Shown here: positions 1 to 64,000 of the stretch, piece by piece | Layout: each line of letters opens with the position of its first letter | How positions within the stretch are numbered: the stretch's first letter is position 1 | Assembly: GCA_964589935.1 (NCBI GenBank) | Contig: CAZPVD010000001.1 | Location: 352,818 to 416,817, forward strand | From: an uncultured Verrucomicrobiota bacterium | GTDB lineage: Bacteria > Verrucomicrobiota > Verrucomicrobiia > Limisphaerales > VHCN01 | Direction of reading: 5' to 3' | Length of the DNA stretch: 64,000 nt | Notes under the pieces: model-generated | Seen by the model: the letters and a program-made list of their open reading frames with translations, nothing else | Database searches by the model: none | Told to the model about the DNA's origin: nothing | Position numbers and translations under genes: made by a program

Positions 1-988
1 CGCAGATGAAGGCGCTGCCGGCGAAGTTCGCGCCGAGCGCCGTGCCGCGATATACGCACAGGCCGCACGCGCTTGTGAACGTCCCGGCGTGCGGATGACT
101 CATCAGCCCCGGCATGAAGCCCGCAGTCGTCGTGTCCGGGCTGATCGGGAAGACGCGGCCCTGCTCGCCGAAGCGCGCCGCCTCCTGCACCGTCTCGGTG
201 AAGGCGAGATACGGATTGCGCTTGAGATAGCGCGGCCACATCACGACATGCTGCATCGGATTGCGGTTCGAGCAGACGAACTTCCGCCCGAAGCCATCCA
301 TCGCCAGGCCAAACTGCCCCACGCCGGGCACGCTCTCGAAATCGCTCGCGTCCGGCTTGAAGCGCAGGTCGCCGCGCGCGTATTCGAGCACGGGATGCGA
401 CGGGTTCAACGGCGAGGAAACCTTCCCGCCGACCAGCCCTGCCGTGACGTAAATCCATCCGTCGAGGCCGAGCGTGGGATGGCTCGTGCGCAGTTGCGTC
501 GTCGAGTTCGTCGAGAAGCCCGTGAGCACGAGCTGCTTCACGTCGGCCACGCCGTCGCCCTTCGTGTCCTTCAGATAAAAAATATCCGGCGCGCAGGTGA
601 CGAACACGCCGCCCTTCCAGCACATCAGGCCGTTCGGGAAGCTCAGGCCCGTGGCGAACTCCGTGCGCTTGTCGTAGATGCCGTCGCCGTTCGTGTCCTC
701 CAGCAGCGCGATGACGCCGGACGGCGTCTTGCCCTCGCCCGGCCCGACGGGATAGCCGCGATTCTCCGCGACGTAGAGCCGCCCGCGCTCATCGAACGCG
801 ATGGCGCACGGACTCGCCACCAGCGGCTCGGCAGCCACCAGCTCGACGCGCAGGCCCGGCTCGATCTGGAAGTGCTTGAGCGATTGCTCGGGCGTGAGCG
901 GAGAAGTGACAGACGCCTTCTCAGCGGCGTCCGTGAACAACAAAAGGACACTGAATGAAATCGTAAAACAGACAACGCGTGGATTCAT
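1..988 (-). CDS. PVC-type putative membrane-bound dehydrogenase-domain protein, N-terminal part (gene continues beyond window start)
   Basis: Absent from the ORF track because it runs off the window edge. My minus-strand translation from the ATG (complement 986-988) reads MNPRVVCFTISFSVLLLFTDAAEKASV...FQIEPGLRVELVAAEPLVASPCAIAFDERGRLYVAENRGYPVGPGEGK...DTNGDGIYDKRTEF.... It has a signal peptide plus the N-terminal motif pattern I associate with the TIGR02604-like family (from memory). Confidence 0.7.
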   Translation of the reverse strand, partial: MNPRVVCFTISFSVLLLFTDAAEKASVTSPLTPEQSLKHFQIEPGLRVELVAAEPLVASPCAIAFDERGRLYVAENRGYPVGPGEGKTPSGVIALLEDTNGDGIYDKRTEFATGLSFPNGLMCWKGGVFVTCAPDIFYLKDTKGDGVADVKQLVLTGFSTNSTTQLRTSHPTLGLDGWIYVTAGLVGGKVSSPLNPSHPVLEYARGDLRFKPDASDFESVPGVGQFGLAMDGFGRKFVCSNRNPMQHVVMWPRYLKRNPYLAFTETVQEAARFGEQGRVFPISPDTTTAGFMPGLMSHPHAGTFTSACGLCVYRGTALGANFAGSAFIC

Positions 989-1021
989 GTGTGGAGTGGA
1001 TGTTTTGCCAGTAGCGATAAT

Positions 1022-1843
1022 TCAATTCACCTTCCGCTCCGGCTTGCCGGCGTGGCGCTTCGCCCGTTCGACTTCCTCGCCGCTGACCGGCAGCTTGGCG
1101 AGGCGTTCGTAGAGCGCAATGGCCTGGACGGGCTTCGAGCTGGTGAGCAACTCGTCCGCCCGCATGAGCACCTCGGATGCGCGCTCGACCCAGTCAAACT
1201 TCCTCATCGTCTCGCGGGCCTTTTGGATTTCCTCGTCGTTGAGCCAGATGCCGGTCGTGCCGGAGGCGAGGAGGTTCGTGACGTTCTGCCGGTGCGCGAG
1301 GCCGAAGGCGTGCCCCAGCTCATGCGAGCTGACGCGCGGCAGCGGCTCGTCAATGCCGCCCTCGACCGGCTTGAGCGACGCCGTGTCCTTCACGAAGATG
1401 CCCGTGCGCGAGAAGTAGATGCCGTTCGGACGGAGCTTCTTGGTGTAATAGAGGTTGAAGGCGTTCGTCGCGATGGTGTTCGTCGGGCGCAGACCAAGCA
1501 GCGTCGCGCGCTCGGCGGTCTTGAGCTTCTCCCAGAAGTCCTCCGTATTCTCCGCCGGCTCGAAGCGCAGCGACTCGACGTAAAAATGCACGCCCGCCTG
1601 CGCCCAGATTTGGTTCATCTTCGGCAGGATGCGCGCGATGTCGTTTGTCGTGAGCGTGGTGTGGACATCCGGCGCGTTCGTCGCCGTGAGCAGGTGGAAG
1701 CGCAGCGGGACGAGCAGAAAATCCGCGAAGGCGAATCCATTCGTCGCCGGCTGCTGCGCCGGGGCGGGCGTTCCAAATGAAAACAGGACGATGCAACAGG
1801 CGAGACGCAACGCGCCGGCAAAGGCTGCGGGAACGGGCTTCAT
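1022..1843 (-). CDS. secreted zinc metalloprotease (metzincin-like)
   Basis: 273-aa ORF with an ATG start. Signal peptide MKPVPAAFAGALRLACCIVLFSFGTPAPAQQ and zinc site HELGHAFGLAH (HExxHxxGxxH). Confidence 0.75.
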   Translation of the reverse strand: MKPVPAAFAGALRLACCIVLFSFGTPAPAQQPATNGFAFADFLLVPLRFHLLTATNAPDVHTTLTTNDIARILPKMNQIWAQAGVHFYVESLRFEPAENTEDFWEKLKTAERATLLGLRPTNTIATNAFNLYYTKKLRPNGIYFSRTGIFVKDTASLKPVEGGIDEPLPRVSSHELGHAFGLAHRQNVTNLLASGTTGIWLNDEEIQKARETMRKFDWVERASEVLMRADELLTSSKPVQAIALYERLAKLPVSGEEVERAKRHAGKPERKVN

Positions 1844-1858
1844 CGCCGCGCAGTCTGC

Positions 1859-2548
1859 TCACTTCCGCGTTCCGATGCCATACAGAAAATGCGCGCCGCT
1901 CGCGCGCATGTCCGTCGCGAAGCCGTGCCGCGCAAGCCTCGCCGCGAACGCGGCCGGCTCGTGATACACCTTCACCACGCGGAACTCGCGCCCGTCATTG
2001 AGCCGGCGCACGCGCACGCCCGTCTCGACCGCGGGCCGGTCATGGTTCTTCGCCATCGAAGTGCTTTCGTTGAGCGAGTCCACGATGAAAAGTTTCCCGC
2101 CGGGCCGCGTGGCGCGGCGAACCTTGTCGAGAAAGGTGTCGAGCTTCTCGACGGGCACGTGCGAAAGCCAGAAACAGCACGCGACCAGGTCGAACTCGCG
2201 CTCCGGCTCCCACGCGAACAAATCCGCCTGCACGTAATGCACGCGCGGCGAGTTGAGTTTCGCGCGGTTGATCTCGATGACCTCCGGCGAACCGTCCACG
2301 GCCGTGATGTCGTCGCAGATGGCAAGCAACTGCTCCGTCCAAAGTCCCGTGCCGCAGGCCAGCTCCAGCGCGGTGTTGAAATGTCCCGCAGCGCGCAGCT
2401 CGCGCCGCACCAGCTCGACCTCGTTGAACCAAAGCTGGTTCAGCTCCGCGCCCCAGTCATAGCGACCGCGGCGGTAAAACCAGTCGTCATACTCCCCTGC
2501 CCTCGCGCGGTAATACGCGAGCTGCTCGTTCAACAAATCATCGGCCAT
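1859..2548 (-). CDS. class I SAM-dependent methyltransferase
   Basis: 229-aa ORF with motif I LELACGTGLWT and the size and layout typical of small-molecule methyltransferases. Confidence 0.8.
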   Translation of the reverse strand: MADDLLNEQLAYYRARAGEYDDWFYRRGRYDWGAELNQLWFNEVELVRRELRAAGHFNTALELACGTGLWTEQLLAICDDITAVDGSPEVIEINRAKLNSPRVHYVQADLFAWEPEREFDLVACCFWLSHVPVEKLDTFLDKVRRATRPGGKLFIVDSLNESTSMAKNHDRPAVETGVRVRRLNDGREFRVVKVYHEPAAFAARLARHGFATDMRASGAHFLYGIGTRK

Positions 2549-2575
2549 CGTGTTTGAAATTCCATTGCGCGCCGT

Positions 2576-3976
2576 TCACTGCGCGGACTTGAGTTCCTTG
2601 AGCAACTTCACGGCGGCGTCCACGAGCATCTCGCCGGAGCCTTCGGCGCAGCGCGCGCTGATCGGCTCATAGTTGCCCTCGGCAAAACCTTTCTTCGTCG
2701 GGATGTAGCCAATCGCGCCGTTCGCCAGCTCGGCGATGATGGTGTGCTTGAAGGGCGACGCCTTTTTGATCGCCATGCCCAGCTCGACAAAAATCTCCCC
2801 CGGCAGCGCCACGAACGCGAGTTCATTGCCCAGCGCGATGACCTGCACCTCGGCGTCCTGCGGCTTGCCGTCGCGCGCATTCACGTCGAGCACCTTGAAG
2901 GCCCACACCTTCTCCAGAAACTTCGGGTCCTCCTTCGTGCCCATGCGCTTGGCGATGGCGGCGGCCTTCTCGACATCGAGCGTGCTCACGCTGGGCAGCG
3001 GCAGCTTCACAATCTCGCTGCGCGCGCGCGGCACGGAAGTCATCACGGGCTGGAGCCGCCAGTAAGTCTTGAGCACCTCGGCGGCAAGGATGGTGCCGAT
3101 GCGCGCGGCCTCGCCGTGGCCTTTCTGCGGCAGCTTCGTGCTGGTGTTGACGTGGTTGATGTCGCCACAGCAGCCGGTGGTGAACACCGTCAGCATGTCC
3201 GGTCCCTTCACCTTCGCGAGCAGCGTCGCGAGCGTGAACGGATAATCCGCCGAAACCTCCAGCCCGCCGACCGTGTCGAGGTGCATCGCGAAGTTCACAT
3301 ACGTCGCCAGCGGCTTGCCATCGGGCGACTCGGCGAAGAGCACGGGCACCTCCGGGTCAATCGGCCCGGCGGGCTTCACGATGTTCGGATTCAGCTTGCC
3401 GGGATTCCACCCCACGGTGCCGTCCTTCATGTGGAAGCGGCGGTTGAAGCTCAAATTCTCCTCGTGGCCCGTGCCGGCGGAGAGCTTCGCGGGCGCGAGG
3501 CGCGCGTCGGCCTGCTTCACGCTCTCGGCGATGCGCGCGGGAAGTTCGGCGAGGAACTTCACCGCGATGTCCTTGTCGCCGCCGAGCGCGGCATTGCGCG
3601 CCGAGCCGCCGCTCAGGAGCGGGCCGGTGTGGGAATGCGTCGCGGAAATCATCACCGCCTCGCCGCGAATGCCGGTGTCGCGCTCGATGAGCCGGCGCGC
3701 CTCCTCGACGAACGCGCGGCTCGTCGAAATTAAATCCAGGGCCACGAGCGCGGCCCGCGCGCCGTCCTGCTCGAACACGAGCGCCTTGGCATACAGCTCG
3801 TCGTGAACGCCCTCGCTGTAACGCGCGGAATAATAACCCGCCATCGGCACGCCCTGCGGCGGCGTGATGGGCACCGCCGCCGCGCCCACGCGCAACTCGC
3901 CCGCGCCAAGCGGCGCAGTGAACAATGAAACAACAACCGGCGCGGCAAGGAGCAGCAGACGGGACAGGTGATTCAT
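2576..3976 (-). CDS. neutral/alkaline ceramidase-like hydrolase (N-terminal domain family), secreted
   Basis: 466-aa ORF with a signal peptide. The block VGAAAVPITPPQGVPMAGYY...GVHDELYAKALVFE...MISATHSHTGP matches the neutral ceramidase N-terminal domain pattern. Confidence 0.7.
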   Translation of the reverse strand: MNHLSRLLLLAAPVVVSLFTAPLGAGELRVGAAAVPITPPQGVPMAGYYSARYSEGVHDELYAKALVFEQDGARAALVALDLISTSRAFVEEARRLIERDTGIRGEAVMISATHSHTGPLLSGGSARNAALGGDKDIAVKFLAELPARIAESVKQADARLAPAKLSAGTGHEENLSFNRRFHMKDGTVGWNPGKLNPNIVKPAGPIDPEVPVLFAESPDGKPLATYVNFAMHLDTVGGLEVSADYPFTLATLLAKVKGPDMLTVFTTGCCGDINHVNTSTKLPQKGHGEAARIGTILAAEVLKTYWRLQPVMTSVPRARSEIVKLPLPSVSTLDVEKAAAIAKRMGTKEDPKFLEKVWAFKVLDVNARDGKPQDAEVQVIALGNELAFVALPGEIFVELGMAIKKASPFKHTIIAELANGAIGYIPTKKGFAEGNYEPISARCAEGSGEMLVDAAVKLLKELKSAQ

Positions 3977-4080
3977 GCGCGCAGTTTGATGACTCTGGCA
4001 AAAGGATGCGACACTGAAAATGGCCGGCGGGTGCCGGCTCGCTTCCCGGGCGGCGATGGCATCGGGTAATCCGATAGACC

Positions 4081-4332
4081 TGACGCGCCGCCCGTGAGGC
4101 TTGACGAGCCGGGCGTCAAGGTTGACGAATCACCCGTGAAGGTTGACGGGCCGGGGGTCACGCTTCACGAACCATCCGTCAGACCTGACGCGTCGTTCGT
4201 GAGGGCTGACGGGCCATCCGTGAGGATTGACGAGCCGTCCGTCAGGGGTGACGAGCCATCCGTCAGGGTTAACGAGCCGCCCGTCAAGGCTGACGAGTCG
4301 TCCGTTGGCGTCCACGAGTCATCCGTTAAGCC
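4081..4332. repeat. 12 head-to-tail copies of a 21-bp unit (consensus TGACGAGCCNTCCGTCAGGGT), each containing the dyad TGACG-N7-CGTCA
   Basis: Hand-parsed units start at 4081, 4102, 4123, 4144, 4165, 4186, 4207, 4228, 4249, 4270, 4291 and 4312 with no indels. Units 8 and 9 are closest to the consensus. The array lies in the 597-bp divergent intergenic region between 3976 and 4574. Confidence 0.9.
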
Positions 4333-4398
4333 TCAAAAGGGGCAGATTTTGCCTCTTTTGGCAGTTTTGAGCCTTCACCTGCGGGTTTTGGGTCATTC

Positions 4399-4413
4399 TG
4401 GCACACCTTTGGC
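4399..4413 (+). promoter_or_regulatory. candidate sigma-54 (-24/-12) promoter
   Basis: TGGCACACCTTTGGC matches TGGCAC-N5-TTGC with correct GG-N10-GC spacing and one mismatch (TGGC for TTGC). It lies 161 bp upstream of the ATG at 4574 and 67 bp downstream of the repeat array. Confidence 0.3.
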
Positions 4414-4573
4414 CCTTGATTCTGTTCGGGTGCCTGCCGCCCCTCAAGGGACTCGTTCTCCTCCGGGGCCGGTTGAGCCTCCGCTGAAGCGCAGGGTTGT
4501 TGCCGGGGGCAAAGAGATGGCTGGCGTCCTTTGCAGTTGAATTCAGCGGGGAAGTTTCTGTCTAATCGCCGCC

Positions 4574-5890
4574 ATGCCAAACCGAACGTTGCTAAGTTTG
4601 CTTCTTCTCGCTGCCCTTGCCCTGCCGCTTCGCGCGGCGTCCAACTGGCCGCAGTTCCGCGGGCCGGATGGCGACGGGCATTCGGATGCCACGGGCCTGC
4701 CGCTCAAGTGGAGCGAGTCGGAGAACGTGAAGTGGAAGACGCCCATCCACGGCAAGGCGTGGTCCTCGCCCGTCATCTGGGGCGACCAAATCTGGCTCGC
4801 GACGGCCACGGAGGACGGCAAGGAGTTGTCCATCGTGCGCGTGGACAAGAGCACCGGCAAGGTCACGCTCGACGAGAAGCTGTTTGATGTTGCGAACCCG
4901 CAGTTCTGCCACAAGTTCAACTCCTACGCGTCCTGCACGCCGGTGATCGAGGAGGGGCGCGTGTATGTGACGTTCGGCTCGCCCGGCACGGCGTGCCTCG
5001 ACACGAAGTCGGGCAAGGTGCTGTGGGAGCGGCGGGATTTCGTGTGCAACCATTTCCGCGGGGCGGGTTCGTCGCCGATCCTTTACGGCAACCTGGTCAT
5101 CATGAATTTCGACGGGAGCGATTTTCAGTTCATCGTCGCGCTCGACAAGAAGACCGGCAAGACCGTGTGGAGGGTGGAGCGTTCGGTGGATTACCGCGAC
5201 TTGAAGAATGGCAAGCCCGAGGCGGACGGCGACTGGCGCAAGTCCTACGCCACGCCGCACGTGGCGACCATCGCGGGCAAGCCGGTGCTCCTGAGCAGCG
5301 CGGCGAAGGCCCACTATGCTTACGAGCCGCTCACGGGCAAGGAACTCTGGCGCGTCGAGGAGCGCGGGCAGCATTCGTGCGCGTCGCGGCCATTGCTCGG
5401 GCACGGGATGATTTTCTTCACGACCGGTTTCTCGCAGGGGCAGCTTTTCGCGGTGAAGCCGCCGGAGCCGTCCGCGTGGGGCAGCGGTTGCGTGGTGGAC
5501 GCGCAGTTGCCGGAGGATAATTCCGCGAGCAAGCCGCAGGTCGTCTGGCGCGTGAAGAAGGCCGTCGCGAACAAACCCTCGCCGCTGCTCATCGGCGACC
5601 TGCTCTACATGATCAATGACGCGGGCGTCGCGACGTGCGTCGAGGCCAAGACGGGCAACGTGGTCTGGACGGAGCGTGTCGGCGGGAACTTCTCCGCGTC
5701 GCCGATCTTCGCGGACGGGCGCATTTATTTTTTCAACGAGGAAGGCAAGGCCACGGCCATCGCGCCGGGCCGCGAATTCAAGGTGCTGGCGGAAAGCAAA
5801 CTCGACGACGGCTTCATGGCATCGCCCGCGGTCAGCGGCAAGGCTCTGTTCCTGCGCACGAAGACCGCGCTCTACCGCATCGAGCAGTAG
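4574..5890 (+). CDS. PQQ-like beta-propeller repeat protein, secreted
   Basis: 438-aa ORF with signal peptide MPNRTLLSLLLLAALALPLRAAS followed by NWPQFRGPDGDG. Repeated W/G-rich propeller blades typical of the PQQ-like (BamB-like) repeat family. Confidence 0.8.
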   Translation: MPNRTLLSLLLLAALALPLRAASNWPQFRGPDGDGHSDATGLPLKWSESENVKWKTPIHGKAWSSPVIWGDQIWLATATEDGKELSIVRVDKSTGKVTLDEKLFDVANPQFCHKFNSYASCTPVIEEGRVYVTFGSPGTACLDTKSGKVLWERRDFVCNHFRGAGSSPILYGNLVIMNFDGSDFQFIVALDKKTGKTVWRVERSVDYRDLKNGKPEADGDWRKSYATPHVATIAGKPVLLSSAAKAHYAYEPLTGKELWRVEERGQHSCASRPLLGHGMIFFTTGFSQGQLFAVKPPEPSAWGSGCVVDAQLPEDNSASKPQVVWRVKKAVANKPSPLLIGDLLYMINDAGVATCVEAKTGNVVWTERVGGNFSASPIFADGRIYFFNEEGKATAIAPGREFKVLAESKLDDGFMASPAVSGKALFLRTKTALYRIEQ

Positions 5891-5899
5891 GCGGCGCGC

Positions 5900-7243
5900 T
5901 CAAGGCACGGGCGAAACCGAGACGGCCTTAAGCAAAGTCTGAGGGGCGTTGGTGGTGCGAATAATGACTTGCGCCCAGACGAACTTATCCGAGCCGGTGA
6001 AGGGCAACTCAGTTTGTCCGGGCTTGAGCGGTTCGGAGTTCACGACAGGCAAGCCATACTGCGTGCTTTGACGCCAGCGGACAATTACGTCGCCCGTCCC
6101 ACCGGCCTGCCAGTTCAGAAGGAGTTTGTAGCTCTTACCCTTTTCGAGCGGGAGCAGTTCGCCTTCCCAGCCTTCCTTCGTGCGATACCAGCAGTCGGGA
6201 GCCACAGGCGAAATCCACCTTTGCTCGAAGCATGGATTTCGCACCATGTTTTGTTCACGCCCGTCAAATTCAGGCACATTCTCATCATGGAAGGAAATCC
6301 GACCATCTTGATCAACTCGGACTTTCATTTTCATGCTCTGAAATCCGTCACGAAATGCGACGAATTCAAATTCTCCGCGCGGCAGGTTTCCAAAACAGAG
6401 CGTGCCATTGGTATCACATAACGTGGCGAATTGTGTGTTGAGCATGAGCGCCCGAATGGGCAGGCGTTTGTTTCCTTCCGGCCAGATTGAGAAGGTCGAG
6501 TAATGCTTCGCTATATCCTGATTCGGAGAGGAAGTAATTCTCCCTAACGTGTGCAGTAAATCCGCCACCACCCGGCTCGTCTCCAGCGCACTTTCGAGCA
6601 CGATGGGTTCCACCTCGGCGCGGTTGCTGGCGAGCACGAGCGGACGGCAGCGTTCGCCGCGCTCCTTCGAGAAGACAATGAGTCCGTCCATGCGCTTGAG
6701 GAAGCCCGCGAGCGCTTCGTCCTCTGTTCTGCCGAGCAATTGCGGCCGGTAGTTGCCGAGCTTGATGAGTTTCGCGTCCACCCAGTTCTCCATCTTGCTA
6801 TGCACGTCGCCGCGAATCTCCGCGGCGTGCGGCGGCGAGCCGGTGTCCTCCACGAAGTGCAGCAGCGAGCCGATCCAGCGCGCGGCGTTCGCGTCGTTCT
6901 CGGTGCGCAGTGCCTGCATGGCACGGCGGAAGTAGGGCGTGTAAGCCAGCTTCACCTCGGGGCAGAGATGGTCGAGATGCCGCTCCATGCCGGGAAACAG
7001 CAGGTAATCATCCGCGTAGAACCACTCGCCGTCGCGGTCGAACGGCACACGGCGATAGTCCGCCATCCAGCAGTAGTGCGTGAGCTTCTTCGCGAACGGG
7101 CCGAGATGCTTGACGAGTGCGTCCTCCGGGCCGAGTGCGTCGAGCGCGGCCTGGGTGATTTCAGAATGCGGCCCCCACCCGAACGCCCGCGTCGAGGCGA
7201 GCGCGAGCAGCAAGCAAACGAAGAGGGCCGCGAAAGTTCTCAT
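5900..7243 (-). CDS. secreted zinc phospholipase C / S1-P1 nuclease-fold protein with C-terminal beta-sandwich-like domain
   Basis: 447-aa ORF. A signal peptide is followed by a mature N-terminus WGPHSEIT. LLHFVEDTGSPPHA and further His/Asp ligand candidates resemble the Zn-dependent PLC/P1 nuclease superfamily. The C-terminal ~200 aa are encoded by lower-GC DNA. Confidence 0.5.
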   Translation of the reverse strand: MRTFAALFVCLLLALASTRAFGWGPHSEITQAALDALGPEDALVKHLGPFAKKLTHYCWMADYRRVPFDRDGEWFYADDYLLFPGMERHLDHLCPEVKLAYTPYFRRAMQALRTENDANAARWIGSLLHFVEDTGSPPHAAEIRGDVHSKMENWVDAKLIKLGNYRPQLLGRTEDEALAGFLKRMDGLIVFSKERGERCRPLVLASNRAEVEPIVLESALETSRVVADLLHTLGRITSSPNQDIAKHYSTFSIWPEGNKRLPIRALMLNTQFATLCDTNGTLCFGNLPRGEFEFVAFRDGFQSMKMKVRVDQDGRISFHDENVPEFDGREQNMVRNPCFEQRWISPVAPDCWYRTKEGWEGELLPLEKGKSYKLLLNWQAGGTGDVIVRWRQSTQYGLPVVNSEPLKPGQTELPFTGSDKFVWAQVIIRTTNAPQTLLKAVSVSPVP

Positions 7244-7348
7244 GGAGTTCGGCGTTCAAGATGAATTGCCCCGGAACGCGCGACAACAATTTTCTCCCGC
7301 ATTGAACGAAGTCTTGTGGCCTTCGCCGCGTCTGTTCATCATTCAACC

Positions 7349-8563
7349 ATGAAGCCCGAACCTGTCCTGAACCGCCGCCGTGCTTTGCTTTCCACCGTTG
7401 CGCTGGGCGGCGTTGCCGCGCTCCAGCACGAGTTGTCCAACGCCGCGGACAATCCCGCCGCGAACGTCGCCGACCGCGCCTCCGATATCAAGATCACCGG
7501 CCTCAACGCCGTGCCCGTCGGCGGCTCGATCTTCCTCAAGATCACCACGAACAAGGGCGTTTACGGCTGGGGCGAGACGGCGGGCATTGACGGCAAGGTC
7601 GGCGTCGCGCTGCTCAAGTCGCTCTACGAACTGCTCGACGGCGAGAACCCCACGCGCATCGAGCATCTCTGGCAAAAACTTTACCGCGCACACCGCGACA
7701 TTCGCGGCGGGCCGTTCATGGTGCACACCATTTCCGCGATTGACGTCGCGCTGTGGGACATCGCCGGCAAGCTCTACGGCGTGCCCGTCTATCGCCTGCT
7801 CGGCGGCCAGACGCGCGACAAGATTCGCATCTACTCCACGCCCAAGGCGCAGAAAGTTCCGCCGCACGGCATCTACGAGCACAGCGGCACGCCGCCCGAC
7901 ATCGAGCGCATGGTCAACGCCGTCGCTGAGGCGCGCAAACGCGTCGGGCCTGATGGCACGGTGATGTTCGACGCGCATTGCGCCGTGCCGCCCGCGACGC
8001 TGATTCAATTCGCCAACGCGGTGAAGCCCTACGAACTGCTGTGGATTGAGGAGCCCGCCGTGCCCGGCAACATCGAAGTCTTCAAGCGCATCAAGGCCGC
8101 CGTGAACGTCCCGCTCGCGGCGGGCGAACGCGACCGCACCATCTGGGAGTTCATCCCGTATTTGCAGGAACGCTGCCTCGACATTTTACAGCCGGACGTG
8201 ACGCATTCCGGTGGCATCTCGCAGCTCAAGAAAATCGCCGCGATGGCCGAGGCGTATCACGTGCCGCTCGCGCCGCACAACACGAACTCGCTGCTCGGCC
8301 TCGCCGCGAGCCTGCACCTCGTCGCCTCCATCCCGCTCTTCCTCATCCACGAGGCCTACGGCTTCAACCCGAAGAACAAGGCGGGCCGCGGTATCATCAA
8401 GGCGACGTGGGAAGTGGACAAGGACGGCTACGTGGCGCTGCCGCCCGGCCCCGGCCTCGGCATGGAACCGGATGACGAAGTGCTCGCGGAACTCTCCCGC
8501 GACACGACCTTCAAGTGGCCCGTCTATGGCCGGCTCAAGGACGGGAGCATCGCGGATTATTGA
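7349..8563 (+). CDS. enolase-superfamily dehydratase (mandelate racemase/muconate lactonizing family, galactonate/mannonate dehydratase-like) with Tat-type signal
   Basis: The ORF track starts at 7316; I prefer the ATG at 7349 (MKPEPVLNRRRALLSTVALGGVAALQ). Motifs: ITGL...KGVYGWGE, FDAHCAV, LLWIEEP, LAAGERD, ILQPDVTHSGGIS, HVPLAPHN. Confidence 0.85.
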   Translation: MKPEPVLNRRRALLSTVALGGVAALQHELSNAADNPAANVADRASDIKITGLNAVPVGGSIFLKITTNKGVYGWGETAGIDGKVGVALLKSLYELLDGENPTRIEHLWQKLYRAHRDIRGGPFMVHTISAIDVALWDIAGKLYGVPVYRLLGGQTRDKIRIYSTPKAQKVPPHGIYEHSGTPPDIERMVNAVAEARKRVGPDGTVMFDAHCAVPPATLIQFANAVKPYELLWIEEPAVPGNIEVFKRIKAAVNVPLAAGERDRTIWEFIPYLQERCLDILQPDVTHSGGISQLKKIAAMAEAYHVPLAPHNTNSLLGLAASLHLVASIPLFLIHEAYGFNPKNKAGRGIIKATWEVDKDGYVALPPGPGLGMEPDDEVLAELSRDTTFKWPVYGRLKDGSIADY

Positions 8564-8569
8564 GACTAG

Positions 8570-9808
8570 ATGAAATCTCCATCTCTCACCAGTCGCCGTG
8601 ATTTCTTCGGCGCATCTGCGGCTGCGATGACCGGTTTCGCGCTGGCGCAGGACGCGTTGGGCGCGGAGCGTAATCCCGCCGTGCAGGTCGCGGACAAGGC
8701 GACCGCGCTCAAAATCACCGGCCTGAAGACGTTCTGGGTCAACCCGTGCCTCTGGGTGCGGATCGAGACGAATCACGGCGTCGTCGGCTGGGGCGACATC
8801 AAGGGCGTGGACCCGCGCGTGTCGCGCGTGCTGGCCGAGTCGCTCTACGAATTGCTCGACGGCGAGAACCCGACGCGCATCGAGTTCCTCTGGCAGAAAA
8901 TCTTTCGCGCGCATCGGAACATTCGCGGCGGGGCGTTTCTCGTTCACACGCTCGCGGGCATTGACCAGGCGTTGTGGGACATCGCGGGCAAGCTCTACGG
9001 CGTGCCGGTGTATCGCCTGCTCGGCGGGCCGGTGCGCGACAAGATTCGCGTCTATCACACGGCGAAGGCCATCAAGGTGCCGCCGCCGGGAGTGTTCGAG
9101 CATTCGAGCAATCCGGCGGATGTTGAGCGCGTCGTCGCCGTCATCAAGGCCGCGCGCGAAAAGGTCGGCCCGGATGGCGCGGTGATGTTCGACGCGCACT
9201 GCGCGCTGCCGCCCGCGACGTTGCTGCAAGTCGCCAGCGCGATTGAGCCTTACAACTTGCTTTTCCTCGAAGAACCCGCCGTGCCGGGGAACATCGAGGT
9301 TTTCAAGCGGCTCAAGCAGCACATCAAGATTCCGCTGGCGGCCGGCGAGCGCGACCGGACGATCTGGGAGTTCGTGCAGTATTTGCAGAACCGCTGCCTC
9401 GACATCCTGCAACCGGATTGCTGCCACACCGGCGGCATCACGCAGATGCGCAAGATCGCCGCGCTGGCGGAGGCATATCACGTGCCGCTCGCGCCGCATT
9501 GCACGGCGAGCAACCTCGGCATTTCCGCGAGCCTGCACGCGATTGCCGCGACGCCGCTGTTTTTGATTCACGAGTTTTATCCCGACAATTACGGTTTCAA
9601 TCCCGTGCTGCGCGACGCGAAGGGCAACGCCGAGTTGCTCGCGCGCGTGGACTGGCAGGTGGACAAGGACGGCTACGTGAACCTCCCGCCCGGCCCCGGG
9701 CTTGGCGTGGAGATGAACGAGAAGCTCATCATCGAGGCCGCGTCGCGCCCGCAGACCTACAAGTGGCCGGGCCGCGTGCTCAAGGATGGCTCGATCTCGG
9801 ATTATTGA
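8570..9808 (+). CDS. enolase-superfamily dehydratase paralogue with strong Tat signal
   Basis: 412-aa ORF with N-terminus MKSPSLTSRRDFFGASAAAMTGFALAQ (SRRDFF twin-arginine motif). It has the same catalytic motif set as 7349-8563 (FDAHCAL, LLFLEEP, LAAGERD, ILQPDCCHTGGIT, HVPLAPHC). Confidence 0.85.
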   Translation: MKSPSLTSRRDFFGASAAAMTGFALAQDALGAERNPAVQVADKATALKITGLKTFWVNPCLWVRIETNHGVVGWGDIKGVDPRVSRVLAESLYELLDGENPTRIEFLWQKIFRAHRNIRGGAFLVHTLAGIDQALWDIAGKLYGVPVYRLLGGPVRDKIRVYHTAKAIKVPPPGVFEHSSNPADVERVVAVIKAAREKVGPDGAVMFDAHCALPPATLLQVASAIEPYNLLFLEEPAVPGNIEVFKRLKQHIKIPLAAGERDRTIWEFVQYLQNRCLDILQPDCCHTGGITQMRKIAALAEAYHVPLAPHCTASNLGISASLHAIAATPLFLIHEFYPDNYGFNPVLRDAKGNAELLARVDWQVDKDGYVNLPPGPGLGVEMNEKLIIEAASRPQTYKWPGRVLKDGSISDY

Positions 9809-9892
9809 GCCACGGATGAAACACGGAGCGAACACGGATTGCGGCGAAGGCATGTTTTCACATCTGTGTTTCTTCAGTGTTCCATCCGTGGC
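9809..9892. repeat. REP-like inverted repeat / probable terminator hairpin
   Basis: Left arm GCCACGGATGAAACAC (9809-9824) pairs with right arm GTGTTCCATCCGTGGC (9877-9892) at 15/16 positions. It starts 1 nt after the stop of the second dehydratase gene. Confidence 0.6.
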
Positions 9893-9916
9893 CAAAATCT
9901 GTTCCGATAATTTGAC

Positions 9917-10402
9917 ATGAGCGCAGCGCAAACCAAACCCGACGCCGCACTTCACTTCCGGCTCGCCGCGCAGCTTTTCAACGACGTCTGGGTGCTGATT
10001 GAAAAGCCCGACCGCTCGCCGGATGACGACGGGCGGATGATCCACGCCGCGCACGCATCGCGCTTTCACTGGGAGCAGGCGGGCGGCACGCCGCTGAATC
10101 TGCTCATCGGCGAGTGGCAGTGCTCGCGCGTGTATGCGACGCTGCGCCGTGGCGAGCCGGCGATCTTCCACGCGCGCCGCTGCCTCGGCCTCGCACAGCG
10201 GAACAACGTCACCGGCTTTTACCTCGCCTCCGCGCACGAGGCGATGGCCCGCGCGCTGGCGTTGCTGAGAGAGTCATCCGCGGCGGAGCATTTGCAAATC
10301 GCGCGCGACATTCTCAAGACGCTAAATGATGCGGAGGAAAAACGCCTGCTTGAAACCGACCTGAAGAGCATTGCACTGCCTGGCGCGAAGCAGGTGAAGT
10401 GA
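9917..10402 (+). CDS. hypothetical protein (all-helical by eye)
   Basis: 161-aa ORF with an ATG start and coding-like composition. No motif recognised. Confidence 0.55.
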   Translation: MSAAQTKPDAALHFRLAAQLFNDVWVLIEKPDRSPDDDGRMIHAAHASRFHWEQAGGTPLNLLIGEWQCSRVYATLRRGEPAIFHARRCLGLAQRNNVTGFYLASAHEAMARALALLRESSAAEHLQIARDILKTLNDAEEKRLLETDLKSIALPGAKQVK

Positions 10403-10423
10403 TTTCGTCAACCGCCCGCGGTC

Positions 10424-10843
10424 TCAGATGTAATACATCTTTGACTTGTCCGCGCTCTGGTCGAGGAGTTGCTGGAAGGTGATCGAGTCGGCGGTCTGCG
10501 TCATCGCGTCGCGGAGTTTTTCCCAGGCTTCACGCAATTCGGGCGGGCAATTCGGATCGCTCAACGCGGGCGTGTCGAACACCTGCCCGTGCACGCAGCG
10601 CAGCACGTCGCCAAGCGTGATGTCGGCCGGGGCGCGGGCGAGCAGGTAGCCGCCTTCCTTGCCGCGGACGCTTTTCACAATGTGCTGCGCCTTCAGCTCG
10701 ATGAGAATTTGCACGAGGTAGTTCGGCGGGAGCCCGTGCGCGGACGCGAGGTCCTCGACGCGTTGCGACTGGCCGGTGTGGTGATGACGGCAGAGTTCCA
10801 GGACTGCGCGCGTGGCGTAATCGCTTTTGACGGAGAGTTTCAC
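10424..10843 (-). CDS. Rrf2-family transcriptional regulator
   Basis: 139-aa ORF with a GTG start. MKLSVKSDYATRAVLEL...GLPPNYLVQILIELKAQHIVKSVRGKEGGYLLA is the classic Rrf2 winged-helix N-terminus. Confidence 0.85.
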   Translation of the reverse strand: MKLSVKSDYATRAVLELCRHHHTGQSQRVEDLASAHGLPPNYLVQILIELKAQHIVKSVRGKEGGYLLARAPADITLGDVLRCVHGQVFDTPALSDPNCPPELREAWEKLRDAMTQTADSITFQQLLDQSADKSKMYYI

Positions 10844-10900
10844 AAATTGTCCGAATCAACGACCGCGCCCGATGCCGATGAAGCCACTGAACAGCGCCGG

Positions 10901-11629
10901 TTACTCGGCCGCGGCAAGCTCCATGTCACGCGTGTAGTAAAGGATGCGGCCACAGTGCGGACAGGTGTTCAACTGGGCGGCGCCACGGCACGCGACGAGC
11001 ACCTGCGTGGGCAGCTTCATGTGGCAGCCACCACAGACACCGTGGTTGATGCCGACGATCACGTTGTCCCCACGCTGCTTGAGCAAACGCTCGTAACGGA
11101 GCAGGACATCTTCATTCACGGCTGCGGCGAGTTCGCCGCGCCGGGCCTGATGCTCGGTGAGTTGCTTGCTTAGATTTGCCTCGCGCTCGGCAAGCGCAGC
11201 GACGGCTGCGTCCGCGTCCTTCTTCATCTGGGCGGCGTCCTTTGACGCAGCGGAGACGGCGCGGCTTGCGGCATCCGCCTGTTCCATGAGTTCAAGCTGC
11301 GCGTCTTCAAGCTTTGAAATGGCTTCCTTGCAGATGTCAATTTCGTGGGTGAGCGCGCGATACTCCTCGTTCTTGCGAGTTTCGAGCTGTTGCGAGGAAT
11401 ACTTGGCGATGAGCTGCTCCTTGGCCTGCACTTCGAGTTCGAGTTTTTTTCGCTCGGTCTCTATGCGTTTGCCCTGAAGCTTGGCCTCATCGAGCTTGGC
11501 GGTCGCCTGCGCGAGTCTGGACTGGGTGGTCTGGCGCTGCGGGCCAACGCCGCTGAGTTCGGCCTGCGTGCGGATGATCTTGCGGTCGCAATCCTGCAGG
11601 ATGAGCAGCTTTTCAATAAGGTCGTTCAT
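10901..11629 (-). CDS. coiled-coil zinc-ribbon protein (COG1579/DUF164-like)
   Basis: 242-aa ORF with a long heptad-rich region followed by a C-terminal CGGCHMKL...CPHCGRILY C4 zinc ribbon. Confidence 0.75.
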   Translation of the reverse strand: MNDLIEKLLILQDCDRKIIRTQAELSGVGPQRQTTQSRLAQATAKLDEAKLQGKRIETERKKLELEVQAKEQLIAKYSSQQLETRKNEEYRALTHEIDICKEAISKLEDAQLELMEQADAASRAVSAASKDAAQMKKDADAAVAALAEREANLSKQLTEHQARRGELAAAVNEDVLLRYERLLKQRGDNVIVGINHGVCGGCHMKLPTQVLVACRGAAQLNTCPHCGRILYYTRDMELAAAE

Positions 11630-11699
11630 TTGACTTCGCTCTTGTCTTGGACGAACGGTATCGGCGAGTGTGCATCAAGTCAACGCGCGCGGAAGTTTT

Positions 11700-11727
11700 G
11701 AACATTTTCACCATTGAACGCCTCAAA
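11700..11727 (+). promoter_or_regulatory. candidate ECF/sigma-E-type promoter upstream of the HtrA-family gene
   Basis: GAACAT-N17-TCAAA resembles GAACTT-N16/17-TCAAA. It lies 22 nt upstream of the ATG at 11750. Pattern match only. Confidence 0.25.
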
Positions 11728-11749
11728 CATGGCGAAACAACTTTGACCA

Positions 11750-13243
11750 ATGAAACAACCGAATTCCACTCTCGTCATCCTAGCCCTGGCCACCGCGCTC
11801 GCCGGCTCGACGCCCGCCGCGGACAAGCCCTCCAGCGCGCTGGAACTCGCCCGCCAGCTCAACCAAGCCTTCATTGAAGTCGCCGACAAGGTTTCACCCT
11901 CGGTCGTCGTCATCAAGGTCGCCCACAAGATTGACTTCCAATCCTCGGACGAAGACGGCAACCCGTTGTTCGAGATGATTCCCAGGGAATTCCGCAAGAA
12001 GCTCGAAGAACAGTTCGAGAAACGCCGCCAGCAGCGTCAGCGCAAGGGCGCGGAACCGGAGTTTGATGGACAGGGTTCCGGCATCATCATCCGCGAGGAC
12101 GGCTACATTCTCACCAACCGCCATGTCGTGGACGGCGCGGACAAAATTCGCGTGCGCTTCAAGGACGGCAAGGAATATGACGCCGAGGTGAAGGGCGTGG
12201 ACGCGTTGAGCGACATCGCCGTCATCAAGGTCAACGCGAAGGGTTTGCCCGCCGCCAAGCTCGCCGACTCGGACAAGACGCGCGTGGGCGAATTTGCCAT
12301 CGCCATCGGTGCGCCGTTCGACCTCGACTACAGCGTGACATTCGGACACGTGAGCGCCAAGGGCCGCTCGCGCATCATCCCGAGTTTCGCCGGTGGCAAC
12401 AGGATGGATCAGGACTTCATCCAGACCGACGCGAACATCAATCCCGGCAATTCCGGCGGCCCGCTCATCAACATCAACAGCGAAGTCATCGGCATCAACA
12501 CTCTCATTCGCGGCCTGCACACGGGCATCGGCTTTGCGATTCCATCGAACCTCGCCAAGCGGGTGTCCGACCAGCTCATCGCCGAGGGCAAGTATGCGCG
12601 GCTCTGGCTCGGCGTGGGCGTCGCGCCCGTCGCGGAATTTATTGCGGAGCGGCCCGAAACCAGCGCCTTGTTCAAAGGAGTGACTGACGGTCTCGTTGTT
12701 TCCAGCATCGAACCGGAAGGCCCGGCGGCCAAGTCTGACCTGAAGCCAGCCGACGTTATCACTGCGGTGGATGGCAAGTCGGTCAAGGAAGTGCAGGACT
12801 TGCGAAATGAAGTGCGTTCCAAAACCGCAGGGCAAGTCGTCGCGCTCGATGTCATGCGAAACGGCAAGAAAACCCAAGTGAAGGTCACACCGGCGCAAAT
12901 GCCTGCTGAACCCGTCCTCGCGCGCCGCGGTGAACCGGGCAATGAGCCTGTGAAAAACGACCTCGGCATCGCCGTCAAGCCGCTCACGCGCGAGCTTGCC
13001 GAAGAATACGAACTCAAGCAAACGCAGGGCCTGCTCGTCACGGCCGTCGAGGACGACAGTCCCGCCGGCGCCAAGGGCATCCAACCCGGCGACGTCATCA
13101 CCGAGGTGAACCACAAGGCCGTCAAGACGACGAAAGATTTGCGGGATGCGCTGAAATCCGCCGACCTCAAAAAAGGCGTGCTTGTCAATTTTGTGAGCCG
13201 TGGCGTGAGCAAGTTTGAAGTGCTCAAGGGCGGCGACAACTGA
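11750..13243 (+). CDS. HtrA/DegP-family periplasmic serine protease with two PDZ domains
   Basis: 497-aa ORF with a signal peptide, trypsin-like motifs YILTNRHVV and GNSGGPLIN, and two PDZ-like regions in the C-terminal half. Confidence 0.9.
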   Translation: MKQPNSTLVILALATALAGSTPAADKPSSALELARQLNQAFIEVADKVSPSVVVIKVAHKIDFQSSDEDGNPLFEMIPREFRKKLEEQFEKRRQQRQRKGAEPEFDGQGSGIIIREDGYILTNRHVVDGADKIRVRFKDGKEYDAEVKGVDALSDIAVIKVNAKGLPAAKLADSDKTRVGEFAIAIGAPFDLDYSVTFGHVSAKGRSRIIPSFAGGNRMDQDFIQTDANINPGNSGGPLININSEVIGINTLIRGLHTGIGFAIPSNLAKRVSDQLIAEGKYARLWLGVGVAPVAEFIAERPETSALFKGVTDGLVVSSIEPEGPAAKSDLKPADVITAVDGKSVKEVQDLRNEVRSKTAGQVVALDVMRNGKKTQVKVTPAQMPAEPVLARRGEPGNEPVKNDLGIAVKPLTRELAEEYELKQTQGLLVTAVEDDSPAGAKGIQPGDVITEVNHKAVKTTKDLRDALKSADLKKGVLVNFVSRGVSKFEVLKGGDN

Positions 13244-13313
13244 CCAGTGCCGTTCTTCGCGGCGACGACGAATTCGACTTGGTTTCGTGGGTTGAAGCAG
13301 TTAGTTTGCGGAC

Positions 13314-13700
13314 ATGAAAGCCGCTTTTGTTTTTCTCGCTTCGTTTGCATTGCTGCTGTCCGCGTGTGGCGACAAGCCCGCACCAGGCTCTGCGCCCTCC
13401 ACCGCCAAGTCTGCTGAAAAGAAATCGTCCATCGAAAACAACTCCAGTGGCAATCCGATCACTGCGCCCGTGGATTACCTCGGCGCCGTGGCGAAGGGAA
13501 AAAAGTTCGCCGAGAAGACACTCGACTCGACGCAACTCAACAAGGAAATCCAGCTCTTCCAAAGCCAGGAAGGACGCTTCCCGAAATCCCTCGAAGAACT
13601 CGTCACCGAGAAATATCTGCCCGCCATCCCGACTCCGCCCTACGGCATGAAATACGAATACAACCCGGCGAGCGGAGATTTGAAAGTGGTGAAGGAGTAA
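13314..13700 (+). CDS. small lipoprotein, hypothetical (C-terminal region reminiscent of pseudopilin GspG fold)
   Basis: 128-aa ORF with lipobox LLLSAC. The C-terminus reads QSQEGRFPKSLEELVTEKYLPAIPTPPYGMKYEYNP. The stop overlaps the next start (TAATG). Confidence 0.6.
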   Translation: MKAAFVFLASFALLLSACGDKPAPGSAPSTAKSAEKKSSIENNSSGNPITAPVDYLGAVAKGKKFAEKTLDSTQLNKEIQLFQSQEGRFPKSLEELVTEKYLPAIPTPPYGMKYEYNPASGDLKVVKE

Positions 13701-15211
13701 TGCGGCGTCTCCCCGCCCTGCTCGCGCTGCTGCTCGCGCCACTCGCGGTCCAGCTTCGCGCAGCGGTCAGTTACGTTGTCTCAGCGCAGCAACCTCCGGT
13801 AATCCCGCGCGAGTTTCGCGGCGCATGGGTCGCGAGCGTTGGCAACATTGACTGGCCGAGCAAGCCGGGCCTCAGCACCCCGGAGCAGCAGACTGAATTG
13901 CTTGCCATCCTCGACCGGGCGGTTGCGGTCCGTCTCAATGCCATCCTTCTGCAAGTTCGCCCTGCGAGCGATGCGCTCTACGCCTCAAAACTCGAACCAT
14001 GGTCCGAATATCTCACCGGCCGTCAGGGCCAGGCGCCGCAACCGTTTTACGATCCGCTGGAGTTTGCAGTCGCCGAGGCGCACAAGCGCGGACTCGAACT
14101 GCACGCGTGGTTCAATCCATTTCGCGCGCGGCACACGTCGGCGAAATCTCCCATCGCGCCCTCGCACATCAGCCGCGCGCAGCCGGAGCTTGTGCGCGCT
14201 TACGGCAAGCTGCGCTGGCTCGATCCCGGCGAACCCGCCGTTCAGGAGCATGTCTTGCGAATCGTTCTCGATGTCGTCGCCCGCTACGACGTGGATGGCA
14301 TTCATCTCGATGATTACTTTTATCCGTATCCCGAGAAGAACAGCTCGGGCGAATGGATGAACTTTCCCGACGACGTAACCTTCCGCCGATACGCACGTGC
14401 CGGCGGCAAACTCATTCGCGACGACTGGCGGCGCGAAAATGTCAACACGTTCATCTACCGGCTCTACAACGGTATTAAATCGCAGAAACCGTGGGTGAAA
14501 TTCGGCATCAGTCCGTTTGGCATCTGGCGCAACGGCGTGCCCGAAGGCACGCGCGGACTCGACTCATACGAAAAACTCTACGCCGACTCCCGCCGCTGGC
14601 TCGCAAGCGGCTGGCTCGACTATTGCGCGCCGCAACTTTACTGGGACATCGCCGCGGACGGGCAGAGTTTTCCGAAATTACTCCAGTGGTGGGCAGCGCA
14701 AAATCCGCAGCACCGCCACGTCTGGCCCGGCTTGAACACCGTTCGTATCGGACCTACGCGATCCACTCTGGAGATCGTGAATCAAATCAAACTCACGCGC
14801 GCACAGCCCGGCACCGGCGGCGAAATCCACTGGAGCATCAAGCCGCTGCTGCAAAACCGCAGCGGCATCGCCGACAAACTTGCGCGGGAACTTTACACGC
14901 AGCCCGCGCTCGTGCCCGCCTCGCCGTGGCTTGGCAAGGAAACGCCGGGCAAGCCAACGCTGGCCGTCGGCGAAGATACCGCGAAGGGGACATTAGTCGT
15001 GCAATGGCAGCCGACCGGCAATGAGAAAGCTGCGTGGTGGGTGTTACAGACGAAATTCGGCAGCGCGTGGCGGACGGACATCTTCGCCGCGTCGCAAACC
15101 GCCGCCGCCTTCAAGCTCGCAACACCGCCGGATGTGATTTCAGTCAGCGCGGTTGACCGCTGCGGCAACGCAAGCGCGTCCGCCGTGGCGCAGCGGCTTG
15201 TGGCGAACTGA
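13700..15211 (+). CDS. glycoside hydrolase-like family 10 (GHL10/DUF187, YngK-like) protein, secreted
   Basis: 503-aa ORF with a signal peptide. EFRGAWVASVGNIDWPS...LNAILLQVRP...LELHAWFNPFRA is typical of the GHL10 family. Confidence 0.75.
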   Translation: MRRLPALLALLLAPLAVQLRAAVSYVVSAQQPPVIPREFRGAWVASVGNIDWPSKPGLSTPEQQTELLAILDRAVAVRLNAILLQVRPASDALYASKLEPWSEYLTGRQGQAPQPFYDPLEFAVAEAHKRGLELHAWFNPFRARHTSAKSPIAPSHISRAQPELVRAYGKLRWLDPGEPAVQEHVLRIVLDVVARYDVDGIHLDDYFYPYPEKNSSGEWMNFPDDVTFRRYARAGGKLIRDDWRRENVNTFIYRLYNGIKSQKPWVKFGISPFGIWRNGVPEGTRGLDSYEKLYADSRRWLASGWLDYCAPQLYWDIAADGQSFPKLLQWWAAQNPQHRHVWPGLNTVRIGPTRSTLEIVNQIKLTRAQPGTGGEIHWSIKPLLQNRSGIADKLARELYTQPALVPASPWLGKETPGKPTLAVGEDTAKGTLVVQWQPTGNEKAAWWVLQTKFGSAWRTDIFAASQTAAAFKLATPPDVISVSAVDRCGNASASAVAQRLVAN

Positions 15212-15212
15212 T

Positions 15213-16343
15213 TCAGTGCTGTTCACCTAGGTTCTTGTCCATCCACGCGAGCGTTTTCTCCCACATCTCCGGCAGGTATTGGTGGCCAAGGCTCGGATAG
15301 AGTTCGCTCACGTAATCGGAGTCCTTGCCGAAAAGTTTCCACACCGGCTTGGCCTTCGCCTCGATGATACGGATGCCGTCGGCGGGCGAGCCGGCGTCTT
15401 CTTGGCCGGTCATGAAAAGCACCGGACGAGGTGCGATGCACGCGATGACTGCCTCGGTGTCGAAGTGGTTCAGCAAACCGGGCACGAAATAGTAGATGCC
15501 GTGCGCGGCAAGTTGTCCGTGCGCGATGAGGTTCTGGTAGCGCGTGAGGCAAGAGACGGGCACACCAGTCTTGAGGCGGTCGTCGAGCGCCATCGCCCAC
15601 CACGCGCGCGTCGCGCCCATGCTGAAACCCGTCACACCGATGCGAGAAGCATCCACCTCCGGCCGCGTGCAGAGATAATCCACAGCCATCAAATCGTCGC
15701 GAACGATCATGCCCCACAGCGTGCGTCCGAGCCAGAGGTTGAACTTGCTCGCGGTCATCTCCCCTGCCCCGCCCTTCTCGTTTGGCCCGCCTGGCCCCTT
15801 GCCGTCACGCTCGCCGAAACAGTAGGCGTCTATCGCGATGACCACATAACCGCGCTTTGCCAGTTCCGGCCCCGTCGCGACAGGCGCAGGATTACCCGCG
15901 ATGAACAGTTCCTCCTTGCCACCCTTGCCGTATTGGCCGCCGTGTTGATGACAGTAGAGAATGCCCGGCGCTTTCTTCGACGCGCTCGCGGTCTTCGGCA
16001 GCAACAGATAGCCCGGCACGATTGCGCCCGCGCCGTTGTCAAACTGAAATTTTTCGAGAAAGTAGTCGCCGCGATCCTCGCGCGACAGGGTCTGCACGAC
16101 GGGCTTGGCCGGGCGCGACGGAAGTTTGCCGAGCAGTTGCCAGAGCGTTGCGCGAATCTCTGCGCGGCGTTTCGTCCATGCCGCCTTGTCCTGCGGCGCA
16201 GTGAACTGCGGCACCGGCGGAGATTTCTCCAGCCAGAGGGTGGCATCGCTTTTGTTTGTTTGGGCCATGAGCGGAGACTTGCAAGCGAGTGCAAGCAGGA
16301 TGATTCGTGTGAACTGTCGGAAGAATGGCAGGCGCAGTTTCAT
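15213..16343 (-). CDS. alpha/beta hydrolase (dienelactone hydrolase / acetylxylan esterase-like), secreted
   Basis: The ORF track starts at 16424; I prefer the ATG at 16343 (MKLRLPFFRQFTRIILLALACKSPLMAQ). Nucleophile elbow GFSMG. Confidence 0.7.
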   Translation of the reverse strand: MKLRLPFFRQFTRIILLALACKSPLMAQTNKSDATLWLEKSPPVPQFTAPQDKAAWTKRRAEIRATLWQLLGKLPSRPAKPVVQTLSREDRGDYFLEKFQFDNGAGAIVPGYLLLPKTASASKKAPGILYCHQHGGQYGKGGKEELFIAGNPAPVATGPELAKRGYVVIAIDAYCFGERDGKGPGGPNEKGGAGEMTASKFNLWLGRTLWGMIVRDDLMAVDYLCTRPEVDASRIGVTGFSMGATRAWWAMALDDRLKTGVPVSCLTRYQNLIAHGQLAAHGIYYFVPGLLNHFDTEAVIACIAPRPVLFMTGQEDAGSPADGIRIIEAKAKPVWKLFGKDSDYVSELYPSLGHQYLPEMWEKTLAWMDKNLGEQH

Positions 16344-16533
16344 AAGCCAAAGCGAATCGTAGTTGCCGCGATTGAAGCAGACGCGCGGCGCAGCGCGAAC
16401 ACTTTTCTGAGCCGCGGCTTGCACATTGAAGAAGTAACTTGCTTTGCGGTCGTCGCACTTTAAGTTCGCCGCCGTGTTTGCGCCGGCGTTGTGCGCCGCG
16501 CTGTTTGAAAATCACTTTGACGCCGATTGCCGC

Positions 16534-19395
16534 ATGAGTTCACTCGCCCATCCCGACCGTTTCGTCCACCGCCACATCGGCCCCAATGCGGACGAGCAAA
16601 CGGAAATGCTCGCCACCGTCGGCTTCGCGAGCCTCGACGCGCTCGTGGATGCGGCTGTGCCTGCGAACATCCGCCGCCGCGAACCGCTGAACCTCCCGCC
16701 CGCCGCGAGCGAACACGAGGCGCTGGCGCGGCTTAAGTCCATCGCCGCGAAGAACCAAGTCTTCCGCTCGTTCATCGGCATGGGCTACCACGATTGCATC
16801 ACGCCGCCGGTCATCCAGCGCAACATGCTCGAAAATCCCGGCTGGTATACACAATACACGCCGTATCAGTCCGAGATTTCGCAGGGCCGCCTCGAAATGC
16901 TGCTGAATTTCCAGACGATGATCTGCGACCTGACCGGCCTGCCAATCGCCAACGCCTCGATGCTCGACGAGGCGACCGCGTGCGCCGAGGCGATGATGAT
17001 GTGCCACCGGCTCAAGGGCGCGGAGAGGCGCAATGCGTTCTTCGTCTCGGAGAGCTGCCATCCTCAGAACATCGAAGTGGTGCGGACGCGCGCGAAAGCG
17101 CTCGACCTCGAAGTCATCGTCGGCTCGCATGAAACCATCGCGCTCGCCGGGAAATTCTTCGGCGCGCTTGTGCAGTATCCAGCGACGGATGGGGCGATTC
17201 ACGATTACTCGTTCTTCGCTGAAAAGGTTCACGCGTCGGGCGCACTTTGTGTCGTCGCGGCGGATCTGCTCGCGCTCACGCTCATCAAGCCGCCGGGGGA
17301 GTTCGGAGCGGATGTCGCGATTGGCAGCGCGCAGCGCTTCGGCGTGCCGCTCGGCTATGGCGGACCGCACGCGGCGTTTTTCGCGACGAAGGACGAGTTC
17401 AAGCGCCAGATGCCGGGCCGGCTGATCGGAGTCTCGAAAGATGCGCGCGGCAAGCCCGCGCTGCGCCTCGCGCTCGGCACGCGCGAGCAGCACATCCGCC
17501 GCGAGAAGGCCACGTCGAACATCTGCACCGCGCAGGCGCTGCTCGCGAACATGGCGGCGGCCTATGCGATTTATCACGGCCCCGCGGGGCTGAAAGCCAT
17601 TGCAAAGCGCGTGCACATCCTTGCCGATCGCTTTGCTGCCGCAGTCATGGTCAACGGGTTCACTGTGGATTATGCGGAGTTCTTCGATACCGTTGGAGTG
17701 GAATGTGAATCGGCCAAGAAGCGCGATGAGATTCTCCAACGCGCAATCGAGTGCCGCATCAACCTTCGGTCCCATGGATCTAATCTGATTCTTGTCTCCT
17801 TCGATGAAACGACGGACGCGGTGATCTTGTCCGAGTTGATTACCATCTTCACCGGCAAACCGTCGGAAGCACCAACATTTGAAAAGAGCCTCGATGAAAT
17901 ACAGGTTGGTTTCCGGGATTTTCTTCGGCGCACTTCACACTTCCTTCTGGCTCCCGTCTTCAACCGTTATCACTCCGAGACGGAAATGCTGCGCTACTTG
18001 CGCCGGCTCGAAGCGCGCGACCTCTCACTCTGTCAGGCGATGATCCCGCTCGGCTCCTGCACGATGAAGCTCAATGCCACGTCGCAGATGTTCCCGGTGA
18101 GCTGGCCGGAGTTTGCAAAAATTCACCCGTTCGCGCCGCTGCGCCAGACGCGCGGGTATCAGGACTTGTTCGCGCAGCTTGAGGAATGGTTGAGTGAAAT
18201 CACCGGCTTCGCGGCGGTCAGTTTGCAACCGAACGCCGGCTCGCAGGGCGAATACGCCGGGCTGCTCTGCATCCATGCCTATCACGCCAGCCGCGGCGAA
18301 TCGCATCGCGACATCTGCCTCATCCCGGCCAGCGCGCACGGCACGAATCCCGCCAGCGCGGTGATGGCAGGAATGAAAGTCGTCGCGGTCGCGTGCGACA
18401 AGGAAGGCAACATTGATGTGGCCGATTTGCGTGCGAAGGCCGCCGAGCACACACGCGATCTCGCGTGCCTCATGGTCACGTATCCCAGCACGCACGGCGT
18501 CTTCGAGGAGAGCATCAAGGAAATCTGCGCCATCGTCCACGAGCACGGCGGGCAAGTTTACATGGATGGCGCGAACATGAACGCTCAGGTCGGGCTGACT
18601 TCGCCGGGCTTCATCGGCGCGGACGTGTGCCATTTGAATTTGCACAAGACGTTCTGCATTCCGCACGGCGGCGGCGGGCCGGGCGTGGGGCCGATTGGCG
18701 TTGCGGAACATCTCGCGCCATTCCTGCCGAGTCATCCCGTCGTGAATCTCGGCGGCGAGGAGCCCATCGGTGCCGTGAGCGCCGCGCCGTGGGGCAGCGC
18801 GAGCATTCTGCCGGTTTCATGGATGTATATCGCGACGATGGGCGCGGATGGACTCACCGAGGCGACGAAGGCCGCCATCCTCAACGCGAACTATATCGCC
18901 ACGCGGCTGGAGAAATTTTTCCCAACGCTCTATCGCGGCCACGGCAACCTCGTCGCGCACGAGTGCATCCTCGACCTGCGCCAGTTCAAGAGCGTCACCG
19001 CCGAGGACGTGGCGAAGCGGCTGATGGATTACGGTTTTCACGCGCCGACGCTGTCGTTTCCCGTCGCAGGCACGTTGATGGTCGAGCCAACGGAGAGTGA
19101 GTCGAAGTTTGAGCTCAACCGTTTCTGCGACGCGATGATTGCGATTCACGGCGAGATTCAAGCCATCGAATCCGGCGTGATGGACAAGGCGAACAACCCG
19201 CTCAAGAACGCGCCACACACGGCGGACACAATTGCGCTCGCGGAATGGAACCGTCCCTACTCCCGCGAGCAGGCGGCCTTTCCAACCACCTGGCAGCGCG
19301 AGTCGAAGTTCTGGCCGGCTGTTGCCCGCGTGGACAACGTCTTCGGTGACCGCAATCTCGTTTGCTCGTGTGCCGGGATGGAGGCGTATTCCTGA
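16534..19395 (+). CDS. gcvP: glycine dehydrogenase (decarboxylating), single-chain P protein
   Basis: The ORF track starts at 16444; the conserved N-terminus begins at the ATG at 16534 ([18 protein letters not shown]). ~953 aa with the PLP-lysine region [19 protein letters not shown]. Confidence 0.95.
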
Positions 19396-19451
19396 CGCGA
19401 GCGCGGTGTTTCCTCCTTTTCGCCGGGCTGCGTTGACCGCATACTGTGCGC

Positions 19452-20699
19452 ATGGGCTTGGCGCTGGCATTGGCGGGTGTGCTGCTGTGTGCCGCGGCGA
19501 GTTTCTTCTTCGCGCTGGCGGAAACGGCGCTCTTTGCCCTTGGCAAATGGCAGGCGCGCCAGCTTGCCGAGCGTTCGCCGGCGCGGGGCGCGCTGGTCGT
19601 CCGGCTGCTGGAGGAACCGCATGACCTGCTCGCGACCATCGTCCTCGGCAACACCTTCGCGAATGCCTGCCTCGTGGCCATCGGCCTGAGTCTTTCTCTC
19701 GGTGGAAACTGGCACTACCTCGGCTTGGTGATCGCGGGCTTGCTTGTTTTTATTCTGTTTGGCGGCGAAGTCGTTCCGAAGACGCTCGCCGTGCGGATGC
19801 CGGAGGCGTGGTCTCTGCGTGTCGCGCGGCCGATGCTGATTTTCGTCCAGCTCACACGCCCCCTCCGCCGGATTGCGCAGCGCTTCACCGAAACGATGCT
19901 GCGTCTGTTTGTGCCATCCTCGGTCAAGCCGCACACCGCGCTCACCGAGGCGGAATACCGCGAACTGATCGAGCTGGCCGCGCAACAAGGCGCGCTCGCC
20001 CGCTCCGAAAAAGAAATCATCCTGCAGATCATCCAACTCGACCGGCGCGCGGTGCGTGACGTGATGCAGCCGCGCGCGCGCATGGCGTGCATCTCGGACG
20101 AGTTGAGCATCGAGGAAATGATCGCGGCGGCGCGCCGCCTCAAGCATCGCCGCCTGCCGATTTACGACGAATCGCCCGACACCATCGTAAGCGTGCTCAA
20201 CGTGCGAGTGTTGCTGCTGAATCCAAGTGTGGACCTCGCCGATGCCATCGAGTTTCCGTCGTTCGTGCCGGAGACGATGAACCTGCTGCAACTGTTCCAG
20301 AGCCTTCAACGTCAGCAACGCGGTCTCGCCATCGTGCTCGACGAATACGGCGGCACGGCTGGAGTTGTGACGATGCAGGACATTCTCGAAAGCATCATCG
20401 GCGGCGTGCATGACCGTGGCACGTCCGATGGATTTGTCATGGAGAAGCTCGGCGAAGGCCGCTGGCGCGTGAACGGCACGATGCGCATCGAGGACTTCCG
20501 GCGCGAATATCCAGACCTCGGCGGCGGCGGCGAAGTGGACACCATGGGCGGCCTGCTCACAACTCAAATGCAGGTCGTGCCGGTGCAGGGCGAATCCATC
20601 GTCGTTCGCGGCCTGAAGCTGACTGCCCATGTGACGGATGAACGCCGTGTCCGCGAGGTTTTGGTCGAGCGGATTCAAGTCGCAAAGGCAAAGGCATAG
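19452..20699 (+). CDS. CNNM/CorC-type hemolysin-family protein (DUF21 + CBS pair + CorC_HlyC)
   Basis: ATG at 19452 (the GTG at 19446 is also possible). N-terminal DUF21 transmembrane region ...FFFALAETALFAL, CBS region, and a C-terminal transporter-associated domain. Confidence 0.85.
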   Translation: MGLALALAGVLLCAAASFFFALAETALFALGKWQARQLAERSPARGALVVRLLEEPHDLLATIVLGNTFANACLVAIGLSLSLGGNWHYLGLVIAGLLVFILFGGEVVPKTLAVRMPEAWSLRVARPMLIFVQLTRPLRRIAQRFTETMLRLFVPSSVKPHTALTEAEYRELIELAAQQGALARSEKEIILQIIQLDRRAVRDVMQPRARMACISDELSIEEMIAAARRLKHRRLPIYDESPDTIVSVLNVRVLLLNPSVDLADAIEFPSFVPETMNLLQLFQSLQRQQRGLAIVLDEYGGTAGVVTMQDILESIIGGVHDRGTSDGFVMEKLGEGRWRVNGTMRIEDFRREYPDLGGGGEVDTMGGLLTTQMQVVPVQGESIVVRGLKLTAHVTDERRVREVLVERIQVAKAKA

Positions 20700-20704
20700 T
20701 CGTG

Positions 20705-21691
20705 ATGGAACCGTCAATTGTCATCCCCGTTTTTGCGCTGTGCCTTGCGACATCGTTTTTAATGTCGGGCATGGAGGCAGGTGTGTTTGCACTGAACCGG
20801 CTGCGCATCCGCCAGTTCATGCGCGGCGGCAGCGCGCGCGCGCGTGCCTTGCACAATTACCTCGAAAAGCCCGAGGAATTTCTCTGGACCATTCTCGTCG
20901 GCAACACACTCGCCAATTTCACCGCGGCTTGCCTCCTCGTGGTCGTGCTTCGCGGGCGCTTTCACGACGAGCCATTGATGTTCGTGGCATTCTTCATTGG
21001 CGTTGTGTTTCTTTTCTACGCACTGTGCGAACTGCTGCCGAAGATTTTGTTTCGCACGTTCCCGAACCGGCTTTGCCTGATGCTGGCCATCCCATTCCGG
21101 CTTGTTCATGTCGCGCTTTCGCCGCTCGTCAGTCTCGTCCGCTGGCTCGCGGACGGCCTGCTGCGATGGACGGGCGGGAAAGTTTTCACGGGCCATCTGT
21201 TCGCCAATCGCGACGAACTGCGCGCGCTCATGCAGGAGTCGGGCGGCGCGTTCACGAGCGAGGAGCGCGCAATGATCAACCGCGTGCTCGACCTCCAGCA
21301 TATCACGGTGCGTCAGGTCATGCGCCCGCTCGACAAGGTCGCAAGCGTCACCACGCAAACACCGATGACTGATGTGCTCGCGATCTTCCGCGAGAAGCCC
21401 TTCGCGCGCCTACCCGTGTGGCAGGAGGAGGCTGGCAATCGTCGCGTGGCCGGTGTGCTCAACCTTAAGGACGTTTTGTTTCTAGCTGAGAATGAACTCG
21501 GCCACGCCGCCGGCCAGCGGACGCGGCCTGCCCTCTATCTCGATGACGGCGTGCGCCTCGAAGAGGCCCTGCGCCAGATGCAAAAGAGCGGACATCGCCT
21601 CGCCATCGTGCTCGGCCGCGACCGGCGCGAAATTGGCATCCTCAGCCTGTCGGACATTTTGAAAGTCATCTTCGGCGAGGTGAACGCGTGA
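20705..21691 (+). CDS. DUF21 + CBS-pair membrane protein (CNNM paralogue lacking the CorC_HlyC C-terminal domain)
   Basis: ~328 aa, starts 5 nt after the previous stop. SGMEAGVFALNRLRIRQ... is the DUF21 pattern. It ends right after the CBS pair. Confidence 0.8.
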   Translation: MEPSIVIPVFALCLATSFLMSGMEAGVFALNRLRIRQFMRGGSARARALHNYLEKPEEFLWTILVGNTLANFTAACLLVVVLRGRFHDEPLMFVAFFIGVVFLFYALCELLPKILFRTFPNRLCLMLAIPFRLVHVALSPLVSLVRWLADGLLRWTGGKVFTGHLFANRDELRALMQESGGAFTSEERAMINRVLDLQHITVRQVMRPLDKVASVTTQTPMTDVLAIFREKPFARLPVWQEEAGNRRVAGVLNLKDVLFLAENELGHAAGQRTRPALYLDDGVRLEEALRQMQKSGHRLAIVLGRDRREIGILSLSDILKVIFGEVNA

Positions 21692-22995
21692 ACGTCGTCC
21701 TGCAAATCCTGGCCGTCATCGGACTCGTGCTGCTCAACGGATTGTTTGTAGCAGCCGAGTTTGCGCTCGTGAAAGTTCGGGACACACAACTCGAACCCCT
21801 CGTGCTGCGTGGACATCGCCGGGCAAAAGTCGCGCGGCATCTGCTCGCAAACCTCAATGCCTATCTCAGCGCCACACAGCTCGGCATCACGATGGCGAGC
21901 CTGGCGCTCGGTTGGTTCGGCGAGCCGATCTTTACCGGGCTGCTAACGCCGGCACTCACCGCGTTGAATGTCACCTCGCACGAGTTGCGGCATTCCATTT
22001 CGTTCGCCATTGGCTTCTCGGTGATCACGATGTTGCACATCACGTGCGGCGAACTGCTGCCCAAATGGATAGCGATCCAGCATTCGCTGCGCGCCTCGCT
22101 GTGGCTGGCCGCTCCACTGCGCGCATTTTACCTGGCTTCGCTTCCGTTCAACTGGCTGCTCACGCGAATCGCGGAATGGCTCATGCGCCGCGTGGGGATG
22201 GAGCCGGACGGGGGCGCGGCGGGGATCCATACCGAGGACGAACTTCGCCTCATGCTCGGCACGGTGCAGAAGCAGGCCGGAGCCACGCGGCTGGGCCGAG
22301 AGATTGTGCTGAACGCGCTCGATCTGCGCCGGCGCATCGCGCGGGACGTGATGCGTCCGCGCCAGGAAATCAGTGTGTTCGACACGGGCGCAAGCATCGC
22401 CGAATGCCTCGATGTGGCCGAGCGCACTCGCTACTCGCGCTTCCCTCTTTGTGAAAATGGCGACATGGACAGCACGCTCGGTGTCGTTCACATCAAGGAC
22501 CTTTATGCACACCGCATCAAGTCGCGGATTGGCGCCGACCTCGTTTCCGTCGCGAAAAAACTCATCTTCGTCCCGGAAACCGCGCGCTTGGAGAAACTGC
22601 TACAGCTCTTTCTTGAACGGAAACTTCACTTCGCGATTGTTGTGGACGAATACGGCGGCACGACCGGCATGGTGACGCTGGAGAATGTGCTTGAGGAACT
22701 CGTCGGCCCGATTCAAGACGAGTTCGATCAGGAGCAGCCGCTGCTGGTGCGTCGCGGCGAGGGCGTTTGGGATGCCGATGGCGCGCTGCCACTGCATGAG
22801 CTTTCGGAAATCGTCGGCGAATCACTCCATGCCGAGGGCGTGACGACCACGAGTGGCTGGGTCACGCAACAGCTCGGCGGATTCCCAAAGCCGGGCGACG
22901 TGATTTCACTCGGCCGTCATGAACTTCGCGTCGAGGAGATGAACGGCCCGCGCGTGGCTCGGCTGCGCGTGACGCGCTCAAAGGAACCTTCCTGA
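21688..22995 (+). CDS. CNNM/CorC-type hemolysin-family protein (DUF21 + CBS pair + CorC_HlyC)
   Basis: 435-aa ORF whose GTG start overlaps the previous stop (GTGA). LLNGLFVAAEFALVKVR...LSATQLGIT...; the C-terminal CorC_HlyC-like domain is present. Confidence 0.85.
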   Translation: MNVVLQILAVIGLVLLNGLFVAAEFALVKVRDTQLEPLVLRGHRRAKVARHLLANLNAYLSATQLGITMASLALGWFGEPIFTGLLTPALTALNVTSHELRHSISFAIGFSVITMLHITCGELLPKWIAIQHSLRASLWLAAPLRAFYLASLPFNWLLTRIAEWLMRRVGMEPDGGAAGIHTEDELRLMLGTVQKQAGATRLGREIVLNALDLRRRIARDVMRPRQEISVFDTGASIAECLDVAERTRYSRFPLCENGDMDSTLGVVHIKDLYAHRIKSRIGADLVSVAKKLIFVPETARLEKLLQLFLERKLHFAIVVDEYGGTTGMVTLENVLEELVGPIQDEFDQEQPLLVRRGEGVWDADGALPLHELSEIVGESLHAEGVTTTSGWVTQQLGGFPKPGDVISLGRHELRVEEMNGPRVARLRVTRSKEPS

Positions 22996-23790
22996 AGCGC
23001 ATGTCTCGCGGCTGCGTCGCGCCGCACGCAGGCCAGTTCGTGCAGCCGCGAACACGAACACTCCGGAAGCAACACCCGCCACCGTTGCGGGCCAGAGATG
23101 ATGACGCGCGTTCTCTGCTGTGAGGAACAAATCCATCAGCAGCCAAACCCAAAGCGGATGCACATCAGGCGGAGGCGCGGCGGGGCGTTTGTTGATGAGC
23201 CACGGCGCAACAAGCACGAGCAGCGCAACGGGCTCCATGGCAATGCGTGCCAGCGGCGCAGATTGCGCAAAACTGTGGGAAAGTGTCGTCGCGAGCGTTG
23301 TTGCGATCACAAGCACGACAATTCCGACAGCGCTGTGGCGGTTCATTTTTGCGGCGATGAGCTTCGCGACGCCGCGGCTGGCCAAAGCGAACACAAGCCA
23401 CGCGAGCGGCACGGCCAAATCACGCACCGCTGTTGCGTTGAATTGAATTGGTGGAAGACCGCCTTTTGCGGCAAGCCATTCCATCCCGGCGGCGCCGCAA
23501 AGCACGAGCACCGCGATGGTGAAAACATTCTGAATCGGAATGAAGCGTGCGATGCCGGCCAGGGTTGTCATGGCCGCCAGCACGAGCACTGCAAGGTTTA
23601 ATCCTTCTTCATATTTCGGCGGCAACGAGTGAGTTTGCAGCGCAATCAAAGACGCGATCAAGTCGGCAACGAAGACGCTGAAGCAGATGCCATGCGCCGT
23701 AATCAAGGCAGGATGAATCCAAAAATTCCCATCAGACGGATCGGTTTCAGTGGCCAACGAGAGAGTGAGGTGTGAGTCGCGCGGCCGCAC
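22978..23790 (-). CDS. polytopic membrane protein, hypothetical
   Basis: 270-aa ORF with a GTG start and about 7 hydrophobic segments. Its 3' end overlaps the convergent gene by 18 nt. No motif recognised and the start is uncertain. Confidence 0.5.
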   Translation of the reverse strand: MRPRDSHLTLSLATETDPSDGNFWIHPALITAHGICFSVFVADLIASLIALQTHSLPPKYEEGLNLAVLVLAAMTTLAGIARFIPIQNVFTIAVLVLCGAAGMEWLAAKGGLPPIQFNATAVRDLAVPLAWLVFALASRGVAKLIAAKMNRHSAVGIVVLVIATTLATTLSHSFAQSAPLARIAMEPVALLVLVAPWLINKRPAAPPPDVHPLWVWLLMDLFLTAENARHHLWPATVAGVASGVFVFAAARTGLRAARRSRETCASGRFL

Positions 23791-23808
23791 AGGCGAAAAA
23801 TTGAAGGA

Positions 23809-26232
23809 CTATTTGTTGCTGTTCGCTTCACGCGCCCGCCAGAACTCCTCGGCGGTGCTCGCCTTGTCCCAGTTATTTTCGGGGAGTTCGTAAGCGATGC
23901 GCTTGAGGCCGGGCACGTCGCGAATCGCATCGAGGTGCTTCACGTTGGCGGGGAGCGTGAGATATTCAAGACGCGTGCAGTCGGTAAGCGGTGCGAGGTC
24001 CACGGTCTGAGTGCAGCCGTCGAGTTGGAGGACGCTGAGAGGCATGCCGCGTAGCGCGTTGAGGTCGGTGACGCGTGTGTGCTGGAGGTTGAGTTTGGAA
24101 AGTGACATGCCCTTCAACGGCGCGAGGTTACTGATGCGAGTGAAACCAAGGTTGAGTTGGACGAGCGGCCGGCCGGTGAGTGGTGACAGGTCACGGTTGT
24201 TAATTTGCGTGTGGTCGAGTTCGAGTTCCGCGAGCGGCATGCGCGACAATGCCGATAAATCCCGAATCGAAGTGTGACTCAAGTTCAGGGAAGCGATGGG
24301 AAGTCCCTTCAGGGGTGAAAGGTCCGTGACGCGCGTGCGGGAAAGGTTCAGCGCGGTAAGCGGCATATTGCGCAGGACGGAAATGTCAGCGGTCTCAGAA
24401 TTGCTGAGGTCCAACTGCAACATGCCATCAGGATCGCGGGTAAGCGCACCCGGCAGGCGGGCCTTTTGGAGAATTTCCTTCCAAAGCTCAAAGACTTGTT
24501 GTGCGCCCTTGCCGAGACGAGGGGTGAGTGCAAGCGCCTCGGTGTGGCGGCCCTGGTTGAGCATGACAACGCGCAGATCATAGAGCGACTCGGGCGGCAG
24601 AGATTCCTGGCCGCGTGATTCGCGAAGAATTCTGTCGCACAGATCAAGATTTTCCACGGCCAGCGCGCCGGTGACGTTGTTCGTGGAAACGAGCTGGAGG
24701 ACGCGTGCGTAGTCGTCGCGAGCGTCCTTGATACGAAGCATGGACTCATAGATGTTGCCGCGCAAAAGGTGGTAGTCCGGTTGGTTGGGCTGGAGCGAGA
24801 TGGCGTAGGAAATTTTTTGTTCCGCGCGGGCGAACTTGAGTTCCTCGACGAGCGAACGCGCCTCTGCGTAAAAGCTCGGAGCCGTGGCGCGCAGTTCCGT
24901 CAGAGTGTTGGTGACTTTTCTGAAAGCTGCCACGCCGAGCACGATCATCATAATGAGCGCAATCGCGGCGAGTGTGAACTCGGCCTTGCGACGCCTCACG
25001 AGCAGCCGCAACAGGGTGAACGCGCTCGCCTTTTCGGCGCTGGTTGCGTAGCCATTTTGGAACGCCGCGATGTCCCGTTGCAGGTCGGCAACCGTTTGGT
25101 AACGGTCTTCGGGCCGTTGCGCCATCGTCTTCATCGTGACTGCGGAAAGTGCGGCTGGAATTTTCCGGTCGGGGCAATGAACCAGCGGCGGGATGACTTC
25201 TCCATACGGCTTGAGCGCCTCGCGGTCGCGGATGGACGTGCGTGTGTTAAAGGTCGTTGGCGGGATGACTTTGCTGGCGGCAACATTCTCCAGCACCTCG
25301 CGCACAGAGTCGCCCGTGACCGGCGGATGGAGTGTCAGAATCGTGTAGAGAATCGCGCCAAGGGCGTAGATGTCCGTGCGGGCGTCAATGCTCTCCGCGC
25401 GGCCTTCTGCCTGCTCAGGTGCCATGTAACGCGGAGTGCCCTTGACTTGGCCGTCCAGTGTGCGAAACAAATCCTGTCCGGGCATTTCATCCGGAGACAC
25501 CGTCGAGGCGGGGGCAACAGTCTGCGTGGCCTTTCCCTCTGGCATCAGTTTCGCCAGTCCCCAATCCATGACGAGCACCTCGCCGTATTCACCGATCATG
25601 ATGTTATCCGGCTTGAGGTCGCGATGGACGACGCCTCGGGAATGCGCGTAGGCCACGCCGTCGCAGATTTTTTGGAAAATGGTCAGAAGCTGGCCGAGCG
25701 GATACTTCTCGATGGTGGCCTTGTCGCCGTCGCGAATGTTCGTGAGAATCTGGCTCAACGTGACTCCGCCGACGAGCCTCATGCTGTAAAAGAGCGTGCC
25801 GTCCGTGGCGACGCCCATTTCGTAGAGGGGAACGATGTTTGGATGCTCGAGCTGTCCGGTGATGCGCGCCTCGCTCACGAAGCGGTGCAGTTTTTCATCC
25901 GATTCCGCAGCGCCCGGAAGCATCACCTTCAGCGCCACGGTGCGGAGAATGTTTCTGTCCTCGGCACTGAAAATCGCGCCCATGCCGCCAACGGCAACGA
26001 CATCCTTGAGCTCAAAAAAACCCGACTCGTCATCCGGTCGCGGCACCACCACGAGCGGCACGGCGCCGCCGGACGCGGCGCTCGCGCGCGAACGGGCCGT
26101 CAGATAGCGGGTGACGGTGACGTTGCCGCGGCCGCTCTCGGTTTCGAGCAATGGTTTGAGGCGCCAGAGCAAAGTCTCGGCTGAGACTTCGCCTGGCTCG
26201 GGCGTGACCGGACTATCTCCTGTGACGTCCAT
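23809..26232 (-). CDS. Ser/Thr protein kinase with TM segment, TPR-like region and C-terminal leucine-rich repeats
   Basis: The ORF track TTG start is at 26268; I prefer the ATG at 26232 (MDVTGD). Kinase motifs HRDLKPDNIM, DWGLAK and GTPRYMAPE. A hydrophobic helix LAAIALIMMIVLGVAAF follows. The C-terminus has repeated L..L.LS.T.I.DLSPL units. Confidence 0.85.
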   Translation of the reverse strand: MDVTGDSPVTPEPGEVSAETLLWRLKPLLETESGRGNVTVTRYLTARSRASAASGGAVPLVVVPRPDDESGFFELKDVVAVGGMGAIFSAEDRNILRTVALKVMLPGAAESDEKLHRFVSEARITGQLEHPNIVPLYEMGVATDGTLFYSMRLVGGVTLSQILTNIRDGDKATIEKYPLGQLLTIFQKICDGVAYAHSRGVVHRDLKPDNIMIGEYGEVLVMDWGLAKLMPEGKATQTVAPASTVSPDEMPGQDLFRTLDGQVKGTPRYMAPEQAEGRAESIDARTDIYALGAILYTILTLHPPVTGDSVREVLENVAASKVIPPTTFNTRTSIRDREALKPYGEVIPPLVHCPDRKIPAALSAVTMKTMAQRPEDRYQTVADLQRDIAAFQNGYATSAEKASAFTLLRLLVRRRKAEFTLAAIALIMMIVLGVAAFRKVTNTLTELRATAPSFYAEARSLVEELKFARAEQKISYAISLQPNQPDYHLLRGNIYESMLRIKDARDDYARVLQLVSTNNVTGALAVENLDLCDRILRESRGQESLPPESLYDLRVVMLNQGRHTEALALTPRLGKGAQQVFELWKEILQKARLPGALTRDPDGMLQLDLSNSETADISVLRNMPLTALNLSRTRVTDLSPLKGLPIASLNLSHTSIRDLSALSRMPLAELELDHTQINNRDLSPLTGRPLVQLNLGFTRISNLAPLKGMSLSKLNLQHTRVTDLNALRGMPLSVLQLDGCTQTVDLAPLTDCTRLEYLTLPANVKHLDAIRDVPGLKRIAYELPENNWDKASTAEEFWRAREANSNK

Positions 26233-26509
26233 GTGGCGCAACTTACGCAGGCCAGCCCGCGACTGCAAGAGGCTTGCCTCGTGCGAAGCCTATCGGCAAT
26301 CCCGTCCGGCTGGAATACGGAAAATCCCGAAGAAACTTCGCAAGCCGGCGGACACAGATTGTCTCAACCGCAGCCGTATCATTATTCGCACTACAGGCGG
26401 GCGCTGCTTTCTCACCAAAAAATGCCAAGCGAATGACAACCCGCGTGTGGGCGGGAAAATCGTTCGAGAGTTGAGTCCACACGGGTCACGAAAACGATTC
26501 AAAACACCT

Positions 26510-27283
26510 GTGAAACTTATACGACTCAAACAGCGACTGTGGTGGGCGGTGCCCGTTGTCACCGCCGCGACACTGATTGCCTGCTCCACCGTGCAGCGTG
26601 TCATGCTCGCGCCGCCGCAGATTCCCGGCGCGGCACTCGTCGGGTCGGCCAACTGCGCACAGTGCCACGCGGAGGTTTCAAAGGGATTTCACACTGCGAC
26701 GCACGCAAGGATCGTCGCCAAGGGCGACAACGCATTGAACATGGGCTGCGAATCCTGCCACGGCCCCGGCAGCCTTCACTCGCAAAGTGGCGGGGCGCGC
26801 AACACCATCATCAATCCACGCGAGTCGTCCGAGACGTGCTTCCAATGCCATCTCGACAAGCGCGGTGAGTTCAGCCTGCCGCATCATCACCCCGTGCCGG
26901 AGGGCAAAATCAGTTGTGCCGATTGCCACAACCCGCACAAGGGCGACGCGGTCAAGGGCGGTGGCACGCAACTCGCCACGGAGCACCAGACCTGCGCGCG
27001 CTGCCACACCGCTCAAGGCGGACCGTTCGTCTTTGAACACGAGGCCGTGCATGAAGGCTGCACCACCTGCCACAACCCGCACGGCAGCGTGAACGCACGG
27101 ATGCTCGTGCAACGCAACCAGAACCTCTGTCTCAAGTGCCATTTCCAACAACAGACAGCCGCGGGCGTGATCGTCATTGGCGGCCGCGACCACACGTCGT
27201 TCCTGCGGCGCGGGACGTGCTGGTCGGCCGGTTGCCATGAAGCCGTGCATGGCTCGCAAATCGGGTCGAGCTTGCGATTCTGA
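26510..27283 (+). CDS. multihaem c-type cytochrome lipoprotein (7 CxxCH + 1 CxxxxCH), MtrA/OmaB-like periplasmic component
   Basis: The ORF track extends to 26111 inside the kinase gene. I call the GTG at 26510, giving MKLIRLKQRLWWAVPVVTAATLIAC|S (lipobox). Haem motifs: CAQCH, CESCH, CFQCH, CADCH, CARCH, CTTCH, CLKCH, plus CWSAGCH followed by EAVHGS. Confidence 0.85.
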   Translation: MKLIRLKQRLWWAVPVVTAATLIACSTVQRVMLAPPQIPGAALVGSANCAQCHAEVSKGFHTATHARIVAKGDNALNMGCESCHGPGSLHSQSGGARNTIINPRESSETCFQCHLDKRGEFSLPHHHPVPEGKISCADCHNPHKGDAVKGGGTQLATEHQTCARCHTAQGGPFVFEHEAVHEGCTTCHNPHGSVNARMLVQRNQNLCLKCHFQQQTAAGVIVIGGRDHTSFLRRGTCWSAGCHEAVHGSQIGSSLRF

Positions 27284-27299
27284 AACCAAGGAAGCTCCA

Positions 27300-29465
27300 A
27301 TGAACTCCACCGCCCTCATCTGCAAAGATTTTTGTCGGGCACCGCGCGTTCTGAGCCTGCTCATCGCGTCGCTTTTTGCAGCGTTGTGGCCAGTCGTTGC
27401 GCAAGTCACGACTGATAAGGTTGCTGACGCTGCAAAGCCGCCCGCGGACGTCCTTGCCCCTGAAAGTGCGAAGGACAATTCCATTACCCTCGGCGTCGGC
27501 GGCTGGTTCACGCGGGGGAATGACGCGCAGTTCATGCAACGAACCGGCCAGCGGTCGGGCGCGTTTGGGGGTATCGAAAATTTCCACTGGGAACAAACGG
27601 TCACAAACCAAGGTCTGTTGAAAGTGGATGGACGCGGCCTGTTCGACAATCACGACTATTTGCTGAAGATGGAACTCTCGTATCCTGACCGTGGTTACAT
27701 CCACGCGGGTTATCGCGAGTTTCGCACATGGTATGACGGCAGCGGCGGGTTCTTTCCGCGGAACGGCCAGTTTTTCAACCTTTACGACGACCGCCTCGCG
27801 CTCGACCGAGGCAATGCGTGGTTTGAGGCAGGCTGGACACCGCTTGACGGCCCGCAGGTCACGTTCCGCTATGACTATCAATTTCGGCGCGGGCAAAAGG
27901 ACTCCACGTCATGGGGCGACACCTCGCTCACTGGTCTTCCGCCACCGAACAACGTGCGCAACATCGTGCCGTCATTTTGGGACATTGACGAAAAGCGGCA
28001 TATCTTCGCCGGTGACGTGAAGCACACAGTCGGACCTACCGATTTGAGCCTCGGATTGCGCTATGAACTTGTCGAGGACAATAACTCGCTTAACGAACAC
28101 CGCCGCCCCGGCGAGGCATCGGATCGCTTTGTAACTCAGCACGAGAATTTCAGTTCGGACTTGTTTAACACCCACTTCGGCAGTGAGACGAGATGCACGG
28201 ACAAGCTGATGTTCACAATGGGCTACTCGTTCACCGTGCTTGATACGGACATTTCCGGCAGCCGTATCTATGGTGCGGACTATGACGCGATGTTTGATCC
28301 GACGTTTGCGCGGCGCCAGCAGTTTGACGAAGGTTTCATCAATCTCGGCGGCGGCGCCCAGCTCAAGCAACATGTGGCAAACTTCAGTGTGCTCAACACA
28401 CCGTGGGAAGATTTCTCCATCGTCACAGCGGTGCGCGTCGAAAAATACGACACTGATGGTGTCGCCAGCTTCATTGACACCGCCGTAGGGGCTGCGCCCG
28501 GATTGGTGACTTCGCAGACACCGACGTTGAACACAAGTTCGAGCGGTTTCGTGGATGTGAGCGAAAGCCTTGAAGCACGCTACACGGGGCTGCGGGACTG
28601 GGCGTTCTATGCGCGCGGCGAATGGCTCGAAGGAAACGGCTCTCTCTCCGAACGCGAAATGAATGCAACGACGCTGGCCTTGAGCTTGTTTCGTGATACG
28701 GATTCGGAACGCTTTACACAGAAGTATTCCCTCGGTGCCAACTGGTATCCGCTCCGCAACCTAAACCTTGGCGGTCAATACTATCACAAGCAGCGTGACA
28801 ATTCCTACACACACACAAGTGACTCGACCAGCAACTCTGGCGCAAGTGGTGATCGTTATCCCGCCTATCTGCTCGATCAGAACTTCACAACGGATGACAT
28901 GAACGTCCGAGTAACTTGGCGGCCCTGGTTAAATCTGACATTGGTCACCCGATATGATTTCCAGTTTTCGACAATCAATACGAGACCCGATGGCTTGGCT
29001 GAGGTCCAAAGCGCGGACGTTACAACGCATATCATTAGTGAGTCTATATCGTGGAGTCCCGCCAATCGTTGGTATCTTCAAGCCACACTCAACTATGTTG
29101 TGGACAACACTGATACTCCAGCGCAGGACATTTCCGGCGGCGCATCAAGCATCATTCTCCCTGCGCGGAACAATTATTGGAATGCAAGCTTCACCGCAGG
29201 CTTTGCGCTTAATGAGAAAGCGGATCTTGTTGCGAATTACTTTTATTACAGAGCCAATAATTATACGGATAACTCAAGCACCGGTATGCCATACGGAGCT
29301 GGCGCGGAGGAGCATGGATTCACCGCGTCTCTTGTCCGGAGAATCACAGCAAATATCACCTGGACTCTGAAATATGGCTATTTCCGAAATCGGGATACTT
29401 CTTCTGGAATGAACAACAATTACGAGGCGCACCTGCTTTACACAAGTTGGCGCATGGGTTTTTGA
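27300..29465 (+). CDS. large outer-membrane beta-barrel protein, MtrB/PioB-like porin candidate
   Basis: ATG at 27300 preceded by AAGGAAG, 16 nt after the cytochrome stop. Signal peptide ...SLFAALWPVVAQ. ~721 aa rich in alternating aromatic/polar beta-strand patterns (Y/W/F, N, D, T, G), with C-terminal ...LLYTSWRMGF ending in Phe as in OMP barrels. Confidence 0.7.
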   Translation: MNSTALICKDFCRAPRVLSLLIASLFAALWPVVAQVTTDKVADAAKPPADVLAPESAKDNSITLGVGGWFTRGNDAQFMQRTGQRSGAFGGIENFHWEQTVTNQGLLKVDGRGLFDNHDYLLKMELSYPDRGYIHAGYREFRTWYDGSGGFFPRNGQFFNLYDDRLALDRGNAWFEAGWTPLDGPQVTFRYDYQFRRGQKDSTSWGDTSLTGLPPPNNVRNIVPSFWDIDEKRHIFAGDVKHTVGPTDLSLGLRYELVEDNNSLNEHRRPGEASDRFVTQHENFSSDLFNTHFGSETRCTDKLMFTMGYSFTVLDTDISGSRIYGADYDAMFDPTFARRQQFDEGFINLGGGAQLKQHVANFSVLNTPWEDFSIVTAVRVEKYDTDGVASFIDTAVGAAPGLVTSQTPTLNTSSSGFVDVSESLEARYTGLRDWAFYARGEWLEGNGSLSEREMNATTLALSLFRDTDSERFTQKYSLGANWYPLRNLNLGGQYYHKQRDNSYTHTSDSTSNSGASGDRYPAYLLDQNFTTDDMNVRVTWRPWLNLTLVTRYDFQFSTINTRPDGLAEVQSADVTTHIISESISWSPANRWYLQATLNYVVDNTDTPAQDISGGASSIILPARNNYWNASFTAGFALNEKADLVANYFYYRANNYTDNSSTGMPYGAGAEEHGFTASLVRRITANITWTLKYGYFRNRDTSSGMNNNYEAHLLYTSWRMGF

Positions 29466-29502
29466 ACACTATCACATCTCACTACTAACAAAACTGGCTA
29501 TT

Positions 29503-29838
29503 ATGAAATCAAAGTTAATCATCACGGCGGCAGTTGTGCTTCTGCCCATTGGAGTTATCTCGACTCGGGCGGATGATGCACAGTCAGATTGGACCAAACA
29601 CTGCCTCAAGTGCCATGGCGCCGCCGGCAAGGGCGAAACCCGCATGGGCCGGCAGCTCCGCGTGAAGGATTACTCCGACCCGAAGGTGCAGGCCGAGATG
29701 AAGGACGAGGACATGCTCCGCATCCTGCGCGACGGCGTGAAGGACGGCGCGAAGGTCAAGATGGAGGCCTACAAGGACAAGTTGTCCGAGCCGGAGATCA
29801 AGGACCTCCTCGCCCTCGTGCGCAGCTTCAAGAAGTAG
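29503..29838 (+). CDS. monohaem class I c-type cytochrome, periplasmic
   Basis: 111-aa ORF with a signal peptide, a single CLKCH haem site, and a distal Met candidate (KVKMEAY). Confidence 0.85.
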   Translation: MKSKLIITAAVVLLPIGVISTRADDAQSDWTKHCLKCHGAAGKGETRMGRQLRVKDYSDPKVQAEMKDEDMLRILRDGVKDGAKVKMEAYKDKLSEPEIKDLLALVRSFKK

Positions 29839-29900
29839 CCGCCGCGCGCGCGGAAGCGCGCTTCATTCGGTGAGCGCAGACCGCGGCAAGCGAATCCCTT

Positions 29901-31388
29901 ATGCCTGACGGAAACAAACCCCGGCACGGACGCAGCAGGCACTTCCACAACTGGCTCAGCCTCGCCGGCGTCATCGTCGCGCTCGGCGGCATGTTCGCCT
30001 TCCTGCTGCTCTGGGGCATTGACCTCTTCGCGCACCGCGGCAATCCCTACATGGGCATCCTCGCTTACGTCGTCTCGCCGTTCTTCATGTTCCTCGGCAC
30101 GGCGATGGCGCTGCTCGGCGCGTGGGTTCACCGCCGGCACCTGCGCAAGTCCGGCGCGGTCGTCGTGCCGCATCCGCTCATCATTGACTTCTCGCGCCCG
30201 CGCGACCGCAAGGTGCTCGGCTGGTTCATAGTCGGCGCGATCGCGTTCCTCTTCATCACCGCGCTCGGCAGCAACAAGACGTATCACCTGACCGAGTCGA
30301 ACCAGTTCTGCGGCCTCGCGTGCCACACGCCGATGAAGCCCGAGTTCACCGCCTACCAAACCTCCCCGCACGCGCGCGTGGATTGCGTGGACTGCCACGT
30401 CGGCCCCGGCGCGGAATGGTATGTGAAGTCCAAGATCAACGGCGTCAACCAGCTCTTCTGCGCGCTCACCGGCAAATACGACCGGCCCATCAAAACCCCC
30501 GTCAAAAACCTCCGCCCCGCGCAGGACACCTGCGGGCAGTGCCACTGGCCGGAAAAATTCGTAGGCAACCTCGACCGCACCTACACGCACTTCCTCGCCG
30601 ACGAGACGAACACCCCCTTCACCGTGCGCCTGCTCCTCAAGGTCGGCGGCGGCGACACCACGCACGGCCCCGTTGGCGGCATCCACTGGCACATGAACCT
30701 CGCCAGCAGGGTCGAGTATTTCCCCGCTGACCCGCAGCGCCTCACCATCCCGTGGGTGCGCGTCACCGACGCGCAGGGCCGCGCCACCGTCTTCCGCTCG
30801 CCCGACTACAAGGGCGACCCCGACCCGCGCGCCGTCCGCACCATGGACTGCATGGACTGCCACAACCGCCCCGCACACCACTTCCATACGCCCAACGCCG
30901 CCGTGGACCTCGCGATGGCCGCCGGCCGCATTGACGCCTCACTGCCGTGGGTGAAATCCAACCTCGTCGCCGTCCTCACCGCAAACTACCAGACCGAAAC
31001 CAACGCGCTGGAAAAAATCTCCGCCACACTCGCCGCAAAATACCCCGCCTCGCCCAAGCGCGACGCCCTCGTGGGCGAGGCGCGGCGCATCTTCCAGCGG
31101 AACTTTTTCCCCGAGATGAAGGCCGACTGGCGCGCGTATCCCGACCACATCGGCCACAAGGACTGGGCCGGCTGCTTCCGCTGCCACGACGGCCAGCATA
31201 AGGCCGACGCCGGCAAACGCAAACTCGGCGCGAGCGACTGCAACTCCTGCCATGCCATCCTCGCGCAAGGCGCGGGCGCGGAACTGGAGAAGCTCAACCC
31301 GCGCGGCCACACCTTCTTCCACCTCGACGCGCCCAACGAGGACTTCACCTGCGCCAACTGCCACACCGGCGGGTTTGTGAAGTTTTAG
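29901..31388 (+). CDS. membrane-anchored heptahaem cytochrome, NapC/NirT/CymA-like quinol dehydrogenase candidate
   Basis: 495-aa ORF with three N-terminal hydrophobic helices. Haem motifs CGLACH, CVDCH, CGQCH, CMDCH, CFRCH, CNSCH and CANCH. The CGLACH...SPHARVDCVDCH spacing resembles the NapC/NrfH N-terminal region. Confidence 0.85.
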   Translation: MPDGNKPRHGRSRHFHNWLSLAGVIVALGGMFAFLLLWGIDLFAHRGNPYMGILAYVVSPFFMFLGTAMALLGAWVHRRHLRKSGAVVVPHPLIIDFSRPRDRKVLGWFIVGAIAFLFITALGSNKTYHLTESNQFCGLACHTPMKPEFTAYQTSPHARVDCVDCHVGPGAEWYVKSKINGVNQLFCALTGKYDRPIKTPVKNLRPAQDTCGQCHWPEKFVGNLDRTYTHFLADETNTPFTVRLLLKVGGGDTTHGPVGGIHWHMNLASRVEYFPADPQRLTIPWVRVTDAQGRATVFRSPDYKGDPDPRAVRTMDCMDCHNRPAHHFHTPNAAVDLAMAAGRIDASLPWVKSNLVAVLTANYQTETNALEKISATLAAKYPASPKRDALVGEARRIFQRNFFPEMKADWRAYPDHIGHKDWAGCFRCHDGQHKADAGKRKLGASDCNSCHAILAQGAGAELEKLNPRGHTFFHLDAPNEDFTCANCHTGGFVKF

Positions 31389-32509
31389 CCCACCGACTTG
31401 TCGGGGATGAGGATGGACTGGCTGGTGACGACGCCGCGCAGGAGCAGGTCGAGGCGATGCTTGTTGACGGCGTAGTGGCGGGCGATCTCCTCGTTCACCA
31501 CGCCGGCGGCGAGGAGTTCGATGAGGTATTGGTCGAAGGTGTGCATGCCGTGGTTGACGCACGCCTCGATGTGGCCGGAGATGAGCGTGAGGTTGTTGGC
31601 CGTGATGGCTTCCTGGATGCCCGCGTCGCGTTTCATGAATTCGAGGCAGGGCGTGCGGGTGCCGCGCACGTTCGGGATGAGGCGCTGGCAGAGGATGGCG
31701 TTGGTGTTGCGCGCGAGCAGGGCGCTGATGTTGCCCTGTTCGCTGACGGGATAGAATTCGCGGATGCGCCCGATGGCCTGCGGCACGGAGTCCGCGTGGA
31801 GCGTGGTGAGGACGAGGTGGCCGGTCTCGGCGGCCTGCATCGCGGCCCAGATGCTCTCGCGGTCGCGGATCTCGCCGACGAAGATGACGTTGGGGTCCTG
31901 CCGCATGGCGTTGCGGATGCCGTGGGCGAAGCTGGGCGTGTCAATGCCCACTTCGCGCTGCTCAAACTGGCAGAGGCATTCGTCGAAGACATACTCGATG
32001 GGGTCCTCGATGGTGATGATGCGCAGGGCGGTGGTCTCGTTGATCTCCTGGATGAGGGCGCGCAGGGTGGTGCTCTTGCCCTGCCCCGTCGGCCCGGTGA
32101 CGAGCACGAGGCCGCGCGGTTCGTCGAGGATGTCGCGGAGCGAGATGGGCAGTTGCAGGTCCTTCAACTTCATCCGCTGCTGCGGAACGATGCGGAAGGA
32201 GAAGGACTGCTTGCCCCTCTGCTTGCTGAAGTTCGCGCGATAGCGCACGTCGGTGTAATAGAAGCTCAAGTCCACCTCGGTGCCGCTGAGGATGCGCTCG
32301 CACGCGGCGGGCGTGAAGGCCTCGCCGATCAACTGGCGCATCATGTCCTCGGTCGGCGGCGGGAAAATCTCGATGGGGATGCGGAAGAGTTTGCCGTGGA
32401 CGCGCACGCAGTAGCGGGCCTCGGTCTGCGCGTGGAGGTCGGTGGCGTTGTGCTCGCGGCAGTAGTCGAGAATCTGTCCAAGGGTCGTGTCCCGGCTAAC
32501 GTGCTCCAT
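31385..32509 (-). CDS. pilT: PilT-family type IV pilus retraction ATPase
   Basis: 374-aa ORF with Walker A GPTGQGKST, IITIEDPIEYVF, the Asp box, and His box ETGHLVLTTLHA. Its stop codon overlaps the stop of the convergent cytochrome gene (TTAG, 31385-31388). Confidence 0.85.
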   Translation of the reverse strand: MEHVSRDTTLGQILDYCREHNATDLHAQTEARYCVRVHGKLFRIPIEIFPPPTEDMMRQLIGEAFTPAACERILSGTEVDLSFYYTDVRYRANFSKQRGKQSFSFRIVPQQRMKLKDLQLPISLRDILDEPRGLVLVTGPTGQGKSTTLRALIQEINETTALRIITIEDPIEYVFDECLCQFEQREVGIDTPSFAHGIRNAMRQDPNVIFVGEIRDRESIWAAMQAAETGHLVLTTLHADSVPQAIGRIREFYPVSEQGNISALLARNTNAILCQRLIPNVRGTRTPCLEFMKRDAGIQEAITANNLTLISGHIEACVNHGMHTFDQYLIELLAAGVVNEEIARHYAVNKHRLDLLLRGVVTSQSILIPDKSVG

Positions 32510-32647
32510 AGTTTTGAGGTAGCATTGTGGGTGCCACGCGAATCTCGCATGGATACAGGGCGCGTTTCAAGGCTCTCGCGCCGGAAAATATCGGCGCAGT
32601 GCGTGCGCATCGCACAAAAAGGTGAAATTTCACGCAAGGCCGGCGTG

Positions 32648-33796
32648 TCAAAGCAACTCCAGCACGCGCTCAAGCTCCGCGTCGGTGTTGTAGAAGTGCG
32701 GCGAGAGGCGGATGTATTTTCTTCCGGCGCGGTCGGCGCGCAGCGAAGTGACGATCTGCTGGTCTGCGAGATGCTGGTGTGTGGCGGCCATGTCCGCGCC
32801 GTCGCGGTAAAAGCTCACGATGGCGCTCGCGTTGTCCGCGTGCGCGGCGGCGTTGAGCACAGTCCAGCCTTTTGCCTGCAACGCGGCGACGAGCAGCGCG
32901 CGTTTGCGGAGCAGCTCGGCGGCGATGTTGTCCACGCCGACTTCAAGTAGCATTTCCATCGAGGCAACGAGGCCGGTAAGCCCGACGATGTTGTGCGTGC
33001 CCGGCTCGAAGCGCGCCGGGCCGCTGCGGAAAGTGATTTGTTCCTGCGCGACGTAGTTCGGGCAGCGGACGTTATTCCAGCCGAGCGCGAACGGCCGGAG
33101 GCGTTCCTGCAATTCCTTGCGAACGAACATCACGCCCGCGGAGCACGGGCCAAGCAGCCATTTGTGCGCGTCAGCGGCAAGGAAATCCACGTGCTCGACG
33201 GTCGTCGGGAACGCGCCGAGCGTCTGGATGCCGTCCACGCAGAACAGGATGCCGCGCTCGCGCAGCGCCTTGCCGATGGCGGGAAGATTGATGCGCCAGC
33301 CGCCGATGAAGTGGCATGACGCGAGCGCGACCAGGCGCGTGCCTTCGTCCACCTGACCGAGCACGTCCACCTGCCGGATGCGGCCGAGTTCCTTGATGTT
33401 GAGGAAGCGCACCTGCACGCCGCGCTCGGCGAGGGCCATCCACGGATAGACGTTGGTCGGATAGTCGTCGTGGTAAATGACGACGTTGTCGCCTTTGCGC
33501 AACGGCAGGCCGGCGGCGATGTAGCTCAACGCGAGCGTGGTCGGGCCGACGAAGGAAACTTCATCTGGCTGCGAGTTGAGCAAGCGCGCGGCGGTTTCGC
33601 GGAAGCGGCTGAGTAGCGGCGGCAGTGTGACTTCCTGGTCGTCTTCTGTGGCGTTGAAAGAGTAGTGCGCCATTGCCTCGGCGACGCGGCGCGGCAGCGG
33701 ACAAACGCCCGCATGGCCGAGAAAGATTTTCGTCTGCGCGACGGGGAACTCTGCGCGGCGCAGGTCTTCGTTCGAGAGGATTTCAGCGAGGGTCAT
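32648..33796 (-). CDS. class V aminotransferase (cysteine desulfurase / selenocysteine lyase-like)
   Basis: The ORF track starts at 33907; I prefer the ATG at 33796 (MTLAEILSNEDL...), which overlaps the upstream stop (TGATG). The PLP-lysine context DFLAADAHKWLLGP is typical of the family. Confidence 0.8.
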   Translation of the reverse strand: MTLAEILSNEDLRRAEFPVAQTKIFLGHAGVCPLPRRVAEAMAHYSFNATEDDQEVTLPPLLSRFRETAARLLNSQPDEVSFVGPTTLALSYIAAGLPLRKGDNVVIYHDDYPTNVYPWMALAERGVQVRFLNIKELGRIRQVDVLGQVDEGTRLVALASCHFIGGWRINLPAIGKALRERGILFCVDGIQTLGAFPTTVEHVDFLAADAHKWLLGPCSAGVMFVRKELQERLRPFALGWNNVRCPNYVAQEQITFRSGPARFEPGTHNIVGLTGLVASMEMLLEVGVDNIAAELLRKRALLVAALQAKGWTVLNAAAHADNASAIVSFYRDGADMAATHQHLADQQIVTSLRADRAGRKYIRLSPHFYNTDAELERVLELL

Positions 33797-34806
33797 CAGA
33801 TGGAGTTGATCGCGTTTCCGATGGTGTTCATATAATTCCCCGCAAGCTGGAAGATCATTTTGACGACGAACGCCGCGATGATGAGATAGACAACACGCGG
33901 CGCCCACTCGGCGATCATCTGCATCTGGCGCGAGCCTTCCTCCTGATGATAGGTGCGCAGGCGGACGAGCGTGTCGTCGAGCTGGCCGCTGATTTCGCCG
34001 GTGTGATAGAGGTTCGCAAACAGTTCGGGAATTTCACGGCAATCCGGCAACACTTCGCCCGGCGTCTGCTCGCCCTCGCGCACGCGCGGAAGCCACCGCT
34101 CGACAGCGCGGGCGAGCGCGGGCGAACCGCTGGCGACGGAGGCAAGTTCCCACGATTGGATGATGTTTACGCCGGCGCTGAGGAGCGCTTCGAGCGACAT
34201 CGCGAGACGCGCGAGCGAGAGATGTTTTCTCGCAGAGCCGACTAGCGGGATGAAGCGGCAGAAAAGTTCAATCGCCGCGCGCCACGGCCCGCCCCAGCGG
34301 CTTTGCCCCGCGAGAATCAGGCCGAACACGATGACGTAGACGCAGATGAGCGGTGTGAGCGCCTGCTGGAGGTATTGATCGAAGGAGATTTTATCCAGCA
34401 TGAACGCGGGAAACGGGGTGACAAAACACGCGGCGTGCAGCATGAACGCCGGATACCACAGGCCCGACATGACACGGCGGGAGATGACGGCCCGGTCGGC
34501 GTAATACTGAGAGAGCAGGCCGAAGCATTGGTCGAGACGACCGCTCTTCTCGCCGGCTTCGATGAGCGCGTGATCGAACGGCGCGAGCCAGCGCCCCGTT
34601 TGCCGGAGTCCATCGGTGAACGTCGCGCCAAGCTCGATGGCCTGTATCACAGTGTCGAGGTGCTTGCGGTCGCTGCGCGATGGCGGCGATTTTTTGAGAG
34701 TCTCCAGCGTCTTCACCAACGGCAGGCCGGCGACAGTCATCGCGCGAAGCTGGTGATACAATTCACTGCGGCGCGCAAGTTGTCCGGGAAGGATGACGAA
34801 GGCCAC
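33796..34806 (-). CDS. type II secretion / type IV pilus platform protein (GspF/PilC family), short form
   Basis: 336-aa ORF with a GTG start. It contains two T2SSF-like repeats (…LIEAGEKSGRLDQCFGLLSQYY… and …LYHTGEISGQLDDTLVRLRTYH…), each followed by TM helices. Confidence 0.75.
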   Translation of the reverse strand: MAFVILPGQLARRSELYHQLRAMTVAGLPLVKTLETLKKSPPSRSDRKHLDTVIQAIELGATFTDGLRQTGRWLAPFDHALIEAGEKSGRLDQCFGLLSQYYADRAVISRRVMSGLWYPAFMLHAACFVTPFPAFMLDKISFDQYLQQALTPLICVYVIVFGLILAGQSRWGGPWRAAIELFCRFIPLVGSARKHLSLARLAMSLEALLSAGVNIIQSWELASVASGSPALARAVERWLPRVREGEQTPGEVLPDCREIPELFANLYHTGEISGQLDDTLVRLRTYHQEEGSRQMQMIAEWAPRVVYLIIAAFVVKMIFQLAGNYMNTIGNAINSI

Positions 34807-34908
34807 GCGCAGAAGGTGAAGAAAGCAACCGCGCCTTGCAAGCGCGCGATGCAGCCTTTCAGTTGAACGAGGAAATAGCCGCCGCTGAAATGGCGGAGGC
34901 GGGACAGC

Positions 34909-35241
34909 TTACGCCGCGGCCTTGTCGAGACTCGACTTGAGGTCGCGCTTGCTCTTGAGACCGACGGTTTGCTCGACGACCTGGCCACCCTTGAAAAGCA
35001 GGAGCGCTGGGATGGCGCTGATGCGGTAATTCGCGGCGAGCATCTGGTTCTCGTCCACGTTGACCTTGCCGATTTTCACCTTGCCGGTGTATTCGCCGGC
35101 GAGTTCATCAAGCACGGGCGTGAGCATCTTGCACGGGCCGCACCATTCGGCCCAAAAGTCCACGAGCACAGGCTGCGCGGACTTGAGCACTTCGGCGTCA
35201 AAGTTCGTTTCGGTAAGAGTGACAATGTTTGCGGATGCCAT
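34909..35241 (-). CDS. trxA: thioredoxin
   Basis: 110-aa ORF with the active site [10 protein letters not shown]. Confidence 0.9.
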
Positions 35242-35300
35242 AATCGTAAATCGTGTCCGGTTTTGAGCGCGTCCTGTAGCGACCAGCGCTGCGTTGGAAA

Positions 35301-35984
35301 CTACAGCAACAGGAACAGGCGCACAAGAGCGCCGATGGCCGTGGCCATCGCCACAAAAGCGAGGATGATGTCGAACACGCTCGTCTTGCCCGGCGTGGCG
35401 GCAGCAGCGGCGGCTTTTTCCCTTTTGGCGGCCTCCTTGCCGGCGGCGGGCAACTGCACAGATGCCTTTGCCGCAGTCGCGGCGCCGGGAGCCATGGTGA
35501 CGGCCTCCTCGGGTGGTGCTTCTTCTGCCGGTGAAGCGGCCTTCGCGGCGGGCATGGCCGGTTTCGCGCCGGGAGCCGCCGGCTTTGCGGCGGGCTTTGC
35601 GGCGGGCATGGCCGGCTTGGGTGCGTGCTGGAGCGTCACCATCTCGGCCGGGTTTGGAATTTTGACTGTCTTGCTCGCGTCGTCCACTTGCGGAACGACA
35701 AGGCTGATAGTCGGGCCGGTCTGCGAGACATTTGGCTTGGCAGTCATTCCGCCGCCCGTGCCGGGCGCGGATGCGCCGGTGGCGGCAGCCGGTCGAGGTG
35801 GAAGTTCAAGACGGACGGTTTCCTTGGCTGCCGGTTTGGGCGGAAGTTCAAGACGCACCGTCTCCTTCGCCGCAGCCTTGGGCGGGAGGCTGATGCGGAC
35901 GGTTTCCTTCTTGGGCTGAACTTTGGACGCCTCTGCCGGTTTGGGCGGAGCAGCGCCGGCCGGCAGGTTGAGGTTGTCAGACAT
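35301..35984 (-). CDS. Pro/Ala-rich tail-anchored protein with three 14-aa KETVR[IL].LPP repeats
   Basis: 227-aa ORF with an ATG start. Three 42-bp tandem repeats span 35784-35909 (KETVRISLPPKAAA / KETVRLELPPKPAA / KETVRLELPPRPAA). A single C-terminal TM helix reads IILAFVAMATAIGALVRLFLLL. The low complexity lowers confidence. Confidence 0.55.
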   Translation of the reverse strand: MSDNLNLPAGAAPPKPAEASKVQPKKETVRISLPPKAAAKETVRLELPPKPAAKETVRLELPPRPAAATGASAPGTGGGMTAKPNVSQTGPTISLVVPQVDDASKTVKIPNPAEMVTLQHAPKPAMPAAKPAAKPAAPGAKPAMPAAKAASPAEEAPPEEAVTMAPGAATAAKASVQLPAAGKEAAKREKAAAAAATPGKTSVFDIILAFVAMATAIGALVRLFLLL

Positions 35985-36138
35985 ACGTGGTCGTGCGGCG
36001 TGAGGCTAAAGTGTCGTTCCGCGAAGTGTCAAACTCTTAATCTCTGCTCCGCTTGTTGGGAAATACCGGGGCCATCACAAACGGTTAAATGCGACATCGT
36101 GATTGCCCGTCCGTCCTCATGCCGATATGCTTTGTGCA

Positions 36139-39100
36139 ATGCCATTGAAGCGATGCTTCACCGTCCTGTTGGTTCTGGCTGCTGTTGCGGCTGTGGCAAA
36201 TGCCGCCGTCTCGAAAACAGTCGTGGATCTCACGCGCCTTCCTGCGGCATCGAAGGGGCCTGTGGATTACGTGAGGGACATCCAGCCGCTGTTTGCGAAG
36301 AACTGCTACTCCTGCCACGGCGCGGAGAAGCAGAAGAACGGACTGCGCCTCGATCTCAAGGCCGCGGCGCTCGCGGGCGGCGATTCGGGCAGGGTCATCC
36401 TCCCGGGCAACAGCGCGCAGAGCAAACTCATCCATCTTGTCTCGGGCCTCGTCCCGGACACCGTCATGCCGCAGAAGGGCGAGCGGCTCACCGCCGCGGA
36501 GATCGGCAAGCTGCGCGCGTGGATTGACGCCGGAGCCAACTGGCCCGACGAGCTTGCCCAGGCCGGGAAGTCGTCGCACTGGGCCTTCAAGCCGCCGGTG
36601 CGGGCGGAGATTCCCAAGGTGCGGGACGCGAAGTGGGTGCGCAACCCGGTTGACAACTTCGTGCTGGCGCGTCTGGAGAAGGAGAAGGTCAAGCCCTCGC
36701 CCGAGGCGGATCGTTACACGCTGATCCGGCGCTTGTCGCTGGACCTGCTGGGACTGCCGCCGAAGCCGGAGGAAGTGAGCGCGTTTGTGAACGACACGAG
36801 TCCCAACGCCTACGACAAGCTCGTGGACCGTTTGCTCGCCTCGCCGCACTTCGGCGAACGCTGGGCCCGTCACTGGCTCGACCTTGCGCGCTATGCGGAC
36901 AGCGACGGCTACGAGAAGGATCGCCCTCGCCCGTTCGCCTACACTTACCGGGACTGGGTCATCAAGGCCATCAACGACGACCTGCCTTATGACCGATTCA
37001 GCATCGAGCAGCTTGCCGGCGATCTGCTCGACAAGCCGACGCACGAGCAGCTCGTCGCCACCGGCTTCCACCGCCAGACGCTCACCAACACCGAGGGCGG
37101 CGTGGACCAGGAGGAGTTTCGCTGCAAGGCCATCGTGGACCGCGTGAGCACCACGAGCACTGTCTGGCTCGGCCTCACGATGGGTTGCTGCGAATGCCAC
37201 TCGCACAAATACGACCCGCTCACGCAGCGCGAGTTCTATTCGCTCTTTGCGTTTTTCAACAATGCCTCGGAGAAGAACATTCCATCGCCGCAGCCGGACG
37301 AACTAGCCATTTACGAAAAGGCGAAAAAGTTGCACGACGCCGAGACAGCGAAACTCAAGGCAGCGCTCGACAGCTACGTGAAGGAGAAAATTCCGGCGAA
37401 GTTTGACGCGTGGCTCGCCACCACGCCTTCTGCCGTGCGCTGGAAAACACTCACCCCCGACAAGCTCGCAGCCAAAAATGGCTCGGTGCTGCGGGCCGCA
37501 AAAGACGGAAGCGTCGTCGCCGCAGGCAAGGTGCCGTCGAAGGAAACCTACACCGTCGAGACCAAAACAGCGCTGTCGAAGGTGACCGGCTTCCGCCTCG
37601 AAGCCATCGAGCCAGCCAGCGCAAAAAAGAAAGGCCCCGGCCGCTCGAAGGACGGCAACTTTGTCCTGACGCATTTCACCGTGATGGTGCAGTTGCCCGG
37701 CGAGGAGAAGGCACGCGCTGTTGCCTTGACGAATGCCACGGCGGATTTTTCGCAGGACCAGTTCGATGTCGCAAGCGCGCTGCTCGGCAAGGATTCGACC
37801 GGCTGGGCCGTTGCGCCTCAGATGGACCGCTCGCACGTCGCGGTCTTTGAGTGCAAGGAGCCGCTCACGCTGCCGGAGGGAGCGCGGCTGATCTTCACGC
37901 TCGACCACCAATACGAGGAAGGCTACACGCTCGGGCAGTTCCGTCTGGCCGCCACCGAGGGCGCGAGTCCACTCCACGCTGACACCATGGCCGACACGGT
38001 CGTCGAGGCGCTCGACACTCCGCCGGAACTGCGCACGGCGAAACAGCGTGATGCGCTCGCAAAGTTCTTCCGTGAACAGGTGGACCCCGAAGCGAAGAAG
38101 CTCCAGGCCGCACTCACCGCTCACGCGAAAAAGGCGCCCGTCTTCCCGCCAACCACCGCGGCGACCATCATCGAGGATCCCGCGGGGCGGAAGACGGCGA
38201 TTCACGTGCGTGGAAACTTCCTTGATCGCGGCGCGGAAGTTCAGCCCGGCGCGCCGGCGGTGTTGCACCCATTCAAGCCGCGCGGTGAAAAACCCGACCG
38301 GCTCGATTTGGCCAAGTGGCTTTTCGACCCGGCAAACCCGCTCACCGCGCGCGTCACCGTCAACCACGTTTGGAAGAATCTTTTCGGGCGCGGGCTTGTG
38401 GCGTCGCTCGACGACTTCGGCACGCGCGGCGACAAGCCCACGCATCCCGAGTTGCTCGACTGGCTCGCGCTGAACTTTTCCTCGCCGACGACAATGAATC
38501 CGACTATCGAGCCGTATCACTTCGGTTTGAATTGGAGCCGCAAGGAACTCATCAAACTCATCGTCACGAGCGCGACTTATCGGCAGGCGTCAAACATCCG
38601 GCAAGATCTTGTGACACGCGACCCGAACAACCTCCTGCTCGCTCGACAAAATCGCCTTCGCCTTGAAGCGGAACCCGTTCGAGATGCCTATCTTGCCGCG
38701 AGCGGATTGTTGAGCGAGAAAATCGGTGGCCCAAGCATCCGTCCGCCGCTGCCTGCGGACATCGCCGCGCTCGGCTACGCGAACTCGGTGAAGTGGGCCG
38801 AGAGCAAGGGCGACGAGAAAAACCGCCGCGGCCTCTACATTTTTTTCCAGCGCACGGTCCCGTATCCAATGTTGGTGACTTTCGACGCGCCGGACTCGAA
38901 CTCGACCTGCACTCGTCGCGAGCGCAGCAACACGCCGTTGCAGGCGCTCACGTTGCTCAACGACCCGGTCTTTTACGAGTGCGCGCAGGCGCTTGGCCGC
39001 CGCATGGCTTCGTTCAACACGGCGGACCCGTTCGAGAAAATCCGTTTCGGCTTCCAGCTCTGCACCGCGCGGCCGCCAACCGCGGAAGAATTTGGCAAGC

Positions 39101-39267
39101 TCGCGAAACTTTATGAAACGCAACTCAAGCTCGCGCAGGCCAGTCCGGAAAATGCGGCGAACATCGCCGGCTGCAAGAAGGACGACCCCGACGCGGCGGA
39201 GAAGGCCACCTTCGTCGCGTTGAGCCGCGTGCTGTTGAACCTCGATGAATTTGTGACCCGCGATTGA
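36139..39267 (+). CDS. PSCyt1 (planctomycete cytochrome c) + DUF1549 + DUF1553 (PSD1) domain protein
   Basis: ATG at 36139 (MPLKRCFTVLLVLAAVAAVANA signal). CYSCHGAEKQKNGLRLD haem-type motif, then RRLSLDLLGLPP (DUF1549 pattern), then C-terminal ...CTRRERSNTPLQAL (DUF1553 pattern). Confidence 0.85.
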   Translation: MPLKRCFTVLLVLAAVAAVANAAVSKTVVDLTRLPAASKGPVDYVRDIQPLFAKNCYSCHGAEKQKNGLRLDLKAAALAGGDSGRVILPGNSAQSKLIHLVSGLVPDTVMPQKGERLTAAEIGKLRAWIDAGANWPDELAQAGKSSHWAFKPPVRAEIPKVRDAKWVRNPVDNFVLARLEKEKVKPSPEADRYTLIRRLSLDLLGLPPKPEEVSAFVNDTSPNAYDKLVDRLLASPHFGERWARHWLDLARYADSDGYEKDRPRPFAYTYRDWVIKAINDDLPYDRFSIEQLAGDLLDKPTHEQLVATGFHRQTLTNTEGGVDQEEFRCKAIVDRVSTTSTVWLGLTMGCCECHSHKYDPLTQREFYSLFAFFNNASEKNIPSPQPDELAIYEKAKKLHDAETAKLKAALDSYVKEKIPAKFDAWLATTPSAVRWKTLTPDKLAAKNGSVLRAAKDGSVVAAGKVPSKETYTVETKTALSKVTGFRLEAIEPASAKKKGPGRSKDGNFVLTHFTVMVQLPGEEKARAVALTNATADFSQDQFDVASALLGKDSTGWAVAPQMDRSHVAVFECKEPLTLPEGARLIFTLDHQYEEGYTLGQFRLAATEGASPLHADTMADTVVEALDTPPELRTAKQRDALAKFFREQVDPEAKKLQAALTAHAKKAPVFPPTTAATIIEDPAGRKTAIHVRGNFLDRGAEVQPGAPAVLHPFKPRGEKPDRLDLAKWLFDPANPLTARVTVNHVWKNLFGRGLVASLDDFGTRGDKPTHPELLDWLALNFSSPTTMNPTIEPYHFGLNWSRKELIKLIVTSATYRQASNIRQDLVTRDPNNLLLARQNRLRLEAEPVRDAYLAASGLLSEKIGGPSIRPPLPADIAALGYANSVKWAESKGDEKNRRGLYIFFQRTVPYPMLVTFDAPDSNSTCTRRERSNTPLQALTLLNDPVFYECAQALGRRMASFNTADPFEKIRFGFQLCTARPPTAEEFGKLAKLYETQLKLAQASPENAANIAGCKKDDPDAAEKATFVALSRVLLNLDEFVTRD

Positions 39268-39269
39268 TT

Positions 39270-40772
39270 ATGCAGCCAAATCGAATTCCCGACATGAGCC
39301 CGCACGATATCGCCACGCTGACGCGCCGCGATTTTCTCGCCACGAGCGTCACCGGGCTCGGCACGCTTGCGCTCGCGACTTGCCTCCAGCGCGACGGCCT
39401 GCTCGCGACCGAGCCGCACCGCACCGACCCTCTCGCGCCGCGCCAGCCGCACTTCGCGCCGCGCGCGAAGAACTGCATCCTCATCTATTTCGAGGGCGCG
39501 CCCAGCCACATTGATTTGTTCGACCCGAAGCCGAAGTTGAACGAGATGAACGGCCAGAAACTGCCGGACGAGATGCTCGAAAAGGTCCGCTTCGCTTTCA
39601 TCAAGAAGGAAGGCGTCCGACTCATGGGCAGCCCGCGCAAGTTCACCCCGCACGGCCAGTGCGGCACGGAGTTGAGCGATTTGCTTCCGCACATCGGTTC
39701 GATTGCGGACGACATCTGCCTTGTGCGCTCGATGAACACGACGCAGTTCAATCATCATCCTGGCCAGTTGATGATGAACTGCGGCTCGCCGCTGTTCGGG
39801 CGGCCGACGCTCGGCGCATGGCTCGCATACGGCCTCGGCAACGAGTCGCAGAACCTCCCTGCTTACGTCGTGCTGCACGCCGGACGCGGTTCGAGCGCGG
39901 GCGCGAGCGCGTGGACGAGCGGCTTCCTGCCGACCAGCTACGCCGGCGTGCTCTTCCGCAACCAAGGCGACCCCGTTCTGAATTTGTCGAACCCGCCGGG
40001 ATTCACCGACGAGATGCAGCACCTCGGCCTCGACGCCATCGGTGACTTGAACCGCCTTCGGCACAAATATGTCGCCGACCCGGAAATCGCCTCGCGCATC
40101 GGCGCCTACGAACTTGCCGGGCGAATGCAGGCCGCGATGCCGGAGTTGATGGATGTCTCGAAGGAATCGCCCGCGACGCTTGAAGCCTACGGCGTGAATC
40201 GCAAGTCGCTCGCAAATCCCGGCGGTCGCGGCGGCGGGCCGGAGACTTACTCGACTTTCGCGCGCAACTGCCTGCTCGCGCGCCGCATGGTCGAGCGCGG
40301 CACGCGCTTCGTCACGCTGCTGCACGCGTCATGGGACCACCACAGCAACATCAATCAGGAGCTGCCCTTCTGCGCCGGCATGGCGGACCAGCCCATCGCT
40401 GCGCTCGTGAAGGATTTGAAGCAGCGCGGGATGCTTGACGACACGATGGTGATTTGGGCTAGCGAATTCGGCCGCACGCCGCTCGGCGAAAATCGCGGTG
40501 GCTCAGCGAACGTCACCGGCCGCGATCATCACCCGTTTGCGTTTTCGATGTGGCTCGCTGGCGGCGGCATCAAGGGCGGGCAGGTCATCGGCAAGACCGA
40601 CGAAATCGGCTGGGGCATCACCGAGGATCCGGTGAATGTCCACGACCTGCACGCAACCATCCTTCACCAGTTTGGCTTCGAGCACGAGAATCTCACTTAT
40701 CGCTTCCAAGGACTCGACTTCAAGCTCACCGGCGTCGAGGGCGCGAATGTTGTTCCGAAGATGCTCGCGTGA
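39270..40772 (+). CDS. DUF1501 (sulfatase-like) protein with Tat signal
   Basis: ATG at 39270 (the ORF track TTG is at 39264). Twin-arginine LTRRDFLATSVTGLGTLALA. WDHH...GRDHH motifs typical of DUF1501. This is the classic partner of the preceding DUF1549/1553 gene. Confidence 0.85.
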   Translation: MQPNRIPDMSPHDIATLTRRDFLATSVTGLGTLALATCLQRDGLLATEPHRTDPLAPRQPHFAPRAKNCILIYFEGAPSHIDLFDPKPKLNEMNGQKLPDEMLEKVRFAFIKKEGVRLMGSPRKFTPHGQCGTELSDLLPHIGSIADDICLVRSMNTTQFNHHPGQLMMNCGSPLFGRPTLGAWLAYGLGNESQNLPAYVVLHAGRGSSAGASAWTSGFLPTSYAGVLFRNQGDPVLNLSNPPGFTDEMQHLGLDAIGDLNRLRHKYVADPEIASRIGAYELAGRMQAAMPELMDVSKESPATLEAYGVNRKSLANPGGRGGGPETYSTFARNCLLARRMVERGTRFVTLLHASWDHHSNINQELPFCAGMADQPIAALVKDLKQRGMLDDTMVIWASEFGRTPLGENRGGSANVTGRDHHPFAFSMWLAGGGIKGGQVIGKTDEIGWGITEDPVNVHDLHATILHQFGFEHENLTYRFQGLDFKLTGVEGANVVPKMLA

Positions 40773-40821
40773 CAGCGCGCAAGTTTGACAAGCCGACCCG
40801 CGACCGTTACCAACGCACCTC

Positions 40822-41352
40822 ATGAAACACATCCTTTGCCTCGCGACATTCATTGCCTTCGCTACTTCCACCGCGCTCGCCGCGCCGGAAACGTTCAAAG
40901 TCAGCGAATTTACCTTCACGCGTCCCGCATCATGGGAATGGGTCGAGCTGGCCTCGACCGCGATGCGCAAAGCGCAGCTCAAAGTCACCGACGCCAAGAC
41001 CAAGCAGAGCGGCGATGTGATTTTTTATTACTTCGGCGCTGGCGGCGGAGGTGGAACAAAGGCCAATGTGGATCGCTGGTTTGGACAGTTCGAGGAACCG
41101 CGCGAAAAGATCAACGCAAAGACTGAGGAAGTCACGGTCGGCAAGACCAAGGTCACTTACGTTTCGGCCGAGGGCACTTACAAGAGTGGCATGCCCGGCG
41201 GGCCGACCACACCAATGCCGAACTTCATGCTGCTTGGCGCGATCGTGGAAGGAGGCGAAGGCAGCATCTTCATCCGCCTCACCGCGCCAAAGGACCTCGC
41301 CAAGTCCGCAACTGCCGACTTTAAGAAGATGATCGAGAGTGGGTTGAAGTAA
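40822..41352 (+). CDS. secreted hypothetical protein
   Basis: 176-aa ORF with signal peptide MKHILCLATFIAFATSTALAA. No motif recognised. Confidence 0.6.
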   Translation: MKHILCLATFIAFATSTALAAPETFKVSEFTFTRPASWEWVELASTAMRKAQLKVTDAKTKQSGDVIFYYFGAGGGGGTKANVDRWFGQFEEPREKINAKTEEVTVGKTKVTYVSAEGTYKSGMPGGPTTPMPNFMLLGAIVEGGEGSIFIRLTAPKDLAKSATADFKKMIESGLK

Positions 41353-41378
41353 CTTCTTCGCGCGTTGTTCAAACAAGG

Positions 41379-41410
41379 CAGTGGCCGCCTTCGTGTGAAG
41401 GCGGCCACTG
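41379..41410. terminator. bidirectional intrinsic-terminator-like hairpin between convergent genes
   Basis: Perfect 14-bp stem CAGTGGCCGCCTTC / GAAGGCGGCCACTG with loop GTGT, followed by TTGTT on the + strand. It sits 27 nt after the + gene stop and 26 nt after the - gene stop. Confidence 0.7.
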
Positions 41411-41435
41411 TTGTTAGATGCTCCCGCTGTCTTAC

Positions 41436-42326
41436 TTACCTGCGAGGGCCGTGCGGGAGTAACGGCGTGCGAGGAACGGTGCGGTCAACACCGCCACCGA
41501 CTCCAACATTGCCGGATGCCCGGTTTCCTTCGCGATCCAAGTCGCCTTTCGCATTCGCATGTGCCGACACGTGATCACGTTCGATGTCCGTGTTCAGTTT
41601 CCCGGCGCCACTGATCATCCTGCCGAGCTTCATGTTGTTCTCGGCGGCGATTTCACCCCAGCCCTTGCCGGCTCTGAACTCCGCGACCACATCGCTGAAG
41701 CTCTTGCCGGAGGACTTGGAAATCTCCGTGGCGATGAACAGCCCGCCGAAGCCCAGGCCGGTCTCGGCCTTTTCCTTGCGGAGCGTTTCGACGCTCACGC
41801 CCGTCTCGGCGGAGATGTGCGCGAAGACCACGTCGTCTCCGTGTTTGGCCGCGGCGTTGAGTGCGTCGAGTTTTTTGTCGAGGTCGTGCCGTTCACGGGC
41901 CTCGCGTTTTTCCATCTCGTGCCGGTCATTGTCCACTTTGGCCTCGACGCGATGGGCTGACTTCATCAGCGCGCCCAGTTTCACGTTGGCCTCGGCGGCG
42001 ATCTGGCCCCAGCCCTTGCCCGCCTTGAACTCGGCCGCCACGGCGGCAAAGGTTTTGCCCGAGGCTTTGGCCAGTTCGTTGGCGATGAGCAGTCCGCCGA
42101 ATCCCAATCCGGTTTCGGTCTTTTCCTTGCGAAGCGTTTCGACGCTCACGCCCGTCTCGGCGGAGATGCGCGCGAAGACGGCATCCTGATCGCCGTGTTT
42201 TGCTTCGATCGTATTCAGCGTGGACACCTTCGCATCCAGCTCCTGCCGGTCATCGGCTCGCGCCACGGTTCCCACACCCGTCGCCAGCGCGGCGGACAAC
42301 GCAGTTACGAACAGTTGCTTTTTCAT
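41436..42326 (-). CDS. secreted protein with an internal tandem duplication of a ~90-aa module
   Basis: 296-aa ORF with a signal peptide. Two modules share ...FA.ISAETGVSVETLRKEK.ETGLGFGGL.IA.E..K.SGK.F..V.AEF.AGKGWG.IAAE.N.KLG.... Confidence 0.6.
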   Translation of the reverse strand: MKKQLFVTALSAALATGVGTVARADDRQELDAKVSTLNTIEAKHGDQDAVFARISAETGVSVETLRKEKTETGLGFGGLLIANELAKASGKTFAAVAAEFKAGKGWGQIAAEANVKLGALMKSAHRVEAKVDNDRHEMEKREARERHDLDKKLDALNAAAKHGDDVVFAHISAETGVSVETLRKEKAETGLGFGGLFIATEISKSSGKSFSDVVAEFRAGKGWGEIAAENNMKLGRMISGAGKLNTDIERDHVSAHANAKGDLDREGNRASGNVGVGGGVDRTVPRTPLLPHGPRR

Positions 42327-42482
42327 TTTCTGCCTTTCTCATTCGGCTGCCCGACACGGCCGGCTTGCTGTCAGGCCGGCCATTCGTTCAGTCATTTTTG
42401 ACACCGTTAATTACGGATGACTTTGCCCGTGTCGCCATGGGGTGAGTGACCTAGGGCTTTCGCCGAATGCCACATTTCCAGC

Positions 42483-43421
42483 CTAAAACGTGTGAAAAAG
42501 ACTCAAACCGACGGCGTGCAGATCGAATTGCTGGTGCATCTCGTAACGGTAGCTGGGCTGAATGGACCAGCGTTGCGCGAGTCGAATGCGCCATTCCGCG
42601 CCGACACTTTGGAAGCGATTTTCGCCGATAAGACTGAATTGCGGATCGCTCACGTCCTCGTCACCGAAACTGTAGAAGGCGCGCACCCACGAGCCTTCGG
42701 CATAATCCCAGATTGTATCCAGGCTCACCATGTAGCTTTGAATGTCCCCGCCCGATGGACGCCGCGCGGAACCCAACGGCGGCCTTCCCCTGCCCGCAGC
42801 CCCGCTTCCGAGCCGATCGTTCGACATGAAAACGAACACATCACTCGAAAACTTCGGATGCCACAGCCACGTCACCCCCACGTCGCCCTGTTCGACATCA
42901 ACATCCGTGAAGCGCAGATAATTTACGTCCGCGTGGCCAAGGAACTGTTCAGTGAAACGGTAAGTGCCACCGCCGCCACCCTGCCATTTGGGGATGAAAT
43001 CGCCCGATAGAGCCGCGCCCGCGTTGGCGCGGACCCGCCAGTCGCCGAGCCACCCACTCGTCCAGAAACCCTGGACCTGGTTGGCCGTGGTGTCGAACCG
43101 CCTATACCAGCGATATTCGAGTTGCACCGTTTGCTTGTCCGGCTGATGCCAGAACGCGGACGCAAATGCCTCCTGCCAGTTGGATGGATTGACGCCCGAC
43201 CCGGTTCTGTCGCGCAGCGCGCTATACTCAAAACCCGCGCTCGCGCCGAACTCGCCGTCGTCGAGAAACCGCTGGAATCGGTCGAGCGACAACGGAGCGC
43301 GGTCCACTGCGGCATCTTGGGCAGCGCAGACATTCAGACAGAGAACGACCGCAGCCAGCGAGGCGAGCCGGCGCGGCCAACGACACTGGAATATGGAGAT
43401 ACAGGTTTCGGGAGTGTTCAT
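42483..43421 (-). CDS. putative outer-membrane beta-barrel protein (YaiO-like?)
   Basis: The ORF track starts at 43538; I prefer the ATG at 43421 (MNTPETCISIFQCRWPRRLASLAAVVLCLNVCAAQ). It has alternating beta-strand patterns and a C-terminal ...VGLSLFHTF ending in Phe. The family assignment is tentative. Confidence 0.5.
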   Translation of the reverse strand: MNTPETCISIFQCRWPRRLASLAAVVLCLNVCAAQDAAVDRAPLSLDRFQRFLDDGEFGASAGFEYSALRDRTGSGVNPSNWQEAFASAFWHQPDKQTVQLEYRWYRRFDTTANQVQGFWTSGWLGDWRVRANAGAALSGDFIPKWQGGGGGTYRFTEQFLGHADVNYLRFTDVDVEQGDVGVTWLWHPKFSSDVFVFMSNDRLGSGAAGRGRPPLGSARRPSGGDIQSYMVSLDTIWDYAEGSWVRAFYSFGDEDVSDPQFSLIGENRFQSVGAEWRIRLAQRWSIQPSYRYEMHQQFDLHAVGLSLFHTF

Positions 43422-43582
43422 AGACGATTGATGGTTGTTTCGCAAAAGCCGCGAAGGCTTCCGCGGTTTTGGACTCGGACTGGACGGACTGGCAGATGAA
43501 CATTCCACAGGTTTTGTGAAATGCAACGGAAGCATCACTCGCAGAGGGGGAAAAACGCAACGGCAACGGCATCATTGAAACA

Positions 43583-44515
43583 ATGCGCGGCTCCGCTAGC
43601 CACGGCGCGTCCGATTCACAAAGTCCGCCGAGTTGTTATTCCAAGAAAGCAGAGAAATGTTGCGTAACGACGCCAAAGGAGGCAAATGGTTTTCGTTCTC
43701 CTTTGAACAACGGCGCAATTATTGGCACGGGCCGCACGGCGGATGTCCTTTCGTGGGGCGAAGGACGGGTGCTCAAGCACTTTCAGCCGGGACGACCGGC
43801 GGCGAAGGTGGAAAGGGAGTTTATGGTTACACGCGCAGCCAAAGCCGCAGGGCTGCCCGTGCCCGCGGCCTACGAGTTGGTGGCTGTGGAAGGGCGGCTG
43901 GGAATTGTCTTCGAGCGGATCGAAGGTGTCACGATGCTCAAACAGTTTCAGAGCCAGCCGTGGAAGCTCTTCGCCGCGACCCGTCTGGTGGCGGAGTTGC
44001 ACGCTCAAGTGCATGGCTGGCCCGCGCCGCCTGAAATCCCGCCGCTTCGGCTGCGAATCGAAGCGCGCATTGAGGACGCGCAAGGGTTGTCGGAGGCGGA
44101 CAAACAAATTGCGCGGCGCTGTCTGGATCGGTTGCCGGAAGGCGACGCGCTGTGCCACGGAGACTTTCATCCCGACAACATCCTTCTGACCGCAAGCGGG
44201 CCGGTCATCATTGACTGGGGAGGCGGCTCGCGCGGCGACCCACTCGCGGACGTGGCGCAGACGATTGTTTTGATTCAGAAGGAGAGCCTGCCATCCGAAA
44301 CGCCTCTGCCGTTGCGGGCGCTGGTGAGCGTTTCGCGCGCGTTGATGCACGCCGTCTATCAGCGGCATTATCTGAAACTGCGTCCCGGCACTGCACAACG
44401 CATCGAGGCTTGGAGGCTGCTGTTACTGGCAACCAGTTCATGCGAGGTAAAGAACGACGAACGACATTCGCTGCTCGCGCGACTTGAGGCTGCAGTGGAT
44501 CGGCTGCCACGGTGA
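43583..44515 (+). CDS. aminoglycoside/choline-kinase-type phosphotransferase (APH family)
   Basis: 310-aa ORF with catalytic-loop/Brenner-type motif CHGDFHPDNILL and IIDWGGGSRGDPLADVA. The true start may lie downstream of 43583. Confidence 0.75.
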   Translation: MRGSASHGASDSQSPPSCYSKKAEKCCVTTPKEANGFRSPLNNGAIIGTGRTADVLSWGEGRVLKHFQPGRPAAKVEREFMVTRAAKAAGLPVPAAYELVAVEGRLGIVFERIEGVTMLKQFQSQPWKLFAATRLVAELHAQVHGWPAPPEIPPLRLRIEARIEDAQGLSEADKQIARRCLDRLPEGDALCHGDFHPDNILLTASGPVIIDWGGGSRGDPLADVAQTIVLIQKESLPSETPLPLRALVSVSRALMHAVYQRHYLKLRPGTAQRIEAWRLLLLATSSCEVKNDERHSLLARLEAAVDRLPR

Positions 44516-44668
44516 ACAAGCTTTATGAAAACACCTGTTACAGCCCGGAGAATATCTTGTCAGGCGTCGGTGAGACATTATTTTTCGCCCCGCTTATTTT
44601 AGAGCGAGTCCCGGTGCCGGCTTGTCATGGGGGGAAATTTCAGGGAAGCTCGCCCCACTTTTTGACAC

Positions 44669-46390
44669 ATGAAAAAATCCGCAGCCAAAACAAAGCCCTC
44701 CTCACTCGCCCGCGCCCACTCGTCCATCGTCGTGGATGGCGCGGAACGTGCCGCCAGCCGCGCCATGCTCCACGCGGTCGGCTTCAAGCGGGAGGATTTT
44801 CAAAAGTCGCAAGTCGCCGTGTGTTCCACTTGGAGCCAGGTCACGCCGTGCAACATCCACATTGACCAGCTCGCCGTGAGCGTCGCGATGGGCGTGAACG
44901 AGGCCGGTGGCAAGGCGGTCGTGTTCAACACCATCACCATTTCGGATGGCATCTCGATGGGCAGCGAAGGCATGAAGTATTCGCTCGTTTCGCGCGAAGT
45001 GATTGCCGATTCCATCGAGACTGTTGTCGGCTGTGAAGGCATGGACGGACTCGTGGCAATCGGTGGCTGCGACAAGAACATGCCCGGCTGCGTGATGGCG
45101 ATGGCGCGGCTCAATCGGCCCAGCGTGTTCGTCTATGGCGGCACGATCCTGCCCGGCGACTTTCACGGCAAACCAGTGGACGTGGTGTCGTGCTTCGAAG
45201 CCGTCGGATTGCACGCCGCGGGGAAATTTTCCGACAAGGAACTTGCGGCGCTCGAAGAAGTCGCCATCCCCGGCCCCGGCTCGTGCGGCGGCATGTATAC
45301 GGCGAACACGATGGCCAGCGCGATCGAGGCGCTCGGCATGAGCCTGCCGAATTCGAGCGCGCAAGCCGCCATTTCCACCGACAAGACGAAGGACTGCGAG
45401 GCCGCCGGTGCCGCCGTGCTGCACCTCATCAAGCTCGGCATCCGCCCGCGTGACATCATGACGAAGAAAGCCTTTGAAAATGCCATCACGCTCGTCATCG
45501 CGCTCGGCGGCTCGACGAACGCCGTGCTGCACCTGCTCGCGATGGCCAGCGCCGCGAACGTGAAGCTGACCATCGACGACTTCACCCGCATCGGCAAACG
45601 CGTGCCCGTGCTCGCCGACCTCAAGCCCAGCGGCAAATACGTCATGGCCAAGCTCGTCGAGATCGGCGGCACCGTGCCGTTGATGAAAATGCTCCTCGAC
45701 GCGGGCCTCATGCACGGCGACTGCATGACCGTCACCGGCAAAACGCTCGCGGAAAATCTCAAACACGCGCCGAAGTATCCCACCGGCCAGGACGTCGTGC
45801 GTGATTTTTCAAACCCGATCAAGAAGACCAGCCACCTCGTCGTCTTCCGCGGCAACCTCTGCCCCACCGGCGCGGTCGGCAAGATCAGCGGCAAGGAAGG
45901 ATTGCTGTTCCGTGGCAATGCGATTTGCTTCGACTCGGAAGAAAAGGCACTCGGCGCGATTCTCGATGGCCGCGTGAAGAAAGGTCATGTCATCGTCATC
46001 CGCATGGAGGGGCCACGTGGCGGCCCCGGAATGCGCGAGATGCTCTCGCCGACTTCCGCGATCATGGGCAAGGGCCTCGGCAAGGATGTCGCGCTCATCA
46101 CCGACGGGCGCTTCAGTGGCGGCTCGCATGGATTCGTCGTCGGCCATGTCACGCCTGAAGCCTACGAGGGCGGCCCGCTCGCCATCGTGAAGAACGGCGA
46201 CGCGATCACGTTCGATGCGGAGAAGCGCGAGATCACGCTGGAGATTTCCAAGGCGGAGTTGGACAAGCGCCTGCGTCTCTGGAAGCGGCCTGCGCCGCGT
46301 TACACGCGGGGCGTGTTGGCGAAGTATTCCGCCACGGTAAAGTCCGCCAGTGAGGGTGCCGTGACGGATTTGGATTTGAAGCTCACCTGA
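44669..46390 (+). CDS. ilvD: dihydroxy-acid dehydratase
   Basis: 573-aa ORF with [40 protein letters not shown] and [12 protein letters not shown]. Confidence 0.95.
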
Positions 46391-46431
46391 GTTGGGCTGG
46401 GCACATTTCATCGCAACGCTTGGAATACGCG

Positions 46432-46466
46432 GCAAGGTTCCTTCGTCGAGAACAAAGGAACCTTGC
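46432..46466 (+). terminator. hairpin downstream of ilvD (terminator candidate)
   Basis: 12-bp perfect stem GCAAGGTTCCTT / AAGGAACCTTGC with an 11-nt loop. Only a short T tract follows. Confidence 0.4.
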
Positions 46467-46546
46467 TTGCGCGACGACGTTCTGTTCAACATTCGCAAAG
46501 CCCGCGAGCGGTTGCCTGTAGCCGACTTGACTGGCCCTGTGCTGCC

Positions 46547-48826
46547 ATGAATCGCCTATTTTCGCGACGCAACGCGCCGCAATTCCTCACCACGGCCGCT
46601 CTCTCCGCCGCCGCCGTTTTGTTTGTCGTCCGCACCGGCGCACAGGAACAGAGCGGTCCCCTGCCCGGCCACTCATATCACGGCGAGGCGTTCGACGAAG
46701 GCCCACGCCAAAAGGCCTATTTGATGGAAAACTGCGGGCACGTGCATCTGCCCATCACGGCGAAGGATCCGCTCGCGCAGAAGTTTTTCGATCAGGGCGT
46801 CGGGCAGTTGTATGGCTTCTGGTATTTCGAGGCGGAGCGGAGTTTCCGTCAGGCGTCGAGTCTCGACACGAATGCGCCGATGCCCTACCTCGGCATGGCG
46901 TGGGCAAATTCGAGCAACATCAAGCGCGTGCGCGGCTTCATCAAGCAGGCCGTGGCGCACAAGGCGAGTGCAAGTCCGCGAGAGCAGCGTTGGATTACCC
47001 TTTATGAGGAGTTGTGGAAGGGCGACAAGCAGCCCGACAAGGAACATTGGCGGGAACTGGCAATCGGATTGGAGAAATTGAAAAAAGATTTCCCCGATGA
47101 ACTGGAGGCCAAGGCGTTTCTTGCGTTCCAGATTTACGACAATTCTTCTCGCAGCCTCGCCATCACCAACAACGAGGCCATGGATGCGCTCTTGCGCGAG
47201 GTGCTCAAGGCTGAGCCGATGCATCCGGTGCATCACGCGCGCATCCACTTCTGGGATTCGCGCAAGGCGGAGAACGCGCTGACCGATGCGGCGGCGTGCG
47301 GCCAGTCCGCGCCGAGTGTCGCGCACATGTGGCACATGCCCGGTCACATCTACGACAAGCTCAAGCGCTATCCCGACGCGGTGTGGCAGATGGAAGCCAG
47401 CGCGCGCACGGACCATGCGTTCATGCTGCGCGACCACGTGCTGCCCGACCAGATTCACAACTACGCGCACAACAACGAGTGGCTCACGCGCAACCTTAGC
47501 CACATCGGCCGCGTGCATGACGCCGTGGACCTCGCGCGCAACATGATCGAGCTGCCGCGTCATCCGAAATTCAATACATTCGAAAAAGGCAGCACCTACT
47601 ACGGACGCACAAGGCTCGGTGACATTCTCAATTCGTGGGAGCTGTGGAATGAAACGCTCGCACTCGCGGACACCATTTACCTCGAAGCGGACGGTTCGGC
47701 CGCCGACCGCGCCAGGCGGCTGCGGTTGATCGGCCTCGCGAACTTTCACAAGGGCAACACCGCGCAGGGCGAACAGCAAATCTCCGCGCTCGAAGCGATG
47801 CTGAAGGACGATGTAAAATCATCTGGCGACAACAAGAACAACGCAACTTCATCCAACCGCCAGCCCATTGAAAACGCGCTCGCAGAAGCGAGGCTCGTGC
47901 AGGCGCTCGAATCAAAACAGTTGAAAACCGCGCAGGAGCAGTTCGCGAAAGTCAAAGACCTGAGCAAAGAGCGCCAGGCGCAGTATCAGTTCGCGTTTGG
48001 CGAAAAGGACAAGGCGCTGCAACTCGCGCGCGAGGCAGTCCAGGCCGGCACAAACCAGGTGCGCGTGCTCGCGAACTACAGCGACCTGCTTTACCGCGCC
48101 GGCAAGTGGAAGGATGCTTACGACAATTTCCTCCGCCTCCGCGAACTCACTTCGCAGGCCGACCTCGACGCGCCTGTGCTTCAACGTCTCGCGCCTGTCG
48201 CGAAGGATTTGAAGTTTAGCGCGAACTGGCGTCCGCCATTGAAGAAGCCCGACGATGTCGGCGCGCGGCCCGCGCTCGACAAGCTCGGCCCGTTTCGGTG
48301 GCATCCGTGGCAGGCGGCGGATTGGTCGCTTATCACCGGCGACGGACGCACACTTGCTCTCAAGTCGTATCGAGGCCGGCCGGTCGTTGTGATTTTTTAC
48401 CTCGGCCACGGTTGCGCACACTGCATCGAGCAGCTCAACGCATTCGCGCCGCTCGCGCAGGATTTCGCCAATGCTGGCATTTCGCTCGTGGCCGTGAGCA
48501 CTGACAGCGTGGAAGGCTTGAGTAAAACACACGAAAAAGCAAAGCAGGCCGGCGGTTTCCCCTTCCCGCTCGTCTCGGATCAATCGCTGAAAATCTTCAA
48601 GGCGTATCGCGCCTTTGACGATTTCGAGAACCAGCCGCTGCACGGCTCGTTTCTCGTGGACGGCGACGGGTTTGTTCGCTGGCAGGACATAAGCTATCAA
48701 CCATTCATGGAAACAAAATTCCTGCTCGGCGAGGCAAAGCGACTTTTGAAGGAGCCGCGCACGCGCGTGCTCGCCGGCCAGCCAATGCGCGTCACGAACA
48801 AGCCCGCCGACGCCGCGTGCAAGTGA
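46547..48826 (+). CDS. secreted TPR-like helical protein fused to a C-terminal thioredoxin-fold (AhpC/TSA/redoxin) domain
   Basis: ATG at 46547 (MNRLFSRRNAPQFLTTAALSAAAVLFVVRTGAQ). The C-terminus reads RGRPVVVIFYLGHGCAHCIEQL...LVAVSTDS...FPFPLVSD, typical of redoxin domains with a CxxC. Confidence 0.75.
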   Translation: MNRLFSRRNAPQFLTTAALSAAAVLFVVRTGAQEQSGPLPGHSYHGEAFDEGPRQKAYLMENCGHVHLPITAKDPLAQKFFDQGVGQLYGFWYFEAERSFRQASSLDTNAPMPYLGMAWANSSNIKRVRGFIKQAVAHKASASPREQRWITLYEELWKGDKQPDKEHWRELAIGLEKLKKDFPDELEAKAFLAFQIYDNSSRSLAITNNEAMDALLREVLKAEPMHPVHHARIHFWDSRKAENALTDAAACGQSAPSVAHMWHMPGHIYDKLKRYPDAVWQMEASARTDHAFMLRDHVLPDQIHNYAHNNEWLTRNLSHIGRVHDAVDLARNMIELPRHPKFNTFEKGSTYYGRTRLGDILNSWELWNETLALADTIYLEADGSAADRARRLRLIGLANFHKGNTAQGEQQISALEAMLKDDVKSSGDNKNNATSSNRQPIENALAEARLVQALESKQLKTAQEQFAKVKDLSKERQAQYQFAFGEKDKALQLAREAVQAGTNQVRVLANYSDLLYRAGKWKDAYDNFLRLRELTSQADLDAPVLQRLAPVAKDLKFSANWRPPLKKPDDVGARPALDKLGPFRWHPWQAADWSLITGDGRTLALKSYRGRPVVVIFYLGHGCAHCIEQLNAFAPLAQDFANAGISLVAVSTDSVEGLSKTHEKAKQAGGFPFPLVSDQSLKIFKAYRAFDDFENQPLHGSFLVDGDGFVRWQDISYQPFMETKFLLGEAKRLLKEPRTRVLAGQPMRVTNKPADAACK

Positions 48827-48888
48827 GTGCGGGCCTTTCGCATCAATTCATTTGAGCCGCCCCGCGCCGGCTGTTACTTCTGTCGCGC

Positions 48889-49395
48889 GTGAAACCGGAA
48901 CTCAAGTTCGGCCTGATTGCTGGCGCTGCGGTGAGCACGTGGCTGCTCGTCACGTCGCTCGTCGGATTCCACACTCAGCGGCTCGCGCTCGTTAAATACA
49001 GCGACACGACCAGCCTCGCCGTGCTTGCGGGTGTGATTTATGTCGCGCTCAAGTCCCGGCGGACTCGCTCTCAGAATTGCCTCACGCTCGAACAAGGCTG
49101 GAAAACCGGCACGCTCATTGCGCTCGTCTCCGGTGCCATCGCCGGGCTGTTCAAGGTCGGCTACAATCACGTCATCAACCCGGGCTGGGTTGAAAAAGCC
49201 ATCCAATGGGAGACCACGCGGATGAAAGCGGCCAACGCGCCTGAACAAAAAATCGCCTCAATGGAAACGTATCTGCGCGCAACGAACAGCGATTTCTTCC
49301 TCGTGACACTCGGCATCGCCGGCACGGTCGTGCTGGGAACGTTTATCGCGCTGGCGCTCGCGTTTGCTCTGCAACGCAAACCAGCGCAAACCTGA
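48889..49395 (+). CDS. DUF4199-like small membrane protein
   Basis: 168-aa ORF with a GTG start, four hydrophobic helices, and an N-terminal KFGLIAGAAVS pattern. Confidence 0.65.
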   Translation: MKPELKFGLIAGAAVSTWLLVTSLVGFHTQRLALVKYSDTTSLAVLAGVIYVALKSRRTRSQNCLTLEQGWKTGTLIALVSGAIAGLFKVGYNHVINPGWVEKAIQWETTRMKAANAPEQKIASMETYLRATNSDFFLVTLGIAGTVVLGTFIALALAFALQRKPAQT

Positions 49396-49425
49396 ATCGC
49401 GCCGATTTGATTTGCGCCGCCACCT

Positions 49426-50640
49426 TCACGGTTCGTTGTCAAGCCGCACGACCTCGTTCAACTCATCAAGAAAATTTGGCAGCGCGGATTCGACGCGGTT
49501 CCAGTTTGAAATCAGCGGCGAGGACAATGGATCTTCCAGGAACGCCTTCGCCGCCGCGCGGATGCTGCTGGTGAATGTCGCCACGGCGCCTTCTTCCTCG
49601 TGCCGAGGGAACTTCAATCCATTCACGGCGGCGTCAGCGGCGTAGCAGCGGAGCGTGTCCTCGGCCTGCCGCATGTAAGCACTCAACAGCGTGTCGAACA
49701 GGCCGGCGTCGAGCTTGATGCCTTCGGCGGCCATCCTGCGGAAAAATGATTTTGCGATGTCAATGGCCATCTTGTTCAGTCCCTTGTCTGGGTCGCGAGT
49801 GGAGAGTTCCTGGTGCTTGTGGTCGTAATTCTGGCACAACTCGGACTGGCAGATCGCCCGCGGCGCGGAGTTGCGAAAAACCTCAGCGAGCAGCCCGACT
49901 TCAAGCGCCCAGTCATACGGAATGCGCACCCGCCGCACGAGATCCACGTCCAGCGAGAATTCTCCGGCCAGCGGATAGCGGAATGAGTCCATGTAAACGA
50001 GGAACGAGTGCGTTCCCAAAATGCTCTTCAGCGCGCGGATCATCGGCGTGACCATCAGGCGCATCACCCGGCCGTTGAACTTGTCGGTGACGCGCGCGTA
50101 ATAGCCCTTGCAGAAATCGAACCCCAGGGTCGAATGCGCCACCGGATAACACAGCCGCGCCAGCATTTCGCGGCTGTAGGTCAGGATGTCGCAATCATGC
50201 ACTGCCACCATGCGCGCCTGTTCGCTTGCCAGCACGTAGCCAAAGCAAATCCACACATTCCGACCTTTGCCGCCGGGGCCGGCGCTGACCTCCGACTCGT
50301 CGAGCTTTTGGAAAAGCCGCTGCATCCGTGGACCATCGTTCCAAAGGAGCGTGGGCCGTTGCGGCAACTGGCGGAAAAAAGTCCGCGCCTTGCGCCACTC
50401 GCGCAACCGGGTGGCACCGTCAATCCCGACGACAATCTGGTTGATGTAAGTGACGGCCTTGAGTTCCCTCAGAATCCGATTCAACGCCGGTGTGCCAACC
50501 TCCCGGATGTGACACGGCAACACGAGCGCCATCGGCGTTTCCATGGAAAAGCTTTCCAACTCATCCTCAAGCCGGTGGACATTTCCATCGCCCAGACGGT
50601 GCAGCGTGGCGATGGCACCCGTTTGGAAAAAATCCGACAT
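49426..50640 (-). CDS. glucosyl-3-phosphoglycerate synthase-like glycosyltransferase
   Basis: The ORF track starts at 50652; MSDFFQTGAIATLHRL (ATG at 50640) matches the conserved N-terminus I recall for GpgS-type enzymes. VAVHDCDI (DxD-type) and RIPYDWALEVGLLAEV are also present. Confidence 0.65.
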   Translation of the reverse strand: MSDFFQTGAIATLHRLGDGNVHRLEDELESFSMETPMALVLPCHIREVGTPALNRILRELKAVTYINQIVVGIDGATRLREWRKARTFFRQLPQRPTLLWNDGPRMQRLFQKLDESEVSAGPGGKGRNVWICFGYVLASEQARMVAVHDCDILTYSREMLARLCYPVAHSTLGFDFCKGYYARVTDKFNGRVMRLMVTPMIRALKSILGTHSFLVYMDSFRYPLAGEFSLDVDLVRRVRIPYDWALEVGLLAEVFRNSAPRAICQSELCQNYDHKHQELSTRDPDKGLNKMAIDIAKSFFRRMAAEGIKLDAGLFDTLLSAYMRQAEDTLRCYAADAAVNGLKFPRHEEEGAVATFTSSIRAAAKAFLEDPLSSPLISNWNRVESALPNFLDELNEVVRLDNEP

Positions 50641-50735
50641 GCCTCCTACCATTCGCCCACTTAGAGCGGCTCGGCAAGTGAAACGCTCGTCGCAAAATTT
50701 GACCCCGCGTTCAGACGAGTGGAGATTACGGCGGA

Positions 50736-52304
50736 TTGAAGCTCCTCATCGTCCATTACCATCTGCGTCCGGGCGGCGTGCGCCGCGTCATCGAACAGGC
50801 GACGCCGTGGCTGGTGAGACAGTTCGATGGCGCGCTTGAAACGGTGAAGCTAGTAACTGGAGAAGCGGCAGACGCGGAGTGGAACAGTTCATTCGCGAAA
50901 CGACTCGATCCAACACCGGTGGAAATCTTCGTCGAGCCTGCGTTCAACTATCTCTCCGCGCAAAAACGCTCCCCCGCCGAAGTGACCCGGCGCGCGCGCT
51001 ATGCCTTGGAAAAACTGTTTGCGAACATTTCGAGCGCAGACTGTTTAGTCTGGGCACACAACCTCGGCCTGGCCCGCAACCTGATCCTCGCACGTGAATT
51101 GGTTCGGGTGTGCGAAGCTGGTGGAATTCCTGTCGTCGCGCATCATCACGACTGGTGGTTCGACAATCGCTGGCAGCGCTGGCCCGAGATGCGGCGCTTC
51201 GGTTTCCACGCGCTCAAGCAAGTGGCAAAGACGATTTTTCCCTCGACGCGCAACATCCAGCATATCGCCATCAACCGAAGTGATGCGAGAATTTTGCAAC
51301 GTCACTTTCCCGGACGCGCGCACTGGCTGCCAAATTTAAGCGAGCCTTTGCAGTCGCCAACAACAGTGCGCATCCGCGAGGCCCGTGTCTGGCTTGCGCG
51401 GAGGCTTCGCGAGGCAAACGCGCCCGTGTGGATTCTTCCATGCCGCTTGCTTCGGAGGAAAAATATCGCGGAGGCCCTGCTGCTCACGCATTGGCTTCGA
51501 CCCGAAGCATGGCTCGTCACCACCGCAGGAGTCAGCTCCGAGGACGAGCAACCCTATGCCGACGCACTCGCTCGCGCGGCCCGCAGCCACGGTTGGCGAT
51601 TGCAGCTTGGCGTTCTGAGCACCGATGCAACGCGCAAACCAACCGTGCCTGAACTGCTTAAGACGAGCGAAGCTGTCCTGCTCACGTCCATCCAGGAAGG
51701 GTTTGGCCTCCCGTATCTGGAAGCGGCGGCGGCGCGGCGTCCATTGATCGCACGCTCGCTACCGAACATAGCACCAGACTTGGAATCATTCGGATTCACT
51801 TTCCCGCAGTATTACGAAGAGTTACTCGTGGACACACGCTTGTTTAAGTGGCGCGTAGAAATGCGCCACCAGAAAAAACTGTTTTGCGCCTGGCGCGCCA
51901 AACTTCCATCCTCGTGTCGAGCGTGGAGTGAAGAACCACCCTGGCTCGCAAGAGGAACACAGCCGCAGCCGATTCCATTCAGCCGGCTTACACTCACGGC
52001 TCAACTCGAAGTTCTATCCCAGCCTCTGGAACGTTCGTGGGAATTGTGCGCGCCGCTAAACCCGTTTCTCGAAGTCTGGCGGCGACGCGCCGTCAAAGGC
52101 CGGCTGCAAGTCACATCTTGGCCTCGAAAAGCCGGGCGTTGGTTGAGCGGCCAGGCTTACGCGAAGCGATTCGCAGACATTATTTCAACACAATCTCCGG
52201 CGCTGTTAAGCGCAAACGCCAGCGTCGCGGCGCAGAAGGAATTCATTCGTCAGAAGCTCGACGCGCGGCACGTCTATCCGTTGCTCTGGTCCACATGCAC
52301 ATGA
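50736..52304 (+). CDS. GT-B (GT4-like) glycosyltransferase, long paralogue
   Basis: 522-aa ORF with a TTG start (MKLLIVHYHLRPGG). HHHDWWFDNRW motif shared with 53040-54329. EGFGLPYLEAAAARRPLI (E-x7-E). Confidence 0.65.
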   Translation: MKLLIVHYHLRPGGVRRVIEQATPWLVRQFDGALETVKLVTGEAADAEWNSSFAKRLDPTPVEIFVEPAFNYLSAQKRSPAEVTRRARYALEKLFANISSADCLVWAHNLGLARNLILARELVRVCEAGGIPVVAHHHDWWFDNRWQRWPEMRRFGFHALKQVAKTIFPSTRNIQHIAINRSDARILQRHFPGRAHWLPNLSEPLQSPTTVRIREARVWLARRLREANAPVWILPCRLLRRKNIAEALLLTHWLRPEAWLVTTAGVSSEDEQPYADALARAARSHGWRLQLGVLSTDATRKPTVPELLKTSEAVLLTSIQEGFGLPYLEAAAARRPLIARSLPNIAPDLESFGFTFPQYYEELLVDTRLFKWRVEMRHQKKLFCAWRAKLPSSCRAWSEEPPWLARGTQPQPIPFSRLTLTAQLEVLSQPLERSWELCAPLNPFLEVWRRRAVKGRLQVTSWPRKAGRWLSGQAYAKRFADIISTQSPALLSANASVAAQKEFIRQKLDARHVYPLLWSTCT

Positions 52305-53035
52305 AGATTCGCGCCATCATCTTCGACATCTACGGCACGCTGCTCCAGATCGGTCTGCAGCCCGCCGACGCGAGCGAGCGCTGGGAATTTTTGTGGCAGG
52401 ACATGCTGGCCGACGCGGCGCGCCTTTCGCTCGAGGATTTTGCCGCCGCTTGCGCGAAAGTCATGGAGCACGAGCACGCCGCGGCTTACGAGCGCGGCGT
52501 TGCGAATCCAGAGATTTTCTGGCCTGACGTGGCGAAGGAAGTCCTGCCTGAACTGGCGCGGTTAAATGAAGCGGACCTTGATGAATTTCTTTTCCGACAG
52601 GCGCAGCTTTGGCACACCATCAAACTCGCACCAAATGCCGCCAAGGTTTTGGCTCAACTCCACAAAACACAATTGCCACTCGGCCTAGCGTCCAATTGCC
52701 AGCCTTACACGTTGCGTGAATTGGATGCGGCCCTGAGCGCGATCGGTTTGACGTGCAACATTTTCATGTCGCGTCTCTGTTTCTATTCGTTCCAGCACGG
52801 CTTCAGCAAACCGAACCCGAAAGTCTTTCAATGGCTTGGCGAACATCTTCAAGTTCTTGGCATTTCGTCCGCGGAGACGCTGATGGTCGGCGATTTCCTG
52901 GACAACGATATTGCACCTGCGCAAGCCGCTGGCTGGCAGACGTGGCACCTAACTGCACGTGCCGCCACGGACAGCACCGATGCCGGCGACTGGGGCGAGT
53001 TGTCAAAGTTCCTGAGCCGATGGAATGTGATCTGA
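52301..53035 (+). CDS. HAD-superfamily hydrolase (subfamily IA; phosphatase candidate)
   Basis: The ATG at 52301 overlaps the upstream stop (ATGA). Motif I reads IIFDIYGTLL, motif II GLASNC, motif IV MVGDFLDNDI. Confidence 0.75.
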   Translation: MKIRAIIFDIYGTLLQIGLQPADASERWEFLWQDMLADAARLSLEDFAAACAKVMEHEHAAAYERGVANPEIFWPDVAKEVLPELARLNEADLDEFLFRQAQLWHTIKLAPNAAKVLAQLHKTQLPLGLASNCQPYTLRELDAALSAIGLTCNIFMSRLCFYSFQHGFSKPNPKVFQWLGEHLQVLGISSAETLMVGDFLDNDIAPAQAAGWQTWHLTARAATDSTDAGDWGELSKFLSRWNVI

Positions 53036-53039
53036 TGTT

Positions 53040-54329
53040 ATGAAACAGATCGTTCTTGGTTCCTCGGCCCCGCGTCGCATCGGTTTTATTTCCACGCGCT
53101 TTTCGGGCACGGACGGCGTGACGCTCGAAGCCGACAAGTGGGCGCAGATTCTCGGCGAGTTGGGGCACTCGATCTTCTGGATGGCCGGCCTGCTCGACAC
53201 ACCGCTGGAGACCAGTCACGTCGCGCCGCTGGCTTTCTTTGCTCATCCTGACGTGGTCGAGGTGCAGAAACATCTCTTCGGCAAGGCCACGCGCTCGCGC
53301 GCCGTGAGCAATCAAGTGCAAACAATCAAGGAACACCTCAAGGACGAACTCTACCGCTTCATCGAGAAGTTCCAGATCGAAGTGCTCATTCCTGAAAATC
53401 TCCTCGCCATTCCGATGCACGTGCCGCTTGGCCTCGCCATGACCGAAGTCATCGCGGAAACCACGCTGCCGGTCATCGCACATCACCATGACTTTGCGTG
53501 GGAGCGTGAGCGCTTCACCCTCAGTGCCGTGAATGACTACTTGCAGGCGGCGTTTCCACCGTCCTTCTTCGGCGTTGAGCATGTCGTCATCAACACGATG
53601 GCGCAAAAGGAACTCGCGCGTCGCTACGGAATGCCTTCCTCAATCATCCCAAACGTGCTGGATTTTGAGACACCACCGCCGGGCATTGACGACTACACCG
53701 CCGATTTGCGGCAGGAAATCGGCCTGCGTGACGATGACATTTTCATCCTGCAACCGACGCGGGTCGTCGCGCGCAAGGGCATCGAGCACGCCATCGAACT
53801 CGTGCGCCGTCTCAAGGACCCGCGCGCCAAGCTCGTCATCTCCCATCCTGCTGGCGACGAGGGCAGCGCCTACATGCAACTGCTCAACGAGCGCATCGCC
53901 GACGCGCAGATTGACGTGCGCTTCATTGCTGACCGCGTGGGCGAGGAACGCGGCGTCACCGCGGATGGCCGGAAAATTTACACGCTCTTCGACATCTACC
54001 CGCACGCGGACCTCGTCACTTATCCGAGCCACTACGAAGGTTTCGGCAACGCCTTTCTCGAAGCCATTTACTTTCGCAAGCCCATTGTCGTGAACACCTA
54101 TGCCGTTTATGCGCGCGACATCGCCCCGCTCGGCTTCAAAACCATCGAGATGTCTCAACTCATCAGCAATCAAGTCGTCGAGCAAACGAAGGGAATCCTG
54201 CGCGACAAAGTGCTGCGCGAGGAATGGGCGGAAACGAACTTCAAACTCGGCCTGCGTTTCTTCTCCTACACCGTTGCGCGCCGAAAACTCGCGACACGCT
54301 TGGCGAACTTGTTTGGCGAAGGCGTGTGA
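53040..54329 (+). CDS. GT4-family glycosyltransferase
   Basis: 429-aa ORF with IGFISTRFSGTDGVTLE, HHHDFAWERERF, ARKGIEHAIE and YEGFGNAFLEAIYFRKPIV (E-x7-E). Confidence 0.75.
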   Translation: MKQIVLGSSAPRRIGFISTRFSGTDGVTLEADKWAQILGELGHSIFWMAGLLDTPLETSHVAPLAFFAHPDVVEVQKHLFGKATRSRAVSNQVQTIKEHLKDELYRFIEKFQIEVLIPENLLAIPMHVPLGLAMTEVIAETTLPVIAHHHDFAWERERFTLSAVNDYLQAAFPPSFFGVEHVVINTMAQKELARRYGMPSSIIPNVLDFETPPPGIDDYTADLRQEIGLRDDDIFILQPTRVVARKGIEHAIELVRRLKDPRAKLVISHPAGDEGSAYMQLLNERIADAQIDVRFIADRVGEERGVTADGRKIYTLFDIYPHADLVTYPSHYEGFGNAFLEAIYFRKPIVVNTYAVYARDIAPLGFKTIEMSQLISNQVVEQTKGILRDKVLREEWAETNFKLGLRFFSYTVARRKLATRLANLFGEGV

Positions 54330-54435
54330 TTCATCCGACTCTCATTCCCGCGTGTCGCGGAAGAAGCAAGTCATAGCCATCCCCTAGGGTGAACACCCCC
54401 GTTGGATGCAACGGAGACAGGCGGAAGGTTGAGGT

Positions 54436-54924
54436 ATGAAAACATTGATTCTGTCAGTTGTGTTCCTGTTCGGAGCCAGCCTCAATCCGTTGCTTCAGGC
54501 AGGAGAAGACGACAAGAAGTTTGGCGACACGTGCTTCGTCGCCTACCAAGGCCCGCAGAAGGCCTGGCCGGTGGCTGAAAGCGCCCAAGTCATCCAAGAA
54601 CACGCGGTGCCGATCTACATCGGCCTGCCGAATAAGAAATACACCATCTTGGGCCGCATCTACGACCCTCGCACTGGCGGCATCGGCATTATTGGACGGG
54701 GGCTGGCCGAAGGCCTGTTTTCAGAGCGAGATCGTCAGCGGGATTGCGCCAATCAGGCCAGATATCGCGGAGGCACCGCCGTCCTCGTGACGAACAACAA
54801 AGATATCATCAAGGCGTTTGACCTCAGCAAGGAAGACCTCGAGAAAACCACGCCGCTGTTTAATCACAAAGACAAGATCGTGCTTGCGATCAAGTTTGAG
54901 ACCGACGTCGCACGCGGGAAATGA
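54436..54924 (+). CDS. secreted hypothetical protein
   Basis: 162-aa ORF preceded by GGAAGGTTGAGG (SD-like). Signal peptide MKTLILSVVFLFGASLNPLLQA. Confidence 0.55.
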   Translation: MKTLILSVVFLFGASLNPLLQAGEDDKKFGDTCFVAYQGPQKAWPVAESAQVIQEHAVPIYIGLPNKKYTILGRIYDPRTGGIGIIGRGLAEGLFSERDRQRDCANQARYRGGTAVLVTNNKDIIKAFDLSKEDLEKTTPLFNHKDKIVLAIKFETDVARGK

Positions 54925-54953
54925 GCGGCCACCGCCCGCCAACGCCGTGGTGA

Positions 54954-56456
54954 TCAGTCGCGGCCACCCGCGCTAAACGCTCCACCGCGCTGGTTGTTCA
55001 TCGCCCTCGCAAGCGTGAGCAGCGGGCCGGTGAAGAACGTCGTGACCAGCGCCATCAGCACGAGCATCGCGAAGATGCGCGGTGAAAGGATGCCGAGGTC
55101 GTAGCCGATGTTCAACGCGATGAGTTCGATGAGGCCGCGTGTGTTCATCAGCGCACCGAGCGCGAAGGAATCGTTCCAGTTCATGCCCGTGCATCGCGCC
55201 GTGAGCATGGTGCCGCCGAGCTTGCCGAATGTCGCGAGTGCGACGATGCCGAGGCAGGTGAGCCAGCCGCCCGCGTCGTTTAGCAGGCCGATTTGTGTCC
55301 GCAATCCGGTGAAGACGAAGAACAGCGGCAGCAGGAAAACCGAGCTGAAGTTCTCGATTCGCACGCTGAGCCGGTGACGAAACTCGCCGTGCGCGGGCAT
55401 CACCACGCCGGCAAGAAACGCGCCGAACAACGGGTGGATGCCGATGATTTCCGTCGCAAGTGCGCTCGCGAGCACAAGCCCCAGCACGAATGCCAGCACG
55501 CCCTTGCCCGGCGATTCAGCGTTGAGCGCTTCATCACCGATCCATCGTTCCAAACGCGGCCGGATCACCAGCAGCATGACGGACACGAAAACAATCACCA
55601 AAGCAATCGTGAGCACCGAGCCAGACAGCGCGTCCGTCTTCACGATGGCCACAACAAACGCCAGGATGCACCACGCCGCCACGTCGCCAGCCGCCGCGCA
55701 TGTGAGCGCCGTGCTGCCCAGCGGCGTCTTGGACATGCCTCGTTCTTGCAAAATTCTCGCGAGCACCGGAAACGCCGTGATGCTCATGGAAATTCCCATG
55801 AACAGTGCGAAGGCCGTGAAGGATGTGCCTGGTGTTGCCAGTGTCGAAAACAAAAACAGCGCCGCCACCGTGCCGAGAAAATACGGGAACGCGATGCTCA
55901 TCTGGCTTACCAGCACGGCAGTTCGCGCCTGATGACGGAGGTGGGTCACGTCGAGTTCCATTCCAATCGCGAACATGAACAGGCAGACACCGATTTGACT
56001 CAGCAACTTGAGCGTGCCCAACGATGCCACGGGAAAGACGAAACCGAACACATCCGGCGCAAGCCAGCCAAGCAGTGACGGACCGAGCACAATGCCCGCG
56101 GCCATCTCGCCGACCACCGCGGGCTGGCCCATGCGCGCGAAAGCCGCGCCGAAAATCCGGGCCGTTGCGATGATGACGATCAACTGGAAGAACAGCCGGC
56201 TCAACGGCTCGTCCAGATTCGATTTCAGGCCGGAAAAAGCCCCTTGCTGCGCGATCACTTTCTTTGCCGTCGCCGGAAACGTTTCCAAAAGCTTGGAGAT
56301 TTTTGCTTCAACCGGCGCGGGGGCGACGAGCGTCTGCCCGTGCCGCAAAATGAGGCCGATGCCCAGCCCGAAGACCAGCAGCACCGAGATGTAGATGAGA
56401 AGGTTCCTGTTCAAATGCCGTGTCGCCGGAGTTGATAACAGCAACCGCGCCAGCAT
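54954..56456 (-). CDS. cation:proton antiporter (CPA2, Kef/NapA-like Na_H exchanger fold)
   Basis: The track ORF (54954-58193, 1079 aa) is a long antisense run-on. The transporter begins at the ATG at 56456 (MLARLLLSTPATRHLNRNLLIYISVLLVF...). It has ~12 TM helices with GEMAAGIVLGPS, FMFAIGMELD and TAFPVLARIL. Confidence 0.85.
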   Translation of the reverse strand: MLARLLLSTPATRHLNRNLLIYISVLLVFGLGIGLILRHGQTLVAPAPVEAKISKLLETFPATAKKVIAQQGAFSGLKSNLDEPLSRLFFQLIVIIATARIFGAAFARMGQPAVVGEMAAGIVLGPSLLGWLAPDVFGFVFPVASLGTLKLLSQIGVCLFMFAIGMELDVTHLRHQARTAVLVSQMSIAFPYFLGTVAALFLFSTLATPGTSFTAFALFMGISMSITAFPVLARILQERGMSKTPLGSTALTCAAAGDVAAWCILAFVVAIVKTDALSGSVLTIALVIVFVSVMLLVIRPRLERWIGDEALNAESPGKGVLAFVLGLVLASALATEIIGIHPLFGAFLAGVVMPAHGEFRHRLSVRIENFSSVFLLPLFFVFTGLRTQIGLLNDAGGWLTCLGIVALATFGKLGGTMLTARCTGMNWNDSFALGALMNTRGLIELIALNIGYDLGILSPRIFAMLVLMALVTTFFTGPLLTLARAMNNQRGGAFSAGGRD

Positions 56457-56544
56457 GTCCACCGCGACCGCTCGGTCCCGGCAGACGATGAAACTTCCAC
56501 TCGCCATGCAGCGCCAGTTTCGCCTAAGCTCCCCGCCCTGATTC

Positions 56545-56622
56545 GGTAGGGACGCGCTGCGGTGCGTCCTTGCTTTCTCCGCAGTCGGCACCGTGATGGA
56601 CGCGGAGCACCGCGTCCCTACC
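56545..56622. repeat. REP-like inverted repeat in the alaS leader
   Basis: Arms GGTAGGGACGCGCTGCGGTGCGTCC (56545-56569) and GGACGCGGAGCACCGCGTCCCTACC (56598-56622). The outer 12 bp are perfectly complementary. The repeat ends 11 nt before the alaS ATG. Confidence 0.6.
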
Positions 56623-56633
56623 GGACACATCGC

Positions 56634-59600
56634 ATGATGACCAGCACGCAAATCCGCCAGTCGTTCCTCGACTTCTTCAAGTCGAAGCAGCACACCATCG
56701 TCCCCTCGTCCAGCCTCATGCCGGACAGCCCGAACCTGCTCTTCACCAACGCCGGCATGAACCAGTTCGTGCCCATCTTCCTCAACGAGACCAAGTGCCC
56801 CTACTCGCCCGGCCGCGCCGCCGACACGCAAAAGTGCATCCGCGCCGGCGGCAAGCACAACGACCTCGATGACGTCGGCCTCGACACCTACCACCACACG
56901 TTCTTCGAGATGCTCGGCAACTGGTCCTTCGGCGACTACTTCAAGCGCGAGGCCATCAGTTGGGCGTGGGAGCTGGTCATCGAAGTCTGGAAGTTCCCGC
57001 CGCAGCGCCTCTACGCGACGGTCTATTGCCCCGACAAAACCAAGGGCGACCCCAGCGAGTTCGATCAGGAGGCGTGGAACTTCTGGGCCGAGAAATTCCG
57101 CTCCGTCGGCCTCGACCCCGCCGTCCACATCGTCAACGGCAACAAGAAAGACAACTTCTGGATGATGGGCGACACCGGCCCGTGCGGCCCGTGCTCCGAA
57201 CTCCACGTGGACCTCACGCCCGCCGGCGACACCCGCGGCCTGCTGGTCAACAAAGGCACCGCCGAGTGCATCGAGATTTGGAACCTCGTCTTCATCCAGT
57301 TCAACGCGAACGCCGACGGCACCTTCAGCCCGCTCCCGGCCAAGCATGTGGACACCGGCATGGGCTTCGAGCGCGTGACTAGCATCATCCAAGGCACCAA
57401 GAACTTCACCGACTTCGCCAACGCGAAGATTTCCAACTACGAGACCGACATCTTCCGCCCCATTTTCGACGAGCTGGGGCAGATGAGCGGGAAGAAATAC
57501 GGCAGCACGCTGCCGCAGGGGAGCGCGACCGTCCCGGTCGCCCCGGTCGGCGTCCCGCCGACCGGTCCCACGCGCACGACGAATCCGATTGCGCCATCCA
57601 CTTCCTACGCGCCCGAGTCCGCTGCGCGGGACGCGCAGCAGGGCGACCGGGACGGTCGCGCTCCCCAGGCGATAGCGCCCCAATCGCAAGTTCCCCAAGT
57701 CACTTATTACAAACGCCGCCTTCCGCACTTCGAGCGTCCGTGGGCCAAATACATGGTCAGCTTCACGACGCGCGAGCGGAAGCAGCTCTCCGAGGCGGCG
57801 CGCGCGGTCGTGCTCAAGAGCCTGCTCTTCGGCCACGAGCAGCGTCGCTATCAGATGTATGCCGCGTGTGTCATGCCCGACCACGTTCACTTTCTGTTTG
57901 AGCCGCAAATCAAGGAGCAGGACAAGGACGGCCAGCCCGTGTTCTGGCCGCTCGCCGAGTTGATGCATTCGATCAAGTCTTTCACCGCGCACGAAATCAA
58001 CAAGCTGGAGAAGACCACGGGCCAGGTGTGGGAGAACGAATCGTTCGACCGGATGATTCGCGGCGACGCCGACCTCGAAGAAAAATTCCACTACATCTGT
58101 CGCAACCCATGGGACTCCGGCGTCGCTCCCCTCACCGAGAACTACCGCTGGCTCTGGACACCCGACGCCATCGCCGAGGAGAAGCAAAGTCACGAAACAA
58201 CCAAGAGCGCGACCGTTCTAGAAAAGGGGAGCGCGACCGTCCCGGTCGCTCCGGTCGGCGTCCCGCCGACCGATTCTTCGCGCGGGGGCGCGGCGAGATT
58301 GTCAACAGTTCTGACTTCCCACGCGCCAGGGGCTGTTGCGCGGGACGCGCAACAGAGCGACCGGGACGGTCGCGCTCCCCAAACGTCCGCTCCCCATGCG
58401 GAGCAAATCCAGATCGACATCGCCTTTCGCGTCATCGGCGACCATATCCGCACGTTGAGCTTCGCCATCGCGGATGGCATCCAGCCGGGCAACACCGACC
58501 GCAACTACGTCCTGCGCCGCATCCTGCGCCGCGCGGTGCGCTACGGCCGCACGCTCGGCTTCCACGAGCCGTTTTTTTACAAGCTCGTGGACGTGCTCGC
58601 CGCGACGATGGGCGATGTCTTCCCCGAAATCCGCACCCGCCAGCAGCACGTTAAGGATGTGCTCAAGCTGGAGGAGGAGAGTTTTAACAAGACGTTGGAT
58701 GCTGGAATCGCTCTGTTTGAGGAAGTGATTCGTCTGGAGAAGACGTTGAGAGAATTAGTCGAAAATTTGGTCCCACACATCGAGAAGATTGAAATTGTGG
58801 CGGCGAAGAGCTTTGGAACATCCGAGGCGAGCCTACAATCGTTGAACGACATCTACACAGATGTCCAAGTTGTAGCCGGAGAAGTTAGAGGATTGAACCG
58901 CGATCTCTGGTTCAAAATGGCGGAAAAGGAAGAGCGGAGTTTAGTCGAAGCTGCACAGCAGTTGCTAAACATCGTCAACACCCTCTTCGATGAGTCAGTT
59001 CCTGTTTCTGTTCGGGAGGCATTTGCGAATGAGGCGGAAACTCACATCGCTTCTATCCGCACAGGGCTAGTGACCATCGCAAAAAGACCGAATGAGTTTC
59101 GCAGCAGTGCGGCATTCGTTCTCTACGACACCTACGGCTTCCCCCTCGACCTCACCGAGTTGATGGCCCGCGAACGTGGCCTGGCCGTGGACGTGGCCGG
59201 CTTCAACGCCTTGATGGAGGAGCAAAAGGCCCGCGCCCGTGCCGCGCAGAAGAAGACCGTCATCGAGCTGTCCCAAATCGAGACCAAGACGCCCACGCGC
59301 TTCCTCGGCTACGACGCGCTGGAGACGCCCGCGCGCGTGCTCGAAGTCGTCGGCCTCAAGGACAAGACCGCCGTGGTGCTCGACACCTCCACCTGCTACG
59401 CCGAGATGGGCGGCCAGCTCGGCGACACGGGCGAAATCCTCCACGTCCCGGTAGCAGCCGACGTGAGTCGGCTCAAACTCTCAGATGGAGCGGACTTACG
59501 TCCGCTGCTACGCGTCACGAACACGCAGAAGTCCGGCAACACCTGGCTGCATTTCGTAGAAGGCGACGAGCTTCCCGCCACGGGAGACACCGTGGTTCTC

Positions 59601-60587
59601 CGGGTGAACAAATCGCGCCGCGATGCGATCCAGCGCCACCACACCGTCACGCACCTGTTGCACTGGGCCTTGCACGAGGTCGTGGGCCAGGAAGCCTCGC
59701 AGAAAGGCTCCTTCGTCGGGCCGGACAAGCTGACCTTCGACTTCAACAGCGCCGCGCTCACGCCCGCGCAGGTCGCGGACATCGAGAAGCTCGTCAACGA
59801 GCGCATCGTCGAAAACGCCGGTGTCTCGTGGACCGAAGTCCCGCACGCCGACGTGAAGTCGCGCAAGGACGTGATGCAGTTCTTCGGCGACAAATACGGC
59901 GACACCGTGCGCGTCGTGCAGATCGGCGGCCACGCCACGAAGCTCGACGGCTACAGCATGGAACTCTGCGGCGGCACGCACACGCGCGCGACCGGCGAGA
60001 TCGGCCTCTTCCGCATCGTCGGCGAGAACGCGATTGCCGCCGGCGTGCGCCGCATCGAAGCCGTCGCCGGCCTCACCGCCTTCGACGCGATGCGCCTGGA
60101 CCGCGAGTTGATCCGCACCGTGGCCGGCAAGGTGAATTCCCCCATCCACGAACTGGAAAAGAAGATCGAGTTGGTGCTCGCGCACCAGAAGGAGCTGGAG
60201 AAGGCGCTCAAGACCTCCATCGCGCGCAACGCCGCGCAGACCGCCGCGTGGTTGCTCACGCGCGTGACGGAAGTGAACGGCATCCAGCTCATCACGCAGG
60301 GTTTCCCGGACGGCGACACGGAATATCTGCAAGCCGTGGTGGACGCGCTCAAGAGCCATTTCAAGGGCGTCATCGTCCTCGGCGGCGCGGCAAATGGCGC
60401 GGTGGCGCTGGTCGCGGCCGTTTCGCCGGAGTTCACTGCGAAGATTCAAGCGGGCAAAATCATCCAGCAGATCGCGCCCATCGTCGGCGGCAAGGGCGGC
60501 GGCAAGCCCGACAACGCCCGCGGCGGCGGCAAGGACGCCAGCAAGCTCGACGCAGCGCTGGCAAAGGTGAAGGAGTTGGTCGTCTGA
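56634..60587 (+). CDS. alaS: alanine--tRNA ligase carrying three in-frame insertions (1317 aa versus ~880 canonical)
   Basis: Start MMTSTQIRQSFLDFFKSKQHTIVPSSSL at 56634 (the track ORF starts at 56562). AlaRS motifs FTNAGMNQF, HHTFFEMLGNWSFGDYFK, DTGMGFERV, AFRVIGDHIRT, LYDTYGFPLDLT, editing-site HTVTHLLHWAL...CGGTH, and C-terminal GGKGGGKPDNARGGG. Confidence 0.9.
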   Translation: MMTSTQIRQSFLDFFKSKQHTIVPSSSLMPDSPNLLFTNAGMNQFVPIFLNETKCPYSPGRAADTQKCIRAGGKHNDLDDVGLDTYHHTFFEMLGNWSFGDYFKREAISWAWELVIEVWKFPPQRLYATVYCPDKTKGDPSEFDQEAWNFWAEKFRSVGLDPAVHIVNGNKKDNFWMMGDTGPCGPCSELHVDLTPAGDTRGLLVNKGTAECIEIWNLVFIQFNANADGTFSPLPAKHVDTGMGFERVTSIIQGTKNFTDFANAKISNYETDIFRPIFDELGQMSGKKYGSTLPQGSATVPVAPVGVPPTGPTRTTNPIAPSTSYAPESAARDAQQGDRDGRAPQAIAPQSQVPQVTYYKRRLPHFERPWAKYMVSFTTRERKQLSEAARAVVLKSLLFGHEQRRYQMYAACVMPDHVHFLFEPQIKEQDKDGQPVFWPLAELMHSIKSFTAHEINKLEKTTGQVWENESFDRMIRGDADLEEKFHYICRNPWDSGVAPLTENYRWLWTPDAIAEEKQSHETTKSATVLEKGSATVPVAPVGVPPTDSSRGGAARLSTVLTSHAPGAVARDAQQSDRDGRAPQTSAPHAEQIQIDIAFRVIGDHIRTLSFAIADGIQPGNTDRNYVLRRILRRAVRYGRTLGFHEPFFYKLVDVLAATMGDVFPEIRTRQQHVKDVLKLEEESFNKTLDAGIALFEEVIRLEKTLRELVENLVPHIEKIEIVAAKSFGTSEASLQSLNDIYTDVQVVAGEVRGLNRDLWFKMAEKEERSLVEAAQQLLNIVNTLFDESVPVSVREAFANEAETHIASIRTGLVTIAKRPNEFRSSAAFVLYDTYGFPLDLTELMARERGLAVDVAGFNALMEEQKARARAAQKKTVIELSQIETKTPTRFLGYDALETPARVLEVVGLKDKTAVVLDTSTCYAEMGGQLGDTGEILHVPVAADVSRLKLSDGADLRPLLRVTNTQKSGNTWLHFVEGDELPATGDTVVLRVNKSRRDAIQRHHTVTHLLHWALHEVVGQEASQKGSFVGPDKLTFDFNSAALTPAQVADIEKLVNERIVENAGVSWTEVPHADVKSRKDVMQFFGDKYGDTVRVVQIGGHATKLDGYSMELCGGTHTRATGEIGLFRIVGENAIAAGVRRIEAVAGLTAFDAMRLDRELIRTVAGKVNSPIHELEKKIELVLAHQKELEKALKTSIARNAAQTAAWLLTRVTEVNGIQLITQGFPDGDTEYLQAVVDALKSHFKGVIVLGGAANGAVALVAAVSPEFTAKIQAGKIIQQIAPIVGGKGGGKPDNARGGGKDASKLDAALAKVKELVV
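57518..57666 (+). repeat. left REPIN-like hairpin pair
   Basis: Arm 57518-57558 is GGGGAGCGCGACCGTCCCGGTCGCCCCGGTCGGCGTCCCGC. Arm 57626-57666 is its imperfect reverse complement (first 26 nt perfect, ~35/41 overall). The loop is 67 nt. Confidence 0.8.
58226..58380 (+). repeat. right REPIN-like hairpin pair (direct copy of the left one)
   Basis: Arms 58226-58266 and 58340-58380 are 40/41 and 39/41 identical to the left-hand arms, in the same orientation. The loop is 73 nt. Confidence 0.8.
58731..59106 (+). other. ~125-codon in-frame insertion of low-GC DNA in the alaS tRNA-recognition (helical) domain
   Basis: It lies between conserved ...LDAGIALFEEVI and AAFVLYDTYGFPLDLT, where canonical AlaRS has only ~15-25 residues. 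Hand-counted GC is 201/420 (47.9%) for 58681-59100 versus 58-68% in the four flanking 60-nt lines. Confidence 0.7.
59451..59511. repeat. 61-bp nested palindrome (REPIN-like doublet) in-frame within alaS
   Basis: GTAGCAGCCGACGTGAGTCGGCTC...GAGCGGACTTACGTCCGCTGCTAC. The halves are 21/24 complementary and each half is itself a hairpin (AGCCGAC-GTGA-GTCGGCT and AGCGGAC-TTAC-GTCCGCT). It encodes ~VAADVSRLKLSDGADLRPLL. Confidence 0.7.
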
Positions 60588-60628
60588 GCAAGCAGCCCCG
60601 CAAACCAGCCCGTCATCGCTCAGGCTCA

Positions 60629-61696
60629 ATGCGAACGGCGACGCCCGGAGCCGAGGAAGCGCCGGTCGCGGTGCGGATTCATCCAAGCCAGTTTCCTGCG
60701 GCTATTGAGGAGGCGTTCTGCGCCTCGCTCCAGAGCCGGCGGATGAACCACAAGTTTCATTACGACACCGCCAAGCAGGCGCTGCGCTGGCTGCGGGTGC
60801 ATGAGGCGTTCTCACCGGCCCGCCTGGACCGGTCATGCAAGGAAGCCTACGACCTTGCCTCGGCCGCCGCGGCGCAGTTGATGGGCCGGGGAGACATTGA
60901 TGTGGTCAGCCTCGGTTGCGGCGGCGGTCAAAAGGAGCTGGGGCTGCTCCGCGCCTTGCGCGCGTCCCGCCCGGCTCGACGTGTGCGCTACGTGCCCACT
61001 GATGTCAGTGTGAGCCTTGCCCTGATCGCGCGCGAAGCCGCTCTGTGCGCCGGAATTTCGCCCGCTGAATGCGAGCCGCTGGTGCTTGATCTTGCCCGGG
61101 TGAAAGACTGGTGCAGGGCGCTGCAACCGGTCCTCGCGCCGGGCGTTCGACGAGTGATCACTTTTTTCGGAATGCTGCCAAACTTCTCGCCAGCGGACGT
61201 GCTGCCCAGGCTCGCTGGACTGCTCGAGCCGGAGGACGTGCTCCTCGTCAGCGCGAATCTCGCACCGGGAAGTGATTACGCAGCCGGTGTGCGGAAAATT
61301 CTTCCATCTTACGACAATGCGCTGACAGGCGAGTGGCTGTTCTCGGTGCTCGGCGATCTCGGTGTCGCGCGCGACGACGGTCGCATGGAGTTTCGAGTAG
61401 TGCCGTGCCCGGAAGGTTCCGGTTTACTGCGGGTCGAGGCGGACTTTGTTTTCCGCAGAGCCTGCTCGCTGCATTATTGCGGCAAGGAGTGGCGTTGCAA
61501 ACGGGGCGAACGGTTCGGGCTCTTTTTCTCGTATCGTCACACGCCCGGCCATGTGAAGGACTTGTTCGTCCGCCACCGCCTGCTTCTCTGCGACCAATGG
61601 TTAAACGCCGGAGGCGACGAAGGCGTTTTTCTGATTCGACGCCGCGGGCGGGTGCGGCCCAGATTGTCTAGCGGCTTCACACTGCAGGGAAAATAG
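60629..61696 (+). CDS. EgtD-like SAM-dependent (histidine-specific type) methyltransferase
   Basis: The track ORF (59828-61696) overlaps alaS out of frame. I call the ATG at 60629 (MRTATPGAEE...). VVSLGCGGGQKELGLL, TFFGMLPNFSP and LLVSANL resemble the Methyltransf_33/EgtD family. Confidence 0.65.
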   Translation: MRTATPGAEEAPVAVRIHPSQFPAAIEEAFCASLQSRRMNHKFHYDTAKQALRWLRVHEAFSPARLDRSCKEAYDLASAAAAQLMGRGDIDVVSLGCGGGQKELGLLRALRASRPARRVRYVPTDVSVSLALIAREAALCAGISPAECEPLVLDLARVKDWCRALQPVLAPGVRRVITFFGMLPNFSPADVLPRLAGLLEPEDVLLVSANLAPGSDYAAGVRKILPSYDNALTGEWLFSVLGDLGVARDDGRMEFRVVPCPEGSGLLRVEADFVFRRACSLHYCGKEWRCKRGERFGLFFSYRHTPGHVKDLFVRHRLLLCDQWLNAGGDEGVFLIRRRGRVRPRLSSGFTLQGK

Positions 61697-61709
61697 TTAC
61701 ACTTGGGCC

Positions 61710-63350
61710 ATGTTCCAGCGGTTCTCCGTCAAGCTTTGCTCCTGGCTCGCCTGTGCTTTGGCCAGCGCACCGGCGGCGCGTGCCGCCGAGTTGACCGTGG
61801 TGCCCGTCTATGGCGAGATCGTCGACGCCGACACGGGCAGGCCCCTCGCGGCGCGGGTGTATTTGCAAGGCGCGGATGGCAAGTGGCAGTTCCCGAAGTC
61901 GGTGCCGCCTTACGGCTCGGCGGTGCGTTATGAGAAGCGCAGCGGGTTCAACACGAACGCGACCGAGTTTCACACCACACTCTCGGCGCACATGTGGGTC
62001 GCGGAACTGCCGCCGGGCCGCTACACCGCAACCGTCGAGCGCGGCAAGGAATGGCTGCCCCTGACGAACCAGTTCACCGTCGGGACCAAGTCGCTTCAAC
62101 TGAAGCTCTCGCTCAAACGCTGGGTGAACATGGCCGAACTCGGCTGGTTCAGCGGCGACGCGCACAATCACCGCGCGCCCGCCGAGCTGGAGACGGCGAT
62201 GCTCGCCGAGGATGTGAACGTCGCGCTGCCGATGATTGACTGGACAACGGCGGACAACGTCCCGCCCGCGGCGAGCGACAAGAGCATAAAGGGAGCATTT
62301 GGAAACAAGCCCGTCGTTGTGGATCCAACACACGTCTGGTTCCCGCGCAACACGGAATATGAAATCTTCCGATCCGGCGGAAAGAATCACACGCTCGGCG
62401 CGCTTCTCATCGTTGGGCATCGCGAGCGGTTCGATGTGCCGGTGTTTCCGATCCGGCGCGTCTCCGAGCGCGCACATGCTGAGGGCGGGTTGATTGATTT
62501 GGAGAAACACAACTGGCCTTGGTCGGTCGCCATCGTGCCGGTGTTGAAGCCGGACCTTTTTGAACTGGCGAACAACCATCACTGGCGTGTCGAGTTCGGT
62601 GTGCGCAACTGGGCCGTGCCCGCGCCTGCGTGGATGAAGCTTCCCGGAAACGGCAGCGGCACGGACACGGAGGAGTCATGGACGCGCTACGGTTTTGAGA
62701 CTTATTACGCGCTGCTCAACTGCGGTTTCCGGCTCAAGCTGTCCGCCGGCACCGCGAATGGTGTTCATCCGGTGCCACTGGGCTTCAGCCGCGTGTATGT
62801 GCACTGCGATGACGGTTTCAGTTATGAAAAGTGGATGAAGGGACTTGCGGCCGGCCGCAGTTTCGTGACCACGGGACCGATGGCATTAGCGACCATGAAC
62901 GGCGCGCTGCCGGGCGAAGTGTTCCGCGCGGCGACACCGTTCCGCCGGACCAACGAAATGGAAATCGCGCGAAGCCCATTCAAGACTCGATGGGAACTCG
63001 TGCAGAACGGCGAAGTCGTCTGGACGCTGAAGAACTACACCGACAGCGGCCAACGCTCCGCACCGGAAGGCGTCTTCGCAGACAACGGAATCGTCACGGA
63101 CACATCGTGGTTTGCGCTTCGCTGCTTCGAGGAGCATCCCGACGGCCGTGTGCGCTTCGCCCACACCGCGCCGTGGTGGGTGGAAATCGAGGGCAAACCG
63201 CTCTGGCCTAAACGCGAGCAGGTCGAGTGGTTCGCGAAACGCACCGAGGAGGAAATCGCCCGCAATACGGGCGTCATCACCGACGAAGCCCTTGGCGAAT
63301 TCAAGGAGGCGCTTGCGGCGTGGCAGAAGATTCTTGCGACCGCGCAGTGA
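61710..63350 (+). CDS. secreted CehA/McbA-like (PHP-fold) metallohydrolase with N-terminal Ig/CarboxypepD_reg-like domain
   Basis: 546-aa ORF with a signal peptide. The N-terminal beta-sandwich reads GEIVDADTGRPLAARVYLQG...LPPGRYTATVERG. WFSGDAHNH is a metal-binding motif. Confidence 0.6.
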   Translation: MFQRFSVKLCSWLACALASAPAARAAELTVVPVYGEIVDADTGRPLAARVYLQGADGKWQFPKSVPPYGSAVRYEKRSGFNTNATEFHTTLSAHMWVAELPPGRYTATVERGKEWLPLTNQFTVGTKSLQLKLSLKRWVNMAELGWFSGDAHNHRAPAELETAMLAEDVNVALPMIDWTTADNVPPAASDKSIKGAFGNKPVVVDPTHVWFPRNTEYEIFRSGGKNHTLGALLIVGHRERFDVPVFPIRRVSERAHAEGGLIDLEKHNWPWSVAIVPVLKPDLFELANNHHWRVEFGVRNWAVPAPAWMKLPGNGSGTDTEESWTRYGFETYYALLNCGFRLKLSAGTANGVHPVPLGFSRVYVHCDDGFSYEKWMKGLAAGRSFVTTGPMALATMNGALPGEVFRAATPFRRTNEMEIARSPFKTRWELVQNGEVVWTLKNYTDSGQRSAPEGVFADNGIVTDTSWFALRCFEEHPDGRVRFAHTAPWWVEIEGKPLWPKREQVEWFAKRTEEEIARNTGVITDEALGEFKEALAAWQKILATAQ

Positions 63351-63433
63351 GGTTCCTTTGTCGAGGATTATTCGGAACAAGTTGATTCATTTTTTGTCGC
63401 GCGCGGATGACTCTTCTCTCATAGTCGGCGCAC

Positions 63434-64000
63434 ATGAAGTCAATGACGGGCTATGGGCGCGGTGAGTGCGCCCGCAACGGATTCAAAGTGACTGTGGAGG
63501 TCAGCTCGGTGAACCGCCGCCAAAGCGAGATATCCGTCAACCTCCCGCGCGATCTCGAACCGCTTGAGGCGCAAATCCGCGATGAAATCAACCGTGTCAT
63601 CTCGCGCGGACGCATCACCGTGCGGGTCGCGTTGCACGCCGCAGGCGGGAAACTCGCCAATCAGGCGCGCGTGAACAAGGCGCTGGCGGAAGCCTACGCG
63701 AAGGAGTTCCGCAAGCTGGCGAAGTCGCTGAAATTGAGCGGCGAATTGAGCCTCGATGCGGTGCTGCGTTCGCCCGGCGTTTTGGAGACGGACGAGGACC
63801 GTGGCGACGCGGAGGATTTCTGGCCGGCGGTTCACAAATCGTTGACACAGGCGCTTGCCGCGCTCCTGAAAATGCGCGAACGCGAAGGCGCGCACCTCGC
63901 AAAAGACCTGCGGGGCCGGATGAAAATCATTTCCGCCGCCGCTGCGCGCATCCGTGCCCGCGCGCCCGATGTGCAGCAGCGCTATCGTGAGCAACTGATC
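63434..64000 (+). CDS. yicC: YicC-family protein, N-terminal part (continues beyond window end)
   Basis: Not in the ORF track (no stop within the window). My translation from the ATG at 63434 is MKSMTGYGRGECARNGFKVTVEVSSVNRRQSEISVNLPRDLEPLE..., the conserved YicC N-terminus. Confidence 0.8.
   Translation, partial: MKSMTGYGRGECARNGFKVTVEVSSVNRRQSEISVNLPRDLEPLEAQIRDEINRVISRGRITVRVALHAAGGKLANQARVNKALAEAYAKEFRKLAKSLKLSGELSLDAVLRSPGVLETDEDRGDAEDFWPAVHKSLTQALAALLKMREREGAHLAKDLRGRMKIISAAAARIRARAPDVQQRYREQLI

Follow-up and report, generated by a model that had tools for sequence, protein, structure and literature searches.

In-frame RAYT-type transposase cassette between REPIN-type hairpins in the alaS gene of a Limisphaerales bacterium, and related cassettes in housekeeping genes of the Verrucomicrobiota

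RAYTs, with their REPINs, are single-copy and very long-lived transposases whose action and retention are still argued over. Classical RAYTs have been described as stably and vertically inherited at one locus, and for units of this kind Di Nocera introduced the terms 'REPtron' and 'TIRtron'. The association of RAYT (TnpA-REP) with REP and REPIN sequences is reportedly the subject of studies by Nunvar (2010), Bertels and Rainey (2011), Ton-Hoang (2012) and Messing (2012; PDB 4ER8). Two signatures, Y-x3-Q for class 1 and Y-x3-NP for class 2, are distinguished in the survey of Quentin et al. 2018 (PMC6006769), and the TIRYTs or 'TIRtrons' of Di Nocera et al. 2013 (PMC3733652) correspond to its subclass 2.1 (PMC6006769). 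In TIRYTs long terminal inverted repeats with the consensus GGGGWSAS bracket the gene, may overlap the ends of the open reading frame and sometimes form moderately abundant dimer families. TIRYTs have so far been described as separate genes, and their long products carry a helix-turn-helix extension at the C-terminus. Palindromic repeats can also lie in frame within housekeeping genes, including those for tRNA synthetases and repair proteins, as described for the RPEs of Rickettsia (Ogata 2000) and for intragenic REPs (Di Nocera 2013).

The window analysed here, a 64-kb stretch of Limisphaerales DNA, contains an alaS gene (56634..60587, + strand) encoding 1317 amino acids plus a stop codon. 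Its frame was open throughout 56562/56634..60587, and alaS homologues begin at MMTSTQ, which corresponds to 56634. The product scored 797.3 bits with the alaS equivalog TIGR00344 (cut-off 457), contained the Pfam domains tRNA-synt_2c, tRNA_SAD and DHHA1, and its catalytic fragment could be aligned to the solved structures of human, E. coli and Aquifex AlaRS. The aminoacylation core (56634..57518, +; amino acids 1-295) ends with ...KKYGSTLPQ and was 94-95% identical to that of RAYT-free relatives. It is followed by the first of three in-frame inserts, the RAYT cassette (insert A, 57519-58397, +), which comprises 293 stop-free codons with the junctions ...LPQ/GSAT and ...APH/AEQ. AlaRS resumes with AEQIQIDIAFRVIGDH... 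in the tRNA-recognition part (58398..58742, +), which extends to the second hot spot. There, insert B (58743..59093, +) is a helical segment of 117 amino acids that did not match any family model in a profile HMM search; it is not a RAYT, whereas relatives carry a RAYT at the same site. Insert C (59442..59504, +), at the third hot spot, comprises 21 amino acids and is a small palindromic repeat doublet (GTAGCAGC...GCTGCTAC). Without the three inserts the product would have 886 amino acids, so that the excess is 431 codons (293 + 117 + 21), close to the approximately 435 codons that an earlier note on this DNA had attributed to three insertions. That note had also described the cassette as uninterrupted, co-linear with the AlaRS frame and located in a variable loop that separates the aminoacylation core from the tRNA-recognition part, and the alignments agree: site A lies between residues ~295 and 296 of human AlaRS. 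Peptides spanning the fusion junctions, as predicted from the frame, include STLPQGSATVPVAPVGVPPT and DGRAPQTSAPHAEQIQIDIAFR. The sequence evidence supports the view that alaS with its cassette would be a functional gene and not a pseudogene. In comparisons with relatives, dN/dS for the AlaRS parts was 0.14-0.30. A mosaic or recombinant origin of alaS was considered and rejected, since no clear breakpoint was seen and the C-terminal part was less conserved in every comparison.

The central part of insert A (57699..58169, +; amino acids 356-512) is a Y1 HUH domain of the RAYT/TIRYT type. It shows the N-terminal motif YYKRRLPHF (57705-57731), the HUH motif HVH (57882-57890, amino acids 417-419) and the catalytic tyrosine motif YICRNP (58092-58109), in which the tyrosine is Y487. 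The spacing is the class 2 signature Y-x3-NP and not the class 1 signature Y-x3-Q, and it was at least 95% conserved in embedded copies. With Pfam Y1_Tnp (PF01797) the domain scored 28.7 bits, above the gathering cut-off of 23, which places it in the superfamily. The NCBIfam model for REP-associated tyrosine transposases (NF047646, REP_Tyr_transpos) gave 74.9 bits, just short of its equivalog cut-off of 80, in an alignment covering profile positions 4-145 of 146; the IS200 model gave 20.5 bits. No other Pfam match was obtained in the insert at E <= 0.01 (~294 amino acids scanned). The domain ends about 15 residues beyond the tyrosine helix and its core comprises ~160 amino acids. A sequence search of the PDB with the RAYT domain returned nothing relevant, and kinship with 4ER8 and IS608 was visible only by fold: in a Foldseek search with the AF2 model of the domain (pLDDT 85.6) the closest structure by TM-score was E. 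coli TnpA-REP (4er8_A; TM 0.60/0.67), and the best 30 matches were all IS200/IS605 or REP transposases (E 7.6e-06 to 1.2e-03). These results support the assignment of the insert A enzyme to the RAYT-class Y1 transposases, lying between REPIN-type hairpins, and the essentials of the earlier note, a complete RAYT with its hairpins in frame in alaS, have thus stood up.

The left hairpin (57518..57666, 149 nt) consists of two inverted copies of a repeat designated T1, and the right hairpin (58226..58380, 155 nt) has the same 26-nt termini, GGGGAGCGCGACCGTCCCGGTCGCCC. They form the inverted-repeat pairs 57518-57575/57609-57666 and 58226-58288/58318-58380, each with a perfect outer stem of 26 bp. 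Folded as single-stranded DNA the left hairpin reached -66.1 kcal/mol (z -8.9) and the right one -72.9 kcal/mol (z -11.7); in either case none of 200 shuffled sequences was as stable. The right hairpin repeats the left one in direct orientation, with 47/48 and 43/45 identical positions in the arms. The 24-nt core of the repeat occurred four times in the window, always in these hairpins (0.00 expected), and no further repeat copy was found in the remaining 63 kb. Both hairpins lie within the reading frame, the left one being translated as GSATVPVAPVGVPPT...ARDAQQGDRDGRAP and the right one as GSATVPVAPVGVPPT...ARDAQQSDRDGRAP, and they are joined to the transposase domain by the linkers QAIAPQSQVPQ (57667..57698, +) and IAEEKQSHETTKSATVLEK (58170..58225, +; low pLDDT). 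Whole-protein modelling of AlaRS with its inserts gave low overall confidence (mean pLDDT 61), with 24-33 in the left hairpin and other repeat-encoded stretches against 81-89 in the RAYT core.

The hairpin sequence was compared with that of the relative L096. The terminal 26 nt of the right hairpin were identical to the L096 copies at 24-26 of 26 positions, whereas the middle was only 58-73% identical; synonymous sites have diverged by ~30-50% between genomes. We read this as an indication that the repeat termini are conserved as DNA signals. Every repeat type examined begins with GGGGAGCGC. Single inverted arms were present in two relatives (P0145 and P0169), and inverted flanking repeats were also found in L121 and L122. 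No conserved nucleotide preceded the repeat when different copies were compared. A small hairpin of the host sequence, GGCAGCACGCTGCC, lies immediately before the insertion point; it was considered as a target signal and rejected, because relatives with an empty site encode the same peptide with non-palindromic codons.

How the transposase could be expressed is constrained by the frame itself. No ATG, GTG or TTG occurs in frame between ...STLPQ and YYKRR, the left linker included, as the earlier note had recognised, and no promoter-like site for an internal transcript of the cassette was found. The same note had offered the internal methionine of AKYMVSF as a possible start, but this is not a family-wide option since relatives have KYAV, KYTV or IYHV at this position. 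The catalytic residues His/His/Tyr were intact in 131/133 embedded copies. For the RAYT dN/dS was 0.07, and the AlaRS segments in those gene pairs gave 0.13-0.30. This pattern of substitution indicates that selection maintains the catalytic integrity of the embedded enzyme.

The architecture is not peculiar to this locus. At least 120 AlaRS clusters with full-length copies were found in MAGs of the Limisphaerales and other Verrucomicrobiota, and among the best 120 AlaRS matches every one possessed at least one full-length copy, at loop A, B or C. Eight of these 120 were double carriers, all holding two different repeat types. Six or more transposase subfamilies could be told apart, each accompanied by a distinct type of inverted repeat, and the types T3, T5 and T6 were found at more than one AlaRS site. 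The same transposase family also lies in frame in RecG, PriA, ValRS and an N6/N4 DNA methylase, and fragments join it to CarB-type and MetH-type domains; the RecG case is a full-length open reading frame with a RAYT in an ordinary gene context. Independent JGI, ENA and NCBI assemblies show the same architecture, including on contigs of 0.6-2.3 Mb, and many of the proteins bear the JGI pipeline label 'alanyl-tRNA synthetase/REP element-mobilizing transposase RayT'. The presence of RAYT cassettes in frame in housekeeping genes is a widespread habit of the Verrucomicrobiota and not a single event. In the literature covered, which takes in only a minority of subscription-journal papers, we found no account of essential genes, alaS included, that harbour a RAYT or other Y1 transposase.

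Among AlaRS relatives the cassette is distributed patchily. In the nearest of them (94-95% identity in the N-terminal segment, 88-89% in the core) site A is empty or the cassette is at site B, and some relatives carry a different DNA-binding domain, PF01035, at site A. RAYT distance and AlaRS distance were weakly correlated (rho 0.25-0.35). Patchiness on the AlaRS tree would argue against simple vertical descent; within one type, however, RAYT and AlaRS were similarly diverged (0.19-0.21), which would also suit a single ancient insertion that has since been lost many times, without continued mobility. Many RAYT-free relatives have kept the empty-site loop 'SGSTGDT', which would favour an ancestral loop over an excision footprint. 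The closest genome found was JACRJY01, a groundwater Verrucomicrobia MAG, whose RAYT is 93.6% identical. Stand-alone members of the family exist and are also translated through their inverted repeats; the one that was examined in its context is translationally coupled inside a pilus operon. The general expectation of the earlier note, that RAYTs are stand-alone genes in intergenic DNA, does not hold for this family.

A single RAYT copy is present in the window. At least 120 stretches contain the 21-nt repeat core; most of them belong to Verrucomicrobiota MAGs, with numerous contigs involved in each genome. JACRJY01 has, besides one locus with a RAYT in alaS, eight RAYT-less loci with the 5' arm of the repeat and common 10-nt termini. 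What the dispersed elements have in common with the hairpins flanking the transposase in alaS is limited to the left arm and the 10-nt terminus, so the cognate link between them is suggestive. A comparison of dispersed copies with random positions, for a preferential location in long stop-free frames, was uninformative, since the latter have equally long open frames in these GC-rich loci.

Compared with the systems outlined above, the cassette resembles a REPtron in its enzyme, which combines the HuH motif of Y1 transposases with Y-x3-NP and a predicted fold nearest to 4er8_A, and in its inverted palindromic flanks, here doublets forming long hairpins; putatively cognate repeats recur without a transposase in related genomes. 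It differs from classical RAYTs in that it is not stand-alone but lies within an essential open reading frame, has neither start codon nor promoter and is translated through its repeats. Several subfamilies can occupy one host gene, and presence is patchy among close relatives. The repeats, whose termini read GGGGAGCGCG, also lack the 5' GTAG (GT[AG]G) tag of REPs and begin with GGGGAGCGC instead. The TIRtrons offer a second comparison: the cassette repeat GGGGAGCG matches 7/8 positions of GGGGWSAS, the repeats bracket the gene, and they fall within the reading frame whether the copy is embedded or stand-alone. Unlike the published TIRYTs, however, the enzyme is a core of ~160 amino acids without an extra domain, the helix-turn-helix extension (Bac_DnaA_C / HTH_23 / HTH_28) being absent, and there is no report of a published TIRYT that lies within a different gene. 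Insert C, the flanking hairpins and a ValRS-like locus (L103) fit the pattern of RPEs and intragenic REPs, but there a non-coding repeat is inserted alone, whereas here it is a whole enzyme-coding unit of ~0.88 kb with a domain under selection. Inteins with homing endonucleases are also selfish elements within conserved essential genes (synthetases, helicases, replication proteins) that leave the host intact, and IStrons, in which an IS200/IS605-like element is combined with a group I intron, occupy the same niche without destroying their hosts. The cassette differs from both in having no splicing machinery and in being apparently retained in the mature protein. An intein was rejected, since there was no match to the Hint family and the junctions do not show the Cys/Ser/Thr of an intein N-junction or the His-Asn plus Cys/Ser/Thr of a C-junction; a group I or group II intron or an IStron was likewise rejected, an Rfam scan of 57300-58600 giving only sub-threshold, generic long-hairpin matches.

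The explanation that we prefer is that insert A is a RAYT/TIRYT cassette without a start or promoter of its own, which is expressed only within AlaRS and probably acts on dispersed repeats. The cassette would be self-contained, consisting of a Y1/HUH transposase together with its own terminal inverted repeats doubled into REPIN-like hairpins, and would sit in a surface loop (site A) that tolerates insertion, the Limisphaerales alaS remaining functional. Its transcription and translation would be those of AlaRS, within which it would form an internal domain, and the fusion protein may be the active form. The GC-rich repeats would then have two functions. As DNA they would supply the recognition sequences, hairpin and terminus, of enzymes of this kind; as protein they would form low-complexity, stop-free and disordered linkers, which let the HUH domain of ~160 amino acids fold alone and leave AlaRS undisturbed. 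The embedded enzyme most likely works in trans on transposase-less copies of the repeat dispersed over the genome, as proposed for RAYTs and REPINs, and presumably cleaves and joins them. Its location in an essential gene may protect the transposase from being lost, since a frameshift, a nonsense mutation or an imprecise deletion would be lethal to the host, and embedding could in this way aid persistence.

The earlier note had left two readings side by side, a hitch-hiking mobile element and a domain domesticated by AlaRS. The first is favoured by the patchy presence among near-identical AlaRS, the subfamilies with cognate repeats, the other host genes and the dispersed transposase-less repeats; the second seems unlikely. 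According to it the HUH domain has been co-opted for a job linked to AlaRS or the host, such as binding or cutting of single-stranded nucleic acid or sensing of DNA damage, and no longer serves the repeats. A dN/dS of 0.07 with retained catalytic residues speaks for it, strong purifying selection being equally expected under co-option. The wide occurrence of the arrangement, the preponderance of nucleic-acid enzymes among the hosts (AlaRS, ValRS, RecG, PriA, DNA methylase) and the PF01035 domain at site A of some relatives would also suit a domesticated module. It is difficult to reconcile, however, with nearest relatives that manage without a cassette, with six subfamilies that have different repeats and are interchangeable in the same loops, with repeat termini conserved as DNA and dispersed without a RAYT, and with stand-alone genes of the same family.

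It might be argued that the two enzymes are fused in the DNA and separate in the cell, the fusion being a precursor from which the transposase is freed by proteolysis of the linkers or made from a non-canonical internal start. The predicted disorder of the linkers would allow this, and many relatives have an ATG immediately before the left repeat (MGSATVP). We nevertheless consider it even less probable than domestication: at this locus no in-frame ATG, GTG or TTG lies between the AlaRS core and the N-terminal motif, the internal methionine is not conserved, the domain scan found neither a protease site nor an intein motif, and cuts in both linkers would leave AlaRS as two chains. More doubtful again is an inert passenger, a dead relic in the loop that is open only since a stop or frameshift would kill alaS. 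Selection on alaS would by itself hold the frame open, and stop codons are scarce in GC-rich sequence, but a dN/dS of 0.07 and an intact HUH/Tyr centre in 131/133 copies go beyond maintenance of a frame, and the substitution pattern contradicts a relic. Least credible of all is a pseudogene or an assembly artefact, that is, a disrupted alaS whose function is supplied by a second copy, or a chimeric join. The close relative L096 does lack the left hairpin and has a frameshift at that junction. Against this stand the purifying selection on the AlaRS parts, the recurrence of the architecture in independent assemblies and on long contigs, and a TIGR00344 score far over the cut-off.

Returning to the preferred reading of a hitch-hiking element, such cassettes might, with less confidence than the reading itself, be regarded as an unnamed class of mobile element. 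Its members would live in frame and without splicing as 'guest domains', housed by surface loops of essential enzymes of nucleic-acid metabolism (AlaRS, ValRS, RecG, PriA and others), with terminal inverted repeats that are both transposition signals and the linkers which make the insertion harmless. Fusion to the host would be normal and the only route of expression, and the niche would be that of inteins without protein splicing. In surveys of Y1 transposases, 'fusion' proteins of excessive length have been set aside as errors (PMC6006769), a practice that creates a systematic blind spot for embedded transposases. The locus also offers biochemistry a natural fusion protein, in which the same repeat is under constraint as DNA at the termini and also encodes what is apparently a flexible linker. 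AlaRS, for its part, has at least three loops that accept guest domains of 20 kDa, which is useful for the engineering of synthetases. For the family itself, an enzyme repeatedly welded into an essential gene provides a concrete and testable mechanism of persistence, in which the transposase would not be lost without a precise deletion.

The alaS open reading frame (56634-60587, forward strand) encodes a product of 1317 aa that scored 797 bits against the NCBI alaS equivalog model (cut-off 457) and matched the Pfam families tRNA-synt_2c (in three stretches), tRNA_SAD and DHHA1. The cassette within it is real, in-frame and start-less. It forms insert A (57519-58397, forward strand, 293 codons), which is tripartite (hairpin, transposase domain, hairpin) as the earlier note had described, and the reading frame, hairpins, transposase domain and insert sizes all agreed with it; the Pfam check which that note had proposed gave a match to Y1_Tnp (PF01797) above the gathering score, between the AlaRS stretches. 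Its statement that no start codon precedes the RAYT N-terminal motif also held, ATG, GTG and TTG being absent in-frame from ...STLPQ to YYKRR. No sigma-70-like site was detected inside the alaS gene, no Rfam family matched the insert region, and no further copy of the transposase, alaS or the repeats was present elsewhere in the 64-kb window. Two smaller inserts on the same strand, B (58743-59093, 117 codons) and C (59442-59504, 21 codons), bring the number to three, and the AlaRS core without them comprises 886 aa. Aligned to solved AlaRS fragments, the first interruption lies between human residues ~295 and 296 and the second between ~416 and 429. Large inserts have three hot spots on a core AlaRS profile: site A at positions ~294-307, site B at position 414 and site C at position 558.

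Insert B is largely helical and belongs to no Pfam or NCBIfam family. In AlaRS proteins with 88-89% identical cores, the content of site B varies between unrelated inserts (0-170 aa) and a RAYT cassette, so that the site is hypervariable in this lineage. Insert C (HVPVAADVSRLKLSDGADLRP) is encoded by a 63-nt palindromic doublet whose ends are GTAGCAGC...GCTGCTAC and which contains two inner hairpins of 7 bp each; it is an in-frame REP pair of the GTAG type at the third hot spot. An antisense open reading frame (54954-58193, reverse strand, 1079 aa) spans the first half of alaS and reaches to where the RAYT domain ends. Only below ~56400, in its 3' part, does it resemble a genuine gene, one for a membrane protein upstream of alaS; the remainder is a stop-free antisense frame typical for GC-rich coding DNA.

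The left hairpin (57518-57666) folds as single-stranded DNA with -66.1 kcal/mol (z -8.9) and a perfect 26-bp outer stem, the right one (58226-58380) with -72.9 kcal/mol (z -11.7). Arm for arm the two hairpins are directly repeated, with 47/48 and 43/45 identical positions, and all four window occurrences of a 24-nt hairpin core (none expected by chance) lie in these cassette hairpins. The window cassette has a REPIN-like hairpin (repeat doublet) on each side; short forms, e.g. P0145 and P0169, have a single arm on each side. The repeat termini are GGGGAGCG and do not bear the GTAG tag of classical REPs. JACRJY01, a groundwater Verrucomicrobia MAG and the closest relative among the matches listed, carries an alaS::RAYT locus (L096) in which 24-26 of the 26 terminal hairpin nucleotides agree with the window; the hairpin middles are 58-73% identical and nearby synonymous sites 30-50% diverged. 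These comparisons indicate that the repeat termini are conserved as DNA. An ATG often stands immediately before the terminus (ATG followed by GGGAGCGCG, read as MGSATVP) in many relatives, e.g. P0127, P0130, P0135 and P0141, and likewise in the dispersed copies L003, L013 and L094; the two repeat copies of the window have CAG and AAG where many relatives have ATG. This ATG might belong to the element end or represent a latent start codon.

The transposase domain (57699-58169, forward strand) contains the motifs YYKRRLPHF, HVH and YICRNP and belongs to the RAYT class of Y1 transposases. It aligned from end to end with the NCBI model for REP-associated tyrosine transposases, scoring 74.9 bits, narrowly short of the equivalog cut-off (80); against the IS200 model it reached only 20.5 bits. 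The Y-x3-NP motif places the domain in class 2 (TnpA-REP) of Quentin et al. (PMC6006769). In an AlphaFold model (89 sequences) the mean pLDDT was 85.6, exceeding 90 in the core, and each of the best 30 fold matches in the PDB was a transposase of the IS200/IS605 or REP kind. Among them 4er8_A, E. coli TnpA-REP in complex with a REP hairpin, superposed best and over the greatest length (TM 0.60/0.67, rmsd 3.3 Å, 148 columns). This enzyme reportedly acts as a monomer, a property that would be compatible with existence as an inserted domain.

Our proposal is that the cassette would be expressed solely as part of AlaRS, with the repeat-encoded peptides serving as flexible linkers and the HUH domain recognising and processing its own repeat family in trans. 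Embedding in an essential reading frame would leave missense changes as the only inactivating mutations to which the transposase is exposed. A predicted model of AlaRS residues 1-830, weak overall (mean pLDDT 61), gave pLDDT 24-33 for the residues encoded by the repeats (295-354 and 518-587) and 81-89 for the transposase core.

It is doubtful, though conceivable, that the domain has been co-opted for a host function, and unlikely that the product is a precursor which is cleaved or separately initiated. The histidines and the tyrosine are intact in 78/79 copies at site A and 53/53 at site B. dN/dS, taken separately for RAYT and the N-terminal, middle and C-terminal parts of AlaRS, was 0.07, 0.16, 0.20 and 0.30 between the window and L096 (RAYT 93.6% identical), and 0.07, 0.28, 0.13 and 0.27 between the window and a second relative, L035. 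Judged from sequence, the embedded transposase is catalytically intact, and it is under purifying selection. An inert passenger is contradicted by the dN/dS values and must be considered very improbable. That alaS is a pseudogene or the insertion an assembly artefact is hardly credible, since the AlaRS parts are under selection and independent assemblies agree, contigs of 0.6-2.3 Mb among them.

A whole-protein search returned as its 120 best matches proteins of 1084-1408 aa, and all with a named organism came from Verrucomicrobiota MAGs. An HMM built from 87 stand-alone relatives found at least one full-length transposase domain in 120/120, but the ranking of this list favours fusions, as that of the core-query list favours core similarity, and the frequencies are not prevalences. 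Among all proteins retrieved, the transposase domains adjoining AlaRS sequence were at site A in 79 cases, site B in 53 and site C in one, and eight AlaRS proteins contained two. The nearest AlaRS relatives of the 886-aa core (Limisphaerales/Pedosphaera MAGs, 79-89% identical) were mostly 894-1050 aa long and without transposase. On the core tree (neighbour-joining, p-distances, as for all trees) the clade of the window comprised many empty genes besides three carriers at site B and one further carrier at site A, the latter with another repeat type; proteins whose N-terminal segment is 94-95% identical to that of the window have an empty site A, reading STLPKSGSTGDTEQEKVDIAF. The nearest transposases (P0122, P0180) were 85% identical, their AlaRS cores only 74-80%. 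Within a type, transposase and AlaRS distances correlated weakly (Spearman 0.35 and 0.25), with similar mean divergences. Such a patchy distribution fits cassettes that were gained and lost repeatedly, or that were transferred by recombination; early insertion with numerous later losses may be an alternative. In seven close AlaRS relatives (P0248-P0251, P0254, P0270, P0306) site A holds no RAYT and instead a PF01035 (MGMT/alkyltransferase-like DNA-binding) domain of ~95 aa, in which the PCHR cysteine motif is apparently missing (...AWWRVVN...).

Cassettes of this kind recur in many different genes and lineages, with a patchy presence among close relatives. In an exhaustive search over 1.84 billion representatives 4973 matches were obtained. 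Long matches with internal transposase domains were assigned by Pfam to RecG (P0358, P0361, P0382, P0450), PriA (P0416), ValRS (P0425, P0457) and an N6/N4 DNA methylase (P0420, P0442), and the transposase domain was likewise present in two fragments with CarB-type (CPSase_L_D3) and MetH-type (S-methyl_trans) domain matches. One RecG example is a complete 904-aa open reading frame in an ordinary gene context, with 70-nt inverted arms that are 93% complementary.

The 21-nt core of the window's repeat type, T1, occurred in at least 120 stretches of a species-representative genome collection, the records listed being mostly Verrucomicrobiota MAGs and frequently many contigs per genome. A transposase was present in only 7/120 stretches listed, and alaS sequence was adjacent in 7/7. 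Besides its alaS::RAYT locus JACRJY01 has eight other element loci of ~120-155 nt with the termini GGGGAGCGCG...CGCGCTCCCC, the left arm being the T1 repeat and the right arm a diverged variant. This would fit, imperfectly, the pattern expected for a RAYT with its REPIN population. One of the eight, a REPIN-like element with the same termini (L103, JACRJY010000008.1, ~896-1050), directly precedes a class I synthetase motif (...WLTNIQDWCIS) without a break and apparently shares the frame of a ValRS-like gene; a complete RAYT domain is present in the ValRS proteins P0425 and P0457. L096 itself (JACRJY010000206.1, minus strand, ~7285-7267) is without the left hairpin. Its junction reads ACGCTCCCCGCGAAACAG, and the AlaRS N-terminal part is out of frame with RAYT and the C-terminal part; possible causes are collapse of the repeat in the assembly of a short-read MAG, a deletion by microhomology, or an alaS that is truly split or dead.

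RAYT/REPIN systems, TIRYT/TIRtrons and in-frame intragenic REPs have all been described (PMC3733652, PMC6006769), the hosts of intragenic REPs including tRNA synthetases and repair genes (Di Nocera et al., PMC3733652). The window termini match the inverted-repeat consensus of TIRYT genes, GGGGWSAS (Di Nocera et al., PMC3733652), at 7/8 positions, but most published TIRYTs have a C-terminal helix-turn-helix extension (PMC6006769), which the window domain lacks. In full-text literature searches we found no description of a whole transposase cassette in-frame in essential genes as a regular lifestyle; the one large Y1 survey explicitly left out proteins of excessive length as 'gene fusions or annotation errors' (PMC6006769). 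Many of the 120 best matches bear the JGI name 'alanyl-tRNA synthetase/REP element-mobilizing transposase RayT'; the phenomenon can be seen in automatic annotation and apparently lacks analysis in the literature.

Each copy of the domain has an in-frame flanking peptide on either side, and the two peptides are reverse-complement translations of one another. Six repeat types correspond to clades of the transposase tree: T1 (left GSATVPVA..., right ...RDGRAP; 35 at site A), T2 (GSAPAPGA..., ...ARGGRAP; 36 at site B), T3 (GSARVPRAV..., ...TRDACAP; five at A, eight at B), T4 (GEHTRPRV..., ...REGACAP; 10 at A), T5 (GAHAPSRV..., ...AREARALP; seven at A, one at C) and T6 (GTGYQPV..., ...GLVARST; nine at A, five at B). 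The DNA of the repeats starts with GGGGAGCGC in all types examined. The double carriers (P0122, P0123, P0124, P0138, P0140, P0143, P0144, P0185) have two different types in 8/8 cases, which would keep identical repeats from recombining across an essential segment. In the 'stand-alone' relatives (~205 aa) the repeats are translated too, the protein consisting of M and 7-20 residues, GSARASRA..., the domain and ...AREARALP. One of them (L121, 3001-3618 of contig Ga0537298_0000001, JGI 3300053644) lies in an Amuc_1100-type pilus operon, between the Amuc_1100-like gene and the next PilM/secretin pilus-cluster gene; its start overlaps the upstream stop codon and its end is 3 nt from the next gene. 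Given this position and the read-through in the 'stand-alone' relatives, translation through the repeats and reliance on host transcription and translation appear to be a trait of the family.

Follow-up and report, generated by a model that had tools for sequence, protein, structure and literature searches.

The window, a 64,000-nucleotide stretch of DNA, contains an alaS gene with three in-frame insertions. Its product displays the domain architecture typical of alanine--tRNA ligases (AlaRS), with Pfam searches recovering the class II core (tRNA-synt_2c, PF01411; 1.8e-168), the editing tRNA_SAD domain (9.8e-16) and the C-terminal DHHA1 domain (3.9e-13). The open reading frame as listed spans 56562-60587, and the MMTSTQIRQSFLDFF N-termini of related proteins suggest that translation probably begins at 56634. 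The features of the locus are as follows:

56634..60587, + strand: alaS, coding for alanine--tRNA ligase; 1317 codons from ATG ATG at 56634
57518..58396, + strand: first alaS insertion, an in-frame RAYT (Y1/HUH transposase; Pfam Y1_Tnp, 1.9e-5)
58698..59135, + strand: probable recombination patch (DAGIALFEEVI + insert + SSAAFVLYDTY), of an ancestry unlike that of the alaS backbone
58698..58730, + strand: 5′ edge of the patch, D-A-G-I-A-L-F-E-E-V-I, with AT-ending codons
58731..59102, + strand: insert proper, 124 codons where E. coli AlaRS has a loop of 9 residues
59103..59135, + strand: 3′ edge of the patch, S-S-A-A-F-V-L-Y-D-T-Y

The first insertion lies between two REPIN-like hairpins (inverted repeats I1 and I2, direct repeats D1 and D2) with arms of 58-63 nt, and the third is a short repeat-like peptide, both of these being repeat-derived. 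The alaS backbone is a mosaic in itself, with identities that disagree block by block.

The second alaS insertion: position, composition and predicted fold

A preliminary description of the second insertion had reported about 125 residues in excess of canonical AlaRS, and comparison with the E. coli enzyme (3HXU) bears this out. In a phmmer search, residues 14-116 of the fragment correspond to chain positions 279-381 and residues 241-288 to chain positions 391-438, such that 124 residues replace the nine at chain positions 382-390. The insert ends eight residues upstream of the G3:U70-reading Tyr-Asp in the tRNA-recognition domain; in E. coli AlaRS, Tyr399, Asp400 and Gly403 read the G3:U70 pair of tRNA-Ala (PMC6055181). 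In the window, the equivalents of Tyr399 (59124-59126) and Asp400 (59127-59129) belong to the 3′ edge, the backbone restarts at the GGC codon equivalent to Gly403 (59136), and the Tyr-Asp-x-x-Gly motif is intact (L-Y-D-T-Y-G-F-P at 59121-59144), its columns being invariant in the alignment.

The low-GC tract is coding, in the alaS frame: this frame has no stops across the tract, versus 4-10 in the other five frames (probability of no stop from shuffles, 1.5e-4), and first codon positions are G-rich. The GC dip that had earlier been counted by hand was reproduced exactly on recomputation (201/420, or 47.9%, for 58681-59100, against 58.3, 60.0, 61.7 and 68.3% in the four adjoining 60-nt lines), and the two profiles proposed as checks agree with it, GC being 47-50% for 58600-59100 versus 59-70% in flanking alaS (200-nt profile) and GC3 falling from 0.85-0.95 to 0.53-0.60 in the tract (40-codon windows). 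GC3 of the insert is 0.55, versus 0.91 in its alaS flanks. At 49.1% GC, the 438-nt patch falls in the lowest 0.75% of 436-nt windows in the 64 kb (z = -3.5). An origin from native sequence by frame shift or inversion was rejected, as neither would take total GC from 0.65 to 0.49. Low GC does begin inside conserved AlaRS codons, as had been claimed, with the start shifted to D-A-G-I-A-L-F (58698 onward); the S-F included earlier has to be left out, its AGT TTT codons being native to the clade since L058 shares them (L numbers denote individual alaS loci of the survey below). The reported lack of hairpins or repeats at the edges also stands, with 0 inverted repeats at the insert and only trivial direct repeats.

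The helix-rich character ascribed to the segment is seen in both AlphaFold models. In context, the model is all-helical within the insert (H87-141, 148-169, 173-179, 182-201 and 208-233) with a pLDDT of 87.5 overall and 70-89 within the insert, and the isolated insert is again modeled entirely as helices, at low confidence (pLDDT 62). The insert is thereby predicted to fold as an antiparallel helical bundle rising from the AlaRS helix-loop-helix. Its net charge is -5, and this mild acidity is shared by 41 of 62 inserts.

Loop contents across Verrucomicrobiota and relatives of the insert

A survey of 135 Verrucomicrobiota alaS loci showed that, in this phylum, the canonical short linker is not the norm at this position. 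It was found in just 13 of them, the loop instead holding an in-frame RAYT in 16 and a peptide insert in 106 (up to about 155 residues), with the frame open in all 135. The loop that carries the insert in the window is occupied by an in-frame RAYT in L047, L058, L059, L060, L067 and L072 and by 12-15 residues in the relatives L064, L070, L071, L075 and L077-L080; the GC3 of RAYT inserts is 0.63-0.83. No residue is common to all insert families, and contents can diverge while the enzyme hardly does (e.g., L009 and L014, with flanks 95% identical and inserts 46%). The motif DTYGFP is present in 95/106 peptide-insert loci versus 5/29 loci with a short linker or RAYT. The loop is thus a permissive hot spot throughout the phylum. 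The rate at which its contents evolve exceeds that of the enzyme several-fold, and some lineages have an in-frame RAYT in their place or have lost them.

The same survey removes the force of the GC dip as a sign of foreign DNA. GC3 lies below that of the insert's own alaS flanks in 90 of the 92 peptide inserts of at least 40 residues (median deficits of -0.26 and -0.34), related inserts retain low GC3 across speciation (0.42 and 0.43 in L009 and L014), family B inserts have a GC3 of 0.34-0.58 versus 0.75-0.97 in their flanks, and on average over 59 loci the shift extends into the LDxGIxxF codons. Because the AT shift is phylum-wide, low GC alone is no proof of foreign origin, and it is unusable as evidence for import. 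A closed exchange pool of Verrucomicrobiota alaS as the source of the shift was rejected, the shift being one-directional even in low-GC hosts.

Searches with the insert brought back little. Pfam contained no match (best E = 0.045) and phmmer found none among PDB sequences beyond an archaeal SSB at E of about 1; an OB-fold/SSB identity was rejected, as both AlphaFold models are all-alpha. A word-index search of 5.8 billion proteins returned zero matches, and the three phmmer matches in 1.84 billion representatives were to LysM, HPt and LRR repeat proteins, with several repeats each, and were judged spurious. No relative was found in a scan of JGI metagenomes with the insert, no close homologue in GTDB species genomes, and nothing significant in phage, plasmid and IMG/VR searches; a JGI scan with the C-terminal domain recovered nothing closer than 82% and yielded an independent loop sample. 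Foldseek against the PDB retrieved only AlaRS structures and non-significant generic helical bundles, and Rfam, searched up to E = 1, matched nothing inside the insert, while a sub-threshold Twister-sister match outside the insert was put down to chance.

The exception is a family of inserts that occupies this loop in the AlaRS of Kiritimatiellales and of a number of orders of Verrucomicrobiota, hereinafter family A (as defined here, L003, L004, L005, L011, L012, L024, L032, L035, L040 and L050). An insert-only HMM of family A scored 20.4 bits against the window insert (E = 2.2e-6), where the best of 2000 shuffles reached 10.9, and the HMMs of four other insert families gave E of at least 0.9. 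A comparison with hhalign supported the relationship (P = 1.5e-4), and jackhmmer started from the insert gathered all ten members; with metagenome inserts added, it gained L089, L127 and L006 and lost L032, L035 and L040. When family A and the window insert were combined into one profile, the search matched a single AlaRS fragment. The insert and the family align colinearly from end to end, the 124 residues of the insert are inside the family range of 109-124, and the insertion point between GIxxF and AFxLYD is common to both. The window insert is, as far as these profile comparisons indicate, a remote and very divergent member of family A, the most widespread AlaRS insert family; the membership is counted as remote because identity is just 12-22% and support about 20 bits. 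By placing the insert within an AlaRS insert family, the HMM also speaks against the non-AlaRS origin envisaged before. As regards composition, family A members have GC3 offsets of +0.02 to -0.07 from their flanks, and the window insert lies outside this host-like range of 0.07. The preliminary description had associated an ancient lineage feature with a homologous segment of host-like composition throughout the phylum; a segment of this kind was found in part, as family A in some orders (its ten loci).

Patch edges and the origin of the insert

In a backbone tree, the window is sister to L058+L060 (86-87% amino-acid identity over the backbone), and blastn homology to these two loci (91-95% identity) ends at 58693-58717 and restarts exactly at 59136. 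The edge codons differ from theirs in 30-33 of 69 bases (43-48%), versus 33 of 585 (5.6%) outside (Fisher p = 6e-16 for L060 and 1e-18 for L058). The group around L058 and L060 uniformly displays LDKG...FNEE and AFAFRLYDEQ; the multi-base codon changes at the window edges include Lys to Ala, Arg to Val and Glu-Gln to Thr-Tyr. At the 5′ edge, compared with L058, L060, L059, L064, L072 and L070, a GCT codon for Ala differs in all three bases from the AAG/AAA Lys of the relatives, and differences amount to 8/21 bases, followed by 5/18 (L060) or 8/18 (L058). The 5′ crossover is less clean than the 3′ one because GIALF is clade-like and EEVIRL resembles the EEVIRI of L062. At the 3′ edge, codons 59106-59135 match L002 in 90% of bases, L001 and L021 in 80%, and L058 and L060 in 43%; the order of closeness is reversed over the next 29 codons, which are 91-95% identical to L058 and L060. 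At the loop itself, a RAYT is present in the nearest relatives, and the backbone clade combines DEQGFP with either a RAYT or a short linker.

The tract consequently has the marks of a mosaic patch, that is, sharp breakpoints, higher divergence inside and edges nearer to another lineage. The reading that we favor, and regard as fairly probable, is that of a patch of about 438 bp derived by homologous recombination from an insert-bearing alaS allele, with an insert that is tolerated and probably dispensable. The preliminary description had offered two origins, of which a foreign module is disfavored and a patch from an alaS allele already carrying the insert is backed by the edges, the breakpoints and the Thr-Tyr/Glu-Gln difference. 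Under such a scenario, the backbone would come from a clade with D-E-Q-G-F-P and a loop that is empty or holds a RAYT, and the insert, flanked on each side by some 11 conserved codons that travelled with it, would have been imported from a distant allele of the 'AAFVLYDTY' type through crossovers within the conserved FNKTLD and YGFP codons. The window would then be the recombinant. As neither a donor lineage with the same insert nor a close insert homologue was found in the collections searched (the nearest being the remote family A), the import is deduced from the patch edges alone. The link between Thr-Tyr or Glu-Gln and insert presence could reflect co-adaptation instead of co-transfer. The insert itself is probably a tolerated, largely dispensable surface excursion, neither catalytic nor RNA-binding: its dispensability is suggested by the 12-15 residues at the loop in relatives and by its mild acidity. 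The evidence decides neither for nor against the tRNA- or protein-interaction role raised in the preliminary description; the net charge and high evolutionary rate of the insert disfavor a conserved RNA contact. Pure drift under relaxed constraint was also considered for the window, and is disfavored by the edge codons and by the rarity of such composition, just four regions of the 64 kb reaching 50% GC or less in 436-nt windows.

Among the alternatives, it is unlikely that no horizontal event took place and an ancestral family A module was retained vertically, drifting fast and AT-biased in place as the relatives lost it or had it replaced by RAYTs. The spread of family A over several orders suggests an old module, sequence divergence at this site is far faster in the inserts than in the flanking alaS, low GC3 persists in related inserts (L009/L014 and family B), and the AT-shifted edge is not specific to the window, the LDxGIxxF codons being shifted across the 59 loci. 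Such retention has to be reconciled with a backbone that nests with L058 and L060 within a group of uniform edge sequences, and it needs several triple-base changes at strictly conserved codons next to a backbone that differs by 5.6%, as well as a 3′ edge that came to be 90% identical to the distant L002. Quite unlikely, in our estimate, is a broader version of exchange in which the loop acts as a cassette locus, with AT-rich helical modules and RAYTs swapped between alaS alleles across orders and their variability kept by selection and not by neutral drift; the flanking invariant codons could serve as recombination anchors in this setting, and the selection might, for instance, be directed against factors acting on AlaRS or on tRNA-Ala recognition. 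It is very unlikely that the bundle is an adaptive specificity module, tuning tRNA-Ala selection or binding a partner under diversifying selection (e.g., escape from an AlaRS-targeting factor). Its position eight residues from Tyr399/Asp400, the maintenance of stop-free inserts of roughly 110-145 residues in many lineages, the purifying selection on family A inserts in Chthoniobacterales and Opitutales (dN/dS about 0.14-0.32) and the co-variation of the neighboring Thr-Tyr versus Glu-Gln with insert presence would fit this; however, the insert families share no conserved residue, several relatives lack an insert, the acidity is that of most inserts counted above (41/62), and dN exceeds dS in no pair, with the saturated dS of the L009/L014 inserts fitting relaxed constraint better than positive selection.

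An artifact of assembly, in which a 438-bp tract of a co-sampled organism was joined at conserved alaS k-mers, is highly improbable. The breakpoints do lie in highly conserved codons and no second copy of the tract was found in the collections searched, but a double switch inside 438 bp would be unusual, frame and helix continue perfectly over both junctions, and AT-shifted inserts between GC-rich flanks recur in independent assemblies (90/92), among which are contigs of megabase size and a complete chromosome (L036, L037 and L046). Decay of a mobile element, whether a RAYT/REPIN, an intein or an intron-like element, has the smallest probability of all and is largely refuted, even though the other two alaS insertions are repeat-derived and RAYTs sit at the same loop in the nearest relatives. 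The RAYT-family HMM gives E = 2.4 against the insert, which has none of the inverted repeats of such elements and a GC3 of 0.55 versus 0.63-0.83 in RAYT inserts. Against an intein, Pfam detects no Hint/intein domain, the AlphaFold fold is all-alpha, and the termini (RLEK at the start, PNEF/RSS at the end) do not have the boundary residues of inteins (a first Cys, Ser or Ala, and His-Asn followed by Cys, Ser or Thr), nor does anything else point to splicing; against a self-splicing intron or structured RNA stand the empty Rfam result for the insert and the frame that is open in every locus of the survey. Searches of the 64 kb with blastn and tblastx likewise turned up no further copy of the tract that could be the template repeat of a diversity-generating retroelement.

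Significance and comparison with known systems

AlaRS ranks among the best-conserved enzymes, and the way it recognizes one G3:U70 pair has become textbook knowledge. Across the phylum, up to about 155 fast-evolving residues or an entire transposase are tolerated beside the residues that read this pair, and the loop inserts constitute natural domain-insertion experiments on the robustness of G:U recognition. They also warn against taking a GC dip within a core gene, on its own, as proof that the DNA is foreign. In addition, alaS, a frequent choice of phylogenetic marker, is shown to be mosaic in this group. Were the loop a cassette locus, it would represent a hypervariable, horizontally exchanged module within a core translation enzyme.

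Idiosyncratic insertion domains are known in aminoacyl-tRNA synthetases. Lineage-specific sequence insertions also occur in E. coli RNA polymerase, as SI1-SI3 of the beta/beta' subunits (PMC2939025). Like these, the insert is an independently folding module that extends a surface loop of a conserved and essential enzyme, being confined to one lineage and absent from model-organism orthologues; unlike them, and in place of a single conserved domain, the AlaRS loop holds dozens of barely related or unrelated sequences, AT-shifted in 90/92 cases and interchangeable with a transposase or with nothing. Homologous recombination between diverged orthologues is known from the mosaic penicillin-binding-protein genes of Streptococcus and Neisseria. 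As in those genes, a short, divergent and compositionally distinct block lies in a close backbone with crossovers in conserved codons, but the alaS block brings a whole extra domain instead of point differences. Rickettsia palindromic elements, which Ogata et al. reportedly described in 2000, are in-frame insertions in protein-coding genes. REP/RAYT systems (PMC2817692, PMC3116915 and PMC5581495) offer a further parallel. alaS, and in relatives the very same loop, likewise tolerates in-frame selfish elements, whereas the insert has neither palindromes nor transposase motifs, differs in composition and is not such an element. Finally, like inteins, the insert is an in-frame, foreign-looking segment in a housekeeping gene near a critical motif, and unlike them it has no splicing-junction residues or Hint fold and is modeled by AlphaFold as all-alpha.

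Position, composition and predicted fold of the alaS insert

The host ORF (56562/56634-60587) encodes alanine--tRNA ligase (AlaRS; Pfam: tRNA-synt_2c 1.8e-168, plus tRNA_SAD and DHHA1). Aligning E. coli AlaRS (3HXU) with the fragment starting at 58383 pairs chain residues 279-381 with residues 14-116 and 391-438 with 241-288; thus 124 residues (58731-59102) take the place of 9, in agreement with the insertion of about 125 residues in the tRNA-recognition domain proposed in the preliminary description. The Tyr of the L-Y-D-T-Y-G motif lies 8 residues past the insert end; in the equivalent E. coli motif, Tyr399, Asp400 and Gly403 make minor-groove contacts with G3:U70 (PMC6055181).

The hand-counted GC content of 58681-59100 proved exact (201/420; 47.9%), as did the figures for the four adjoining 60-nt lines (58.3, 60.0, 61.7 and 68.3%), and the computed profile shows the same dip, with 47-50% at 58600-59100 versus 59-70% in flanking alaS (200-nt windows). 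The drop sits at codon third positions, with GC3 at 0.53-0.60 in the tract versus 0.85-0.95 over most of the gene (40-codon windows). With 49.1% GC, the tract ranks among the lowest 0.75% of windows of similar length across the 64 kb (z = -3.5). It has no stops in the alaS frame versus 4-10 in the other frames (P = 1.5e-4; shuffles), and its first codon positions are G-rich. Inverted repeats are absent from its edges, as initially described, in contrast to the 58-63-nt hairpin arms on the upstream insertion of a RAYT (Y1/HUH transposase). The window's other lowest-GC spots (45-50%; 29087-29522, 28645-29080 and 6112-6547) fall in two ORFs, neither representing an insertion into a conserved gene:

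27177-29465, plus strand: 762 residues, Asn/Tyr/Thr/Ser-rich, with spots 29087-29522 and 28645-29080 in its C-terminal half; may be an outer-membrane beta-barrel protein
5900-7243, minus strand: 447 residues, with spot 6112-6547; N-terminus apparently signal-peptide-like

A further minus-strand ORF (54954-58193; 1079 residues) is partly an artefact: its N-terminal two-thirds read GC-rich alaS, REPIN hairpins included, in antisense without stops, and its C-terminal part resembles a multi-pass membrane protein and may be a cation/proton antiporter.

The AlphaFold model of the insert in context (58383-59285, with an 81-sequence AlaRS alignment; mean pLDDT 87.5) bears out its predicted helix-rich character: an AlaRS helix extends straight into the insert (H87-141), four further helices follow (148-169, 173-179, 182-201 and 208-233; pLDDT 70-89), and the chain then rejoins the AFVLYDTYGF helix. 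The insert with about 11 conserved AlaRS codons on each side (58698-59135, hereinafter the patch), modelled alone with no alignment, again gave only helices, at low confidence (pLDDT 62). The insert is mildly acidic (net charge -5, pI 5.1). Apart from AlaRS structures, Foldseek searches of the PDB recovered only generic bundles without significance, Pfam held no family for the insert (best E = 0.045), and PDB sequences gave no match (best E about 1, an archaeal SSB); an SSB/OB-fold identity was dropped because both models are all-helical. A word-index search of 5.8 billion proteins found no close homologue, exhaustive phmmer searches of 1.84 billion representatives returned only three repeat-protein artefacts, and nothing resembling the insert emerged when JGI metagenomes, IMG/VR, phages and plasmids were scanned.

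A variable AlaRS loop and its insert families

With one genome scanned for each species, 80 alaS loci were obtained, almost all from Verrucomicrobiota (L001-L080), and a metagenome set (L081-L160) was gathered independently via the C-terminal domain. Loop content was taken as the sequence between F-x-x-T-L-x-x-G and L-Y-D-x-x-G-F-P, with linkers of up to 16 aa classed as short.

Content of the AlaRS loop in the two sets
Set; loci scored; short linker; in-frame RAYT; peptide insert
Genomes (L001-L080); 78; 8; 6; 64
Metagenomes (L081-L160); 57; 5; 10; 42

The peptide inserts reach about 155 residues and contain no stops; many are singletons, and the rest fall into a few families. The largest family, family A (109-124 residues; L003, L004, L005, L011, L012, L024, L032, L035, L040 and L050), includes Chthoniobacter-, Verrucomicrobiales-, Opitutia- and Kiritimatiellales-labelled genomes and combines host-like GC3 with a dN/dS of about 0.14-0.32. 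An insert-only family A HMM (flanks trimmed) recovered the window's insert as its top non-member match (E = 2.2e-6, 20.4 bits; 0/2000 shuffles above 10.9 bits), and hhalign matched the two across the central helices (P = 1.5e-4); HMMs of four other families, including the RAYT, gave E >= 0.9. Seeded with the window's insert, jackhmmer converged on 10/10 family A members; with metagenome inserts added, it gained L089, L127 and L006 and lost L032, L035 and L040. The insert aligns colinearly with family A over its whole length, with identity of only 12-22%. These profile matches and this colinearity indicate that the insert belongs to an AlaRS-specific family, as a remote member, and does not derive from DNA outside alaS.

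Among inserts of at least 40 aa, GC3 lies below that of the flanks in 60/62 of the genome set (median difference -0.26; deficit > 0.2 in 42/62) and in 30/30 of the metagenome set (median -0.34). Averaged over 59 loci, it drops from roughly 0.75 to roughly 0.53, with onset in the L-D-x-G-I-x-x-F codons and recovery at L-Y-D; the most extreme contrast is in L088 (flank 0.80, insert 0.20). Loop inserts diverge much faster than their flanks: L009 and L014 share 95% identity in flanks versus 46% in inserts (insert dN 0.40, dS saturated; flank dN 0.03, dS 0.54). Low GC3 persists in each member of related inserts. Being present in most loci and kept among relatives, low GC3 is a standing property of this loop and alone no proof of recent foreign origin. 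The original proposal that foreign composition marked a horizontally acquired new module was thus only partly right: the depressed GC stands, but it is phylum-wide at this loop, and the module has kin in family A.

As to the source of the AT shift, a closed exchange pool among these alaS genes is unlikely because the shift goes in one direction, low-GC hosts included. Drift in situ, with codon selection relaxed, is compatible with the correlation between slow evolution and host-like GC3 in family A and between fast evolution and low GC3 elsewhere; however, such relaxation should be equal for codons of one mRNA, and only four regions of the 64-kb window reach <= 50% GC. Searches for an external AT-rich source found none.

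Probable recombination at the patch edges and across alaS

L058+L060 form the sister group of the window's AlaRS (86-87% identity, 860 gap-free columns), and DNA identity to these is 91-95% until 58693-58717 and again from 59136. The insert's loop is taken up by an in-frame RAYT in L058, L059, L060, L067 and L072 and by only 12-15 residues in L064, L070, L071, L075 and L077-L080; all of these share LD(K/R)G...F(N/E) and AFAF(R/K)LYDEQGFP, for which the window's counterparts are LDAG...FEEVI and AAFVLYDTYGFP. In the conserved edge codons (58698-58736, 59106-59135), 30-33/69 bases are unlike L060 or L058, versus 33/585 outside the patch (blocks B and C; Fisher p = 6e-16 and 1e-18), including two- or three-base codon changes (AAG/AAA to GCT, CGC to GTT, GAG CAG to ACC TAC). 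Over the ten codons of the 3' edge, identity is 90% to the distant allele L002, 80% to L001 and L021 and 43% to L058/L060; just downstream this ranking is reversed. Across all loci, D-T-Y accompanies peptide inserts in 95/106 and D-E-Q short linkers or RAYTs in 24/29; this Thr-Tyr/Glu-Gln covariation after the G3:U70-reading Tyr-Asp may stem from phylogeny, from co-transfer or from structural coupling.

By parsimony, the window's gene is a recombinant, in which some 438 bp (the patch, 58698-59135) from an insert-bearing, DTY-type allele would have been placed in a DEQ-type backbone. The earlier suggestion of a recombination patch from an allele already carrying the insert is accordingly the best supported reading, and on the edge codons and breakpoints we consider it reasonably probable; the donor was not found in the protein, metagenome, IMG/VR, phage and plasmid collections searched.

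The backbone shows further mosaicism, with closest-relative rankings shifting across blocks 56634-57515, 58413-58694, 59136-59438 and 59625-60584: L058 scores 92, 98, 96 and 82%, L016 and L003 reach 91% in the first block only, and L014 reaches 93% over a portion of the last. These shifts point to mosaicism in alaS far outside the insert, a concern wherever the gene serves as a phylogenetic marker. The window's RAYT cassette shares 94% protein identity with the L002 cassette, whereas the AlaRS backbones are only 78-88% identical; taken with the backbone mosaicism, segment exchange between alaS alleles appears common in this group.

Tolerance of loop inserts and in-frame RAYTs

The module would be translated within AlaRS, projecting from the helix pair ahead of the G3:U70 reader. 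It appears tolerated rather than required because close relatives lack it, the insert families have no conserved residue in common, most inserts are mildly acidic, and a 208-267-residue transposase insertion fits the same loop. We accordingly favour a permissive-loop excursion under low functional constraint, while retaining as an alternative a modulatory role in tRNA selection, which is consistent with the insert's closeness to Tyr399/Asp400 and with the purifying selection seen for family A in other orders. Of greater interest than this single, probably tolerated insert is the phylum-wide hot spot that it reveals.

The RAYT at 57518-58396, the only copy in the 64-kb window, is in frame without stops, has intact HVH and Y-x-x-x-N-P motifs and is flanked by REPIN-like hairpins. 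The same site is occupied in L001, L002, L008, L009, L019, L022, L048, L049, L064 and L068; at the loop of the 124-residue insert, RAYTs occur in L047, L058, L059, L060, L067 and L072 (genomes) and in L101, L106, L110, L128, L136, L137, L140, L146, L147 and L152 (metagenomes). In-frame alaS RAYTs are thus found in 16/80 species genomes and at least 10/57 metagenome contigs, at two recurrent loops. The loop of L115 (site 430) holds only ARLQGNLPAASVVSGV, which looks like the REP-derived flank of the RAYT found in L101 and L136, remaining once that element was lost. The third, small in-frame insertion (59439-59489; LHVPVAADVSRLKLSDG; GC3 dip to 0.68-0.75), with a similar 17-residue peptide at its site in L064 (YSASVAADISRLKPSDE), looks like a short repeat-derived footprint. 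Since RAYTs are usually described as extragenic, an alaS-resident, in-frame lineage looks unusual among them.

Follow-up and report, generated by a model that had tools for sequence, protein, structure and literature searches.

How does a nested palindrome come to lie, in frame, inside an essential gene, and what has kept it recognizable there? The question is raised by alaS, the gene for alanyl-tRNA synthetase (AlaRS), in the 64-kb stretch of verrucomicrobial DNA that was analysed here (hereinafter, the window). A preliminary description, made from the sequence of the window, took a 61-bp nested palindrome in this gene for a REP-type doublet that had transposed independently into alaS in this genome and survived by preserving the frame. 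The analysis reported here bears out the nature of the element and leads to another account of its arrival, one that, taken as a whole, we consider probable: an intragenic GTAG REP doublet would have inserted in alaS long ago and been inherited by many related genes; it would have reached this particular alaS on a short tract of alaS sequence, by homologous recombination from an insert-bearing lineage; it would be translated as a tolerated, disordered loop that lengthens a beta-hairpin of AlaRS by 17 residues; and the nucleic-acid hairpin, but not the encoded peptide, would have been maintained over time.

The element and its dispersed relatives

The 61 nt at 59451-59511 read GTAGCAGCCGACGTGAGTCGGCTC-AAACTCTCAGATG-GAGCGGACTTACGTCCGCTGCTAC, exactly as first described, and consist of two inverted 24-nt GTAG-tagged stem-loops that lie 13 nt apart (Table 1). 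The arms are reverse-complementary at 21 of the 24 positions, and two of the three mismatches fall on the central pair of each 7-bp stem, which is C.G in the left arm and G.C in the right one; because both mismatches swap the centre pair within its own stem, each arm is a perfect hairpin alone, and the single long hairpin across both arms has two internal mismatches. An inverted-repeat search reported 29-nt arms, 83% complementary and 3 nt apart. As RNA, an 81-nt stretch at this site is predicted to fold with -44.3 kcal/mol, against -24.8 +/- 3.1 kcal/mol for shuffled sequences (z = -6.3), and none of 200 shuffles was as stable; the count of the family motif expected in a shuffled window is 0.00. 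There is no target-site duplication, the flanks (CCG/GTAG...CTAC/GCG) having no direct repeat in common; neither a terminator scan nor a promoter scan returned a site at the element, and Rfam yielded only sub-threshold miRNA models (22 bits, against gathering scores of 79-80).

Table 1. Features of the alaS locus, with positions counted from the first letter of the window
Feature	Position	Strand	Parts and product	Basis
GTAG doublet in the alaS leader	56545..56622			GTAG-plus-hairpin scan
alaS	56634..60587	+	probable start ATG 56634	ORF list; homologue domains PF01411, PF07973, PF02272
Mosaic patch carrying the element	59436..59627 (~190 bp)	+	type B beta-barrel segment inside near-type-A alaS	
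Left REP arm, 'C-type'	59451..59474	+	GTAG tag 59451-59454; stem 59456-59462 paired with 59467-59473; loop GTGA 59463-59466; encodes VAADVSRL	sequence; exact family-motif match; GTAG-plus-hairpin scan; orthologue covariation
Spacer AAACTCTCAGATG, 13 nt	59475..59487	+	encodes most of KLSD	
Right REP arm, 'G-type', inverted	59488..59511	-	minus strand GTAGCAGCGGACGTAAGTCCGCTC; GTAG tag 59511-59508 (minus strand); on the plus strand, stem 59489-59495 paired with 59500-59506, loop TTAC; encodes GADLRPLL	as for the left arm
Tryptic peptide of the element-encoded segment			LSDGADLRPLLR	predicted from sequence

The element has numerous relatives outside alaS. When one genome per species was scanned for GTAGCAGCSGACGTNAGTCSGCT, at least 120 stretches matched; among the matches listed, nearly all come from Verrucomicrobiota MAGs, a single MAG contributing as many as three contigs or more, and none lies in alaS. 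The GTAG tag was required by the scan pattern, and it is also present in variant dispersed arms outside that pattern. Most of the dispersed copies are built like the element in alaS: a C-type arm with its GTAG tag (GCCGAC/GTCGGC) is followed, after 10-40 nt of spacer, by a G-type arm in inverted orientation (GCGGAC/GTCCGC); both arms match the exact pattern in at least 39 copies, and most of the single-arm matches have a slightly diverged inverted mate across a spacer of about 10-40 nt. Three loci (L082, L113, and L093) contain tandem clusters, no consistent target-site duplication was found at the dispersed copies listed, and in one MAG, TGS_VER2, the family is present both in alaS (L205) and at a dispersed site (L077). 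By structure and distribution, the element is a REP doublet, REPIN- or BIME-like, of a dispersed Verrucomicrobiota family. The preliminary description was correct in this assignment, which rests on the GTAG tag and 7-bp stem of each arm and on the recurrence of the motif at non-alaS stretches, and also in separating the element from the sequence family of the doublets that flank a RAYT gene, a distinction borne out both by the comparison with dispersed copies and by a scan for GTAG tags next to hairpins.

Members of this family frequently reside within genes. Among 133 dispersed elements examined, 50 have a stop-free frame of at least 60 codons on both sides, and at least 17 of the 133 are read in frame within ORFs whose Pfam domains flank the element on either side or span it. 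The genes with in-frame copies include those for PrpD, AroA (EPSP synthase), UvrA (two copies), MurG, and MutS (three copies in two MAGs), as well as HsdM, PurL, a DUF3516 helicase, an E1 dehydrogenase, LarC, an M28 peptidase, xanthine dehydrogenase, and a radical-SAM enzyme. The ORFs between paired elements that lie ~1 kb apart encode UvrA, MutS, an oxidoreductase, and similar proteins, with no transposases among them. In the light of these dispersed copies, the fold statistics, and the comparison with the DNA of relatives described below, the possibility of a native AlaRS loop with a chance palindrome was ruled out.

The encoded segment in AlaRS

The homologues of the host gene are alanyl-tRNA synthetases of Verrucomicrobiota/Limisphaerales, and DNA homology to relatives begins at 56633. 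The mechanical ORF (56562-60587, from a GTG start at 56562) runs uninterrupted through 1341 codons with the element in frame, translated as VAADVSRLKLSDGADLRPLL, and the net gain over the DNA of the closest relative is 51 nt, or 17 codons, in agreement with the earlier statement that the reading frame is preserved. Translational bypass or excision of the element was considered and dropped, given that the 61 nt are not divisible by 3, that the frame is open, and that the net gain amounts to whole codons; a translated, tolerated loop is the sole reading that gives a full-length AlaRS.

Archaeal AlaRS structures have a gap at the insert site, in the beta-barrel that comes after the aminoacylation half and precedes the editing domain, and in the alignment with P. 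horikoshii AlaRS (2zze) the insert falls in a gap between two strands of this barrel. In an AlphaFold model that drew on 40 homologues, most of the barrel is modelled with confidence; within the insert, however, residues 119-133 form a loop devoid of secondary structure, with pLDDT < 50, that lies between strand 111-115 and strand 137-145. The model thus suggests that the insert forms a disordered surface loop in a beta-hairpin turn, where AlaRS would tolerate it, and the open frame implies that this loop is translated.

Distribution of the insert and its probable route into this gene

The insert is not peculiar to this genome. Among the best 120 AlaRS homologues, from related Verrucomicrobiota, 39 (about a third) have an insert at this very codon position, its sequence being either the same or diverged. 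The description of the segment as an insertion holds relative to most AlaRS. Type A, as we denote 81 of the 120 proteins, reads GDTGE-LTGSGQLW-RVVNTQKSG at the site, whereas type B (the 39) has 17-27 residues there, mostly VAADVSRL followed by 4-6 residues and GADSRPLL, with diverged forms that include VAADVSRRTLSDGADSRPRL, VAADGSQPQTSVNMAADSRQPL, and VGAEVTRRASGSGADSAFSRRQL. One protein, P0058, which by length was grouped among the 81, has a 10-residue remnant, FLAATGRAPL; the palindrome is decayed in this case as well as in L126 and L128. The eight proteins closest to that of the window are all insert-less. A metagenome scan for orthologue DNA yielded mostly insert-less loci, with an insert at the site in 4 of 80, and four further insert-bearing orthologue loci were added by exact-protein look-up. 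On a neighbor-joining (NJ) tree that is weakly resolved, insert presence takes 20 parsimony steps, compared with 34 for random labels. This tree, whose resolution is too low to build on, does not favor a single origin of the insert, the presence of which is clustered yet far from monophyletic. Judging from its distribution, the insertion is old and common to many related alaS genes.

The sequence around the element in this gene is a mosaic. DNA identity to the nearest relative, L121 (GCA_009921305.1), is 96.5% over 59181-59435, 68% over 59512-59625, and 95.3% over 59626-59990, and the blastn alignments to the type-A loci L155, L188, and L149 stop at 59434-59438 and restart at 59604-59625. In a protein sliding window, the C-terminal half outside the insert is 95-99% identical to eight type-A proteins on either side, whereas from GE/ILHVP to about VVLRVNKSRR the identity is 53-72% to those type-A proteins and 80-90% to type-B proteins. 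Thus, besides the element, ~130 nt of neighboring alaS sequence also switches to the insert-bearing type. The element itself is identical to that of L123 at 60 of 61 positions, and the loop base T (ACTTACGT) is common to the element, L123, and L124. Outside the element, 114 nt of the patch beside it reach only 80-82% identity to the sampled insert-bearing loci, so the donor lies outside the sampled set. The motif that abounds in Verrucomicrobiota MAGs has no second copy in the 64-kb window, whether it is sought as the exact motif with up to 3 mismatches or in a fuzzy search with up to 6 mismatches in 24. Because the insert is shared, the nearest relatives lack it, the patch is mosaic, and a second copy is missing, import by recombination seems likelier than local transposition, and the most economical reading is that a ~190-bp type-B tract was imported into a type-A gene by homologous recombination. 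The direction of the transfer, B into A, is suggested by parsimony, all the nearest neighbors being type A.

The independent transposition originally proposed would have taken the element into alaS in this genome, or in a very recent ancestor, from an abundant resident REP family, with the reading frame as the filter and alaS as a hotspot. Related genomes show a family that is clearly mobile or dispersed and whose copies often read in frame within genes, the occurrence of different REP subfamilies at one alaS site (the L206 type, and L127 with its 37-nt spacer) could reflect repeated targeting, and the only GTAG-tagged hairpins that the GTAG-plus-hairpin scan found in the window, those of the element and of the leader doublet, are both at alaS. 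However, local transposition cannot yield the type switch of ~130 nt of ordinary alaS flank, the lack of a second copy in 64 kb extends even to 6/24 mismatches, and this copy has the element, the 13-nt spacer, and the loop base T in common with L123 and L124, genes that elsewhere reach only 75-80% identity. We therefore regard a local transposition as quite unlikely and do not retain this part of the preliminary description. Its closing choice between a hotspot and an abundant family fares unevenly, too: the family is abundant and often in frame at the level of the clade, but all the GTAG hairpins of the window are at alaS, and neither option alone fits.

Could the patch instead be an artefact of assembly, whereby an insert-less contig was joined to insert-bearing reads from a co-occurring population via short shared words, so that the genome may lack the element? 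The shortness of the patch (~190 bp) and its borders at conserved alaS motifs would be in keeping with such an origin, as would the origin of most database relatives, which are MAGs of mixed communities. Nevertheless, only ~12 bases are conserved between the types at the left junction, a short length by the standard of assembler words; the reading frame continues unbroken across the two junctions; and the patchy occurrence of the insert on the AlaRS tree (20 against 34 steps, on the weak NJ tree) suggests natural exchange. An artefact appears very unlikely, and import by recombination is the reading that we follow here. A broader implication is that, since this copy travelled with flanking gene sequence, the presence or absence of such inserts is not readable as transposition without a check of the flanks.

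Conservation of the stems against the host gene

A REP copy locked in an essential gene makes it possible to separate the forces that act on REPs, with the third codon positions serving as a neutral clock and orthology as the anchor. The comparison was made on five canonical type-B orthologues (L123, L124, L125, L205, and L208), with the window copy excluded. Among these, the flanking alaS sequence differs by 12-25% and the third codon positions by 28-49%, whereas the 48 arm bases differ at 0-2 positions. Counted as variable columns, this amounts to 2 of 48 in the arms against 214 of 600 in the flanks and 142 of 200 (71%) at third positions (Fisher p = 7e-7); the arm stems are 9-fold less divergent than the surrounding gene and 18-fold less divergent than its third positions. 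The spacer varies at 8 of its 13 positions when the five orthologues and the window copy are taken together, and the GTAG tag deviates only in L124 (GCAG).

The more divergent inserts change in ways that keep the stems paired. In L206, the basal A.T pair of each stem is replaced by C.G; the two arms of L207 both read GGCTGAC/GTCAGCC; and L127 combines GGCGGAC/GTCCGCC and GGCGAAC/GTTCGCC across a 37-nt spacer. All three variants are fully compensated, and their peptides change radically, for instance, from VSRL to GSQP. In an alignment of 11 sequences, 92.9% of cells pair under a two-hairpin model, with six pairs showing double changes and none of 500 shuffles reaching these values, compared with 84.8% pairing under a single-long-hairpin model. 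The L206 subfamily also occurs outside alaS, as doublets dispersed in L001, L028, and L035, the only one of these three variants that was found elsewhere; hence, at least some of the variation tracks REP subfamilies rather than drift in place. No dispersed copies were found near the L127, L207, and L206 alaS variants within their loci of 8-22 kb.

One way to account for such constraint is that the double hairpin was taken over as a functional nucleic-acid element of alaS, be it a ribosome pause before the editing domain, an exonuclease block, or a protein-binding site, and has been under purifying selection since. The low divergence of the stems next to a drifting spacer, the compensated changes across orthologues, and the very stable predicted structure are what such a function would leave behind. 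It is at odds, though, with the absence of the insert from the closest relatives and from two thirds of the clade, with the decay of the palindrome in several lineages, and with the lack of a terminator-like tail at the element or a match to an Rfam family. The stems are equally kept at more than 120 unrelated loci and at the orthologous mutS site, where the right arm is identical, the changes in the left arm fall in the loop and the GTAG tag but not in the stems, and the spacer is scrambled; the constraint, accordingly, belongs to the family and not to alaS. A hairpin function specific to alaS is the less likely explanation and, on its own terms, an unlikely one.

As read from these orthologues, then, the constraint acts on the nucleic acid and is common to the family, without being universal, as the decayed copies in L126, L128, and P0058 attest. 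It would presumably be the force that keeps the entire REP family uniform and would stem from a REP-binding protein, such as a cognate RAYT, that recognizes the GTAG tag together with the stem-loop, or from re-templating by other members of the family. A more far-reaching proposition, which we put forward only tentatively and would not call probable, is that the stems of intragenic REPs, in alaS and mutS alike, are kept by selection or re-templating, such that these copies are living members of the REP population, alaS, with the RAYT gene that it hosts in this clade and the GTAG doublet in its leader, is a long-term REP-RAYT nest, and the insert is part of a mobile cassette. If so, copies in essential genes would not be fossils: either the REP-RAYT machinery would bind and maintain them or they would have been exapted as hairpins, their stems being held across lineages in which synonymous positions are near saturation while the encoded peptide is free to change, and recombination would pass the insert-bearing beta-barrel segment from lineage to lineage as a cassette. 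Stems that are almost frozen relative to the clock, next to a drifting spacer and peptide, bear on the question why REP and REPIN sequences persist uniformly for very long, and it is this conservation inside an essential gene, along with the cassette-like transfer, that seems most worth following up.

Relation to known palindromic elements

The organization of the element is that of REP dimers (REP/BIME, REPIN), which likewise consist of two inverted units with a variable spacer, have no target-site duplication, and, as the family does in other Verrucomicrobiota MAGs, occur in many dispersed copies and tandem clusters; the two arm subtypes of the dimer are reminiscent of the E. coli BIMEs, in which the Y and Z REPs are two such subtypes. 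Stems in most REP families span 6-9 bp. The 7-bp stem, the 4-nt loop, and the outer GTAG are likewise features of GTAG REPs and REPINs (PMC3733652; for REPIN-RAYT, Bertels and Rainey 2011, PMC3116915). In the classical definition REPs are extragenic, from which an intragenic element departs, but intragenic members have been documented (Di Nocera, De Gregorio and Rocco 2013, PMC3733652), among them GTAG-tagged dimers of Verrucomicrobia. In that work, GTAG-tagged REPs are present in the PVC superphylum, intragenic GTAG REPs are most numerous in the verrucomicrobium Opitutus terrae, REP dimers encode 20-30 residues, both uvrA genes bear double inserts, other species have REPs in tRNA synthetase genes, and the recB genes of two Xanthomonas species carry different REPs at nearly one and the same position. 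That REP dimers lie in frame in housekeeping genes of Verrucomicrobia and other bacteria has thus been known since 2013; what is new relative to the O. terrae families is the sequence family, which differs from those with the peptides VGPALAAG and GTGVPPV, GTAGCAGC being absent from the supplement of the paper. Nor did we find in PMC3733652 the sharing of an insert across many orthologues, its recombination with the flanks, or stems that outconserve the host gene. A further difference is from REPIN-RAYT systems, in which a cognate single-copy RAYT gene is flanked by REPs of its own family: a tblastn search with the RAYT of the window, a weak test at 8 kb or less per locus, detected no RAYT at 120 dispersed loci, and the RAYT gene inside this alaS has doublets of an unrelated family on its flanks.

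Two other kinds of elements behave in comparable ways. Rickettsia palindromic elements (Ogata et al. 2000) are palindromic repeats of about 100-150 bp, in families RPE-1 to RPE-8, that lie in frame in many unrelated, often essential genes of reduced intracellular genomes and add translated surface segments to the products, which stay functional. They are CGTC-tagged, not GTAG-tagged (PMC3733652). The element described here, at 61 bp, GTAG-tagged, and unrelated in sequence, resembles them in behavior only. DDE-type MITEs are similar in that they are short and non-autonomous, with inverted ends and many copies, and are occasionally in frame; the element differs from these in having no target-site duplication and in that each of its ends is a GTAG-tagged hairpin. 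Terminal hairpins with this tag mark elements that are processed by Y1 (HUH) transposases rather than by DDE enzymes.

Several minor observations concern the window and the gene at large. The only extra candidate for the family motif in the window is a doubtful match with 5 mismatches at 48854. The alaS leader carries a GTAG doublet of its own (Table 1). A RAYT gene is nested within this alaS, flanked by a doublet family that is unrelated to the element, and in this verrucomicrobial clade a RAYT gene occurs in frame in alaS at two alternative sites.

Nested RAYT and other variable segments of alaS

In the related metagenome contigs, an in-frame RAYT (REP-associated Y1 transposase) ORF inside alaS, with 57-86% identity to the RAYT of the window, is widespread, and two distinct sites in this gene are used by the nested transposase. 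In the window and in two of the related loci (L149 and L188), where the site is the same, RAYT precedes the block that shows homology to window 58416-58717; in two others (L155 and L140), RAYT occupies the other site, so that this block comes first and is followed by the transposase. RAYT is also nested in alaS in the further loci L175, L184, L153, L186, and L165, and at the protein level, PF01797 is found inside the AlaRS homologues P0039 and P0042. RAYT is missing from the nearest relative, L121 (GCA_009921305.1), where the corresponding position is taken up by about 40 nt.

The coordinates of this ORF and of the other features discussed here are collected in the table. Two more stretches of alaS stand out. 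The one that reads LVENLVPHIEKIEIVAAKSFGTSEAS... has no blastn match in L121, where about 390 nt stand instead, and in many MAGs, gene callers split alaS in this region, which explains the large number of AlaRS C-terminal proteins, about 520 aa long, that are listed as "hypothetical". In the other, further downstream, identity to those relatives without the insert (type A) that otherwise are 95-99% identical to this AlaRS again drops, to 43-56%; since its identity is equally low against all other homologues, it may be a further segment that was exchanged or that evolves fast.

In many orthologues, among them P0020, P0028, P0010, P0057, P0061, and P0078, other translated repeat families occupy a second loop of the beta-barrel that holds the element at 59451-59511. 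One example, GARPSRS...GGTPALP, results from translation of the RAYT-flanking family in a different frame; others read NRKSQIVNAS or ISNPQSQIAD. The leader of alaS contains a GTAG-tagged doublet of a family different from that of the in-frame element at 59451-59511, and these two are all the GTAG-plus-hairpins of the 64-kb window.

Coordinates of repeat-related and other features
Feature	Location	Remarks
Second GTAG-tagged doublet, GTAGGGACGCG...	window 56545-56622	just upstream of probable alaS start, 56634
RAYT (Y1 transposase) ORF	window 57515-58415	in frame in alaS
Unmatched stretch, LVENLVPHIEKIEIVAAKSFGTSEAS...	window 58706-59120	no blastn match in L121
Second-loop repeats	equivalent to window ~59560	just after WLHF[IV]E
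Low-identity segment	window ~60180-60360	residues 361-420 of window 59100-60584
GTAGCAGC tandem array	L082 4070-4223	period ~65 nt
GTAGCAGC tandem array	L113 6-157	period ~65 nt
GTAGCAGC tandem array	L093 132-502	period 174 nt

Dispersed copies in other loci

The family of the studied element also occurs in multiple in-frame copies in DNA-repair genes: two in a UvrA-like ORF (L011), and in MutS, one at a site common to L103 and L080, with a second copy in L103. This pattern echoes the double uvrA inserts reported in Opitutus terrae (PMC3733652).

The tandem arrays of the GTAGCAGC family, found in three loci, look like BIME clusters, and one could take them for CRISPR arrays. Many dispersed doublets are enclosed by an inverted repeat of larger size, whose ends resemble CCATGAACC ... 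GGTTCATGG (in the flanks of the doublets of L029, L032, L043, L051, L056, L077, L091, and L093), and this nesting suggests that they are composite elements.

Several contigs with the verrucomicrobial repeat bear titles of Bifidobacterium, Bifidobacteriaceae, or Klebsiella MAGs (among the matches listed, L022, L029, L041, L042, L046, L051, L063, and L071); these are probably mislabelled or contaminated bins.
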